Shown: piece after piece, positions 1-64,000 of the stretch | How positions within the stretch are numbered: the first letter of the stretch is position 1 | Layout of the letters: each line of letters begins with the position of its first letter | Source of the DNA: Bugula neritina | Lineage: Eukaryota > Animalia > Bryozoa | Assembly: GCA_964035545.1 (NCBI GenBank) | Contig: OZ037773.1 | Span: 6,415,751-6,479,750, forward strand | Length of the DNA stretch: 64,000 nt | Direction of reading: 5' to 3' | Notes under the pieces: generated by a model | Databases searched by the model: none | Told to the model about the DNA's origin: nothing | What the model saw: only the letters and a program-made list of their open reading frames with translations | Translations under genes and position numbers: made by a program

Positions 1-417
1 AAGGCGGATCAGAGCGTCTTAGGATATTACAAGCAGCTGCATTATAGTTGGATAATAAAGTAGCTGGAAAATTGGGAAATAGGATGATGGGTAATTACTT
101 AAATAACATTAATATAAATGTACACCATTATATATAATAATATATAATATTATATACTATGATATATAGAGATAATATATTGCATTATATATTCACTACA
201 TACATTATATAAATATAAAAAATAACATTCAGAAGTTGCAGTAACAAAAAAATTAATTAGCCAAAGCTTTTTAATTGCTTTAGTCTTAGACCATACGTGG
301 CAACATATATACTAGTATAACTTCTAGTAATAGTCGATTTGGGCTCTGAAAATAAATTACATCTTAAATAAGTTTGATCACACCTGTCTCTACTAATAAT
401 TGTTGCCAACAGCTTAC

Positions 418-3400
418 CATTCAAATCTTTCTGAGTCTTTAGATTTTATGAGTTTTAGAAATAAGAATATAGTCAGGCTTCCAATCCACAAGAATACACA
501 CAGGTCTGCAAGATGCATATGTAATGTAAATAATACATATGATATATTAAAATTATACAGAGACAATACAAATAGCATAGAATTAATATACTTATGTAAG
601 ATATAACATTATATATAAAATATTCAATCAAAAAGACACATACAATTTGTTATAGAAATTTAGTATATACTCTAATCTCAAGGCAAATAGTTTATTTAAG
701 AAGCGCAAATGCAATTTTATATTTATAAACATACAAATGGGAACAGTTATTTAATAATCAATATATTATTCAACTGGAATAATAAGAATGAAGTAAAGCC
801 TCACCGAAAGCTTGAATAAAGAAAGCTTGGGCAATACAGCGAGAGTCATTGATTCCAATATCTCCATCATGCTACATCAGAAATAGTTTACTAATTATTA
901 CCTAATACTGATGCTTATCATTACGTACTAGCAAAGTAGAGACTTTGATGTGAGTGTATAGGGCAAGTTTACAGACAAGAAAACTGCAGCATGATACACT
1001 ACATCTGATGCTGCCAGCTCTAGCCTAATATACACACAAATTGAAACTATACAAATGCCTGTTATGAACAATAAGCAGTGCTATAATAATGACTAGCAGA
1101 GTTTAAAATGTATACAGCAAAGCATAGCTAATTAAGTTTACTTCAACTCTGTTTTTATCAGTATTTCTTTGAAATCTAAAATACTAGCCTTAAAGGTCTT
1201 AATGCATGCCTCACAATATCAACTTGCTACAATACTGCACAGTAAATACGTATAACACTTACTACAGTACTACAGATTGAATACGTACACTTACCCCTAG
1301 TTTAAACTACAATTAATACAGCATAGTAAATGCATACACATATCCCTAACTTACTAGTACAGTGCTACAAAATAAATACACATACTAACCCGGAAATAGA
1401 CAATTGAACTGAGTAAATAGATACAACACTTACTGCAGCAGCACAGAGTAAATACATATACTTACCCCTAACCTACTTACACAGTCGTACAAAGTAAATA
1501 CATATACTTACCCCTAAGTAGACAATTGAACTGAGTAAATTAGTCATTAGAAGGTTGCAGAATATTCTCTACAAAATACAAATAAATGTTAGCACAACTC
1601 CAACAAAACAAACTAAAATATCTAGCTTCAAAAACAATACATTTTCACATGGTGCTTTACTAGTTTATATATTAGATCTTTTACAAGTGATTTAAATAGG
1701 ACATATGTATATAGCATTTTGATTCAACTATCAGGTTTATCATATACTATGCAAAGGTATTCCTAGGTGGTTATTTAAACTGTAAGAGTAAGAAGGAATA
1801 TAATATCTATGTAACTATATTTCATTTCAAATGGCCACGAAACAAGAATACAAATATTTATAAACTTTGTAATTATTATTAAAATAGTTGCTTGGTAAAA
1901 GTTAGGAGCAATTACTGTTATTATTTTTATAAGAGCTGAGGGGAGTTATGTCTTTCACTTTATGGAATTGTCACAGGATCATTGAACTAAAGCTAGAAAT
2001 GGCTCCTATAATCCAAGTAATTAACTTTTACTAATACTATAGTTGAAAGCACAAGATAAATGTAGAGCTTAACGAGGAAGTTGGAGATTAGAGGTAGGAG
2101 TAAAACCTGCCATCTACTAAGTATTGTAATAGAGAGAACAGACATAGCTGGGATAGTTTCAGGTAAGCTGTCATGTTTGTTAAAAAGATAAAAAACATGA
2201 CCTGCAGGTGTGTATAACAAGAAGTATGAACTGTAATGTGTGTACTACACATCATAATATGATGTTAGCATAAGATGGCTGAAGGTAAAAGGAAAATGGC
2301 TGTTGGTACAAAATGGCCGCTGAGACAAGATGATCAAGCTAGTATAAGATGCAGTCACAACCTCTTTTTATAGACAGAGCCAGATAGCCTAGAGATTGTC
2401 AAAGTTTAGGATTGCAAGATCAACACCAAGCAGTATCTAAAAAGTGGCCTAACCCCAATAAATTAAACTAGCTCCCTATAATAACTAAACACTATAATAG
2501 AAAAAAATCTTATTTAAAATCTAGCCCAAATGAGCACTATTGTCATAAACTATTCTGTATATATGTTTTAAGATTTAACTTTTTGTTATACAATTTATCA
2601 AAACTATTAGCTTGCTTTTTAAATTGACAATTTATTGACCTTCAATGTTGAATAAGAATTTAAAACTCTATTAACTATAACAGAGTCACAAGTTTCACCT
2701 ATTTTGGTTGTTGGGGGCCTTTACTGTGCTACATGCCTATAAGTTTGAGCTGCTGCAAAATGAGGTGCAGTAGGAATTTGAGCTAGCCTAAGCTCTTGAC
2801 TTCCCTTAATGAAACTTTGGTTTGGGAAGCTGCGTTGAAATTCTTGCTATAACATAACTTGTTTTGCTACATTTCTAATCTAGAACACAGGCTTTTCTTG
2901 ATTTCTCTGTTACTGCACCTATCTCAATTGATCACACTGCTGTACAATTATGCATATCTTGTTTCTGTAGTACTTCTAGTAGAACTGTAACTAAATCTAA
3001 AGTTATACTATTACAATCTGAATACAATGGCTGCCCTAGCTTGTAATAACACACTCTACTCACCTGGTTAAAGAACTTGTATTTTTGAAGAATGAAAAGA
3101 AGAATCAAAGTCAAACTGACCACCACAATATTGATGGAAAATAAAACATGCTTCATTACTTGAAGTTTGTCCTGAAAAATGGAAAGGATTATATATTATT
3201 AAGATGTATAAATATGGAGTAGAACATGACGTAGGCTGTGGAAGGCACAACTAGTAGGTAAAGTAAAATCAGGATGTTAATATGCTGAATCAGTTAAATT
3301 ATCTTTGCGCTACTTTGGAAGACAAGAATCTCCAGTTTTCAGATTGAATGAGGTTGCACTGTTGCAGGGGCTTTTTGATTGTTTGAGGAAAGCTTTTTGT

Positions 3401-6400
3401 GAAAGCTTTTGCAATAGATTTTTACTGGTAGTCAGTATAGCTCAATTGTCTTCTTGTTAAAGATGCAGGCTACTTAAACTTTATTGTTGAAATAGTTGTT
3501 GAAGTTTGAGTTTTGTGAGAGAAGTAAACTGTTGGCATTAGGCAGAGTTGTAGCCTGCTTTTGTGTCCTCCATCCATTTACCCTTCATTAAGTGAATCAC
3601 AATACATACAGCATCCGTACTGTCACAGTAACACTTATCTTGAGATAGGCATCCATGTCACACAGCATATTATATTATTATGTAATAGTTATTAATTCTT
3701 ATCAAAGAATTACCATGGTGTAGTCTAACAATACAATAAATGCTATTTCATAGACACACAGTAGCACTTAGTGTAGCTGTTTCTATGAATATTATAATGA
3801 TGTAATGTACACCTGATTTTAGCTTGCCACTAGAGAAGTATTCATAAATTGCATACCAACTGATAAGGCAACTTAACAAACCTTATCTAGATAAAATAAA
3901 AAGATGCAACATAACATCGACTCAACCTTCGTTCTAAAACTTTGCTAATACACATAAACAGCTATAGACTCTTCAACACAGTGAGCTAAAAGCTAAAATG
4001 TAGGGATTGAAACAAGTTCATGAGGAGGTAATTTCTTTTGTTGAATTCTTTATGCAACACGAGCTTTTCCCAATATTTTTCCATTACAGAATTTAACTGG
4101 TGGTGGTGGATGGTGGAACCAAGAGCTGTACCAGTTTACACTACGGACCCCAGCATCCAAGGACTGATGGCAATGATGTACTGTAGAGAAGTTCCCATCA
4201 GTCAAGACTTCATACTAACCTCCAAGCGGTCACCACTGGTAACTGGGTGTAGATACACCCAGGCTAATAGTATGAGGATCTATGGGTTGATCACCCAGAC
4301 AACAATCCATCCAGAAACGTGACACTCTGAGAGGGCGAATTACTCGGCCAGTCACTGCGACTACTGAACTGCTGTGCTCGTCCTGGACACTCCTTGCCAG
4401 CACAGCGTACTTCTTTAGTGGAGAGGGGTGCTTAAGCAACTGACAAAACCCTAAGTATCCTTAAACTTCTTGTCAGCATAACCCGATTGAATCATGAAAA
4501 GAAAAATGAACACGAAATCATACTGGCAGGACGTCGCCCAGGATAAAAAGGTCCAAATTTCTAAACTCAACCTTGCATCATGGAACATACGAACAATGCT
4601 AGACCGGGAGAGCACAGAAAGACCTGAGAGAAGGAGTGCAATCATTTCATCTGAACTACAGAAGTATGGCATCGACATTGCAGCACTGAGTGAAATCAGA
4701 TTCAAAGATACAGGTAAAATTCGTGAAGAGTCAGGCTACACCATTTACTGGAGTGGCAAAACTGCATCTGAGCGCAGTGAGTCAGGCGTGGCCCTTGCTA
4801 TCAGGAACGAACTTGTTTCGAGACTAATCGAAGAGCCGAAGGCTATAAGCGACAGACTGATGTCACTCAGGGTTCCTCTGTCTGATGAGCGATGGTGCAC
4901 TGTGATAGCTGTCTATGCTCCCACGATGACAAACAGCCAAGAAAACATCAACAGATTCTATGACCAACTGAATCAGGCTCTAAGATCAGTCCCAGCAGCT
5001 GATAAGATCTTACTCATGGGGGACTTCAATGCTAGGGTTGGACAAGATCACTCAACCTGGCCCGGTGTGATAGGCAAGTATGGCTGCGGAAACCTGAACT
5101 CCAATGGTGAACTTCTGATCTCAGTCTGTAGTGAACATCAACTGTGCATTACCAACACCTTCTTCAAGCATAAACCAGCTCACAAGTTCTCTTGGATGCA
5201 CCCGAGAAGCAAGAACTGGCATCTCATCGACTTTGTTATTACACGACAACGTGATCTACCAGACATTCTAGACACAAGGGCGATGAGAGGGGCGAATTGC
5301 AGTACTGACCACATCATGATCAGGTCAAACGCTAAGCTCCGAGTGAGGAGAAAAATGAAGAAAGGGAGAACACCTTGCCAGAAGCTGGACGTTTCTCGAC
5401 TTAAGAATGAGGAAGTAAGACAAGAACTGGAAAAGTCCCTTGCTGGGAAACTGAACTCTGCTCCAGAGGGCGTGGAGAGTAAGTGGAGAGCATTCAAAGA
5501 GATAGTTTATGCAGAGTCAAAACTGCACCTCGGCACTGTCAGCAGGAAACATGAGGACTGGTTTGACGAGAATAATGATGAGCTTCAAGAACTCATCCAG
5601 AAGAGAAACAAGGCCAGAACAGACATGTTAACCAGGAATACTCGCTCGAACAAGTCAAAGCTTAGAATGGCTGGCAGAAAACTCACAGGAAGATGCAGGG
5701 AGCTCAAGAACGACTGGTGGTTGGCAAAAGCTGCTGAACTGCAACGGTTTGCTGACACCAACGACATGAAAGGCTTTTACCAAAGCATGAAAACTGTTTG
5801 GGGTCCAGGAGTGAGTCATCCTGACCAGCTCCTGGCCAGTGACAGCTCAACACTCCTGACAGAAAAACAAGATCTTCTAGCGAGATGGACAGAGCATTTC
5901 AGCAAGCTACTAAACGAGACTCCAGATATTGATGACAACATCATTGAGAACCTGAGACAAGCTCCCATTCAGGACTGGATGGACGATTGCCCAGATATTG
6001 AAGAGATCATCAAGGCAACTTCGATGCTAAGTGAAGGGAAATCACCTGGCTCTGATGGCATTCACCCGGAGGTTATCAAAAGGGGAGGGCCCAAACTAAT
6101 AAGTACTCTCCATGAGATAATAAAGGAGGCATGGAAAACTGCTGTAGTCCCTCAAGATTGGAAAGATGCCCAACTTATAACCATCTTCAAAAAAGGTGAT
6201 CGGAAGCTGTGCGGTAACTACAGAGGTATCTCCCTGCTCTCAATTCCCGGTAAAGTTTTTGCTCGTGTCCTTCTGAATAGACTGACATCATATGCAGAAA
6301 ACATCCTACCCGAAACTCAGTGTGGATTCCGTAGTGGAAGGGGAACAGCAGATATGATATTTGCACTGAAGCAGATACAGGAAAAATGCATCGAGCAAAA

Positions 6401-7960
6401 TATGCCCCTGTACATGGTCTTCATTGACTTCACCAAAGCGTTCGATACTGTTGATCGGGCGACCCTGTGGAAGATCTTACAGAAACTCGGTTTTCCTAGT
6501 CACTTCACCAATCTTATCAGCGCTCTCCATATTGGCATGAAGGCCTCAGTCAAGCTGAAAGGGGAGTTATCTGAGTCGTTCCAAGTCAACAATGGTGTGA
6601 AACAAGGATGTGTGTTGGCTCCAACGCTATTCTCTATTTTCTTATCGGCTGTTCTACAGCACGCATTTGAAAACTGTGATAAAGGCGTCTGGATTCAAAG
6701 TAGACCTGGAGCTGATCTGTTCAATGTGAACCAATACAAGTCAACAACAAGAACACAAAAAGTATTGGTTAGAGAACTCATGTTTGCTGACGACACTGCC
6801 TTCGTTGCACACAGCCATGGCGATGCACAGGAATTAGTCAACAGATTCGCCAGAGCTTCCAAAGCTTTTGGTCTGAAGATCAATATCAAGAAAACGGAAA
6901 CGCTCTACCAACCGGCACCTGGAGCCCATGACAGTGGTGACAGTATCTGCATAGATAATGAAGACCTTGCCAACGTTAATAGGTTTAAATATCTTGGGTC
7001 TACAGTGATGTGCAACAACAAGATGGATGAAGAGATTCATACAAGGATGTCCAATGCTTCAATCTCATTCGGCAGACTAAAGACCAAAGTGTGGTACAAT
7101 AAGGATCTGTCATTCAAGACCAAGTGTACAGTGTACAGAGCCATTGTCCTGTCCTCTCTGCTCTATGGAGCGGAGGCCTGGCCTGTATACAGGATAGCCG
7201 CTCACAAATTCAACACCTATATGATGAGACATCTACGCCAGATCTTGAACGTGAAGTGGTGGGATTTCATCTCGAATGAGGAGACTCTAGCACAGACAAA
7301 TCTACCCAGCATGTACGAACTACTCATTCACAAAAACCTGAGATGGGCTGGTCATGTGCATCGAATGGATAACTCTAGATTACCTAAGCAAATTCTCTAT
7401 TCACAACTGAAAGAAGGCACCCGTGGTGTTGGCAGGCCGCGACTGAGATTCAAAGATACCGTTAAACGCAATCTAAAAGCTCTGAAGATCCCTATTGGTA
7501 GCTGGCAATCTCTCAGCAAAGACAGATGTAAATGGAGGACCATGATTCACCGGAAGTCATCTTCGGACACGAAGGACAGCTAATGATGAATGAATGAACA
7601 GAATTTAACTTTTATGAAATGCTGGGTATTATAATAGAAACAACCTAGCTTTCAACATATACAGATGCGAGGTTTGATATTTTGACTTATAGCAACTTTA
7701 ACCGAACTTTTATAAAAGAAATGCTTTTTTAGTTATTCATTTACAATAGAACTTTCTACCCACAATAATTGTTTCATTTCACCTCCTAACTTTGAACTGT
7801 ATTAATACAAGAATAATGCTGATCTATAAATAACACATCTTTACTCAACTACCTTGAATATCCTTGGAAATATATTGTAATAACCTGACTGTACGAAAGT
7901 CTGTCCACTTACACATTGTCCTTCCGGCAGCCCACAGGGGGAGGCGTAATCTGCTGCCAT
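418..7960 (-). CDS. cAMP receptor-like (CrlA/GPR157-type) 7TM receptor, 5' part; possibly a pseudogene, continues off the window's left edge
   Basis: GT-AG exons: 7913-7960 (MAADYASPCGLPEGQC), 3064-3171 (DKLQVMKHVLFSINIVVVSLTLILLFILQKYKFFNQ, TM1), 805-871 (HDGDIGINDSRCIAQAFFIQAF) and 418-505 (DLCVFLWIGSLTIFLFLKLIKSKDSERFE, TM3). Phases match within the pairs 7913-7960/3064-3171 and 805-871/418-505. The C..QA.F.Q.FD....LW...T motif and the KY.FF.Q end of TM1 resemble animal CrlA-like GPCRs. The only TM2 candidate (about 2362-2436, ILLGVDLAILNF/QSLGYLA) needs a frameshift. Confidence 0.6.
1238..1540. repeat. degenerate tandem repeat (GTAAATACATATACTTACCCCTAA-like units)
   Basis: Recurring AGTAAATAC..ACTTAC motifs. 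TAGACAATTGAACTGAGTAAAT occurs at 1397-1418 and at 1519-1540. Confidence 0.6.
2813..2935 (+). repeat. dispersed repeat fragment (second copy about 44539-44645)
   Basis: Both loci share TTTTGCTACATTTCTAATCTAGAACACA, plus flanking GTTGAAATTCT and CTGCACCTAT. Confidence 0.7.
4099..4277 (+). ncRNA. HDV-like self-cleaving ribozyme at the RTE 5' end
   Basis: P1 GGTGGTG (4099-4105)/CACCACT (4231-4237) with a G1-U wobble; P2 CTTCATACTA (4208-4217)/TAGTATGAGG (4268-4277); P3 ACC (4218-4220)/GGT (4228-4230); L3 TCCAAGC; P1.1 CC/GG (4238-4239); P4 CTGGGTGT/ACACCCAG; J4/2 GCTAA with putative catalytic C4264. Confidence 0.88.
4494..7583 (+). CDS. RTE ORF: AP-endonuclease + reverse transcriptase (1029 aa, intact)
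   Basis: APE motifs (SWNIRT, ALSE, GDFNARVG, IDFVI, STDH), RT motifs (NYRGISLL, QCGFR, FIDFTKAFD, GVKQG, FADD, FKYLG) and an RTE-type C-terminus (LRWAGHV, GRPRLRFKD). Confidence 0.97.
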   Translation: MKRKMNTKSYWQDVAQDKKVQISKLNLASWNIRTMLDRESTERPERRSAIISSELQKYGIDIAALSEIRFKDTGKIREESGYTIYWSGKTASERSESGVALAIRNELVSRLIEEPKAISDRLMSLRVPLSDERWCTVIAVYAPTMTNSQENINRFYDQLNQALRSVPAADKILLMGDFNARVGQDHSTWPGVIGKYGCGNLNSNGELLISVCSEHQLCITNTFFKHKPAHKFSWMHPRSKNWHLIDFVITRQRDLPDILDTRAMRGANCSTDHIMIRSNAKLRVRRKMKKGRTPCQKLDVSRLKNEEVRQELEKSLAGKLNSAPEGVESKWRAFKEIVYAESKLHLGTVSRKHEDWFDENNDELQELIQKRNKARTDMLTRNTRSNKSKLRMAGRKLTGRCRELKNDWWLAKAAELQRFADTNDMKGFYQSMKTVWGPGVSHPDQLLASDSSTLLTEKQDLLARWTEHFSKLLNETPDIDDNIIENLRQAPIQDWMDDCPDIEEIIKATSMLSEGKSPGSDGIHPEVIKRGGPKLISTLHEIIKEAWKTAVVPQDWKDAQLITIFKKGDRKLCGNYRGISLLSIPGKVFARVLLNRLTSYAENILPETQCGFRSGRGTADMIFALKQIQEKCIEQNMPLYMVFIDFTKAFDTVDRATLWKILQKLGFPSHFTNLISALHIGMKASVKLKGELSESFQVNNGVKQGCVLAPTLFSIFLSAVLQHAFENCDKGVWIQSRPGADLFNVNQYKSTTRTQKVLVRELMFADDTAFVAHSHGDAQELVNRFARASKAFGLKINIKKTETLYQPAPGAHDSGDSICIDNEDLANVNRFKYLGSTVMCNNKMDEEIHTRMSNASISFGRLKTKVWYNKDLSFKTKCTVYRAIVLSSLLYGAEAWPVYRIAAHKFNTYMMRHLRQILNVKWWDFISNEETLAQTNLPSMYELLIHKNLRWAGHVHRMDNSRLPKQILYSQLKEGTRGVGRPRLRFKDTVKRNLKALKIPIGSWQSLSKDRCKWRTMIHRKSSSDTKDS

Positions 7961-8864
7961 GGCAGCTTTCTATCTGAGTGTTGAACTTCCTGTTTGTGTA
8001 CTTCCTGTCTAACAGTGAAGAGACCAGAGGAGAACCTACAGTGTATAACTAACACTAACTACGGCATAACAGACAGAAATATGCTACTATAAAGATGGAT
8101 AGCAAATCATGGCTACTGATTGAAATATATGTGTAATAAAACTAGTTACAAGTGATTCGAGTAGATGATAACATCATTCTATGCTACGGTAGTTGGTAAT
8201 TAATTTTACAGGTCATCAAATGACCCTGAACCAGATAAAGTTATAGTTTATCAGCTTGAGTTTGTTGACAACTTTAACACTTCAAAATCAAATAATGGAA
8301 TTTTACTGTGGAAGGCTCCTCCATGTTAGGGATTCATACTGTCTGTGGGTCATGGGATATAATCCTGAGTGGCTTTGTATGGCTTGCAAAGTTTTAAAAG
8401 CACAAGCTACAGGCTTCGAGTGAAAAAGGGACCAATTTGCACTATCATAAGACCCAAAACATGACACATGTCTATTTTCTTCAGGTAATCAGCATGTCTT
8501 AAAGCTTTTGTTTTAGCCGAATAATATGTCTAAAGCTGTGATTCGGAAGTAGTAAACAAAAATATGTTGTTGAAAGAATTTTTCAAAAATATAGGTGTTA
8601 TTGGCTGTCTTAAGACTGACTTCTCACAATCTTACAGTAACACAATATTAATATACGATTCAAATCTTACCTGAGTTGTAGTAGTGCCGACTGGATAGTC
8701 GGAAGTCTACTATAAATTAGTTGCTACTTACTTAGCGGTCCTTTACTAAAGACCTTCTGCATTTAGTTGTTTGCAATCAGTGAGCACTAATGCAAATACT
8801 ACTGTCAAAACATAATAGCATGCTTGATTGCCGCCGTGATATATGTAATATAAAAGCGACCTCG

Positions 8865-8925
8865 CAGTCACGTGGTAGCATGAATCACGGGCCAATAGAA
8901 GAAAGTCACCTGCGCGTGACCAGAC
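8865..8925. promoter_or_regulatory. putative promoter with E-box (GTCACGTG) and CCAAT motifs
   Basis: Local CpG-rich patch with GTCACGTGG, GGCCAATAG, GTCACCTG and GCGTGAC, just upstream of the likely non-coding first exon of the 7TM gene (minus-strand donor at about 8670). Confidence 0.3.
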
Positions 8926-10796
8926 GTTTGATGGTTATTAATAAATCATTGCGGGGAACTCCAGGTATTGCGAAATTGGGGAGTGAAGTAAGTTTTTTTC
9001 CTGAAGAATGCAGGCACCAGGGGAACAATTGCTTCCAAAGGGTACAATAGCTCATCCCTATAGTAATATTATTATGCGTTGGGTACATTCATGTGTGTAC
9101 AAAATATTTCACAAATATAAAGCTACTTATTATTGCAGTGTTTTTGTATTATTTTGTAATAATGATGAAACTAATTATGTTTAAATGTGATTAAAATGTG
9201 ATTGCAATTTCGAAATGCTAATTGGAGCTACAACAAAATCTCCTAAGAATGCAGTGATGCAGTTCCTTTAGTAAAGTTCAATGCTAAGAGAATATGGCTT
9301 CTGCTTGTGTGAAGATAACTTCCTATATAAATAAGAATGAGGCATTTTATTAGAGAGAAAAAATATAAACTATCTTCGTATTAACTTTAGATCAGTTTCC
9401 TGCTATATTCCACGTTAGAGTTAAATATAGCGACACTGCTATTGCTTTGAACAGATGTGTGAATAGTGTGCAATGACTACCTTCTTCGTGGTGCAGTTAT
9501 TATTGATTCCATAAAAGGCATGTTTATGTTTGTAGTATCAACATGTAGACTAATTGCAACCCATTAGTGGTTACTATCTTTATCCCATGTCATTTTTTAA
9601 ATCAATAATTCTCATGGTGAATTCAGTTAATATTATTGCAATAATTATTCACTATGCATTTACTTGTTATCGAACATGGCTCAAAAAGGCTTTGCACAGA
9701 CATAAAATGTATTCCATTTGAAAGAACTGACAATGTTTTCTACATAGTAATAAAATATCCTGCTTATACTAGTATGATAATATATTGACCCACTTCTTAT
9801 ACAAAACAAAACTGTATTATTTTCTTACTTTCTTTCTGATAATTACAAGCTTGTATAGTTGTTCAAGCATTATAAGAGCTCCATGAAATAAATAGAGAAG
9901 ACAACTCTATACTTTATACTCACAATCTATTGTAACGCATATGGTATAAGACTATAGTCTATAAGGCAAAATAATACTGCAACCGGTCAGCAGATTGAGA
10001 TCTGGGTTTTTCCACAAGATCCCATATAATATGTGACTTGGTTTTTATAATATATTATGACTTGGTTTTTCACATAAAGAAAGATGCATGGAAAGTATAC
10101 AACAAAGTACTAAACCATCCTTCATTTAGACTTGCAACACCTGCTAACTATTTCATCAGTTGGGTGAGAAAATATAAATTCATTGCCAAGGGGCACGAAA
10201 AGCAGCAAAGAATTTGTCTGGTTTTCATATTCATGGGAACTTCCTCATCTATGAAGTAATGGAAATTGCCTTTGTTTGCATGATTTCTCAATCAATTGCT
10301 AGCCCTTCTCCATCACTGTGACCTATTTAAGCCTTAAAACTTGTCTATAACTATTATTGTGTCAGCTTCATAAGCTGAACTCAAAATTCTTGGCATTTTA
10401 GGATATTCACAGAATATATGAAAACTTATACCTTGACTATTTTTGTCTGACAGTAGATCTATATTCTATGTTACGCTTCAGTGACTTATAAATAAATCTG
10501 CTACTATAATACATAGAATGAGTACGAGAAATATGATATCATTATTGGGCACAGTGTAAAAACATCACGCTGCGTGCTTTATGAATACCTGGTTGTAAGG
10601 TTCGGGCACTTAGCTTTGTATATATAATTTGCGCGAAAACAACAACATTTTGTCTAGGACAGTGTACTGAGTGAGATGTGAGCTATGCATACATCATAAT
10701 CAAATAAAAGCCTAATAAATTCACAGCATTATTTATTTTGATTAAGAAACTGAAACGAAAAAAGAAAATGAGTCAATCATGTATTTAGAAGCTGCT

Positions 10797-12738
10797 TCAG
10801 TTTTCTACTTTTTCACAAAAAGAATTGCCTGGCCTGAAAATCATGGCTCTTTTCTTTCCAAGTAATCCTTCATGTTTAGGATAGTAATTACATCTGGTGC
10901 CTACAAATATATTATAAATATATCATATTATTATATTGTTATTCTATTACTATAATATACCAAATTATATTATCATATTGTTATTATATTATTTTATTAT
11001 GATATTGCACTAGTATATTGCTACTATGTTTATGTATAATACCCATATAATTGCTACGTTATATTACGATAACATGCTACTATGTTATTATACATTGTAT
11101 TTATACAAGTATTCTTACAATGATATGCTATTTAATAATCATATTGCCATATTACTAGAGTATACTATTAGTTATAGTATTATATTACTATATAATACGC
11201 TATTGGAGCATTATATTACTATAATATAATGTCACATACTAATATCTTACTACATATCATAAAACTATATTCTTATAGTACTATATTAAGATAATGTATA
11301 TTACTATAATAGGCCTATACTAGAATTCAGTAAAGCATATCGTTAGAGTAACCCAGCTCACCTGGCTCACACCCACAGCTTGTAAAGCCCGGCATGTGGC
11401 AGCTTTGCCCTTCTTTGATGTACTCTACACATGTGCCTCCTCCGGCTTTTATTGCTGAAAGAAATATAATGATTTATTGTTTTATAAATTACTGAATTGT
11501 GAATGCTAATGAGTTGTGTTCTCTTTAAAACTAGTTGATTCAGTTTGATTAAATATAGATTATCAACTAAATACATACCAGCATTTATATTGGCCAACTT
11601 TTTTGCAATAATCATATTAACATGATAAAATTTAAATAAATTTAACTAATTTTTTTCTTGTAATAAAGCAAATTCATCAAATGCTGATAGTATTTTGAAG
11701 ATTAATAATGTTAAACTTTTTGTATCACTCAACTATAAAAACTTTAAAAAATCTTTCACTTACATTCAAAGATCTTTAATTTTTTCTAAACATATAATAT
11801 AATTTCATTTGCTACATCTGATATTTATTTTAAGGGGCAAGTTTCTTATTATTTTCTAGATTATTTATTGTAATATAATAATAGATATAAGAACTTACGG
11901 AATAGACTGGGTCCACCGAAAGAGCCTGACAGGATATCTCTCTTGCTAGCAATCATCCATCTGCTGTTATCAACACAGCAGTGGGTTGAGGGGCATTTGG
12001 AGCTTTCGTTACATGAGTCCTAAATATTAATAGATGTTTGTTAAGATGTGGCAGTCTTGAAACTCAGCGCATCTGAACAAGTCTAATCAGTAGAAATGCT
12101 TGAAGCAGCACCAGGTTGGTGGTCACGGAGTGCTTTAGTGAAAAGAATCTCTAGTTTTGAATTTGGGGCTTGGAGTTTGGATACCAATGTGTATGCAATC
12201 ACTGTATTCAGTCACCGCTAACTCAGTGCTGCTTCTAACGATATTCTAGCTAGTAGAGTCAATAAAATAATAATTAGAAGTAACATGTTTGTCTTGTTTC
12301 ACTCTAGTTGCACTAAACTAACGCAAAGCTATTCTTTAACTCATTATATGCACTATAGTTTATTGAAGCACAACGGTTAGTTGTCATCTCTTGTATGCAA
12401 ACTTATAAAAGAGTAGGCAATAATTGTTGTTTTAAATTATATTTTTCCTCCCAATTCTTTTCAATACTATCTTATTCCTCTTGAGCATATAATGCATTAT
12501 AAAATAATGTAATATAATAAAATACTATATTATAATATAATTACAATATAGTGTAATATATACAATATGATATAGTCTATAATGTAATATAACATATCTA
12601 ACGCTCAGCAGCAGATAAAAATTCTATTAGTTCGCCAATAATTTCATGCCTATGGATAAAGAAGCTTGTGATGAATCTCACCTGACCCAGGGCTAGCCCA
12701 AGTAAAATAACGAGCAGAGTTACTAGAGAGTACTTCAT
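10797..12738 (-). CDS. secreted 10-Cys prokineticin/colipase-fold protein, paralog A (124 aa)
   Basis: Exons 12682-12738, 11899-12019, 11362-11454, 10797-10900 join in phase: MKYSLVTLLVILLGLALGQDSCNESSKCPSTHCCVDNSRWMIASKRDILSGSFGGPSLFPIKAGGGTCVEYIKEGQSCHMPGFTSCGCEPGTRCNYYPKHEGLLGKKRAMIFRPGNSFCEKVEN*. Signal peptide and Cys spacing C-x5-C-x4-CC..C-x9-C-x7-C-x-C-x5-C..C. Confidence 0.9.
12102..12235. mobile_element. degenerate MITE-like element
   Basis: Inverted ends GAAGCAGCAC...GTGCTGCTTC; resembles the element at 45635-45795. Confidence 0.4.
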
Positions 12739-13520
12739 AGTAGGAGCAGTTTACAAATAGTAATGTCCCTACAAGCTTCATCTTAGCTTGCCACATGATT
12801 TTCAGCAGCTCCATCTGTTTTCTCTCACAGTTTATCACTTACAGTCTGCAGTTACTTGGCAGGTTAAGGTCTTGCCACACGAAGCGATTTCGAACCAGCC
12901 GAGAGCAAAACATAAAATTGAATGAATACTGCTAGAGGCTTGTGCAAGAGATACTGAGAACTATTCAACACAAGACCACATTCCTCTTTCAATAAAATGC
13001 AACATTATTGAGAATCACAGTGATATTTCAACATGAAGTAATTTATAAGCAGGCATATGCAGATGTAGTTGGTCACTTAAGTTCCACTAACGAAACAATG
13101 GTGTGTGACTGGTAAATCCTTTATTGAATGGGCTACGATAAAATATAGATTACACCTTTATAACTATTCCTTATTGAAAAAATATAGCAACATTTTAGTT
13201 GTAGGAATTGAGTTCACTTTCAAGTTTTTTTTTTTGTAATTTCTATAACATGCCGTTGTCAGAAAGCTATACACTATTAATATTATAAGTAATATATTTT
13301 GTCAAGATGATATTGAAGTTGACTAAAATTTCAGAAGCTCTGTGACCTTGCTCAACATTTTCAAAATATTTTTACTAGTAACAATATTTCTTTAGAAGGC
13401 TTTTACATGCTACTGCTATGCTTTTGAGCTTTCTAGAATACGACAAGGTGATTAGAAAACAAAAATATAATATTGTGCTTTATTTGTTTATTTTATAGGA
13501 AAACATCCATAATTAACAAA

Positions 13521-14632
13521 TTAAGCTTCGCAAAATGAAGTCCCTGGTCTGTTAGCAATTATCCTGGTGTTCAACTTCTTGACTGCAACTTTCTCCAAGA
13601 GTGCTGGATAGTAGTTGCATTTAGTTCCTGAAAAGAGGACATTGTGATGAAAATACAAAAATAAAATACAATGATCAGCAGCTTCTGATATTCCAAAACT
13701 TTGTTATATATGATTAATTTTTTAACAAAACTTAAATTTTTCACAAAATGCAATTGGTTTTAAATTCTAAAAATAGTTACTAACAAATTTGGTTCTACTG
13801 GTGAGTTATATATTAAATTTATTTTATAAATGATATATATGATATATCATTTATAATTAAATAATATATAAATAATAAATATATGAAAACTTGTGAAAAT
13901 GATTAAGGTTTCAATTTTTTTCGCTTGAAATACACACCTGGTTCACACCCACAGCTAGTAAAGCCTAAGTAGTGGCAACTGGCACCCTTTTTCACGTAGT
14001 CTACGCATGTACCAGCATCTGATCTGAACCAGTCTGCAGGTAAAAGTAATGCAATAAAATGTAACTGGAAATAAATGCAAGTTACATGAAACAGTAACTT
14101 AGTGTGAACACAATAAACTACATAAGTTGATAGATGATACAGTAACATGCAGGGAAAAAAATTTATTTGCAGTTGTCGATGGTTGCACTCTTAAGCATTG
14201 AAGTTAATTTGCTGTTATGTAAAAAGTCAAGCTATGCAATTTTCTTCTTGTGTCACTTATAATGGCTTTTTAAGGAGATATTCTTTGGTAGACTCTTGTA
14301 TAAATATTGTTGGTCTCTTTCCGTGCCCTAAAAACTATGTGATTTGGGAAAAATGAAACATTTTTATCTAATTTATCAACAGTCTAGCAATATATTTTAA
14401 CCTATCATATAACTTTCATTTTAAATTTATAAACCATGCAACAACTGATTAAATAGTAAATGTTGAGGCATACCGTCGAGCTTAGCAAAATCGGAAACAG
14501 CACGCTTACTAGCTATCAGCCACCTGGAGTTGCTGACACAGCATTGCGTCTTCTCACAATCAGAGTTTGTTTTGCAACTGTTCTATAACATAGTAGGTAT
14601 TTGTATTCATTATAATATATACAGTATAAACA

Positions 14633-14730
<98 letters not shown>

Positions 14731-15370
14731 GACTGTATATATACTGTATACACAACTCCTTATACCATCTTATAATACATGGTTTTGTAAATATTTCTGC
14801 CCCTACAGGCAATCATACTCCCAACTTGCAAACTAGCGTGTGCTAACTGTTACACTATAGCTTCTACTGGGGAATCTCAACAACATGGGTCCAGGTGATG
14901 ATAAATGAAGTGTTTGTAACTTGAATGCAATTAAAAGCTTTTGATTCTGGCCAACTTATCAAGCTATGTGACTTGGCAAAATTTGAGTTGTTATAGATTT
15001 AATTACTTCTTATAGGTTGAATAAGCCTAAGAAATAATGTCCATCAGTCAGTTAAAGAAAAGTTTGGTAATTGTGAGTTTCCATAAATAACATTCAATAG
15101 TTATTTCATTGAACTTACATTCTTTTAAATAACATTTAGTTAACAATATTTTAAGTTTCATGTCACCAATGCAAGCATATGTGATTTACTAAAGTTTTTT
15201 TAAAATAATACGGCAATCAAATTTCAAATGCTATAAGCTTAGACATGCATAAATATTCTGTATGTCATACTAATGTTGTGTCTTGGGTTAATCAGCTAAA
15301 CACTTACCTGTGGAGCTCTCAAAGCCAAAGAACAGGCTAATGCAGCTGTCAACACAAAAAGAAACTTCAT
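13521..15370 (-). CDS. secreted 10-Cys prokineticin/colipase-fold protein, paralog B (124 aa)
   Basis: Exons 15308-15370, 14474-14582, 13938-14033, 13521-13627: MKFLFVLTAALACSLALRAPQNSCKTNSDCEKTQCCVSNSRWLIASKRAVSDFAKLDDWFRSDAGTCVDYVKKGASCHYLGFTSCGCEPGTKCNYYPALLEKVAVKKLNTRIIANRPGTSFCEA*. Intron phases 0,1,1 as in paralogs A and C. Confidence 0.9.
14634..14726. repeat. (TA)n microsatellite
   Basis: About 45 TA units in intron 1 of paralog B. Confidence 0.97.
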
Positions 15371-15589
15371 CTTTTGGTTTATGCTGTGTCTGTCAGTGAA
15401 ACACCTCAAAGAATGAATACATAAAAGATATTTTGAGGGAATTACGTAATGCTCTGAGAATTGTTCCACATGTTTCTTAAAAGCTTATTTATCTAATCTT
15501 TTATGTTAGTATGACCAAAAGAGTTTGGCGGCTATTATACGAACTAACTTACATCACATTACATAGATAATATCTTAAATGCATAGTTC

Positions 15590-15775
15590 ATAGTGACCAT
15601 ACCTGCTAGAACCCATGGTAGAATTGGAGGTTTTTTAAAGCAGGCTAAATTTGTCCGATTCTGGTAAAGTAGCAACTATGAATGCTATTTCTAACATCAC
15701 CAATGGTCTTTATCATGAATTCAAACAACTGAGTCTGTACTTACTGAGTCAATGGTCTATAGTCACTATTGACCT
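15590..15775 (-). mobile_element. degenerate copy of the tRNA-derived SINE
   Basis: Contains GGTTTTTTAAAGCAGGCTAA and ATGC...CTAACATCACCAATGGTCTTT, matching the other SINE copies. Confidence 0.5.
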
Positions 15776-16706
15776 GGTCCTGCAGATATTTTACATACTT
15801 TAATAATAATTTTCTTATTATAATCAAATTTAAAGTAACTATTCTAGAATGTTTGTAACCTTTTTAAAATCTATTCAATGAATAAACCTATAAAAACTGT
15901 AAAATACAAAGCCACGATCTTCGGTGATATGACCCTAGCCTAAAACAGTTGACAAAATCTTTTCTCTGGTTTATATAATTATATCTGTGAGCTATTTAAT
16001 ATGGTTTAACTCTTTACAGCACCTGCATATGCTTGCGCTTAGCAGTGCAAATAGATGTTTATATGTGTTACAGCTATAAAATGTTATATGCTGATTCTAT
16101 GCTCTTATAATACCTTTAGTAGGGGTAAATAATATAATATATGTAATATGCTCATTGGATTCATTCTTTTGTCAAAAAGGCAAAATAATTATTCAAAAGC
16201 ATACAATAGCTTAAGTGGAACAAAACATATGCTGCCGAAACAATATCGATTTCCATCACCAATGCAAGAAAATAAACTACAATCTTTGATCGTGTTTTTG
16301 TTGTTTAAAAGGAAACATAGCATTTAGATTCAGGAGTCATGTATGCTTCAGACTTTCACTTTGTCTCTGAAAATCCCTAAATCTCTAGAAGTAAGTTTAT
16401 GTTTAAGTACCTATTATACCCTATGGCATACAACTTTATGAAATCTCACTATATATAATATGTAACGATTAAAGTACAACCTATGTTATGAAAGCAATAT
16501 TCGGTTACAAAACTAGCGTATTTAGTTTTAAAACCATTTTCCGCAAGTATTAATAAAAGAATAAGACTATACATTTAATTACAATATATTTAAACTTTGT
16601 TTTATTGCATATTTTATATAAAAACTTTTTGATGACGATCATTGTTTATTTTTTGCAATAGATAAAAAACCAAAGCAGATCGTTAAGTTATTTACACGAA
16701 ATAAAA

Positions 16707-19025
16707 CTATGGCTCCGATTTTTCACAAAAGGAATTTCCAGGAAGTGCAATCATCCCTCTTTTCTCTGTTGCGTTGCCAATTGGAGTCGGGAGTGTTGGA
16801 AATTCTTGTGGATAGTACACGCATTCCGTTCCTAAAGTAAAGTTTTCACCACAAATGAGCTCTATATACGTAGTATTTAAATGAAGAGGATGTTTGTAGG
16901 TTTGTGAAACTTATGCAAACATTGAAACTACTCAAATTTATCTTCGAGAATCAACTTTTGTACGAAATTAATTCTTTTAGATAACATTTTGTTACAATTA
17001 GCTCAAAGTTTTACCCGCAAATTCAGGTAATTTTTCATTTTATATTTAAGTATATCTGCAAAAATCTAATTGTTTAATGAACAATAAAAACTGCTATATG
17101 TTTTATTTGGGTAAAATAATTTATCTAAATATACTCTTATTTTTAAAGTAGTCAATGGTTAAACATGTTATAATCCTATACAGATGAACATTGTTTGTTA
17201 CATTGCAAAACCAGGCATCCTATTACAATATTGTTCTTTTAAATGGGTTTTGAGTATTCTTTTATAAATATATCACATACTTGACTAATAAGATTAGCTA
17301 TTCTAAAGCTATTACCAAAACTAAAAGACTAATCGTCTCCTAATTTCTTTCACAGGTCACAAACGACTGTAGGATAATTTATGTTAAAGTATTAATATAA
17401 TTATAGGTTTGCAGGTGAGCAAGGCATAACATAATAATACAAGTATACCTGGCTCACATCCACAGCTAGTAAATCCCAGGTAGTGACAGGTAACATTCTC
17501 TTTGATATAGCTTACACACGTTCCACCATTATAGTCAAATCCATCTGAAAACATTTAAGTTTTTGAATAACTGCAATGGATGTATATTATGAAAAAAATT
17601 GTCGTAGTGTTTAGCTGTCATAATATATTATAACAACAGCGCTATAGTCAACACACTCTTGCTGTAATGAGATGCAAATTTACAATTTATATTGTGGGTA
17701 TAACCAAGATTTGTTAAACAAATATTGATTGGACAATTATCCTTCACACCTACTTTTACTCATTCTTACGCTTCTACCTTTACCCATCCCTTACCTTGTC
17801 TATACCCTGTTTATACCCTATAACCCTGTCTATACCCTACCCTATCCTACCCCCACTCCTATAACCCTACCCTACCCCTACTTTACAACTACATTACTCT
17901 ACCCTGTACCCTACCTTACCCTGCCCCACCCCTGTCCTACTCCTAATTCTTCTACTCTATTCCTTCCCCTACCATTACCCCTTTTCTTACCTCTACATCT
18001 ATAATATCTAAATCCATAATATTAACTCAAACACTACCTCTAAAACTCAACTTATTTTTTATATGCTGCAAGCAATGACGATTTAATTACTTAGAATAAT
18101 GTGAATACTAAAAGTCTACATCATCCAGTAATGCACTCAAATAACTGCTTACCTGCAAACCTGCCAACGCTGATAATTTCTCTCTTGCTGGCAATTAGCC
18201 AGCGGGAGTTGTCTACACAGCATTCACTCTCCTCACAATCATCGCTCACTTTGCAACTCTTCTACAGAAATATTATAGCAATAGAGAAATGTTTGTATGT
18301 TGAAAAACAGTGTACAGTTTATGTTATGTAATCTGATCATTATTATAGACAAGGATTTTAAGATGCACTGGCAAAGGAGTTTTGTACAGGATATAGCGCA
18401 TGTTGCTATGGTAACAACAAAAAGAGATGCTTTTTTCACTTTCATTAAAAGAATAAAGTATTCTGATGTCAGGTGATGCATGTTAAATATTATCAGTATT
18501 GTAAATACATCGACAGCAAACTAAAACAAATATATATGGAATTTTTAAGTATAAACTCAATGTAAAATGAAAACTAATACGATGTAGTTATTGAAACATG
18601 AATAATTGCGGCTATTTTAAATGCAAATTTCAAAACTATTCTTTTAAGAAAGACTAACTCTATATATTATATATGTATATAATTATATACCAAAATAACT
18701 GATGAAAGTTAATTTGATCTATTTTATGATTCGAATTATAAAATAATTTAAAATACAATCTAACTCTCTTGAACGTTTTCAATTTTAAACTACTAAAAAC
18801 GTAGTTTAAAGTTAATTTAGAGTTTTATGTATGTGTATACATGCATATATATGCTATTTACCAAACACCATATAGATATCATATGCATAAACAAGTTTCA
18901 CATTTTGCAGCCTTCTTGTTCAAGACATGAAGTTTAATAGAATAGCTAACTTTACTTACCCCTGCTGTACACATATAAATTATTCCTAGTAGAACTAAGA
19001 ACCGTAAACACAAATCCCTTGCCAT
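16707..19025 (-). CDS. secreted 10-Cys prokineticin/colipase-fold protein, paralog C (131 aa)
   Basis: Exons 18960-19025, 18153-18261, 17449-17544, 16707-16831: MARDLCLRFLVLLGIIYMCTAGKSCKVSDDCEESECCVDNSRWLIASKREIISVGRFADGFDYNGGTCVSYIKENVTCHYLGFTSCGCEPGTECVYYPQEFPTLPTPIGNATEKRGMIALPGNSFCEKSEP*. Confidence 0.9.
17745..18000. repeat. degenerate (TACCC)n low-complexity tract
   Basis: C/T/A-biased pentamer repeats in an intron of paralog C. Confidence 0.75.
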
Positions 19026-19752
19026 GTCGAAACAGTTGAATTCTGATAAATTAATGCCGAAACGTTTCTATGGGAAGAAGCATCTGGAGAGATACTTGGT
19101 GAATATTAATAACTGTTCATGACCTTGACAGTTCAAACAGCAAACCGATAGCGTGCATAGAAAACTAAAACTGTAATAATAAACTATGACGGTATTACTT
19201 TTGTCTCCCCATCAGTTTCCATTTACTTCTCCTTTTATACGACAATAAATTGAAAAAGGCTAAAATTAATAAAAACGTATTATGATACTCCTTATTTTAG
19301 TATCATAGAATTAATATTTTTTAATTAAAGTGGCATTAAAGTTTAAATTTGTTGGTTTAAGATTTTTAAAAACAAAAAGATGTAAAATTATATGTTTGTG
19401 TAGCATCCGATTCTTTAAGAAAAGCTGGAAAACTTTTGAGAATTAAATATAGAAGTGCACTTATAGTAAAAAGCTTTTGCATTCAAAATATAAAGTAGTA
19501 AAAAATAAAGTTGGTTTGTTCTCAATAAATTAAATATATTTTTCAAATTTTTTAATTCACATTTTTACCATATTTTTTATCAACTTTAAATTTGACCAGC
19601 AAGTTTAATTTTATTGAATGTCTTTCTGTAAACGCTTTCATGTTAGAAAAAAGTTTGCTATTTTGCTTAGTGTTCATCAAATGGGCTTAAAGCAGTAAAT
19701 AGTGGTAAATGCCTCATTATTCTATCTCCATTCAGGCTGTAATCTTTCTGCA

Positions 19753-21336
19753 TTAAAAATGTTCATAGTCTCCAGATTTTGAAGGTTTAGGTAGCCGAGT
19801 CAGAATATTGTTGCCAAAGTCAGTCATTTGAAATTGATGGCTGCAAGGATCAGTTGTTGGTGTTGTTCCTGGCGGGTCTATTTGTCTTACGTAAGGAGTT
19901 GCTGCTCTAGGAGGGGAAAGACTTCTCATTGGTGCTTGAGAACTTGTAGATATGGGCAAAGAAGTTTGTGGGTTTGCTTGGTTGGGAATTCCAGGTGGGC
20001 AACCACCCATGAATGGGGCGTTTCCTTGCGTTATAGGTTGAGCTGGTTCAATGCTTCCTGAAAGTGTAGGCAGACCAATTTGGGATTGAGGGGCTTGGGG
20101 ATGGTTGCTAGTAGATCTTCTAAGGAATAAATTTGTGCTTAGATTCTGGTTAAATTGTATGTTATAAATAAGTATTGAAATCATTGCCGCAAACTGGTCC
20201 GCTTCATAAAAATTGCCATAACGCTTTTTCAAAGCTACATCGCAGGAATTATTCGTACGAGACACAGCTATTCGGTTTTTTGTGTAGTCTTTGTAGAAGT
20301 TAGTACAAATGTAGCCAGTGCAATCAGTTTCTGTTCTGCTATATAAAACAAGATAGTCAGAAATGTTGGTATATGTCATTTCGTCATAAGATGAGCATCT
20401 ATTGTAGCAAAGTTGACCCACCAACTGAACGCGATTGATGTACAATTCAAATACATTTGGATTGTTAGTATAACTGAGGTGAAACAACTCCATCTCCCTT
20501 TCATTAGTTGCTTGTAACATTACACTGCTGTCTATGTTAGTATTAATAATCAGCTGGTGTTGATTGTCACCGCTTGTGAGATTGTAAGATGGCTGCCACA
20601 GGTTTGTTCTATCTGTGTGCTGCCTTGCTGTTAAATTGAAAAAAGCACCTCTATTTGCTGCTATACCCTTTAAAAGCTGATACGCATAGCTGTTAGGAAA
20701 AGTAATGAATTCGTTGTCGGCAAACTGCATGCCGCTTCGTTTGTTAGAATAAAGGTTCCAAAAAGCTAGAAACATAGCGGACATCATAATAGTTGGTGTT
20801 TGACACTTATACAAGCTGGTGCAGTACGCCTGCTTTACAGGCTCGTTACAATGAGGTGTAGGAACTTTTATTAGGAGCTGATTACTTGGTACCAAAACTA
20901 TAGAAAGTTCGTTTTGTGGATCTCGTATCACTTTAGCAAATGAAACTCGTGCCATATCGTCTGCTCTATGGATAGTCATCGTGCTTTTTCTGTTGTCCCT
21001 TTCCACATCTCTTTCGTCATGTTCGACCGTCCTATACAACATCAGCCAGTCAGTTACTTGTGACATCTTAGCTACAGTCATATACCAATTCCTTTCACCA
21101 CTGGCATAAAACCGGAAGGATGGTTTCAGATTGTCATATTCCACTCGAAAATACTTTTTGGTTGCACAGTATTTATTGGTTGCAATTACTTCAAAATACT
21201 GCTTGCCTTCTAGACTGGCTCCATACTTCTTGAATTCTAATAGATCACAATCTTTGAACATATAGTGAATAGTTTCCTCGGCGTTGTGTTCAATGTAACG
21301 CTCATGATGAGTTGCAGGGCCTGCTGCAGTAGCCAT
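19753..21336 (-). CDS. uncharacterised CDS-intronless protein (527 aa from first ATG); putative tandem scramblase/Tubby-like domains plus P/S/T/Q-rich tail
   Basis: 1.6-kb open frame in AT-rich DNA, first ATG at 21334-21336 (MATAAG...). Shares colinear motifs with ORF 29638-30942. The fold call is inference only. Confidence 0.8.
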   Translation of the reverse strand: MATAAGPATHHERYIEHNAEETIHYMFKDCDLLEFKKYGASLEGKQYFEVIATNKYCATKKYFRVEYDNLKPSFRFYASGERNWYMTVAKMSQVTDWLMLYRTVEHDERDVERDNRKSTMTIHRADDMARVSFAKVIRDPQNELSIVLVPSNQLLIKVPTPHCNEPVKQAYCTSLYKCQTPTIMMSAMFLAFWNLYSNKRSGMQFADNEFITFPNSYAYQLLKGIAANRGAFFNLTARQHTDRTNLWQPSYNLTSGDNQHQLIINTNIDSSVMLQATNEREMELFHLSYTNNPNVFELYINRVQLVGQLCYNRCSSYDEMTYTNISDYLVLYSRTETDCTGYICTNFYKDYTKNRIAVSRTNNSCDVALKKRYGNFYEADQFAAMISILIYNIQFNQNLSTNLFLRRSTSNHPQAPQSQIGLPTLSGSIEPAQPITQGNAPFMGGCPPGIPNQANPQTSLPISTSSQAPMRSLSPPRAATPYVRQIDPPGTTPTTDPCSHQFQMTDFGNNILTRLPKPSKSGDYEHF

Positions 21337-22443
21337 TTTTACTTTCTTTTTTTTAGTGACAATTGCAAAAAAATGAAACCACAATACATTTCAAAGCATA
21401 TTTGAGAATTTTAAAATTCTTTTCTTGATGTAATTCAAATTTAAAAATAACTCTTGTCAATATAATATAATTAGTTTTTAATTATCTTGAAATTTTAGAG
21501 TTGTGTATGTTTTCAGAACTTTATGTTTTTCTTTGCTTATAAAAACCTTATATTAAATTAATTAAACAAATTAATCATATTATAAGTAATGCAGTCATTT
21601 TTTGAGCAATACACAAACAACTATTATATATTGTATCAGTATTTAATAAATTAATAATAATAATAATATAACTTATAACTTATATATATATAATAATAGT
21701 TTAATAATTTATATTTGATAAAAATGTTTTATTCTAAAACGATATAATTAATGACAATACTCTGTTGAAATAAAAATTGATGAGTAAATCTAATTCATTT
21801 ACGCTGCCAGGCAAACTTCAGTTTATCTAGAAAATAAACCCTTTGAACTATAATGGCCTATAGGACAGTAAAACCGACATAATCCTGCCTTTTCAGAACA
21901 ATTTTATGAACTGCAATGGCCATACATTACCTAGTGGTTTCAAGGTGTGAGCATTTTAATACTAGTCTCAATACTCACTTACATGTCTACCTATGTCCTA
22001 CTTAATATTAAATTATTTACTAGGATGAATTATATGCTAGAAGAATTTGCTGTTGATAAATAGTAGCATGGTTCTATATAATATAGTTTTGGCTTTATTT
22101 TGTGCTATAATGAATGAGAAGTGTTGATTAACTTTTTGGAAAATATATTTCCAGACATTACATATTTAATAAATTATTAGAACTGAGTTTACAAAACTTC
22201 TTAAATTATATTACAGTCAAAAAAAATAAAGCACTGGGGGCTCACAAATTTTAGATTTATGTTTTCAACATCTATTGAAAATAATATTATATTGGTGAAT
22301 GAAAAAATTGTTGATGTTAATAACTTCAAGTGATGAAAAAATTCAACTTCAATTAGTAAGTTTTAATATTGTTGTGTACTTTTACTTTACCGAGATAAAT
22401 TATTTAAAACAATTGTTAAAATTCAATCTACTTTGAGTTGTCT

Positions 22444-23758
22444 TCACATGTTAGCTAAAGTCATTGCTCTGATGTCTATGCGCCTTTTTAGCACATTCAA
22501 TCTCTGTTGAGGCGTATTCAGTGTTGTCCTGTCCCCTACAGCAAAAAAAGTTATAATTCAGGACTGAGCAATAGAAGCACCTCTGCAAAGTATTTAAAAA
22601 ACCTTCTATATATAGTAATGCAAAAAGTCTAACAGATTATTTAGATTAAAACATTTGGCAAGCAATTCAATAACTTCAATAACAATAAATAAATCATTAT
22701 AGCAAACAAGTCCTTTTATTATCATATAAAACTTGCTGTAAAGAACCACATGTTGACATTTGCTAAAGTTATTTGAGGATACTTACCTGGGTAAATGTGA
22801 AGTCTTCCAGGGCCTATCTGCGACTTATACCAACCCTTGGGGGCCGTATTGTTTGCTGGAGCCCATGATCGAGATTGAGTGAGTCTTTGTTCCCGAAAGA
22901 ACATTCTTTGAAAACTGCGTTTTGGTTCACTTAGCACTGGAACTGGCTTCATTTGACTAGTGGTATCTACAATCAAACCATATACAGTAATCTTTTAATT
23001 GTAGATATGTACTTTAGTATAAATATTAGTTTATTATCAACTAAAGAATTCATAAAAAAATATGTTTGTATAATTTAAAACCAGCAGTTAAATCTATCTT
23101 TCATAAAATAAGCCCTATAAATGGAGAATGAGTCATTATAGCTTTTCACCTACTTAAAAACTTAAACTGCTTTTCAGGCTGTGAGTTATGCAGCTGTCAC
23201 CAGTTTACAAAAGTTCCCTCTATAGCTTTTCATTAAAAATATTTAAAGTTTGTTTTTAATTACTTCAAAAGTATATCATTTTTTTCAATAAGAGGTTTAG
23301 AATTAATTAAAGCAATTTTGGAGTTCACAGTGTAAGGTTAATTACTTCACTGTATTTGTTGATAAATTGTATTCAATTATATTCTAGTTTCTAACAAAGC
23401 TGATAGGACAAACACCTCAGCATAAATTGCTTATTTAACTCATAGATATACTAGATTGTATATGTCCTAGAAAGCTATACCGCTTTATGTAATATACTAC
23501 TAAATATAATATGTACTCAAATAAGAAGGAAATTCAATTGGTATATACCATGGTGGGAAAGCTCCCTGTGACATGGTTTCATCATGGAGCCCTGCAGTTG
23601 TTTAATATGTGTCTACAAATAGAAATGCTTAATATAGCAATCCGCATTTCATTTAGATGTGTGGTGTGTAGCGTTTATGTGATGTGTGTGATGTGTGTGA
23701 TGTGTGTGATGTGTGTGATGTGTGTGATGTGTGTGATTGTGTGTGATTGTGTGTGCGT

Positions 23759-23805
<47 letters not shown>

Positions 23806-26800
23806 AGCATATAGTAGCATAATGTCTAAACTAAGTCCAATTATCCTAATCACTTAGTCAATATAAATGTGTGAGGTAATCATGTATATATTCATCAACA
23901 AATATTAATTTAATTTACCTGGCTAATATTTTTATCTTTTCTATCTTCCGTTGACATTTTAGTTTTTTCATTTTTTTCTAGCCTCAGTTTCCTCAACTCA
24001 CTTCTAAGCAGGAAGCCCTCAGGCTGTTTTACTCCGGAAGGGAACTGCCACCTGCCAACATTGAATGTCAAACTAAACACAAGATTTTTAGTTACAAGTA
24101 TTAGTTGCAATATATGAGGATGACATTAAAATGTGTTATACATTAGTCATTTAAATGGTAAAATATAGCCTATACTGGTTATATATTAAATATCAAATCA
24201 TTTATTAATAAATCAAAAATTTGAGTAGACTTACAAACTACTTGGTATTATTGAATTTTGTTATCTGCTTATAAATAACTTCTGTAAAGATTATAGCAAA
24301 CATATTTTTCTGTTGAAAAAAATTATTTTTCATAAAGCCTGAGAAAAAAAGAATATATTTTTAAAAGAAATTTGGAACGTATGAAATAAATACAAATTTG
24401 TAGTCATGAAATTTAAAATATGTCAGAAAAATGAAAAAAATAATCTTTTGATTTATGCATAAAGAGTTCTCTCTGCTACTTTTTTATTGTGCTTTATTGA
24501 ACAAAAGCAATATAAAAGTTACAGAAACTTGAAACTATGCAGAAATGCTGCTCTTTGCAAAAACTTCCTTTTACATAATGATAAATTATTTAATAATAAA
24601 TTATTTAATAATAAACTATATAATATAATAATAAACTGTATGATAATAAATACATCAATATTATAATAATCTAGATGACAATAAACCGAATAATAATAAG
24701 TTACATGATAAAACTTCATATAATAAAAAAACATTTTATAATAAGCTATATGGAACTAAAGAAGAGTATGGTGGGACTAGTTGAACCAAAAATTGCATAA
24801 TATATAATTATATAATGATAAATTACATAATAATAAACTATTTTTAAGTTTAAAGTGACTGTAGTCTCTATAAATGTACTCTATACTACTATACCCACAG
24901 AGTATTAATAAAACTTACTTTGTGGGTATCACTGCCATAGTTCCGTCTCCGGGGCGTCTCCAGGATCCATCAACACTTGTTTTAGTCATAGTAATGCCGT
25001 TGATTCTCGGTCTAAACTCATCTAATCTCACACAGTAGTCACTTTCATACACTGTTCCAGCTGCTCTTGGCCTGCAACAAAGTTTCAAATTGATATGAAA
25101 TTTGTGCATGCATGGGTGTCGTTAGGTTATATGAACTCTGCAAGTATGTGCATTGCTTAGTATAAACTCTGCATGTATTTGCATGCTAGATTACAAACTC
25201 TGTGTGTATACATTGCATTATGGCATCAAAGATATTTCCATATTTGCATTATCTAATAATTTGACTAAAATATACTCTCAGAAGAAAGTGGCATTTAGTT
25301 GTGATTCAATCTTCATAAAACATACAAAAAAATAGAGCCAAAAGAGTTGTGTTGTTTCTAGTTGAAACATTTAAAAATATTGCTAAATAAATATTTTAAA
25401 TTGTAGGTTTGTGAAATTACTTGACTTTTGTTAACACTACGACTCTGCAATCTTTCTGTTACATATATACTGTATTATAGTAATGTGTTTTATGCATAAG
25501 AAAATTATTTATTGCTTTATGTAGTTATTTGTAATTATACTCTTAATAGTATAATATTAAGTGAGGAAATAGAATCATTTATAAACTAATGATTTTATTT
25601 TTTCACTTAATATTACATTAGTATAAGAATATTTTATTGAAAAATTTATTCACAATTTTATATTACTTTTATGCCACATATACACATGATATTTAAGAAA
25701 TGTCTTTTATAACCCATTTAATATATTGTAATACAATGTTGTTGTTTTTTTAAATAAAACAGAGAAAATAATTATTATTTATGTTGTTTTGTAAGTATTT
25801 AAATAAAATGCTAGTAGAACAAAAATTATTTTTTGCTAGGTTTGTTTAAAAAATACTTTTGAAGTTGTAGCAAAATTTTTACTTACGGCTCTATAAAATC
25901 AGACATGACACCTAGCCCTCCGAATCCAACTTTTTGGTGTCCGGTTTTGGGTCTATTTACAAACGACTTTTTAGACATCTCTTGCACGCCAACACTCTTG
26001 GGTCTCGACTCTGTGGGATAACTCCCCGACTCTATGTACTTGAGACCTTCTTGAGCATCTATACCCGCAATACATCTCTGCATGTTGGGAATATGTTTGT
26101 ACATCTACAATAGAAAAAATATCTTTCACATGTTGCAATAACATGACGTAAAAAGTCACGAAGGTTTACAGCCACTATCACTGTGAGAACCCCTAATGGA
26201 AAAGGTTTTTTAAAGCAGGCTAAGCACTTATTCAGATGAGACACAAGAGCATTTATGACTGGATGCTCGTCCCAGCATTACCATGGCCACCGGTGTAGTA
26301 AACCGGCCCTCTAAACCTCAGTTTTGGCTATATAAAATATTTCTAAAGCTAAATTAACCATAACTTTGAACTGGCTGATTTAATGTAAAAATTTTAATGA
26401 CTTTGATGGAACCTTGAAAAAATGGCCCAATCTAATTAATTACGAGTATTTAGATAGATTTGTTGTTTGATGAATGGAACATATTACTTGTATATCGACT
26501 CCCCATCTGATTGGCTGATATTAGTTGCTATAACCCCATGAACTTAACCTTATAACTGCATAAATTATTGTCAGCAGATTCTAGCTCTGCTGTATAGCAA
26601 AGTCAGCATAAGAAGTCTAAACTACAAAGTGACTATACAGAAACTATAACATGAATATCAATTTTAAATATTAGGTTGGCGCAAGTTTTGACTAGCAATA
26701 TTACAATTAATATGAGTAACAATTTACAGAAATACTATGCAAAGATACTAGTGTTTATATTTGCTTAGCTTAAAAATTTACTGATAAATTTGAAATTGAA

Positions 26801-27500
26801 AACACAATTGTAAATCCACAGAAAAAGTTTTGGGTTTTAAACTGAACCTTTCAAAATGTCATTATGAAATGCATTGCCAAAAATATTTAGCATTTATTAC
26901 TTTCTATTAATATTACATCTATTTCTGAGCTCGACCACATATTCATATATTAGCAGACTTACTGCATCGTAAGCCTCCAACCGGTGGCCATATTTTTTCT
27001 TCCAGTTTTCGGCAGCATGCCTCTCGCTGTCGACACACTCTTTCCTGCAGGAAAGTTATCATATACTGTGCAGTTATATGCATTTAGTTTATTACAATGT
27101 AAGTTGCATAATCTACCCCCCCCCCCCAAACTTTGATAGAAAGGAGCTAAAGACTGTGTGGTACATGAGCAATTATGACTGAATGCTGTCTCTAACATCA
27201 CCAATGATCTTTGCTGGGGTTCGAACCTATGAGTTCGTGTTTAGTAGGCAAACACTTTAGCCCCTAAACCACGGTTGCTCCCTATTAATTCAACGCATGC
27301 ATGTGCAGAAAGTGTAATATAAAACCCGACATGTTTGGACATGCCTGGACATGCCTCGACATGCCTGGACATACTACTCTGAAATTGTATTTAGCTGATA
27401 GCCAAGATCTATTTTGATAACTTATAAACCGATACTCTATACCTAAGCTGGAATACCTGTAAAACTCCTTTTCATTCGCTGTCATTTCTGCTGCTGGCAT
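22444..27500 (-). CDS. uncharacterised 8-exon protein (about 314 aa), weak resemblance to ciliary microtubule-inner-protein (LLC1/CIMIP1-like) N-terminal motif
   Basis: Exons 27457-27500, 26963-27044, 25887-26104, 24919-25071, 23919-24051, 23549-23591, 22787-22966, 22444-22535 all join in phase with GT-AG. Starts MPAAEMTANEKEFYRKECVDSERHAAENWKKKYG and ends ...IRAMTLANM*. Confidence 0.75.
23677..23804. repeat. compound (GATGTGTGT)n/(GT)n microsatellite
   Basis: Directly visible tandem units. Confidence 0.95.
26165..26290 (-). mobile_element. tRNA-derived SINE, body/tail without head
   Basis: Matches 28755-28890 (GTGAGAA.CCC, AAAGGTTTTT, GCTAAG.ACTTATT, TATGACTGGATGCTC). Confidence 0.75.
27167..27282 (-). 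mobile_element. tRNA-derived SINE, 5' half
   Basis: Reverse complement starts GGGAGCAACCGTGGTTTAGGGG, has B-box GGTTCGAACCC, then GGTGATGTTAG. Confidence 0.8.
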
Positions 27501-28754
27501 GATTGTGCAGATGAGGCAGTTGTTGATGTTAGTATTAAATGAATAGCGCAAGTTTAACTAGTGCCTGAAGCTCAAATACAAATTGTGTTTCTGATCAATA
27601 CACTCTAAGTGATAACATGCAAGTGCAAAGTGTGCTAACTATCAACACTGTTATACAACAACTCATTATCCAAGTTTCTTTTGTTTATCTTTGAATGAAA
27701 TTTAATCTAAGCACTTTGTTTGGAACAATAGTAGCTATGGAGAGTTTGAAACCAATCAGCAGCGCTGACTTTATACTTTACTTTACTCAGGCCGCCACAA
27801 AAGCTACTTAGTGCATTAGTTTTATTTTCAATTGTTGATTTGACTACCTTGATAAAACATGCTATTGAATTTTTGTTTGCAATTTAGTTTTATGATGGCT
27901 AATGGAATATACAATATACTGCATGTATTATAATAACAAAAATGTTGACTGAATAGAAATTAATGTCTCCAATACTAAGTTTTTTTGACAAGTACAAGAA
28001 ATTTATAATATAAATCATGCATTTTGCTTGTCCTGAGAGACTGAATAAGATTATGGAGCAGTTTTAGCTTGAAACTGTAGCTGGTACATACCAGTAGTCA
28101 TTTTGAAATGTTGTCCAGTCAGGTAGAGTCTTTATAGCAGTGCCAAACGCAAATGCTGCCATAGCTATCCTATTAAAAAAATGCATTGATTCATTTTGAA
28201 AAATAGTTTTATTGCCAATATGACGGAAAAAATTCTTTAGTAAGAAAAACTAAATCAGAAATTAAAAGAAAACTGAAGGAGCAATTGTTGGCATGATGAT
28301 ACGATAAGCTACAAAATATTAATTAAATTAATTTGAAAATTTTGAAAACTATGGTTTGATGACAGAGAATTGTGTTTACATTGACATTTAGAAATAACAG
28401 GAAATAATAAAAGACACAGCCAATTTTCAACTCTTACAAATAACTGTATTTTGCTTGCTTGCTACTCTAAAGTCTTCTGCATGATTGTTGTAGATCAGTA
28501 ATATAGGCTTGCATGTATTGGTGATTGGGTTTTATCTGCTGTGTTTTATGCTATATTTTTCAATAAAATTTTACCAGTGTGTTTCTGTATTAATATGTTC
28601 AGGGCTGTTGTTGAGGCCTCACAGTGTCTCCAGATGCACTCTTGTAACTGGTCATCAGCGTACCGAGACGTTGCCCACCTGTGATTGACAGCAAAGGTTG
28701 GCCAACCAAATTTGCTTATGATAAATTTAATACACTCAATAACTCTTCTCACGA

Positions 28755-28959
28755 AACTTTGTAGTCACTATGCCTGTGAGAAACCCCTTATAGAAAGGGT
28801 TTTTGTTAAAGTGGGCTAAGGACTTATTTAAATGGGGCACAGGAGCAATTATGACTGGATGCTCTTCCTAACATCACCGATGGCCTTTGTCAGGGCTCGA
28901 ACCCATGACCTTCGTGTTTACTAAGTAAACACTCTAACCCCTAGACCACGGCTGCTCCC
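28755..28959 (-). mobile_element. tRNA(Thr-like)-derived SINE, near full length
   Basis: Reverse complement: GGGAGCAGCCGTGGTCTAGGGGTTAGAGTGTTTACTTAGTAAACACGAAGGTCATGGGTTCGAGCCC (A-box, AGT anticodon-like loop, B-box), followed by a body shared with other copies. Confidence 0.85.
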
Positions 28960-29637
28960 TTCAATATTAACCCTTCTAAGAGTTATGAAGTTTCAAAAAC
29001 AAGATCTTTATCTCTTTTTTTTAAAATTATAAGTGCAGTACCATAGTGGCACATTGAGAAATAAGCCTATGATAATAACCTATATGAAATACACATACTA
29101 TCATATTTCCAAGAGTTGCCCTACTATAGCAGATATAGCTACACGCAGCCAACAGATACAAACTCTGACGGACCTAGTGGGCGGTCTCTTGCATCTTGAA
29201 GCTTCAGCGAGTAACTACTATAATGTGGTAAGTATTCTGGAATATTTCAAAATCAATGCTACAGTTACTATATTGACATAAAATTGTATCAAATCATTAA
29301 GTTCAAGTATTTTTTAAAATTATTTTTGTAAAGAGCATAATTATATTTTCATTTTTCTGTTTGACTTTATAAATAGTAAATACTGAGCAAAATATAAATC
29401 CCCAGTAAAAAAAAACAAATTATTTTTGGGGTGGTCTATAATTTTCATCATGACTGCATACATACAAGATGAAAACAAAATAATATTACAAATCAACGTC
29501 TTTTTATATAAAAATATTTTATGGCTAGCATTGTTGAAGATACTTACAGTGCACACTATAGATGCATACACTAAATAGCTCAACATATTTTGAATGATTA
29601 AAATGTTTTAAGGACAGTACTGGTCAGCAGTGGCACA

Positions 29638-30942
29638 ATGGCTGCAGCTGCCATGGCACGTGTTGCTGGCACGAGTGCGGCTATATCTGGTTCTGTGTAC
29701 AACTCTGCTGCAGCACTGGAGAGTGAGGAAGGATGGGGCTGGTCCCCGGATGAGAGAATAACAGGCTTTGCAGGTGATGCGTCTCTTTTGAGATTTGGTC
29801 AAATTGGCGTGAGCCTAGGGCAAAAAGAATACTACAGAATAAAAGTGTATAATGCTCCAAATAATTATAAAAGCTATTACATCAAAACTCTTCAAAGACC
29901 TTTACAGGAGATGATATTTTTTGCAAAGCGTCCAAACCATCATTCATCGTTGAGTACTACTGTGTCGCTGACGAAACAGTCTCGTGGTGGTGGTTGGATG
30001 CTACGAGTCTTTCCTATTACTGTCGACCAGGAGGTTGATTGCAGAAGGGCTGTGATAAAAGAACACGTGGCACTGGATAGGGCATCAGGGAATACGATGC
30101 TGAGATTTGTAAGCAGAGAGCAGGAGAAAATCGAAATTATCTATGCAAGGACTAAGGAACTCTTGTGCACCATTAATTTTAGAGAAATGTCTACGTCTCT
30201 CACCGAAAGTTATAAAAAGAAAAACCCCAATGTTATGATAACGTGCATTGCATCAGCGTTCTTGTTGACTTACCTTAGTACAATGTCGGCACTAAAATTC
30301 AAACCTAATGCTTTTCCTCCAGTTTTTACCGGGCGTGCTATTACCAGATTGAAGGCAATATGCAGCCGAAACGAGACAAATAGTCTCTTTTTAAAAAAAA
30401 CTGATGCATCAGATTCTGAAGAATTGATTTATGGACTAGAAACTCACCTAAAGAAAAAACTACTTGATATTTCTGTAAAGAAATATACTGCGTTGAGCAC
30501 CATTGAGATAACTGGTTGTGAAATAGAAAATGATATGTTTGTAGCTGAAATTTTTCACCTTCAAAAAAATGAAAAATTAGATAAATTTTCTATAACCCTT
30601 AATAGAACTCAAAAAACTGGGTACTTGGTCGTGTGCGACAAAACAAAACAGTTAAACTATGTTTCTTGTGATGATGACTTAATCATATCTACTGATTTGG
30701 TTCAACATTCTATACCAACATTAAAAATCTATGATAGACAATCGCAAAATTTAGCCAACGTATTTGAAAAAATTCATGATAAGGACATCAAAATAAAAAA
30801 AGCAAGAAAAAGCGAACAACTGGAGCCAGATCAACTAGCTGCGGCCATATGTATAGGAATCATTAGTCATTTACGATGTTTGCGCTGGTGGAATAATCCA
30901 TCGCTACCGGCCTGTACGCATGGAAGATATAGAACACAATAA
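29638..30942 (+). CDS. uncharacterised CDS-intronless protein (434 aa); paralog of 19753-21336
   Basis: 1.3-kb ATG-initiated ORF. Likely 5'UTR intron (donor GTAAGT about 29227, acceptor TTTTAAG about 29611). AATAAA overlaps the stop codon. Confidence 0.85.
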   Translation: MAAAAMARVAGTSAAISGSVYNSAAALESEEGWGWSPDERITGFAGDASLLRFGQIGVSLGQKEYYRIKVYNAPNNYKSYYIKTLQRPLQEMIFFAKRPNHHSSLSTTVSLTKQSRGGGWMLRVFPITVDQEVDCRRAVIKEHVALDRASGNTMLRFVSREQEKIEIIYARTKELLCTINFREMSTSLTESYKKKNPNVMITCIASAFLLTYLSTMSALKFKPNAFPPVFTGRAITRLKAICSRNETNSLFLKKTDASDSEELIYGLETHLKKKLLDISVKKYTALSTIEITGCEIENDMFVAEIFHLQKNEKLDKFSITLNRTQKTGYLVVCDKTKQLNYVSCDDDLIISTDLVQHSIPTLKIYDRQSQNLANVFEKIHDKDIKIKKARKSEQLEPDQLAAAICIGIISHLRCLRWWNNPSLPACTHGRYRTQ

Positions 30943-31734
30943 AAATTTAAAAAATATATTTTAGTTTTATATTGTCATAAAAGATAAAAATAAGAATAAT
31001 AGCTATGTTTTTTCTTTTTATTTTTAATCAAGGAAAATAAATAAATTTTATTACAACTTTAATATAACTCTACACACACACACACACACACGCATGCACA
31101 CATTTTTCAGTTTGCTTGTTGTCTGGCATTATGATATTAGGGAATATAACAATATTTTGGTATTTAAATATGTGACACATTTCTGGCCACATAGATGTGT
31201 GCATTATTGATCGAAATACTATTAGGTTGAAGGTACATATATGAGATAGTTAAAATAAGGCAATATTACCCACCTTGTAAAAATTAATTTACAGATTAGA
31301 GCAAATATTAAAAAAGTGAAAGCTTTCAAAAAAAATATAGAATTCAAAATGTTTGTGATTGTGGTTAGATATTAATTATCTAATTATATTTCTTTTCAAA
31401 TAGTAAAATGAAATAAGTTAAAATATAATTTTAGAATACTTTTTTTTTACTATAGGAGTCTATTATTTGCTTATAGGTGCAATTAGGGGAGAGTGAGTAT
31501 TGCTAACTAATAACTAATGGGAAACATCCAATCATATTTAATCTTGCATGAGATAAGGAAACTTCTTTGGCCCATGACCAATAAAATAGGTGATTTGGCT
31601 GAATTTGAATTGCAAGTATTAATTATTTAAACTGTATAAGGCTATTGATTTGATATATGAAGTTAAGGACTCAATCTGAATGTCAGGCAGAATTAGGCCA
31701 CCATTAGTTATTATTGTGTGGTGATTACTCAATA

Positions 31735-31815
31735 GCCTTATGGTAAAATATGGTTGTCACGTTTGCTTGCAAGCCAGAGGTCTCGGGTTTAAAACCCAGT
31801 GGGAGCAATTATTTT
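31735..31815 (+). mobile_element. degenerate tRNA-like SINE head (second family)
   Basis: TTGCTTGCAAGCCAGAGGTCTCGGGTTTAAAACCCAGTGGGAGC resembles a tRNA anticodon arm and T-arm, but no intact cloverleaf is seen. Confidence 0.35.
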
Positions 31816-32646
31816 TCAGTTATAAATTCTAACCTGTACATACGTGTTTTAAAAGTTTTATCATTATCAATAAAATAATTTATTTACAATTTTTTAACCT
31901 TTTGGGTTTTCTTAAATTTGATTGTAAATTGTAGTCCTCCAATTATGCTTCTGAGAAATTTAGCTGTTTATCATTCAAGAGTTAGATGTTTGGGGCTATA
32001 TAAATTTTGGCTTTAGCTACTTTTGCACACTCTAAATTAAAATTACATAATATAACGTACATATATTTGGACAAATACTGCATTTTTTTGTTCATTCAAC
32101 AATGAATTACCAAAAAAAAATTTATTTATATGAACTACAGCGCAATGTTTCAACATGTCACACAGAGAAAACATGTTCAACTGGAAAAATTAGATGCTTA
32201 ACCAATGCATGCTTGTTCTGCTATAGCTATATATAGCTGTAAGCGAAATATGCAGGGAATTCTGCGATCTTTATTAGCTCTTTATTGTCATTCTTAGGGA
32301 GTGTTTGGTGATGCAGGCCCATCTAATAACTAAAACATAAATATTATTTGATTTGTTTGATTATTAAACTAAAAGTTCACAATAAAGTAAAACACATACA
32401 CAGTTCATGCATGTATACTGGAAGATTATAGCACAGCAATAAATGCAGGAAGACAACAAAAACCTATAATTTATATTTTGAGTTGAAGTCTGGAAAATAT
32501 AATAAATCACTTTGACTGCTTTTATAAGTTATACAAAGAATATTATATAATGGAATTTTCATTATATTCACACTGTGTTGTAGTGTTTCAATTATCAAAG
32601 GTTGAACGATTACTTTTCAAAGAGGGTACTTGGTTGATGCACAATT

Positions 32647-32840
32647 GGGAGCAGCCATGATCTAGGGGTTAAAGCGTTTGCTTAATAAACACGAGGTTAT
32701 GGGTTCGAGCCCTGACAAAGGTCATTGGTGATGTTAGGAAAAGCATTCAGTCATAATTGCTCCTGTGCCTCATCTGAATAAGTCCTTAGCCTAATTTAAC
32801 AAAACCCTTTCCATCAGGGGCTTCTCATAGGGATAGTGAG
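32647..32840 (+). mobile_element. tRNA-derived SINE, near full length
   Basis: GGGAGCAGCCATGATCTAGGGG...GGGTTCGAGCCCTGACAAAGG...GGTGATGTTAGGAAAAGCATTCAGTCATAATTGCTCC; highly similar to the reverse complement of 28755-28959. Confidence 0.85.
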
Positions 32841-33516
32841 CGTTAGGGTTTGTTGATGCATAGCTTTGTTTCTTAGTATAGAGGAATAACTAAGTGACTC
32901 GTTTAAGTATAATTGTATGAAATATTTGCTATAAATAAAATTTTGAGCAAATAATTTGAAACATAAATAAATTCTATAACTTATACCCTGTTTTGTATAC
33001 CATGCCATATGTGAGATTTAGCTGTATTACTATATTAAGTATACTATGATATTATATTATATGTATTATAATAATAGTGTCTATATATTTAAAGAATAAT
33101 TATAACTATACACAGATACCTATAAGGCAAACAAGGGTTGTGAAAATTTGTCTTTACAGCAATTATTTTAGAAGGCACTGCCCAGAATAGTAATTAAAAA
33201 TCAGCAATCTAGCAGTCAGCCATTTAGCCAGGTACACTTTGGATTTTATTTTCATAATTTTGCTTCAATATACAAATTTAAGGCTTCAAATGTGAAAGCA
33301 ATGATTATGTCCAAATTTTAGATAATTTTAAAAAATCATATTGAAAGCTAGCCTTCCAAATTTGTTTCAGCAAGTCTAGATAGAATGATAATTAAAAGTA
33401 CTACATTCATGTGTGAAGTACAAGAATAATTAGCTTTATTTACATTAAAAGTCTAGAAAAGCACTTTAAACATAATGTATATTATAACACTTTATTTCTC
33501 ACCTACCTCCGCTTTG

Positions 33517-36500
33517 TCATGTTTGGGTAGCGGGATATATTATAATATCCTTATATTAATTGAATTTATACAAAAAATACAAGTATATATTATAATATGT
33601 GCATGCGTTGATTTATATTGTTTCAGAATAATATAAACTTACAACAGGGGTTGTATTTCCTTGGGCTGGATACCAAGTAAGTGTAACCGCATCATTCATA
33701 CATGGTGGTCCCAAAGCTTCATTTGGAATTGGTACACTGTTTTGTGGCAAAACTCTCGCTTGGTTAAAAGAAGCCCCTGTATTTTTTATTAACAATAAAC
33801 TAGAAAATATAGAAGAATTTTACAGTAACGAGCCGTTATATTATTGCTGAAATCAAAAACATGAAGACCACCTGTTTTATGTCTAGAAATTCTTAGGTTT
33901 ACAAAATTTACAGCAATTTATTTCATTTTGCTTTATGCGCTTACAGAGCAGCATGATTAAATCAAAGTCACAAGTTAGGTTCAATAAAGGGTTGAAGTAA
34001 CTAAGCTGATGAAATAGTCAAACGTAATTAAATTGATGATGTTAAGGCTGACCTAAATTAAAATTTGTAAGATTTAGAATTAAATTGATAGTATAAAGTA
34101 ACATTTATTAACATACACATATAATTCTTAAAAATTTGCTTTTTAGACCTAGCTAGTAGCAATTAACAACTAGAGCCAAACTGTTTTTAATTATCTGTTG
34201 CTGAATTACAATAAAAAATATAATGATTTTATAATAATGTTTTAAGTTTACAGTTTGAGAGCTATAAAATGCTTCTGGAATGATCATTTTATAAGAGATT
34301 GTACATAAAACATCTGGTGTTTTTACAGATAATTGAATTATGAAATACTCTAATTTCCTGAAGTATTTTTGGCTAAATGTTTGAGTGCACTCTATAGCTC
34401 AACATATATACATGTATTACGCGTGTGTTTTCAAAGCACTTAAAAAATTCTTTTCAACTTTTGTTAATATGTTTTGACATCATGTCTTTCTGAAGCAGTT
34501 TCAGTTAAACATGCATGCTACTCCCTAAGCAGGTTTTTGAATTTTCATATACATTTTAATAACATGTATAAAACTATGAAACTAACAAGAATTAAATGAG
34601 ATACATTTGGCTTGTAATAACTTTTGCAAATTATTTGATTTAAATACATGAATGAAATAGTTTTATTACTCAAATGTAGGAATGGAATTCAATAACTTTA
34701 GTAGCCTTATAGCTAACATGTGGTTTTATAAATAAATATTTACGCAATTTCTAACAATTCCTATTAGTGGAAGTAATTACTTACAACTATCAATGGCCCT
34801 ACATCTTGACCCAACATTCTTCGAGCAATCCACATCCACTTTCCCATGTATTTCCCATTCCAAAGTTTTCAGTATTCTCATTTGTGCTAAAATAAGCAAA
34901 TCATGTTTGTTATTGGCTCATACAAGACCTGATTATTTTAAGAAAGTCTATTTGCATGCAATACATTTTATGTCGAAAATATTATAAAATGTTAAAGAAA
35001 AACGAAAGTTGTCTGCTACCTACTGTAATTAAAAAACTTCTGCATCAATTAAGTAACATGTATATATTAAAAAAGTTAAATATGGCAACGTTACAATAAG
35101 AAAATTAGACTTTACCATATTATGTACATGTACATTAAAAGAATTTCTCTCACCGGTTGAGTTACAGGAAACCACTAGCCACGTGTAAAATCTCTGGTTT
35201 CGGGTAAATCCAGTCAGTCTGCTGTTTTTATAAGTTGGCTCCGGAAGGAAAGCTCTCAGTCTACGAGAGAATCTCTTGTGCAAATTCAGAAAGCTCACCA
35301 CTCGCTGGGTTCTTGTAAACAAATGCTTCCTGCATCTATATGCCGGGTTTACCCACCAAGAAGCTGAACTGGGCAAATCTGACAACCAAACTCTTTTACG
35401 TATATTTGATTGGGGACCTTGAACCGTGAAATTTGCCTACAAAACAACACAACATTTAAAAGGAGGCAACTCCGAGAGATTGATCTGGCACTCTCATGGA
35501 AAATCTGAGTAAATTTCTCGGATTGATCTCAGCAAGATCGATTTGAGATTGATCCATGAAAAGATGACGAATGCTACTGTTTTACAAAATTGAAGATGAA
35601 TATTGGGCAAATCTGACAAGCAATAAAGCCTGTTACAAATATTCAATCGCGGACTTTGAACCGTGAAAATTGTCTATAACACAATGCTAACGTTGTACAA
35701 AGAAGTTGTAATTTGATGGCATTACCACAAGTTTTTTTTTAAATATGGGCATGCAATCATGGTAAGTAAGGGTATGTTGAAATTCTACACATATTGTGAT
35801 CAACAAGATTAGCAATGCAATGTTATGTAATATTATATATATCAACAGCTTTTTACTTAGAACCAAAAATATTTCTTGCACTGCAGAAATACTGTAATGG
35901 TTAGAGGAAGTATACCCCCAGAACCCCTTGCTAAACATAACTCTATAGATTATGGTCAAGGACGACAACTCCAAGTTAAGTCCCATCTCTATGCGGTACC
36001 CTACTAGTAATTACTAGCCGCACCTCCAGCAACTAAGGACGAAACCACTGGAATCAGGTGTCATCCAATCAAGATCTACCCCATGTATATAAGCAATGCC
36101 TTTCGGCGCCCACAGTGTTAGTAGCTAACTAGGTTAACTATATGTAATTGTTTTGACTTTTGTTGAATGATCAACTAGTTCGATTCTTCACATAACCTCA
36201 CAGTGGATATGCAATAGTTACCAGCACACAATAACACCCAACTTAGTAGTGCACAAAACTATAACAATACATCAAATAAAAAAAAGTTAATTGAAATAAG
36301 TTCTAACTTTTTCAAAACTGTTCATTTAAAAGGGAAAACTAGCATTCAATTATATTCAAGATATCAAACAATAATTAATGATTGCACTTTTAACCTGTTT
36401 GTGTTTTTCTTATTTACTTTTTATTTTCTACAGCTTCGACTTAATTTCGCTATAAAGCTTTCCTAATAATTAATGCACTACATGTTTGGTATGTTTATTA

Positions 36501-37645
36501 TATTGTTTCTGCTTACCATTACATCGTACCAGGGGTATTCATGCTCGTCACCCGAGCCATCATTTACCATGCTGTGTGTGCCTTCAAATTATATATTACA
36601 GTTATACAAAATATAAGTAGCTTGAAAAATAACTTTACAATTATAGACAAAATTTTATTTATTTTGAAACTTATTGTGTCATTTTTTAAAAATATTTATA
36701 AATTAATTTTTTTCAAGGTGCATTTCAATTTGGAAATCCAATACCACACTTGACAATCTTAAAACAAATGTCTACTAAATTTCTTATGTTTTGATCAAAT
36801 TGACTAATTGATAATTATAGTTAATTACAGTCTTAATTTTCTTACTAATGCTCTATGAACGAGTTACAATAATGGGATATGACATGTGTTTTTACTGCAA
36901 TCAAAATAATACCTTGCTTCAGCTCAGGCACTTGCCACTTAGCCACTCCATCATCTCCATAAAAGTGAAACTCATTATAGTGATGACAAGCTTGAATAAA
37001 GCCAAATGTCCAATTTTCATTGGCTGGCACAGACATTATGTTCAAATTCGCTACAATGCTAGAAATTCACAATCTGACTTTCTTTAACCTCTAGTTTTTG
37101 TTTTACTACATATATGTATATTGTACATGTGTTTTTAGTAGGTAATATAAATAGATGTGAAACTTGCTTAAAGAAGTTTTCATTTACATTTTAATTTATT
37201 TCTATTAATAGCTTTGGAAATGTATTGTTCAAACTGTAAGGTTTTTACACACACACACACACATGCACACACACGCACACACGCACACACGCACACACGC
37301 ACACACGCACACACGCACACACGCACACACGCACACACGCACACACGCACACACGCACACACGCACACACGCACACACGCACACACACATTTATATCACA
37401 ATTACTAATTATTCTCAATACTTTGTGTTAAGTTTTGAATACTCTAATTAGAAATTTAAAATTTCTTGACTAAGAACTATTTTACTTGCATGATGTCTCC
37501 AATTTCAAGTGCCATTTGATTCTGTAGCTCTGTGATTGATGGCAAAGGCTTTTTTAGATTGTGGTCCAGTCTTCGAATTGTCACAAAGTTTTCTATATCA
37601 GTAGGAAGAGGAGATAACACCTTGCAGCTGGTTGCTATGCATCGG
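33517..37645 (-). CDS. FAM78: FAM78-family protein (start exon not resolved)
   Basis: Exons 37490-37645, 36913-37058 ([37 protein letters not shown]), 36517-36581 ([15 protein letters not shown]), 35154-35436 (FTVQGP...[15 protein letters not shown]), 34785-34886 (ILKTLEWEI), 33643-33776 ([22 protein letters not shown]) and a probable last exon 33517-33549. Colinear with FAM78A/B motifs (WxxGWIQAC, YPWY, RDQSFTTWL, PIPxxAL, NDAQxLxW). Confidence 0.85.
35600..35672 (-). pseudogene. duplicated FAM78 exon fragment (pseudo-exon)
   Basis: Copy of the first about 70 nt of exon 35154-35436 (TTCACGGTTCAA...TTGTCAGATTTGCCCA) with its own TAG acceptor; the frame closes after about 32 codons. Confidence 0.6.
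37247..37390. repeat. (CACACACGCA)n minisatellite
   Basis: Direct 10-bp periodicity. Confidence 0.95.
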
Positions 37646-39183
37646 CTAAGAAATAACCAGGCAAAAAATTAGTTTCTCCTCCACAAATGCTTGCTTTTTA
37701 AAAGCTTTTGTTTTGTAATTTAATTGAGTCAACCTTAAGACTGTTTTGCTTCGAGACACAGTCTATATATTATATTACTTTTCAAATTAATGAAAAGGAA
37801 AAAGTGTAGATTTGTTTATAGATTGAATAACAGCTGCTGAAAAGGCTATTCATGAGACCCATTTTCCACCTGCTTAACATGATAAAAGGAGATTTTGTAT
37901 ATTCATTTTCAAAAAGTAATCTATTTTGCATTTTTTTAACAAATTTAAATTGATTAAAAAGACAATTGTAAAAAACTACTTACTGCAACTTTAAATTATT
38001 TTTGCAATAAAAAGAAATATTTGAAGCAGGTTTAACAACATGATTAGTTGAAATATTCAATGCTTTCCATAATAAAGCTTTCATTTTCACATCATTATGT
38101 GATTTGTACCTAGTAGAATTTTGTAGTTAAATATTTTAGGTATTCAAAATATGAAAAATATCTATTAGGAATTTTCATAGTTTAAGCAGTTTTTAATATA
38201 AAAAAATTTAAAGAGAAACTAATAAAATGAGTAAAAAATAATAAAAAGTGAAAAATTATTTTGTAGACTGACTCTTTTTAAAATGAAATGCTGGGGGTTT
38301 AATTTTAAGAGTTCTTGCTTCATGTAACAATAGGAAGCCATTCAAATAGTCCTTTCTATCAGCTTGTTAAAAATTATAGTGATTTTAATAAAAGTTTATT
38401 TTGGTTCAAATAAATTTTTTTTTCTAAAACTAAGTTTCAAAAGGTAGCAGCTGTATCAGTATTTTTTATGCAATTGAAAAAAAAGCTTTTATCCAGTGAG
38501 CCAAGAGGTAAGCTTGATAGAAAGGAATCATAGAGATATATATTGAGAGGTATGCTGTTATATAGGTAACATTATGGTACACTATTCTTTTTAGATATTT
38601 ATCATTTTATTTTATCAGAAAATTAAAACAAATTAATTAACCAAATCTGAAACAAGTTGCGCTTATCTACTTCATTTCCAGTTTTCAGTATTTTTTGATT
38701 CAGCTGTATATAAGAAGAGTTGTCTGACATTGATTTTACAAACTGCCTATGAAAGTCCTATCAAATGTTTAGTTGTTTTATTGATATATTTGTGCAATGA
38801 ATTACTAATTAATGTTAAAATTGATTTATTTCATTATTTTACACTGTAAGTTAAAACAAATAGTGTTCTAGAGTTGAGTAATGAATCTGTGTGCTGAAAA
38901 GTTAGTAATATTTATTGAGATTGTTAGATTCCCAAACAGTTTAAGTTATGCAAGTTAACCTTAGCCCTGTTTGAAGATCTATTATTTATAAAAACTGGTT
39001 GTTGTAAATTGGGTGTAGCTATTGGCAGTTGCAGTCAACACCTAGATAAAATAAGACTTAATATGAATCATGTGCAATGGACACCAAATCATATAAGTGG
39101 TGTAAAATTAGCACTGCATTATATAAAGAGTGTGAAATTATTACCCCATTATATGGATGGTGTGAAATTAATATTACATTACA

Positions 39184-39442
39184 CAGGTATAGACAAGTAT
39201 AGGCAAATATAGACAAGTATAGGCAGGTATAGACAAGTATATGCAGGTATGTGCAGGTATATGCGGGTATAGACAAGTATAGACAAGTATAGACAAGTAT
39301 AGGCAGGTATATGCAGGTATATGCAGGTATAGACAAGTATAGGCAGGTATACGCAGGTATATATGCGGGTATAGACAAGTATAGGCAAGTATAGGCAAGT
39401 ATATGCAGGTATATGCAGGTATATGCAGGCATATGCAGGTAT
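39184..39442. repeat. 10-bp minisatellite (TAGACAAGTA/TATGCAGGTA variants)
   Basis: About 25 tandem variant 10-mers. Confidence 0.95.
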
Positions 39443-40303
39443 TTACTGAACTCCTACTATCACAGAAGTATAGGGATTATAGGAGAACTATATAACGTGA
39501 CCATCATAATCATTTTAATGAAATAATGCAGTCTAATAACATGCATTGACATGTATGACATATTTTCTGATGTGTTTTAAAAAAGAAACTGTCAAATTTA
39601 ATTGATGAGACAGTTTTGTAATTTATATGCCAGTTTTTGAAACAAAAAGCCTCGAATGTTTGTACTGACTACATTGTATCCTTTTATAAATAGCAGAGTG
39701 CTACTAATGCATTCTTAAGCAATACAAGCCAGTGTCCCTATTGCATTGATTTCCAATATTATAAAACCTTATAATGCATATATTAAGAGAGAGACGTGAA
39801 TAATGCATTAGGGTATAGCGTTGGCTGTACTAATTTGCAAAGTATCAGTTTGTGAAGTTCAATATTCTTGTAGTGGGTTTACCTACATAAGAAAATGTAA
39901 TTCGCAATTCATTCATTGGGGAAAACTCAATTATTATAATGTATGCCTTGTGAGTTGAGGTAGCTGTTTGATGTGAGAAGCATAGATTCATAGAGGCAGA
40001 TGTGTTTTTATAATTTTGTCTCCCATGGGGTGCTAATGCCTATTGACAATAACGCTACAAATTATTGATTTCTGCAGCATAATATTACAGTGACAAGTAC
40101 CAGAGCTAGTGGTTAGTTGGTTGCTGCGTCAGTAGGCAGCACTATCAGGTCAGCATTTGTTCTGTCTCCATTATTCTTCCAGCTGCCGTGTTGTAACATC
40201 CTGCGTCATCCTACTCCGCTGTCAGAAACGAACTAAATCAGTGTCAACAAAAAAACTTTTCTATTGTATTGTTGGTGATAAGTTTGTTACACAAAAAATC
40301 CAG

Positions 40304-43300
40304 ATGACCATGGTAGGAGGTAGGTGAATGCTATAGACTGTTAAGTTATGTTTTCATTGTTCTACATGTTTAATATACAATTTAAATTTTGAAATAAATA
40401 TAAATATTTTTAATTAGAGTTTATAGATACAAAATTGCTCAAAATAAAATTTAGTTTCTCAATACCTTTTATATTAAATAGTGTAAGCTTTCTCCTAAAT
40501 TTAAAAAAGCACCTTTGTTCTTATTATTCAAAAAAAATTTTAATAAATTAAAATTTACCACTCAAAATTTGTTAATATAATTTATTTTTCTTATTTTTAA
40601 AATTAGCAGTTTTAATTGTAAAATACTTTTATAACATTTTAAAACTGCATGCTTAACTTTTTTTACTTTAAGAAAATGTTTATAACATATCAGCAGTGCT
40701 TAATAACCATATTTTTAGACACACATTAAATGCAATGTCACCTTGTTCAATCTCAACACCAGAAATGTATAGTTTGCCTGTCTCAATTATATACTTGCAT
40801 TTGTTACAGTTACCTTCATTCGTTTAACTTTCTTTTAGGACTATATCTATACCATATTGCTCACAATTGAGCTCTAGCATTTCAACAAACCTTTAGCCTA
40901 AGGTTAAGTGGATGTTGCATTTTGTTGTGTTTTTGCTTATTTTTCCAAAGTGTCGTAATAAGTATTGATATACCCAAAGGTTGGCAGTAGATGGTGTGAA
41001 ATTTATGTACTACTTATTAAGGTAATGCACACAAGATTTAAAGCTGTTTTGACTTAAATACTTGCCTTTCTCAATAGAGAAACAATGAGGTAAACAAAGT
41101 AACAAAAGACAATCATTGTGAATTTAGCATCTGATGTGTAAATGTATAAATACCTAGTATATATTATATATTGTAAATCTACATTGTAAATAAATTTGAT
41201 GAAGAAACACATTTTTAAGTGGTCTATTCTGGTTTGTTAGCACTGTTTGTACACATTTCAGTTGCTATTGGTCGTTGTCATGCCATTATTCAATAGATAT
41301 GTAGTGCTCTTTCTGTCTCGGGCATTCTGTATATAGTCTGCAAATTATTATTAGTAAGCTAGTTGACTAAAAAATTGATTGTATGTAGCACAGCTAAATA
41401 TAGTCATAAATTTTTATAAAAATGTTTCTTATTTAAAATCCATATGCCACAGGATGTGTTTTAAAGATTCTGTAGCATCTTTGCTTCAGGGAACATTAAA
41501 CAAATGTATTTTTTTAGAAAATTATAATTTCAACAAGTAAAAATTTTGTCATATAATTTTTTTTTGGTGAAAAATTCTGAGCAAACAAAACACTGCACTA
41601 AATAACATAAATTTAATTTTGGTAAAAGAATAAATTTATTTATTTCAACTAGCTAATGCAATGCTTGCATTTGAAATTTCGGTTTTCAAAAATACAATCT
41701 AAATCTAAAATTAAACTGGCATAGCTAAAAGCAAAAAATGATCAAGCTTTCTGTAAAGTGATAGCTAAAACGAAAGGAAACTATAAGCTCTAACAGCTCT
41801 TCATTAATTCAGTATTGATTAGGATTTTTCTATACACTTAGCCTTGGAACAGACCACGCGAACAAGTAATATAATATTTGAACAAGCAAAATCAATACCA
41901 TTATTTAGCAGTACCATCTGCCCTGTAAGTGTGGAGTTCTGTATAATTTTCCACTACAATTTTCATCTGTTTGATTGACATACTAATCAAGTGGCGACTT
42001 AATTTTAGTCTTTCCGTTGTCTGATTGCCTTTGCAGATGGTAGACTTACGCTGACACACGTTATATTTACATTTCTAACTAAATATAACTGGATAGGTAC
42101 AACATTACACTATATACCAGACTCTTCCCTAGTTTGATAGTAGAAACTTTGTTTTGATGTTATTTTAAAAGTTGCTTAATTGAGTTAAAGTTGAAAAGCG
42201 GGTCTCTTTATTGATTTTTGTCGTCTGCTAATAACATGTTTTCGTTTCTTTAACAGTCTACACCTGTTTGCCTCAGTCCACGGACACTGATATCACCCCA
42301 ATTCCTGGTCCAGGTAAATGCAAGATACTCTAGCTAGGTTACGTTGTGTGACCATATTTCACTAGTGGTATATGGTCCCGCATAATACCTGTATGCTACA
42401 GTGTATAATCTAATAAAATATTTTTGAATTTTACTTTAAGCATCTTGAAGCTGGGAGTTACTGAGTGCAGTAGTTTGGAATTTCAGGGTTTTGAGTAAGG
42501 GCATGTAAGTTGAAACTTGGAAACCACAATTTTAAACTCAAGAATCTCAAACTATTGCACCCAGTCACTCTTATAAAATGATTTCAATTCAAGTTTAACT
42601 AAAAATTTTCAAGAACAATTTAAGTAAATACACTTTAACTTGGATGCATTACTATGCTGTCATCGCATTTTAGTAATAATTTTATTAAATTTTACTCATT
42701 ATCAGTGCACTAACTATATTCTACTATGGTAAAGGAAATTATGATACTTATAAGGATTATGATATTTTCTTTAAAACTGAAACAATTTTAAATTTTCATT
42801 GCCAACATTGATATTTGATGCAGATGACAGGAAACTGTTTGTGGGCATGCTCTGCAAGCAGCAGGGTGAGACTGAGGTAAAGGAGCTGTTTGAAAAGTTT
42901 GGTACTATTGAAGAGTGTACAATATTGAGGGACTCTCAAGGGCAGAGTAAAGGTGGGTTATTATTGACTTTTTCAAAAACTTAGCTTCAGTCTCAATAGT
43001 GAACTAAAATAGAGTATAAACACTCTCTTCAAATTTGTTTTTAATTAGCCACGAGGTTAACAAAAGTTTTAGTTAATTTAAATTATTTTATAAATTAAAC
43101 GAAATCTATTTAACACATGCTACATGTTTTGCAACAGACCAAAGTTTAAAAGATCGATAGCATTATATTTCTAAAATATTGTTACAAAAAGCAAAGGTTT
43201 CATGTGTAAAACTCAATTAGCCATCTTCCCACTAGAATTTTCAACTGAATACATAGAATTTTTTCCTACAAAGTAGAGTCATGATTATGTATTATGCATG

Positions 43301-46300
43301 AATTACCTCTTTGTAAATTGGAAATAATGTATCTACATAACTATATAATACATCACTTTTTTGATGCTGTTGTTTTAACCATTAGGGTGTATATAAAACA
43401 TTTCTAAAAAGAATACCAAACAAAAGTATAATTTACAATAGTAAGTGACAAAATAAAGTAATTATTCAAACTGCTGTCGCGGGTGTATTGGCAATAGGTA
43501 AAATTCTCTCGCACACCATTGACCAACGTTAACTCAAACAATTACTGCTACAAACTTTGTCTAGACTGCTCTGATTAGCAAGCTTGTTAAATCTCTTACA
43601 ACTAAGAATTCAGCAGTAAGCTAATTACAACTTCTTCTAGTTGCTTTGTTTAAGATCAATAATAATTTAAAATTCTATTTAGTCTTCTTATCCGCAAATG
43701 TATTAATTTACTATCAGATAACGAATTGCAAGCTAAGGTCATTGCAGCTATTAAACAGCTTGGGACATTACAAACATTGCAAGCTACAGCCATTAGTGAA
43801 ATGAAAACACTCTACATAATTACTGTACTCTGTATAATTATAACCATATGACTGTTGCTGGCAAACCACATGCTGTGCAGTGTCACCAAGAAGCCTGCCA
43901 TGTATGAATAATATGTCAATTCTCTAGTAAAAGCTAAGCTGACCAACTACAGTATTTATACACTATTTCAAGTATAGAAACAAATGAGACAAATATTACA
44001 TTTAGTGACATAGATAACAATATAACAAATAACTGGTAATGTCATTAATCATTAATACGGTTACAGAACAAGTGTTTTTAGAACTTCAAGAAAATTGAAC
44101 AGTAGCAAATAAAACAATGAAATGCCGGTAAAACATATTATTATATTTACAATTTATAGTTTTCGATGAATTGAAGGATTTTTGCTCTAAATTAATTTTC
44201 TCCTTCAATTTTTTATAGTGATATATAAATTACAGTATTAAAGTTTTTAACTCCAGCTATTAAATTAGTGAAGGCAGCAGAAGAATTTTTAAATTTTTTT
44301 CAGAGTAATTTTATGTTGTTTAATTTAATTTTTGTTGATTCTAATAACTGTGTTATATACTGGTTTCTTTAAAGAAAAGTTTGATTGTAGCTTTTAGTCT
44401 TGAAACTTTTCTCAAATTTTTATTCAGGATGTGCTTTTCTAAAATTTGCCAATCACGAGGAAGCTCTGGCAGCGTGCACTCTGCATGGATCCCAGACGAT
44501 GCCGGTGAGTGAGTTCTATGTATTTATAGATGCAGCGGTGGTTTGAGATGTGGGTTGAAATTCTCGAAAGAACGCAACTTTTTTTGCTACATTTCTAATC
44601 TAGAACACAAGCTTTTTTCGGTTTTTCCATTGCTGCACCTATACACTTTGTTTAATGACAGCTCATATTTTTTGCTCAATTTGGAAGAAATTTTTTTTTT
44701 AATAACTCTCAACCAAACTCAACACCAACAGTTTGGTTATTTAACAATTTACCAGCCACATCTATAACCAGGAGTTGTGCTTCCACTTTATGAAACTAAT
44801 TATGCAAAACTTAGTTCTCATAAATTAATATCTAATTTTAGATTAAAGTAATTTTATAACTGTATCTTTTTTGCTTTGTATAGCACACAGCTCTTTTAAT
44901 TTTGCAGAGTGGCCTGTAAAATTGATAATTTTTCTCTTTCCAAGCACTGTTGCATTAGTAGAACCTCGTTGTTATATATAATAATTTCAAAAAAGTAAAT
45001 TTCTAAACAAATTTCTGCATGTTTTGTGCAGGGAGCCACGTCCAGTTTGGTGGTGAAGTTTGCGGACACGGAGAAGGAAAGGCAGTACCGGAGAATGCAG
45101 CAGATGGCGCAACAACTGGGAGTGGTAAATCCCACCATCACACCTGCCCTTCCAACCTTGCCGGCTGGTGCAAGCTTCCCATACCTCACACCTAGTTCAC
45201 ATGCAGGGGTGGGTACATCATATGAAGTCTTAAATGACTTAATTTATATGACTTTTATATATGATTAAAAGAAATTTTAGCATCAAGTGAGAGCTCACAT
45301 GCTGTCTAGAAACTAAAGCAAGATTGTAGATAGTATTTCAGTTATACAGTATTCCAGTATATAGTAGCTCAATACTACGTGCAGTATAACAGGCTGTTAT
45401 TGGAACACAATTAAAATAACATATATACTTATACATAATATTATACTTTCTTGTAGCTCTTTCACCATACGGCTCAAGGTTTAATGGGTCAAGCGCCAGC
45501 CAGTTTCCTGTCACAAAACCCATCTTTAGCCCACATGCAGCAGGTCAATGCCTTAGCAACTGCAGGGGCAATTGCAGCGCCCCCTAATGGTACATATTAT
45601 TTATTATAAATATTATGTAAACTATTACACGATGTTCTATAAGCAGCTCAGAGTTGGGAGCGACTGAGTGCAATAGTTTGTAATTCTCAGGCTTAAAGTT
45701 GGGAGTTTAGGTTGGAACTTTGAACCCCCAACGCCAAATTTGAGAATCCCAAACTATTGTACTTTATCACTCAAAACTTAGAGCTGCTTATAGAATGATT
45801 TGTCTGACATTTATAGTCTTACATAATCAATGATTACATAGTCACGTGCCATGACATTAACCTCTGAATATAATAAGATATGTACATGTTATATAAAGCC
45901 TAATATGTGACATTACCATAGTTAATAGACAAACACAGCAATTGCACTGTTTCAGTAGATAAGATTTCTGACTCCGTTTGGGATTAAAAATTAATAGGAG
46001 TTTTTCTACTCCCATTGAATAAATCTATTTTTATAAATTAAAACACTTTTGTATTTATAGGATTAGCTGGTGCCGGACTTATCCCAGGGGTTCCAGCTAC
46101 GTCTCAGGCTGGTGTTCAAAATATCCAATCTCCAACAGCTGCTGAAGGAAGTGGGATGGGCATCTACGCACCTGCTCCTACTGTATCTGAATACCAAACT
46201 TTGAGCCCAGCCTTTACTATGACCTACCCTAACCCAAGCACTCTTGGTAATCATAAATACTTCATATATAATTATCATACCTTGTTGTTTTTAAATAGTT

Positions 46301-48233
46301 TATCAAAATTTAGCTAATACATTCAAGTTAATTTCCAAATATGAAAACAATTAAGTTTCATGTTTCATTGAAAGTTAAAACTTATATAAGAAAAGCCTTA
46401 GTTTTATCAATGGTTAATACTATTTTAAAAGTAAAAAGAAAAATCCCAACTAAAATTCCCAAAATCAGATTTTATATTGAATAAGTAGCCATAAACTGTA
46501 CCTATTATATTAGCTGGTGCTTGTAATTCTATATCTAGTTTACTATATTGAATGCTATTGAACTTCAGTAATCGAACTACAATTATAAACTAAGCCAATC
46601 AAAATACAGCAAAAACTGCATTCAAGTTTTAACTCAGCGCTAATATCTATACTGTTTTTTACAATATTTTATACTGAAGACTTTAAACACTTGTAAATAC
46701 AATATCTATAACTTTTAATTCAGCGTTCAACCCTTTGATTGGAGCCCTTCAACCACCACCGACTCTCTACCAGCCACCTGCAGCTTCAGTTCTCACCCCA
46801 ACTGGACAGAAAGAGGGACCAGATGGATGCAATCTCTTTATTTACCATCTTCCTCAAGAATTTGGGGATCCCGAGCTAGCCCAAATGTTCATGCCTTTTG
46901 GTACTGTTATATCGGCCAAGGTGTATGTGGACAGAGCCACAAACCAAAGTAAATGCTTCGGTAAGTAAAATAGTGATCAACGGGATAGAGGGTGGCTACT
47001 TTAGAACTGACGGTAGTTTTCTGAAATTAGAATCCTGCATACACAATATTGCTTCATAAAAATTAATTTCATCGAACTACATTATTTAAAATGAAAAGAG
47101 CATTTTAAATTAATTTGACTGTCGTTTGCCATTTAATTATTTATAGATGTTCAGTCATTTGGTGCTGCCGGTATTATGATTTATGCTGCTATACGCTAAA
47201 GTTTGACACACTTGAAAATTAACATCAGAAGAACTTTGAGTAAATTTAAATGTTTTAGTGGCAAAGCAGTTTTTAGCAAATAAGAGCTCATTGCTGAAAG
47301 ATGTTAAATGTTGAGTCTGTTTATGATTGTGCCATATTTTATTTCATTCTTCATGGACCATCTGTGTTGTATACCTTGAAAAAGTACCTACATTTAAAAT
47401 CCATGTCATTTATGACACTTGTCATCAGGTGCTAGCTCTATGTGTCAATTCCTACTGAAATATGGCGTCAAGCTGTAAGAATACAGCAAATATAAATAAT
47501 TAATATTTACTGATTGGTTCGAGGAAAAGTGAAGAACAATAATGTTATTCACTCACTGATAGAAATAATATAGTGTATTGTTTGAAGACTATCATGTATA
47601 GTGTCAGTGTAAAAGTGTCACCAGATTAATGTCATCTCATTACAAAATGCTGCTTATGTCAGCAGGTGTCTGGTGTATTACAGGATGACTAGTTGTTTTG
47701 TAAACTTCCTGTATATATTGATTGAGAAGCCAGTCTTCATGATAATTGTTGAACCTAATTTACTACATGAATGATAATCATTGAGTATGTTGTGCAGTAA
47801 CAGAGAAATTGTGAAAAGCCTGTGTTCTTGAATAAAAATATAGCAAAGCCACAACCCAAAACCAAATTTTTTATAAGCATCAAAGAACTTGTGCTATTAA
47901 AACTTCTCTGCTACTTTACCTATGTGAGAGAGACTAACTGCATGGCTTGCTGGCTTGCACACAAGCTTTTCCCCTACACATGTATTTTTAGCATTCGTGT
48001 TTTTGTAACCTAGGTTTTTAATGTTGGTCTTCATTTTTTAGATACTCATTAATTTTTGAACGCTTGAATTCGTTTATTAATGGAGTTATCTTCTTTTTGT
48101 AGGGTTTGTTAGTTTTGATAATCAAATGAGTGCCAGAGCCGCTATAGAAGCTATGAATGGATTCCAAATTGGGATGAAGAGACTCAAAGTTCAGCTGAAA
48201 CGACCCAAGACTGATCAGGCTAAACCCTACTAA
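40304..48233 (+). CDS. CELF: CELF3-6/Bruno-3/UNC-75 type RNA-binding protein (RRM2-linker-RRM3; about 380 aa model)
   Basis: Exons 40304-40319 and 42257-42313 (both less certain), 42824-42952 (DRKLFVGML...EECTILR), 44428-44504, 45032-45208 ([14 protein letters not shown]), 45457-45589, 46061-46246, 46724-46960 ([19 protein letters not shown]...[11 protein letters not shown]), 48103-48233 (GFVSFDN...[22 protein letters not shown]). All join in phase. Confidence 0.93.
42437..42575. mobile_element. MITE-like element, degenerate copy
   Basis: TGGGAGTTACTGAGTGCAGTAGTTTG...CAAACTATTGCACCCAGTCACTC; an imperfect palindrome homologous to 45635-45795. Confidence 0.65.
44539..44645 (+). repeat. dispersed repeat fragment (second copy about 2813-2935)
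   Basis: Same GCTACATTTCTAATCTAGAACACA core as 2813-2935. Confidence 0.7.
45635..45795. mobile_element. MITE-like palindromic element
   Basis: Perfect 15-bp terminal inverted repeat TTCTATAAGCAGCTC/GAGCTGCTTATAGAA, plus internal arms (AGTGCAATAGTTTG/CAAACTATTGTACT). Confidence 0.8.
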
Positions 48234-48696
48234 TTGATAAAATCATATATTACTTTTATTTACAAGTTGACGCAATATTTAGACTATAAATTTATTATAT
48301 AATAGTTGACTGGACAAGACAGTTACTACCTTAGGAGTTGTCACACTCTTTCACTAGATTTCATTCACTTTAATTGATTGTGAATCTCACTATTGGAGCA
48401 TTTTATCATTATAGAATGTCATTGAAAACTACTTGTTTTAGGATTTAACAGAAAACTCAAACTGTTTTAAAAACAGCAACTTCTAACTAAAGCCAATTAC
48501 TTGCTAATTAAATATTAGTAAAAAGTTTCATATACGTTATTAGGTCACGATGTTCAAAATTTATATTGCCATGGACAAGTTATAAAATCTTAAAGAGTTG
48601 TTCAAGGGCTTTGCTGTTTGCAACTCAGTTTTCATTTTTGTCTTTTAGTAAAACTTAATATTATTGTATTATTATACTTGATAAAAATCTCACTGA

Positions 48697-48875
48697 ACTT
48701 TATAGTCACCATCCATGTGAGAAAACCCTGATGGAAAGGTTTTTTTTAAGAACTTATTTATATGGGGCACATCCAGATAAAATTATGAATGGATGCTCTT
48801 CCTAACATCACTAATAGCATTTACCAGGGGTTCGAACTTATGACTTCGTGTTACCTATAAGCCAAATGCTCTAAC
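48697..48875 (-). mobile_element. tRNA-derived SINE copy, downstream of the CELF stop codon
   Basis: TGGATGCTCTTCCTAACATCAC...GGGTTCGAAC and GTGAGAAAACCC...GGAAAGGTTTT match the family. Confidence 0.75.
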
Positions 48876-50653
48876 TGTATTTATACCTAATCATACATAA
48901 GTTAAATTATTTATAATTAAAATATTTATAATACTTTAGTCTATTGTCAACAGCTGGTGACTTCAATCTAGTCAGGTTATACATGCTGATATCGTTTTCC
49001 AGTTGACTCTGTTTTTGCTGTTTGGGTGAGAGAAGTGCACAGAAGTTTTATGTATTAAGATTAAAATCAGTTATTATTATAGTTTCTAAAAAGTACATGG
49101 CCACCCTAATGCATTTTACAAAAATTAGCACAAGAAATTTTCCTGGTTGCCATTATATTCATTAACAATGGCAGCTGGAAAATATTATTTTACAGTGAAA
49201 ATTGTTTTGACATGAATTTTTTTCACCGCGGTTTTGTTTTTTATATAACTGACTTTAAATTTATTGCAATATAATTGATGACGCAATGCTATGATGTCAT
49301 AGCTGTCAATGAAGATTTGATTAAATTGCCGCTTTTTGCAATATATAACACTTTATTCATTTCCTGTTTTTGTTTCTATAACAATTAAGTTGACTATTTT
49401 TTTTCTCATTAATACGCAAGATTTAAATTTTGTTTTATTTTAAACATATTATACATTTTGAAAACTATTGTTTTTTTAAAATATTGAAAAAGCAGTAGTG
49501 CTGATAATAATTGAATGTTTATTAAGTTATATTTTTATTAAAGTTATTATTGGAATTATGAACAACGTTTCTTCTTATATATGATCCATCATTGGCTTAC
49601 TGTTACTTGGATACAGTTTCTGCTGGGAGTTGTGCAATCATGCTGTTCAATTGTTGGAAATCATTTTATTAACTATTATTCTATCTACATACTTATTATA
49701 TACTGTTATTATTTATTCCAATGCAATATTATAATTTTGACATATAGTTTATATAAAAACTCATACTAATTATAAATAAACTGTTATATACTAAAAATGT
49801 GTTACACTATGTTGCAAACCTAATTAGCTTTTTATTCATAAAATACTAGTTTTGGCAAACCTCATATTTTACTAATATAATGTGTTCTAAAACAGGCAAT
49901 TATCATTACTATCATGCTGTTTTGTTTTACCACATTATTTAAAAAAAGTGTTGCATATTAGATATAATATCAATATTCTAATATGAAAAGTGAACTAGTT
50001 TTAAACAAAAAAGTAGAACAAAAACTTGGTCAATGATGCATCCTTAGTATTCATAGTGAATGATATTACAGAAACGCATGCTTTATTACATACAGCAACT
50101 ATAATATTATGTATTCATGTGCAGATATTTTAAACCCCCCTGACTCATATCATGGCATGTGATTTGCAAGTACTTGCATAATTATACCTCCAATGTATTG
50201 CATAATATTTTATATTTTATATTTCTATTTAAAATTAATTTGATTTAAGTTATAAATTTATTTTTGATTTTATATTACCAGTTAGTGCAATAATTATCTT
50301 TAGCTCCACTATCAAATGAACGAAAACCTGCAAGAGTTCAAATTTTAATAATTCCTGCGTATTGTTTGCTTAAGATAATCAGCGTTGATGCAATTTTAGC
50401 CAGTTTTTAACATGTCTTTGCCAATAATTATATTATCTAATTTTTTATATCAGTTCATGCATCTCGACGCAGGTAAAACAAGTGCTGAGATATTTGTCAT
50501 AATACCAATGCCATTTTAATTTATAATTTTTTGAACATTGAAATTAAAACAAGTGAAATAATTTCCAAGGTCAAAGCATTTTGCAAGTGCTATGTATTTC
50601 AAGGTCAAACTTTTCTTCTGACATAACAGATAAGCTAATTTTAGTAATAGAAG

Positions 50654-53600
50654 TTATTGAACACAGGTGTTGGAATTCTTAGCCATCTGTTCTTTCACGG
50701 CCACAGCCATTTTCTCAAAAAAGTTATAGTCGGGGAGTCCAAACACCTCCCCGGCTTCCTTTCCTCTAATGAGCTCCAACTCATCGCAATCAGCTTCTCC
50801 AACACCAAAGGCAAACACCTGCACACCGGGACCAGCTTCTCTCAACTTTCTTGCCTCTTCTTTAAGAGTGTAACATCTAAGATTTAAAGTGTAATGTTGG
50901 ACATAATCAAAAATTGTTTTATGTAATACGCCTAATAGTATGTATTATAGACATATTATACATCTTAAAATATACCATATATATTACTAGCTAAATAATG
51001 CAGCAGTTACGATTAAATATATAATAATTATCATAGATACTAATATAATAACTAATAGATAATATAAAATAATATATCAATGCAAATAAAATGTAAAAGC
51101 ATTTTCTTGAATCCTTCAATAATGTACAGCACTTGCATGTATTGTATCTTTTGTGCATTCTCCACTGGTTCAAACAAATATAGAAAAGCTTAGCCCATAA
51201 CACATGAGAGGAAGGGGGGATGATTACTCACCCATCATTACACTTGCCGTCTGTCACTACAAACACTATGGTAGCAGTGTCAGGGTCATTCAGTCGGTTT
51301 CCTGGCTGTGTCAGCACTTTCTCTCGGACATGTTTGATGGCATCAGTGGTGGAAGTAGCTCCAGATCTCTGCTGGAGTCCTAGAATTTGCTCCTCCACGT
51401 ACCCAGAGCCTACCATGAAGCTATTAGTACAGTAAACAAGATTTTCTAGCATCTACGTAGGACCACAGGCTATCCATTTAGAAGCAGTAATGGAAAAATT
51501 GAGGTAGCCTAGTTCTTTAAATTTATTTATAAGTTTTGTTTTGAGATGCAGGTTGAAATTATTGCAAGAACATAACTTTTTATCTTATAATTCTAATTTA
51601 AAACACGTACAGAATTTTCTTAATTTCTCCATTTTTGCACTTACGTACCTCAGCTGTTTATCCATTATTCAAAATTGCTGGGTCATAGAGCCATTATAGT
51701 TTATATGCTCACAGCTAATGACCTTAACTATTTTTATTAATGAACACTTTATGACATAATTATGTGTAAAAAGGTGCTGTGTTTGAGCTTGAATTTACTT
51801 TTTTACACTGACTGGCTCGGCTTTCATACACTTACCCTTTTGGCTATCCCGGTATGTTAGAACTGTCTTAGCGGTAGTACTAAAAAGAACAACAGAAACT
51901 TGCTTTTCTCCTCTACCAGAGCCTGAAAAATACATGCAGAGAAAAGAATACAAATAAATTCATTTGAAACATCTATTTTAAAAAATAAGTTAGCAGTTAC
52001 CTTAAGGTAATTTTAGGCTCAAAAGCTCAAAATATTTTTTTAACACTTTGCAGCAAGAAATATTTTATTTTATTCTATGCATGGGACATTTGCTGCGATA
52101 TTTGCTTAACAGCCATTTAACATAACACAAGACCTTTTTATTTTAAGATCTTTTAGCACATTTCATCTTAGAAAATTTAAAGCTTGCTATTTTAATACAT
52201 ATTTCATATTTTCAGCTGCTGTTTTTTGCAAAGTCTAAACCTTATAAACTAAAAAGAGATTTTGTTATCAAAATATTCTGAACTATTTGAGTAAACTTGT
52301 AGGTTAAATAAGTTTACTAATATGCAAGGAACTTAGTAATAAGTCGTTAGATATACTTTTTCCCTTTTAATTTTACATTGAAAGCAAAAAACTCCAATAT
52401 TTGTATACTTGAATATTTACCAAAGGAATGTGGGCAAAGAGCTTGACTCAAAGTGGCAGCACCCTCCTTGGCAATGGTGAACTGTGGGGCAGCAATACTG
52501 CCTGAGTCATCAATTAGAAAGATGAGGTCAACACTTGGTTTCTAAAGAAAGTAACAAAATTTAGTTAAAGAAACTATGCAGCAGCATAACTTCTTTTATA
52601 CAATAAATTATTTTGTCATCAACAATAACTATATTCAAATGATTGGTTTTCTGACATTTGATAACGGTGAACCAATTTATTTTTATACTTTTGTGAAGCT
52701 TTGAAATTATATATGGAGGTAAAAACTGATATTTAATGTACAGTTTATAAATTAAAATGTAAGACTGGAATTAGAACATAAGGCAGGCAGCGCACTTTGA
52801 ACTTGCTGTTGTCAGAAGCACGTTTTCCATAGGCTTTAAGAAGAGTGTTAGCCATGCTGCTGACGTCCACAGAGGCAGCAGATTTGGCAGCAGATGCCCC
52901 AAATGGCTTCCTCCATAATCCACAACATCTGCTGTAGTTGATGCTGTAAGCATTGAATTAAAGGAGACATAAACAAACGAGACTATAACTTCAACAGTAA
53001 TAAACAAGTTTAACAACCTTTGCAGGTATATATGAAATCATATTATATTATTAAAGAGAATAAAGTTTTTATCAAAATAGTCTTAATTATTTGAGTAAAA
53101 TTATAGGATTAATTGATAGTCAATGGTTCTAAACGTACCATCTGTTTGGAAAGATAGAAGCTATTTTAGAAGAAGTATCAGCTCTCTTGGATAAAATGGG
53201 GTACGGGTAGTTATTGCAATAGCAATATCTGCACTCATTCCAACTCGGTGTAGTCCAGATAGGTCTCTGAGTTACTAATAATTTATGAGAAACTCAACTG
53301 TAACTTATGCTTTTATTGTTTATAAGAACTTCATAGCTATAATCAATGGCTCAAGTTTAAAAATACATTTTTTTTAAGCTTAGCAGGATATGGTTCACTT
53401 TGATTCAAATTGTGACATGTCTTAGATAACATTTTAGTCTGAAATTATATACAAACAATTTAAAAAGTTGTTCAAATTCAGAATCAACTGTCAATTACAC
53501 TGTTCAAGCTGCAAGTACTTTTGAGTAAGACGTTTTCATATTTTGTTAAATTGAAATAGCTCCAAGCTTTCAAGCTTTTTTGTGTGGTTATTCTTCATAA

Positions 53601-54105
53601 AGGTTTAGTTTACCTGTATTCTGGGCACCGCACAGAGCTCTCTTAGACCTTCTTCTAGTACCATAGTTTACCAGATCTCTTCTCTCATCCTCATTGAGTG
53701 CTTCAATCAGCACTAGTCTATTCAACAGAACGTAGAACTACTCAAATATAGTAATGCTCATCATTTAATGCATGCTGTTATAAATGTACATAAAACTTAA
53801 TACTTTTTGGCATGGTAAAAAGTAGTAAACTTTAAGCAGGTACTGAAATTTCATCTACACAAAAAATGATCCTGTTAAATCTTTATTCAAGTTTTGACGT
53901 AGCTCTGTGAACAACATTTTACTTTGATCTAATTAATTTTTTTACAATATTGTAATTATAGATATTTGCAACCACAAAGCATACAAATCTTAGCTAGTAT
54001 GTATATATGGCGTAAACAAGGCTATGTAGCATTAAAATCTTAATAATATTGTAGTAAAACTTTTTACCCAATCGACAAAGCTGCAACACAGAGTAGAACC
54101 TTCAT
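50654..54105 (-). CDS. secreted prepro-protein: Cys-rich N-terminal region + C-terminal vWA domain, paralog V1 (344 aa)
   Basis: Exons 54068-54105, 53614-53717, 53139-53274, 52796-52943, 52421-52541, 51836-51922, 51232-51409, 50654-50876. Signal MKVLLCVAALSIGLVLIEA, RRRSKR, ALCG..ECRYCYC..SKR..C..CC..YGKR, then vWA (VDLIFLIDDSGS, GATST, FVVTDG, VFAFGVG). Confidence 0.88.
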
Positions 54106-55389
54106 TCTTCTTGAGTAGACTTCTATAAACAGTGATGTATGAGCAACTAACCAGTTAGTTAACCGTATAGCAGATAGCTTGCTTTTTTTTGGTTAAGAAA
54201 TTAGGGTAGTCTTGTGACGTACCAACTATAAGCAAGAAGAGGTGAGAAATTATGGCTAATTTAGATGTGAAAGTACAGATGCTGTACAGCCTGTAACAAA
54301 ATCAATTTCATCCCAAAGCATGTTGTATTTCTTTGTAGTTGCTTTTTCTAAAACATTATTGTACATTGTGCAACAAATTGACCAAAGCTAATATGAAAAG
54401 TAGAATTTAATAAAACTAATATATAGCTGTTGAATGTATTTCTATTGTTGATGAGTAATATTAGACGGACTAATTGCAGTGTTCAATAGAAATCCTACAT
54501 TTGTAGCGTAACAGTTTCTTTTTGAAATTATTTCACATGACATTTTTATAGCTATTGCAGTTTTGTCATAAGCTTTTAGCTTGCAAAAAGTAGAAGCGTT
54601 AAAAAAGAAAGCCTCTACAAAAATGTTGCAAAAACTACTACCCTCAACATTGTTATTTTGATATGGAAGCTATTAGCTCCATACAAACAGAACCAAAATT
54701 AGTTGCATGAGTAGTTAATTGTGTCAAGGTTGAAACTTGTGGTTAGATTAGAGGAATAGTTTGGAAAAGTTTAGGTTATAATTATTTTCGATTGATGTTT
54801 TTAGTTAAATCAACTTGAACCAGATTTTGGCTGCATGACTAATATTTAGTCTCTTTAATTTTTTCAAATACAAATCTAACGTCTGTCCAAAAGCAATAAC
54901 TGTTAAAAGTAAGCAAAAAACCGGTTAATTTTTTTTTATCTATAATTAGAAGATAACCTAAAGCAGCCAGCTAAAAGGCATGTAATTTTTTATATTTTTG
55001 TATTCAAGCAACCTGTTACCATGCCAACCGAGCATATACACATCTGAACTAATCAACTATTGTACTTTAGTAAAATTGATTTAATGATTGCAGCTTTAAA
55101 TTACATAGTTGATATTCTATATCAAAAATATTTAATATGCAGTATTTAATCTAAGATCTTTTTTCAAGTTCATTACAAGTCTATGGTAATTATTTATAGG
55201 GTTCAATAAGAAGATTTCCTATTACATGTTGTTTGTAATTGTTAACTAATTGTATCAGCATCTTTGAACTATTTTTTACGTAGAAACTTGTATCACAATA
55301 TAAACTGTAAATTAGATCATATAAGCTTAAGGTTTCATACTAATATACATGTATATAGTTTTAAGTAAATTATTATGATTTTATTCAAT

Positions 55390-55522
55390 TTTTAATATAT
55401 TATATTTAATAAATTATATTTAATATATTATATTTGATAAATTATATTTGATAAATTATATTTGATATAATTATTATATTTAATATACTATATTCAATAT
55501 GTTATATATTTAATATATTATA
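55390..55522. repeat. AT-rich (ATTATATTTRATA)n minisatellite
   Basis: About 13-bp periodicity. Confidence 0.75.
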
Positions 55523-55655
55523 ACAAATGATCAGTTATTCAAATTGCGCAGTACAACAAACACATGTATATTTTGTTTTAAAGTGAAATATATTTCAGAT
55601 GTATAATTTTACAGCATTTATCAACAACAAAACATTGTTTGAGTACCAAATAACT

Positions 55656-58600
55656 CTAATTAAGGCAAAAGCTGTTTGAATTTTTAGCCATCTGTTCTTT
55701 CACGGCATTAGCCATTTTCTCAAAGAAGTCAAAACTGGGGAGGCCGTACACCTCCCCTGCTTGCTTCCCTCTAATGAGCTCCAACTCATCGCAATCAGCT
55801 TCACCAACACCAAAGGCAAACACCTGCACACCGGGACCAGTTTCTCTCAACTTTCTTGCCTCTTCTTCCAAAGCATAGCAACTAAAAAGGTGCATGCAAT
55901 AATTATCAACTATAACTTGAGGAACTGCAAAAATTCATCACACAAATTTACATAAAAATCTCAAATACAAACTGATCACATGACCATATTGAATGCTGTT
56001 TTATGTTGTCAAAAGTGGAATCAAATATAGCTGAGATTTTTGTAAATAAATTTAAGTTTCACAAACAAAAAAGAGGGGTTGGTATTGTTACTGCCCACCA
56101 TTGGTACTTGAAAGCATTGATTAGAACACAATGCATAAATTGCCTTTCCAAGCTTTGCATTATACGAATGATTTTCATTTGATGTTTGGAAACAGTTGCA
56201 TCGAATGAAACCATTTGTTCATGCAAACCCCAACTACAAATTAATCTATACAGCAAAACAATAGAAACACAGTATTAACTCACTCATAGGTACACTGGCC
56301 GTCTGTTACTACAAACACTATGGTGGCAGTGTCAGGGTCATTCAGACGATTACCTGGCTGCGTCAGCATGTTATTCCGTACGTGTCTGAGTGCGTTTGTT
56401 GTAGCCGTGCCCCTTCCCCTCTGTTTTAACCCAAGAATCTTATCCTCAACATAGCCCAGCCCTATAAGTTAATGTTACAGTGTAAAACATACGACCAAAA
56501 GAATAAATTATTGCGCAGTAATTTGTAAAAGAACTCAATAATTATAATAAATACTAATATGGTCACTAGAAAATAGTGATTTGCATTTAAAAACAAATTT
56601 TTGCAGAGTGTGTCATGATAAATAAAAAACTTTTTGTTATTATATTTTTTGTTTTGTGTTTTTTCACCATGGTATGCTTCTCTATATAGCTGTAATGCTA
56701 TCATCAAATCTGGTCTCAAAATAGTCTTTACATTTTGAATATATGGAAATCAAACTTATATTATTCTGCACTTACCTTTGTGACTTTCTTCATAAGTCAG
56801 CATTGTTGTAGCTGTCGTACTGAACAATGCTACAGACACCTGCTTTTCACCTTTACCTGATCCTAAAACAGGGAAAAAAAGACTGCGTAGCATATCTCTG
56901 TTGTAACCAGTTTGAAAATTTTAGACTCTAAGTAATATTATTGGTTAATTTAGCTGTTTCTAGTACTGCATTCAGAATTTCTTTGTGTATTTACAAAGAA
57001 TACTGCATAGAGAAATTTCACCTGGTTTTTGATACTATCCTAAGCTGAATAGCAATAGAAGTAAGGAAACTTCCTCAAAATTATAACTCTTTGTGGGCAA
57101 TACACAATAATTTATGTAAGTGTGCATTTTTTATTCATCAGGACTTATAGGGTTTCGTCAATAAATAAATTCTCAATATGCAATATACAAATTCTCAATA
57201 TATAATTCTTAATATCATTTAAATGAGCAATTCAATCACTTTATGCTTCGCCTGCATTTACTTATTCCTTTCTTGCAAAATAAAGATGCAAGTTATTGCA
57301 TATATGCTGATATGTATAGATAGCAGCTGTCACTGTATAGTTAAAAAAATGTGTTTTCAGTTTAGAAATCAAATCTTCTAAGTCTGGTTTTCAGGAAAAA
57401 ATAAATAATTTGCACTTATGCATAGTAGAAAAGGTTTAGGTTTACCTTATAGCTAATATTAAGTGAATGAAATTGTTATTAACAATTCACAGGTTGACAG
57501 ACATTTAAAGCAAAAAGTTGTTAGAGCTAAAGCTATTATTTCTAAAGTCTGCATATAAAAGATAGTGTTAAACAATTTATAAGAAAAAAGACATTTTCAC
57601 AATTAGTTTTCATTTACTTTTTTACGAACCTCAAACAAACTTTTTATACTTAATCTTTGCTTTTTTAAGTTTTTAATTGGTTTAGAATTATGTTGCACTT
57701 ATTAAAACACAATTAATTAGTACTCTATTCCAGAAAAACAATTGCAAGCAAATATGAAATATTTTTCTATAACTTAAACTACTAGTTACCAAATGTGTGT
57801 GGACAAAGAGATTGACTTAGAATTGCTGCTCCCTCCTTAGCAACAGTGAACTGAGGACTTCGAATACTGCCTGAGTCATCGATCACAAAGATGAGGTCCA
57901 CGCTTGGTTTCTAAAGAATGTAATAAATATTTCGGCAAACCAAGTCAAAATAGCATTAAGGTTTGTGGTGATATTAAATAGTTGGATTGCGCTACTAGTT
58001 AGATAGTAAACCTGAATTATTGTTTAAATAGTATTACTATAAATAAGCAAAATACATTCCAAATATTTGGAACTTGTTTTTTTATAATCTTTCTTTCTTT
58101 TGAAAACATTTTTGAAAGCATAAAAATTAATTTGACTAATTTTTAACTGCACATACTATGGAAGTACAAAAAATTGACAAATATTCTATTTATCTACTTT
58201 TGGAGTTTTGTATGCAGTAAATTTGCTTGCCTTTTAATTTGGGCTGTTTATTACAAATTAGTAACGAAATGTTTATAATAATATTACGTTTGAACATGCA
58301 TTACTTATTGTACTTGCTAATGCATGCTGGGATTATTAAAAATAATCAAACATTGCAGTAGCAATTTACTCACAAATAAAGTTACAGGTATTTTGACATT
58401 TTATGATATAAATTTCTAACCTTAAACTTATCATCCCCGGCTGCCCGTTTACCATAAATATGGAGTAGACTGTTGGCGAGACTGCTGACGTTGACAGGGG
58501 CAGCAGTTGGTCTCGGCACAGTAGAGTTGCAACACTTGTTCCAGTCAGCGCTAAAAATTTTAAAATTACTCGCTTTGATGCTACTTTCACATCATAGAAT

Positions 58601-59703
58601 GGGAAGTTACTTTGGACAATGAAAGAAGACAACTTTAAAATACAGAAATGCATATGACTTTAAAATATAGAATGCAAAATATTGTGGTAACGAATGAAGT
58701 GACTTAATTTATGCTGCCTATAATTGTATGCTGCTGCATATTATACATTTGACCTTGAGAAAGCAGTAAACATGCAGGCGTTGTTATAGACTAGTTTCTT
58801 ACCACCCATAACTGGAGCTAGCTCGCTTTCCAAAGATTATTGGAGGAAAAGAGTTAGAAGCCCCCGGGTATGAACTGAAGTTGAGTGGTTTCAAAAAGTT
58901 TTGGTTTGGATTTCTGTAGCAGTTGCAATATCTACACTCTCTGTCTACAAACAAATAATAAATTGAGCAGCTATTTCATAACTATGCATTACATATTTTA
59001 AAATACTATATTTTCACCAATTCCTAATTAATATTCTGTATTCTAATTTATTTTAATATTTTCTGTTATACTGGATGCAATTAATTCTTATTTAAGTAAA
59101 CTCTGCAATTTTCAAACTTTGAAATAAAATAAAAACGTAAAGTTTTTTCCCAATACTAGCTGTTACATTTAAGATATATCATAAAACAAAATTTGTTTAA
59201 GTAGGAAGTGTTTCGGTTGGTAAAAATATGTTTCAACTACGTATAAGTAAAGCAATTTGATACAGAGACATATGCATTGTATTACTTACCTATCTTTGGA
59301 GCCCCACATAAAGCTCGCTTAGCTCGCCTGACTGTCCCATGGTAGGCCAAATGCTCTCTTTCATCCTGATTCAATGCATCAACAACCAACAGCCTGCGGT
59401 TCACAAAAATAAAGATCAAAAATATAAAAAATAGAATTTTTTTTAAATTTAAGAATTATTTCAGAGTGATATTTCTGTAACTATATTGCTGTTGCAAATA
59501 ACTTTTTGTGTCTATACCTTAAAATTTTTATTTCTTTTAAATCTATATTAACCTGCGAAACCAGGGCATATATATGTATCTGTAAAAGTTATCCTAAATT
59601 TGAACTTTGGACAGAGTTGTTTGAGTAACAATATAATAAAAATTTGAACTTTAACAAGATTCAGATCTTACCCAATGACTGCAACACAAAGCAAAATCTT
59701 CAT
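55656..59703 (-). CDS. secreted prepro-protein: Cys-rich N-terminal region + C-terminal vWA domain, paralog V2 (339 aa)
   Basis: Exons 59672-59703, 59290-59393, 58803-58944, 58421-58550, 57790-57910, 56776-56862, 56284-56461, 55656-55881. Same intron phases as V1, and exons 2, 5, 6 and 7 have identical lengths. MKILLCVAVIGLLVVDA, RRAKR, ALCG..ECRYCNC..IIFGKR..CADWNKCC..IYGKR, vWA VIDDSGS...VTDG. Confidence 0.88.
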
Positions 59704-60998
59704 GATGCCTCTTTTTAGTGGGTCAGTGTCGTGGTACAAAAAGAAATAAACTATTCATAAGCCAAATTGAAACTTTATAATGCTCTTTTCAATTTAGCTT
59801 AAGTTTTATAAAACATTTGAGAGTGGAACTAGCTATCACCATCCCTTAATACCAGACTGCTAGATTGAACTCTGCCACACCTTTGAGAATCATCAGTTGG
59901 TGATAAAATTACCAGGGCGGGTTACTTTAATGCTGTTGTTTTAGCTTATCTTTCTGCAGACATAGTAAGTCTTGTTTGCAATAGTATTCGTAGTTACGTC
60001 ATATCAGCTTACAATAGTCTCTAATAAGTAGTTTAATAAGTAGCTATACAGATTCTTATAAAGTAGGAAGCAGTATTTTATGAAAATCAAGTATGTGTGT
60101 GAGAGGGCTTGTGTGAAGTTAAGAATAACCCTGGACACAGTTAATTGGCTAAATACTATCATTGAGCTTTACGCCTAATAATAAATGTATATACATAATG
60201 CAGTAGCTCAGACATCAATTCTAGGACCTAGGTGTATTTGGCATAGTCTTTGGTAAAATGTTTTAGTAATTAGGCTGGTTAAAGTAATAATTAAAAAATA
60301 AATTTCTAATAGCCTTGCTATTACACTTTCAATAATGGTCTATATATGCAACAAATTGTAACAATTTCTGTTTTTGCAACAAACAGTTATTTAAAGTTCT
60401 AATAAAATCTTTTAGTTTAATGTAAGCATATGTGTTGCATTTTTGCAATTTTTCTAAAAACAGTTTTAACGGTGTTAGCTGCAAATGCCGTGATTAACCT
60501 GTTATATAACCTCATTGCAGTGAATGCTGATACAAAGCACATCACTAAAAATTCACATTTCTTCAATATTTAGTTAATAATAATTATTATAATGAAGTGA
60601 AGTTAGAGCTACCGTGATAGTTTTCAATATTTCTGGTTCTTAAATTCCTATAGGTATTTCTGGTTATTTTGGTTGAATTTTTAGTACCTGCGTGGCACAT
60701 AGTATTCAAGTGTGAGAGGCAGAAGTAGTAACGATGCTCAAATAACACTACGTCAGGCCTTTTAAGTATATAACCTTGTCTTGTTTAATCTCTTTGAGAT
60801 ATGATCTTGACATTGTGTAGCTTTATATTATTGTATCTTCAAAATTTTAATTAGGAAAAGAAAAAATTATTTTATTATTGTTTAGACATTAATACCCTGT
60901 TTTTATTTTCTTAAATTCAATAATCAAGTCAACAAAATGACTAGCAATTTACAGTATATATAAAATGTTTTATAAAATCAACTTGTTATTCAACTTAC

Positions 60999-61129
60999 AC
61001 GCTGCTTTCTGATGTACTGGGCCCTCGGTCAGAATACTAATAGTCTGCATAAAGTCATCAAATGTGATGAACCCTTTTCATCTGCGTCTATGGCATTGAA
61101 CAAGTAGTGGGCGTAGAACTTGGCATTTC
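60999..61129 (-). pseudogene. KChIP/NCS-family EF-hand exon with a 1-nt frameshift
   Basis: AG/GT-bounded 131-nt exon (132 expected). It reads GNAKFYAHYLFNAIDADE(K)GFITFDDFMQTISILTEGPVHQKAA only if one A is added in an A-run, and is close to KChIP YAHYLFNAFD...FEDFV..LSIL.RG.V.EK. A possible MGNVFQK start exon lies at 62003-62060; other exons are not cleanly recoverable. Confidence 0.65.
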
Positions 61130-62869
61130 CTTTAGGTTACACATTAGATAGCACCTCCTCAATTTTATACAAACAAGTAAGATTCAAATTAAGCCTTGAG
61201 AAAGACGTTATTTGTCAAATTATTATTAATAAAATTCTAAGCTTTGCAATTATATCATGAATTGTTTTTTTAAATATTCTGTACATCAACAAGTTGATAA
61301 TAATTTAAAGATGCTAGACTCTAATATTACAACATTATTACCTTTGCAGAATAATATATAGTGCCTACTTCCTTATTATAATTATTGATAAAAATAAACT
61401 AAAGCAAACAAATATTGCGCTTTATAATATTATTATATAATATTGTTTTACCGGAGAATATAACTTCCTATTTATTGCTTTTTTTCCCGAACTTTTTACG
61501 CCTGAAAAAGTGATAAACAAATAATATGAATAAAAAACTTGATCTGCTTGATGTTTTCAAGCTGATTATATAAATAAAAAGCACACAACTCCTATTTAAT
61601 TTATCAGCTGTAAACAAACACCATCCAATTAGCACGGTGCAATCTTTAAATCAGCAAGTAGTTATGTTTCACCTTACAGTTTTGCTGGCAAACTATTTTA
61701 TTCTACAACGCTAGTTTTTACATTGAAAAGATGACAACTGCTTTGTGGATTTAATTCAGTCTGGAATTATGGGTAGTGGTTAGCTTACCATTCTTTCTTT
61801 TTCTCATTAGAACCTGTGGAATCAAAACACAAATAAAAATGAAAAATATTTATATGATATTATAACAAGAACAAATGAGACAAACTGACAATTAAGGCCC
61901 AATTATTTGTTTATCAAAGGTTCTGGGGCAAAAACAGACATATATGTGTGACATGAGGAACTTTCTAGAATATAATACTAGATTGCATCAACATCTACTT
62001 ACGATACAATGTCCAACGCAACTCTTGGGGTAGCGGGGCTTTCTGGAAAACGTTTCCCATATTTTAGAAACTCCTGGCCAAAAACTTTGAACAAAAAATT
62101 TAAGTTGAACTTTTATTTTTATAGCTTTTAGACCGTTTGCAATTTTAGAAGCAAACCTCGCAGGTATGTTACTGCTAGGGACAAGCTCTCCACTGAATTA
62201 ATTTTTTTATTCATGTTGGAAGCTTTTTCCAAAAAATTTCAATGCTGTAAATATCAAGCTAGTTTTAATAAAAAGAAAAACCAAGCCTTCTGTTACAAAA
62301 GCTTGTTATCCCAGTTTAAAAAAAACTTGAAGGATATATGCAATTAATGTGAATCTGATGCTTGTATAGTTCTGTATAACCTGTAGTGAAATATACTGAA
62401 GATGGGGAATTTCCTGCCATGCACTGGGAGAGTAAGGCCAAGTTCAAGAACACTCCACCCATGGTCCTACGCCTGTAAGTAATATATACCCGTTAGCTTT
62501 TTTTTTCTAACTTGCAATACAAATCAAATTCATATTGCAATTTGCTGTTGCAAATATTTTTCTTAGCGATGTACAGGTAAATTTATTTATATCATGGCTG
62601 ATTGAAACATCCGAAACTAAAGGAGACAGAAAATGTGTTTTTAAGTTTTTGCTAAGGCAAGCTCAAACATTATTTCAATTTGCTGGATCAAAGTTAAAAC
62701 CAAAATATTGATTTAATTTATCTATCACTAAATCAAAGTACCATCAATGAGTTCAAGCTTTAGCTGAGATTTTACAACAAAATTTAACTTCGATTCCCCC
62801 TCTTTACCAAAACCGCAGCTTATTTAAGCAATATAGGTAATCGTTAGTGATCAGGTAGCTTTAAATTCT

Positions 62870-63145
62870 ATGTCATCACCCGCCATCACCTTTCATCACC
62901 TTTCATCACCTGTCTTCACTTGTCATCATCTGTCATCACCTGTCATCATATGGCATCATATGTCATCTCATGTGTTGACATGTGACATCTACAGTCATAA
63001 ATCATCACCTGTCAACACCTGCCATTACATGTCATCATATGTCATCACAGGTGTCATGTGTTTTTATAAGCCGTAATTAGTATTGGCATGTGTTGACATG
63101 TGACATATACTGTCACATGCTGGTCACATGTATTCACATGTCGCA
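62870..63145. repeat. degenerate (TGTCATCACC)n repeat
   Basis: About 10-bp periodic TGTCATCA/CATGTGACA units. Confidence 0.8.
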
Positions 63146-64000
63146 TTATACGATATGAAGATGCTTTCTCTAAATGTCCACATTAGAAATATTATATTAA
63201 TAGTATTGGCCCAGCTGTATACCTGCATGAATCTAACTCCTTTTTCATGGCTGAAATAATATATATTTTTATAATAACTTTGTTCTTGCAATCATTTGAT
63301 ATATTTTGTAGTCACTGAAGCCGAAAAGAGCATGTGGTATGTTTTTAAGCTAATTCTTTTTTAAACTTGATAGAAGATTAAAAGTCTTATATTTTGATTA
63401 AAGCATTTTAAAAAAAGCATAGTAAATATGTGATTTTATTAAGATTGTGTGTGCCACTTATTCAGTTTTGGGTAATATTAGTACGTACAGTACAGTATAT
63501 ATTGTATCATTTGTGAAATATATATGTAATGCTCATCTGCATGTAGCAGTTATTTCTTCAGTACATATAGACTACAGTTGTAAAAACTCTATTTCTGCTA
63601 TCCATATGTGAGCATTAATTTGTAGACTTGATTTTATTAGTCTGCTATGTTTGCAGAACATTAAGATCAGGGTCTAGCATTATTTTTTTAAATTTGGTGG
63701 TACATTTTATATAGAAAGTTATCATTATTTATAGGATTTGAATGGTACCTATTTAAAACATTATGAGCAAGCCGCTCACATTGCTGATAATGTAAGAGTG
63801 TTATTTCACTAACGGATGGCTATAGCAATGACTGTGTTGAACTTCTGAATATATAGCCTTAGAATCTCAATAGAAAATTATGCTATTTCAGGTATTCCTA
63901 CTTCAAACTACACTCCAACTTTAGAAATAGACTGACAAAAGATGTAAGTAGATCTTATCACATCCTCTTGTTTTATTAATATTTGATCATAATTTCTCTT

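Follow-up and report, generated by a model that had tools for sequence, protein, structure and literature searches.

An HDV-like ribozyme with a large J1/2 domain at the 5' end of an RTE-like retrotransposon in Bugula neritina

Positions 4099-4277 of the window, the whole 64-kb stretch of Bugula neritina DNA analysed here, are occupied by an HDV-like (delta-type) ribozyme, with the canonical nested double pseudoknot and all of the nucleotides of the catalytic core. This confirms an observation made in an earlier note on the same DNA, whose interpretation is supported in every part that computation is able to test. That the ribozyme is active, cutting at 4098/4099 at the head of an RTE-like element, we hold with a probability of about 0.85. 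Both the mechanism and the architecture with a large J1/2 have already been published for drz-Agam-2 (PMC4908430); what is described here is a new lineage of a known kind. To the HDV-like ribozymes at the head of RTE-type elements it adds one that is well supported and apparently active, present in the host genome as well as in several metagenome and transcriptome assemblies, and it does not alter what is understood about the processing of these elements. The ribozyme and the element that carries it are made up as follows.

4086-4098, forward strand: 5' target-site duplication, ACAGAATTTAACT, with the identical 13-mer at 7598-7610
4099-4105, forward strand: P1 5' strand, GGUGGUG, pairing with 4231-4237; the predicted scissile bond is 4098/4099
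4106-4207, forward strand: J1/2 peripheral domain, 102 nt, with hairpin 1 (4107-4159), hairpin 2 (4162-4203) and linker AAGA (4204-4207)
4208-4217, forward strand: P2 5' strand, CUUCAUACUA, forming 10 bp with 4268-4277, one of them G-U
4218-4230, forward strand: P3, ACC (4218-4220) with GGU (4228-4230), around the 7-nt L3 UCCAAGC (4221-4227)
4231-4239, forward strand: P1 3' strand, CACCACU (4231-4237), then the GG of P1.1 (4238-4239), by direct reading of the letters
4243-4262, forward strand: P4 hairpin, 8 bp, CUGGGUGU (4243-4250) with ACACCCAG (4255-4262), loop AGAU
4263-4267, forward strand: J4/2, GCUAA, with the putative catalytic C4264
4268-4281, forward strand: P2 3' strand, UAGUAUGAGG (4268-4277), pairing with 4208-4217, together with a possible P2 extension, UCU (4279-4281) with AGA (4205-4207), bulged A4278, from RNAalifold
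4494-7583, forward strand: single open reading frame of 1029 aa, apurinic-type endonuclease and reverse transcriptase by Pfam domains
7584-7597, forward strand: short-repeat 3' tail, TGATGAATGAATGA, directly 3' of the stop codon
7598-7610, forward strand: 3' target-site duplication, ACAGAATTTAACT, matching the 13-mer at 4086-4098

When the letters are read directly, every helix that the earlier note had placed (P1, P2, P3, L3, P1.1, P4, and J4/2 with C4264) is found at the coordinates it gave. P1, of 7 bp, is closed by the wobble pair G4099-U4237, P1.1 is formed by C4222-G4239 and C4223-G4238, and the inner hairpin stem of J1/2, which the note had reported within a J1/2 of about 100 nt, is present as GACUGAUGG (4162-4170) paired with CCAUCAGUC (4195-4203). 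The features by which HDV-like ribozymes are recognised are all to be found: the helices come in the order P1, P2, P3, P1.1, P4; an L3 of about 7 nt supplies the U and G of the metal-binding pair and the CC for P1.1; the putative catalytic cytosine of J4/2 (C4264 in GCUAA) is followed by the conserved adenosines; and the G at the predicted cut forms the basal G-U wobble of P1. Among the 11 relatives with letters at the cut-site pair it is G-U in seven, G-C in three and A-U in one. Rough energies put the nested part of the HDV fold at -55.5 kcal/mol and P1 at about -9.4; the most stable nested fold has -58.7, so that the predicted active fold is energetically competitive. The z-score of the nested minimum-energy fold of 4099-4277 is not significant (-1.62, by a method that cannot model a pseudoknot).

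The element itself is a non-LTR retrotransposon of about 3.5 kb (4099-7597), with 3499 bp between the target-site duplications. Since the 13-bp duplication ends at 4098, G4099 is the element's first base, as had been claimed. The translated frame scores 7e-10 for Exo_endo_phos and 1.3e-35 for RVT_1 in Pfam and has 1144 relatives at E<=1e-20; among the relatives found, no homologue carries a clade name. The single frame, in which endonuclease precedes reverse transcriptase, the element's size, within the range of about 3.2-3.5 kb, and the minimal 3' UTR, which has short tandem repeats at its end in place of a long poly(A), are as expected of an RTE. Assignment to the RTE clade is thus a matter of fit in architecture, resting on size, the single frame, the short-repeat tail and a 3' UTR that is all but missing, and what stands at 4099-7597 is a young copy of RTE-like architecture. 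The tails of sister copies are (ATGA)n or (ATG)n, and A-rich in two copies. No long open reading frames were found in the flanks at 1-4098 and 7600-10800 of the window.

Searching the 216-Mb assembly brought out older subfamilies and 12 young copies whose 5' regions are 99-100% identical. Seven of the 12 start with the same G, with the sequence GGTGGTGGTGG, and have unrelated flanks; three more start within 1-2 nt of the equivalent of G4099 and two are truncated by about 20 nt. The boundary is confirmed by target-site duplications of 9-13 bp in the window copy and in copies L005 and L007. L010 has a 10-bp duplication and then an A where G1 would stand (an extra or a changed base), and where an A replaces G1 in L004 and L008 it belongs to the target duplication and to a neighbour's tail, respectively. 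The coincidence of the predicted cut with the element's 5' boundary, which the earlier note had pointed out, thus holds in the window copy and in most of its sisters, and for annotation the ribozyme shows where full-length copies truly begin at their 5' end. The core pattern ACCTCCNNGNGGTCACCACTGG, with up to 2 mismatches allowed, has 22 matches in the genome, versus none for the reversed control. With 8 cores as its seeds, a covariance model picks out 26 in the genome, belonging to five subfamilies in all, of which subfamily C, absent from the seeds, is recovered at 65-74 bits.

Covariation across genomic copies, one of the checks that the earlier note had proposed, bears the structure out. 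In the own-genome alignment of the five subfamilies 91.3% of pair cells are standard, against 33-46% with slid partners, and seven of the 10 P2 pairs have changed on both sides. The same ribozyme, with its long J1/2, also lies upstream of the reading frame in contigs from other assemblies, L057, L058, L059 and L063, whose proteins are respectively 83%, 73%, 67% and 53% identical to that of the window. In the cross-sample alignment 92.9% of cells are paired (slid controls, 26-53%) and 16 of 29 pairs have changed on both sides, values that none of 500 shuffles reaches; P1 is 97% and P1.1 96% paired, and both-sided changes occur at 8 of the 10 P2 pairs. When 21 sequences are aligned by fitting them to the model, 91.8% of cells are paired and 12 of 17 pairs show compensation. 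The fold thus persists, through compensated replacements, both in other subfamilies and in elements of other samples. RNAalifold, run on a plain MAFFT alignment with no structure supplied, recovers P2, P3 and P4.

In L063, P1 has gone from GGUGGUG/CACCACU to GUUGGUU/AACCAAU, compensated on both strands, and every P2 and P4 difference is likewise compensated; it is this contig that supplies the covariation in P1, which is invariant in the other relatives. L058 has a G-C for the A-U that is the first pair of P3, and a U-G for a U-A in P1. P4 differs in length between subfamilies and keeps its outer 4 bp. No change is seen in the U, CC and G of L3 across 12-15 divergent sequences, nor, in any of the aligned sequences, in the P1.1 GG or in the J4/2 G, C and AA, and P1 is unchanged as GGUGGUG/CACCACU in further metagenome loci (about 8-11). 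As for loss of P1, P2 or P3 in family copies, which the earlier note had said would count against it, pairing is mostly kept (91-93%), but P1 or P3 pairs are broken in several old copies (L013, L047 and L046). In the more distant L062, L064, L066, L104 and L105, at no more than 62% amino-acid identity, no recognisable core was found.

The motif searches give reason to consider whether the likeness to the HDV motif might have arisen by chance and be without function. A loose descriptor, written after the data had been seen and allowing a J1/2 of up to 260 nt, has a single match in the 64-kb window, the site at 4099-4277; in 40 simulated 64-kb sequences, searched on both strands, it has 0.2 matches per replicate (that is, per 128 kb), and since it also finds simulated sequence the motif match alone is weak evidence. 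At gathering thresholds Rfam finds nothing in the whole 64-kb window. Its best match there is drz-agam-1 (RF01787), an HDV-like family, on the P2-P3-P4 core, at 23.1 bits (E=0.025) where the gathering score is 37, and the same model gives 27 bits in the relative L058, also sub-threshold. In E-value mode there is no match to the HDV_ribozyme, CPEB3 and drz-Agam-2-2 models, and for drz-Agam-2-2 (RF01788) nothing at E<=10 in 3950-4450. The curated models miss the ribozyme at threshold because the 100-160 nt of J1/2 separate P1 from the core, and drz-agam-1, expecting a short J1/2, misplaces the 5' strand of P1. The low z-score significance of the nested fold points the same way as these searches. 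On the other side are the covariation in P1, P2, P3 and P4, the conservation down to 53% protein identity and the exact coincidence with the insertion boundary; it is this coincidence, the covariation and the 22 genomic core matches versus none reversed that carry the case, and a chance resemblance, effectively refuted as far as comparison of sequences can do so, retains next to no credibility. Membership of RF01787 was itself considered and rejected at 23.1 bits in the window and 27 in L058, both below 37. The drz-agam-1 ribozyme does have nearly the same L3 (UCCUCGU there, UCCAAGC here) and shares CUAA in J4/2; it differs in the short J1/2 of its model and in the score of 23-27 bits against the required 37.

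HDV-like ribozymes whose cut falls at the first base of the element are established at the 5' ends of R2, R4, L1Tc, Baggins and RTE elements (PMC3774820, citing Ruminski et al. 2011; PMC6765202), in agreement with the earlier note, which gave the processing of R2 and RTE 5' ends by such ribozymes as known. RTEs are described as having no promoters of their own and as dependent on co-transcription (PMC6765202). We infer self-cleavage of the present copy and the part played by J1/2, as well as the need for read-through transcription and whatever role there may be in translation. Transcription would start from the upstream DNA, and the RNA would fold into the nested P1/P1.1/P4 and P2/P3; C4264 of J4/2, acting with a Mg2+ ion bound at the U-G pair of L3, would then catalyse scission 5' of G4099. 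The 102-nt J1/2 is predicted to fold into two hairpins with linkers of 1-4 nt. The released RNA would begin exactly at the element's first base, and after target-primed reverse transcription G4099 would be the first base of new copies as well.

The principal alternative to present-day cleavage is that the region, though it goes back to an HDV-like ribozyme, now serves as a conserved structured 5' UTR and does not cut, with the uniform 5' end supplied by an internal promoter at G4099; its role might then be in translation initiation or in binding the element's own protein. The fixed start in seven of 12 copies suits a promoter as well as it does a cut, conservation of the 5' UTR extends well beyond the ribozyme, and IRES-like and protein-binding roles have been proposed for the R2 ribozymes (PMC6765202). 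The RNA data, being at contig level, are blind to ends and so leave room for such a UTR. They consist of assembled Logan contigs from four runs of uncertain RNA status, which cover the element from 4100 or 4134 on, with the flank at 3700-4098 uncovered in the four runs; one contig runs from 4100 upstream into the different flank of another copy. As contigs break at repeat borders and hide RNA ends, this coverage neither supports nor weakens cleavage. The Logan contig L058 comprises one extra T and the whole element, G1 to tail, and a collapsed repeat would look alike. What speaks against a UTR that does not cleave is that the nucleotides needed for catalysis only (C4264, the U and G of L3, the P1.1 pairs and the cut-site G, paired at the foot of P1) do not vary among 12-21 divergent sequences, and that structure alone would not pin the start of P1 to the element's first base; the reported lack of promoters in RTEs (PMC6765202) tells against the internal promoter. 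We consider this alternative quite unlikely, and an active ribozyme by far the better account.

Given an active ribozyme, there is the matter of where it cuts. Its GGT repeat provides a second register for P1, at 4102-4108, which is equally complementary and yields the same 7-bp helix, and also lets the 5' strand pair, in an alternative nested fold, with bases inside J1/2. The ribozyme might then act mainly in this second register, cutting at 4101/4102, or in both, with progeny losing or gaining GGT units. Besides the identity of the two helices, the numbers of GGT units at element starts, 2 to 4 across copies and subfamilies, with a long (GGT)n in one copy, are in keeping with this. None of the 12 young copies, however, starts at the equivalent of 4102, and the second register overlaps the first 2 bp of the predicted hairpin 1 of J1/2 (4107-4159); for these two reasons 4098/4099 is favoured over 4101/4102, and principal use of the second register appears very unlikely. 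The number of GGT units does vary at element heads, and therefore occasional slippage may take place. A more elaborate proposal, unlikely in our estimation, is that of a register-slipping ribozyme, in which the (GGU)n run would pick among P1 registers or pair with the conserved CACC/CAUCC in J1/2, tuning cleavage, so that J1/2 would be a regulatory or protein-binding platform and not just a clamp. If slipping of this sort does occur, the GGT count of the progeny would change, seeding (GGT)n microsatellites at element heads.

Folded alone, J1/2 is predicted to adopt the same two-hairpin topology in the window and in 6-7 divergent relatives: hairpin 1 begins one base after P1, and a linker of 1-4 nt, hairpin 2, the conserved AAGA and P2 follow in that order. 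The sequences of the stems differ between subfamilies, and the z-scores of the fold are uneven, -1.98 in the window and -0.3 to -4.2 in the relatives. In L063 the domain reaches about 160 nt, compared with the 102 nt of the window. The AGA/UCU extension of P2 suggested by RNAalifold is unproven, in that its three pairs barely vary and the two inner ones are invariant.

The present ribozyme may be compared with drz-Agam-2, from RTE elements of Anopheles gambiae (Ruminski et al. 2011, as cited in PMC3774820; Webb et al. 2016, PMC4908430). In drz-Agam-2 a P2 of 12 bp and a structured J1/2 joined by short linkers 'pinch' P1 and P2 together, and its cleavage is thereby almost 1000-fold faster (PMC4908430). 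Like it, the ribozyme described here heads an RTE-type element, with a cut, in our case predicted, at the first base. Its large J1/2 is predicted to be structured and to have short linkers, as the published one does, and its P2 may likewise be extended, being of 10 bp with a possible further 3 bp where drz-Agam-2 has 12 bp. By analogy with the 'pinch' model, J1/2 and the long P2 probably hold P1 and P2 side by side. Differences between the two are that there is no sequence-level match to the Rfam drz-Agam-2-2 model, that drz-Agam-2 has one P1.2 helix where two hairpins are predicted here, within about 100 nt (about 160 nt in L063), and that the host belongs to another lineage. With their differing J1/2 domains and P2 helices, the subfamilies offer naturally occurring variants for a test of the published 'pinch' model.

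The genomic HDV ribozyme has the same helix order, the U, CC and G of L3, a two-pair P1.1, the C then AA of J4/2 and a G-U at the cut site, but its J1/2 is of a few nt and its P2 of about 7 bp, and it belongs to a circular RNA replicon. The ribozyme at the 5' end of R2 resembles ours in freeing the element RNA from a co-transcript, with the cut setting the 5' junction (Eickbush and Eickbush; PMC3774820), though in many species the R2 ribozyme cuts upstream of the junction (PMC3774820). R2 is found only in 28S rDNA, has another type of endonuclease and is transcribed by Pol I, whereas the present element is dispersed and has an endonuclease of the apurinic type. A compact HDV-like motif is also present in an amphioxus relative (L065:359-483), upstream of an endonuclease and reverse transcriptase reading frame that is 45% identical. 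It differs from the window ribozyme in a J1/2 of only about 5 nt, a much longer P4 region and the lack of a match to covariance model R1, and is like it in its 7-bp P1, in the ACC/GGU of P3 and in an L3 that starts with UCC.

Two features lie in the 5' untranslated region downstream of the ribozyme:

Window 4284-4298 and 4347-4362: the GGG-N6/7-CCC hairpin, just 3' of P2, and the GGCCAGTCACTGCGAC block.

Apart from minor differences, the GGCCAGTCACTGCGAC block is conserved among subfamilies and as far out as relatives sharing 53% amino-acid identity. Possible roles for the hairpin and this block in the 5' UTR include protein binding or translation.

Among the protein relatives from other assemblies, five loci with at most 62% amino-acid identity (L062:1-170, L064:690-800, L066:690-800, L104 and L105) gave no match either to R1, the covariance model built from eight ribozyme cores, or to the descriptor, a loose HDV-motif pattern that allows a long J1/2. 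L062, L064 and L066 still retain GGCTAA, with the GGGAGCnAACCC hairpin immediately after it. The ribozyme of the five relatives may have been rearranged, replaced or lost. A compact HDV-like motif is found in an amphioxus relative:

L065:359-483 (Branchiostoma assembly GCA_015852565.1): compact HDV-like motif.

It lies about 520-640 nt upstream of an endonuclease and reverse-transcriptase ORF that is 45% identical. The motif's P1 is GGGGAAA/UUUCCCC and its P3 ACC/GGU; its J1/2 spans about 5 nt and its L3 reads UCCUAGUC.

Of the four clear target-site duplications, three (those of the window copy, L005 and L007) begin with CAG, though in the window copy it comes after a first A that may itself be part of the tail, and T precedes G1, the first base of the element, in 6/7 full-length copies. 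The CAG start and the preceding T may mean that the endonuclease prefers certain targets.

Several copies in the same-genome assembly, G000, are notable for their junctions. At L008/L027 (G000:C1, about 27,909,870) and at L047 (G000:C5, about 12,225,490) the element begins immediately 3' of the (ATGA)n tail of another element, a head-to-tail layout that suggests either insertion into the tail of a sister element or template switching. In L009 (G000:C3, about 21,377,914) the 13-bp target duplication is separated from G1 by an inverted copy of the element's initial bases, about 25 nt long; this is a junction of the 5' inversion or snap-back kind. At L005/L050 (G000:C8, about 13,126,480 and 13,129,984) the 3' target duplication is followed directly by a second copy of about 50 nt from the 5' flank; either the target consisted of a local tandem repeat or the element was duplicated together with its flank.

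The element heads themselves vary in their GGT units, which number from two to four and differ among copies and subfamilies (5' ends of L028, L041, L045 and L047). In a single copy, L044 (G000:C9, about 590,440-590,600), more than 15 GGT units follow one another at the 5' end, an array that resembles a microsatellite seeded at the head of the element.

Follow-up and report, generated by a model that had tools for sequence, protein, structure and literature searches.

Two long, unbroken and intronless coding sequences, designated gene A and gene B, were found in the 64-kb stretch of DNA analysed here (the window), arranged head-to-head and transcribed divergently (Table 1). The original prediction had described two long ORFs pointing apart with about 8 kb between them; both are present, and their start codons lie 8.3 kb apart. 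The listed ORF of gene A runs from a TTG (19753–21384, minus strand), but translation most likely begins with the ATG at 21336, given that the opening MA.AAG is found in the paralogs and in the Bugula neritina ortholog (P0002) described below. This ATG has a Kozak-like context (A-3/G+4), starts are Kozak-like in all four genes of the family, including gene B, and an AATAAA is located 87–138 nt past the stop codon in each of the four. The coding sequences of the family have a GC content of 39–42% versus a background of 32%. Only five ORFs of at least 110 aa were present in the window, one of them an RTE retrotransposon, and this scarcity fits neighbouring genes made of short exons. Scans for tRNA genes and Rfam families around A and B were empty.

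Table 1. Features of genes A and B in the window
Feature	Position	Strand	Description
Gene A	19753..21336	-	Unbroken intronless CDS, 527 aa plus stop; two predicted barrels and a disordered tail
Gene A, leader, first Tubby-like barrel and central helix (residues 1-204)	20725..21336	-	From alignment to B; fold inferred from the B model
Gene A, second Tubby-like barrel and central helix (residues 205-403)	20128..20724	-	From alignment to B; fold inferred from the B C-half model
Gene A, disordered P/S/T/Q-rich tail	19756..20127	-	124 aa; conserved C-terminal motif at its end (LPKPSKSGDYEHF); from composition
Gene A, candidate poly(A) signal AATAAA	19610..19615	-	138 nt past stop; weak evidence in AT-rich DNA
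Gene B	29638..30942	+	Unbroken intronless CDS, 434 aa plus stop; two predicted barrels, no tail
Gene B, first barrel (residues 36-216)	29743..30285	+	About 12 strands and helix 197-212; AF2 model m45b86b3277ae
Gene B, second barrel (residues 225-420)	30310..30897	+	N-terminal helix, 12 strands and helix 397-413; AF2 model m1158b72ce814
Gene B, candidate poly(A) signal AATAAA	31036..31041	+	94 nt past stop; weak evidence in AT-rich DNA

Comparison of the two proteins by BLASTP gave an E value of 7e-15, with 22% identity over 387 aligned residues. The colinear similarity noticed in the original prediction is thus genuine and far past chance, and A and B are paralogs of an unrecognised family. 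The genome holds four intronless, unbroken copies, namely A and B plus C and D on another chromosome; a permissive family-profile search of the genome (E ≤ 10) returned only these four loci, and no further long ORFs were seen within 10 kb on either side of C and D. Outside this genome, relatives were found only in B. neritina, in which the tree revealed 1:1 orthologs of all four genes. Every duplication among the four paralogs is placed by this tree before the split from B. neritina, which bears out the old duplication proposed earlier, and in this lineage gene B is seen to have evolved at about four times the pace. Core identity to the orthologs is 62–90% (81% between A and P0002, 62% between B and P0001/KAF6022337), almost without indels over some 400 core residues. 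The copies are intact in 8 of 8 cases across the two species, and the hydrophobic and aromatic columns conserved in the family alignment track the strand and helix pattern. As judged from the sequences, A and B are members of a real four-gene family under selective constraint.

Beyond these four genes, no relatives were detected among 5.8e9 proteins searched by word index or among 1.84e9 proteins scored exhaustively by profile; the latter search (HMMER) was local, applied no length filter, as illustrated by its returning a 64-aa fragment, and was more sensitive than the word-indexed one. Scanning every member against Pfam and NCBIfam yielded noise only (E ≥ 0.02, scores under the cut-offs), the PDB yielded no sequence match to single members or to the family profile, a protein atlas queried with B gave no usable match, and two metagenome DNA scans found no B. 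neritina loci for the family. By sequence, the family is thus an orphan, found in this bryozoan and B. neritina only.

In the family proteins, a short disordered leader with the conserved MA.AAG start precedes the barrels, and no signal peptide was found. A, C and D each carry a disordered Q/P/S-rich tail of about 125–150 aa that ends in a conserved aromatic C-terminal motif, the terminal motif of A being common to C and D, whereas B is tail-less. The tail of A is 74% identical to that of its B. neritina ortholog. PPxY motifs occur in the tails of C and D and are kept between species; they lie in proline-rich sequence, where chance occurrence is possible. The N-terminal barrel is basic in 7 of the 8 proteins (net charge +3 to +11), with no basic residue invariant across the family.

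The original prediction had divided each protein into two halves of about 190 aa, made of short strands and each ending in one hydrophobic helix, and the secondary structure of the AF2 models agrees with this: in B, about 12 strands are followed by a helix at 197–212, and about 12 more by a helix at 397–413. When the C-half of B was folded alone, exactly 12 strands were obtained, followed by a helix at 173–189 in fragment numbering (pLDDT 76.7, pTM 0.80). Searches of solved structures with the single halves revealed the same two best matches for both. In VIA-align, the N-half matched At5g01750 (2q4m_A) with Z 12.1 (rmsd 3.1 A, 146/162 residues) and Tubby (1i7e_A) with Z 10.1, and the C-half matched At5g01750 with Z 12.3 (rmsd 3.4 A, 151/162 residues) and Tubby with Z 11.3; the next matches stood at Z 6.7–8.9, that of the C-half at 6.7. 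Foldseek gave the C-half a probability of 1.0 for TULP1, At5g01750 and Tub, with a TM of 0.5 for Tubby. In the predicted structures, both halves therefore show a closed 12-stranded barrel enclosing a C-terminal helix, the mark of the Tubby-like superfamily, and the barrel with a central helix anticipated from the sequence (scramblase/Tubby/LURP1 type) is what the models predict for each half. Comparison of the N-half and C-half profiles by hhalign was not significant (E = 0.15, probability 0.4%), and an internal tandem duplication finds no sequence similarity behind it, the halves being linked solely by fold and by the order of strands then helix. Scramblase ends in GACFLIDF, an ending on which the original prediction had drawn. 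Separately, language-model features of the ortholog P0015 placed the LURP-one (PF04525) cluster first (0.90), with the Scramblase cluster also listed, a hint independent of AF2.

Very probably, the family is real and its proteins carry Tubby-like barrels in tandem. The barrels could instead be a prediction artefact, the proteins being all-beta but of another fold, such as a beta-meander, a lipocalin-like or LolA-like half-barrel, or propeller-like sheets. The alignments behind the AF2 models were shallow (only 6–8 sequences), the full-length model of B has a pLDDT of 62 and a pTM of 0.48 with several loops below 50, and the LOR, Tub and Scramblase profiles give no support. In addition, the whole two-domain model retrieved only generic beta-meander or propeller structures in Foldseek, at a TM of about 0.1; we regard these as noise, the single-domain searches being informative instead. 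Against an artefact, two halves unrelated in sequence and modelled separately matched the same two PDB entries over 146–162 residues, 3–5 Z units above the next match; the C-half alone reached a pTM of 0.80, with a Foldseek probability of 1.0 for Tubby/LOR entries only; and the language-model features independently put LURP-one first. An artefact is therefore unlikely. Kinship with LOR, Scramblase and Tub, as against convergence on the fold suggested by the models, is putative, because no sequence or profile link to them was found.

The hydrophobic helices could also be true transmembrane or membrane-inserting segments, in which case the family would consist of integral membrane proteins rather than soluble double barrels. 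In the B protein of this genome, the Kyte-Doolittle mean of helix 1 over 19 residues reaches 1.66, close to the threshold commonly applied, and the equivalent C-terminal helix of PLSCR1 was at first proposed to be transmembrane and for a long time annotated so (PMC2639001). However, the remaining 15 of the 16 helices score 0.3–1.2 and have N, Q, H, K, R and Y among their residues, both helices are placed inside the barrels by AF2, as in the solved structures of At5g01750 and Tubby, and a signal peptide is lacking, so that a membrane-spanning protein is very unlikely.

The absence of introns might be explained if the genes had been domesticated from a transposon or virus, were carried by one as passengers, or had been acquired horizontally in recent times. 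The genome is intron-rich, the surroundings include an RTE element and SINEs, and the same fold is present in uncharacterised giant-virus proteins (TM 0.57–0.59). Nevertheless, such a source is highly improbable: 1) the coding sequences of A and B are single-copy at the DNA level, are not surrounded by flanking direct repeats or terminal repeats, and have a composition ordinary for the host, 2) no reverse transcriptase, integrase or transposase domain was found in the family proteins by the Pfam and NCBIfam scans, 3) the profile search of 1.84e9 proteins gave no prokaryotic or viral sequence relative, and 4) the set of four has remained stable, its members having 1:1 orthologs in a second species. 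The sole inverted repeat near A and B proved to be a SINE, for which at least 2,766 candidate copies were counted, and on this ground, together with the absence of flanking repeats and the single-copy state, a transposon or virus origin was rejected. Retroposition or horizontal origin, as originally suggested from the unbroken frames, likewise gained no support, as there were no prokaryotic or viral sequence relatives, no poly(A) scar (no A-tract is found at the 3′ ends of A and B) and no flanking repeats. Of the marks of a retrogene, neither a poly(A) remnant nor target-site duplications were seen, and the genome holds only the four intronless copies, with no intron-containing paralog that might be the parent; these marks fade in old retrocopies, so that an ancient retroposition may still have taken place. 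A long exon alone is not diagnostic, because the canonical Tubby domain of this genome also occupies a single open frame of 275 aa. A broader scenario is that the four genes and other putative intronless double- and triple-barrel Tubby-like genes of this genome descend from one intronless LOR/Tubby-type ancestor, which was gained through retroposition or through transfer from a bacterium or giant virus and then radiated in bugulids, successive duplications of domains and genes giving rise to a large, rapidly evolving system specific to the lineage; we consider this possible, though rather unlikely. Plant LURP1 acts in pathogen defence and, by analogy, such a system, if it exists, might serve host-microbe interaction. 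That A and B are functionless chance or decaying open frames, for which the fast evolution of B in this lineage might be cited, is effectively refuted by the probability of such frames in DNA of 32% GC (about 1e-15 for 434 codons and 1e-18 for 527), by the eight intact and essentially indel-free copies, and by conserved hydrophobic and aromatic columns that fit the strand and helix pattern, leaving this reading virtually no chance.

Overall, a family of tandem Tubby-like proteins under selective constraint, with a proposed adaptor role, is probably the best explanation of the data. The mechanism itself, that of a soluble or peripheral-membrane adaptor, is a tentative proposal that may well prove wrong. 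Both hydrophobic helices would be buried barrel cores rather than membrane spans, and since the proteins also lack a signal peptide, they are most likely cytosolic or peripherally associated with membranes. The first barrel, which is usually basic, would attach itself to a lipid of the membrane or to some other anionic ligand, in the way that the Tubby domain binds PI(4,5)P2, and the tail would recruit partners through its C-terminal motif and, in C and D, through the PPxY motifs. Such proteins would follow the logic of barrel plus disordered arm known from Tubby and PLSCR, with the arm on the opposite side. Gene B, having lost the tail and evolving about fourfold faster, may encode a modulator that works without one, or its constraint may be relaxed. 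The lipid binding that the original prediction had proposed for the family would be in keeping with the modelled fold.

The barrel shared by Tubby, scramblase and LURP-one proteins is an old and poorly understood fold, and what scramblases and LOR proteins do biochemically is still under debate. The models point to this known fold in an unusual tandem form, concealed in animal orphan genes that sequence methods do not recognise; the taxonomically restricted genes described here would then encode an ancient fold that has diverged to an extreme degree, and would not be genes born de novo. If confirmed, an animal lineage-specific branch would join the superfamily, and compact natural double-barrel proteins would become available for probing what the barrels bind. 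Taken with the other putative multi-barrel genes of this genome, the family also hints at an expansion specific to bryozoans.

The Tubby-like superfamily is characterised by a closed 12-stranded beta-barrel around a hydrophobic C-terminal alpha-helix, and PLSCR was placed in it by homology modelling (PMC2639001). Its recognised members were compared with the new family in turn. The LOR/DUF567 protein At5g01750 (PDB 1zxu/2q4m) is the best structural match to both halves, with a common topology (12 strands leading into a C-terminal helix that the barrel encloses) and a similarly compact shape with few loop elaborations, although identity in the structural alignment is only 6–8%. LOR proteins consist of one domain and have been reported from plants, fungi, bacteria and some archaea but are not known from animals, whereas the family has two predicted barrels per chain and, in A, C and D, a long disordered tail. 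The LOR profile PF04525 (cut-off 24.5 bits) matched none of the 8 proteins (hmmscan, E ≤ 1) and nothing anywhere in this genome (E ≤ 10), while control genomes were found. The Tubby C-terminal domain (PF01167; PDB 1i7e, 1c8z and 1s31; TULP1 2fim and 3c5n) is the second-best structural match to both halves. Tubby also resembles the family in pairing a basic barrel (usually the first barrel in the family) with a long disordered region that may carry partner-binding motifs (PMC2639001), but its disordered arm is N-terminal and its barrel single, whereas the arm here is C-terminal and the barrels are two. PF01167 (cut-off 27 bits) gave no match in the proteins or, at E ≤ 10, at the four loci, its matches in the genome being the canonical Tubby gene on contig C1 and ciliate-code copies on small contigs.

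The PLSCR proteins share with the family a proline-rich disordered arm, with PPxY in the tails of C and D, and a hydrophobic C-terminal helix that looks like a membrane span yet, by prediction, lies buried. The solved structures of At5g01750 and Tubby bury the equivalent helix, and the pairing of a barrel with a disordered arm, with reversible tethering to the membrane, is described for the superfamily (PMC2639001). The Cys-rich palmitoylation cluster of the PLSCR1 type and the acidic EF-hand-like Ca2+-binding segment before the helix are both absent: no Cys cluster was found in any of the 8 proteins, and helix 2 is preceded mainly by basic residues (K, R, Q, H), along with one invariant Glu. 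Scramblase PF03803 (cut-off 25.4 bits) matched neither the proteins by hmmscan nor the four loci when the genome was searched at E ≤ 10; its only hits there were the canonical scramblases, which have several exons each and are located elsewhere (contigs C3, C7, C9 at 2.13 and 7.80 Mb, and C228), whereas the family genes are intronless. As to the tandem two-barrel form, no description was found in the literature except an annotation-level report in soybean (PMC9083326). The soybean protein, GmTLP20, is a canonical F-box Tubby-like protein that is recognisable by Pfam and bears no sequence relation to the family; it is annotated with two Tub domains, and on the level of domain annotation the tandem layout is thus not wholly unprecedented.

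The 64-kb window corresponds to G000:C9:6415751-6479750 (sequence C9 of the genome assembly, G000) and is AT-rich animal DNA (GC ~32%) in which only 5 ORFs of at least 110 aa were found. Both long ORFs named in the original prediction, here genes A and B, were present as described, arranged head to head 8.3 kb apart with only short ORFs, microsatellites and SINE copies between them. In the ORF listing, A is counted from a TTG; judging from the sequence, translation almost certainly starts at the ATG at 21336, giving a 527-aa protein, since the MA.AAG N-terminus encoded there matches those of the paralogs and of the Bugula neritina ortholog. The relationship proposed for the two genes was borne out by BLASTP, which gave a significant alignment (E = 7e-15) with 22% identity across 387 colinear residues.

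Positions of the genes, repeats and other features (window coordinates unless another sequence is named)
Feature	Position	Strand	Size	Remarks
RTE-type non-LTR retrotransposon ORF	4494-7583		1029 aa	Intact; Exo_endo_phos endonuclease and RVT_1 domains; patch richer in GC
Gene A ORF	19753-21384	minus		Counted from TTG
(TG/CA)n-type microsatellite	23511-23853			Intergenic
SINE copies	28782-28911, 32694-32823, also ~31740-31800			tRNA-like box
Dispersed repeat	29043-29232		~165-190 bp	Copies 70-79% identical, many chromosomes
Gene B ORF	29638-30942	plus	434 aa
(TG/CA)n-type microsatellite	31075-31095			Just past the 3′ end of B
Paralog C	C2:2.35 Mb		560 aa
Paralog D	C2:26.59 Mb		533 aa
Multi-frame open stretches	L021:6015-6872, L021:7587-8405 (G000:C2, ~2.349-2.351 Mb)		~0.8 kb each	L021, region around C
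Host canonical Tubby domain	G000:C1:11762470-11763192		275 aa	Locus L012

When the entire 216-Mb assembly was searched in six frames, exactly 4 copies were found, each unbroken and intronless; thus, the search for further copies suggested by the original prediction added 2 loci, C and D, to A and B, and a permissive profile search of the genome (E≤10) returned none beyond these. In all 4 genes, the start codon has an A-3/G+4 context and an AATAAA lies 87-138 nt past the stop codon; the coding GC is 39-42%. Open frames as long as those of A and B have a chance probability of p ~1e-15 to 1e-18 in DNA of the window. Judged by sequence, the 4 genes are real and under constraint. A few kb from C, two stretches were noticed in which several frames are open on both strands; these are presumably stop-free low-complexity repeats.

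Outside this genome, only 5 related proteins were found among 5.8 billion word-indexed proteins and, by an exhaustive HMMER profile search, 1.84 billion representatives, all of them "hypothetical proteins" of Bugula neritina or short Logan/JGI contigs of that species. A maximum-likelihood tree resolved four clean 1:1 orthogroups between this genome and B. neritina, indicating that every duplication is older than the separation of the two bugulids, in agreement with the old duplication that had been predicted. The B. neritina genomic CDSs in the four ortholog pairs are KAF6026738, KAF6022337, KAF6037259 and KAF6021839. In the core, the species are identical at 81% (A), 62% (B), 90% (C) and 88% (D) of positions, and the ~400 core residues align practically free of indels. 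The terminal branch of B was about 4 times as long as that of its ortholog P0001 (0.45 vs 0.11), and that of A was also longer than in its ortholog (0.15 vs 0.056), with C and D being symmetric; this points to acceleration of A and B in this lineage, via relaxed constraint or positive selection.

The Tubby-like fold is a 12-stranded barrel around a hydrophobic C-terminal helix, once taken for the membrane span of PLSCR1 (Bateman et al., PMC2639001). Modelled by AlphaFold2 from an alignment of 6 sequences, the core of B came out at moderate quality (pLDDT 62, pTM 0.48), with ~12 strands, a helix (residues 197-212), ~12 further strands and a second helix (residues 397-413). Foldseek on the whole B model was uninformative. 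When compared with 48,161 PDB representatives by VIA-align, the N-half (residues 40-215) matched the LURP-one-related (DUF567) structure At5g01750 (2q4m_A; Z 12.1, rmsd 3.1 Å, 146/162 residues) and the Tubby C-terminal domain (1i7e_A; Z 10.1, rmsd 3.7 Å, 158 residues). The C-half (residues 225-420), folded alone from an 8-sequence alignment, gave a better model (pLDDT 76.7, pTM 0.80) in which exactly 12 strands lie between an initial and a C-terminal helix. For this model, Foldseek returned probability 1.0 together with TM ≥0.5 for TULP1, At5g01750 and Tub only; VIA-align again found At5g01750 (Z 12.3, 151/162 residues) and Tubby (Z 11.3), followed by a designed 12-stranded barrel at Z 6.7. 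No sequence similarity between the profiles of the two halves was detectable by hhalign (E = 0.15); in the models, two halves without sequence likeness thus independently reach one distinctive fold, with the same strand-then-helix order. Language-model features of the C ortholog, which are independent of AlphaFold2, ranked the LURP-one (PF04525) cluster first (0.90) and also listed the Scramblase cluster, a result taken as a lead only. The scramblase/Tubby/LURP1-type fold originally proposed is therefore supported for both halves by the predicted structures, and it is very probable that these proteins form a real family with tandem Tubby-like barrels.

Each protein begins with a short leader carrying the conserved MA.AAG start, followed by the ~400-aa core. 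Only A, C and D continue into a Q/P/S/T-rich C-terminal tail (124-146 aa), which closes with a conserved motif, LP.x.S..(G/Q)(Y/D)Y..F. In C and D the tail also carries PPxY motifs (PPNY, PPRY), which the B. neritina orthologs retain, and B is without a tail. In 7 of the 8 proteins (four paralogs and their orthologs), the first barrel is basic (net charge +3 to +11). The two helices are very unlikely to be membrane spans because they are mostly too polar (19-residue Kyte-Doolittle mean of 0.3-1.2 in 15 of 16), and the proteins have no signal peptide; since the hydrophobic helices are moreover predicted to be buried, the proteins are probably cytosolic or peripheral-membrane. Tentatively, they might act as bivalent adaptors, in which the barrels would dock on lipid or ligand and the conserved tail, through its linear motifs, would recruit partners, B being a fast-evolving variant lacking the tail. 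This proposal draws on the combination of barrel and disordered arm as in Tubby/PLSCR, the basic first barrel and the conserved motif-bearing tail.

As to origin, the retroposition or horizontal transfer originally put forward for these unbroken CDSs found no positive support: neither poly(A) scar, target-site duplications nor an intron-containing parent gene was found at the loci or in the genome, and the profile search of 1.84 billion proteins revealed no donor. Set against this reading is also that the canonical Tub domain of the genome likewise lies in one uninterrupted open frame. Single-domain proteins of giant viruses, themselves uncharacterised, share the fold (TM 0.57-0.59), but the same profile search gave no sequence link to them; this occurrence is uninformative on origin, and there is no evidence for a viral one. 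A transposon or viral passenger gene was rejected, as both CDSs are single-copy at the DNA level and no terminal repeats were found flanking A or B, the only inverted repeat bracketing B being a SINE. This SINE has at least 2,766 candidate copies, many of them 95-97% identical, indicating a young element, and the two inverted copies bracket B by chance.

It was also noticed that the dispersed repeat lies ~400 bp upstream of the ATG of B and ends exactly at GTAAGT, with a possible acceptor (TTTTAAG|G) near 29611 for the candidate donor near 29229; together these would delimit a 5′-UTR intron of B. Elsewhere, copies of the repeat are often paired in the same orientation at distances of 3.4-4.1 kb and look like LTRs of a ~4-kb element; the copy upstream of B may be a solo LTR giving the gene its promoter or 5′ exon.

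No family member had a sequence match in Pfam, NCBIfam or PDB. The Pfam LOR, Scramblase and Tub HMMs at E≤10 recovered the canonical multi-exon scramblases and one canonical Tubby gene of the host but touched none of the four loci; sequence-level membership in these families was therefore rejected. The same searches found Tubby copies on small contigs (C44, C168, C110 and C314), with many in-frame TAA/TAG as in the ciliate genetic code, consistent with ciliate contaminants in the assembly. Full-text literature searches found nothing on these Bugula proteins, and the sole mention of Tubby, LOR or scramblase barrels in tandem concerned soybean GmTLP20, remarked from domain annotation to have two Tub domains (PMC9083326). 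Both the Cys-rich palmitoylation cluster and the acidic Ca-binding loop of PLSCR1 are absent from the Bugula family. Tubby and PLSCR combine a barrel tethering reversibly to the inner leaflet with a long disordered arm bearing protein-interaction or activation motifs (PMC2639001); both ingredients are present in the Bugula family, but here the arm is C-terminal. What is new is thus a sequence-orphan variant of a known fold, with its domains in tandem.
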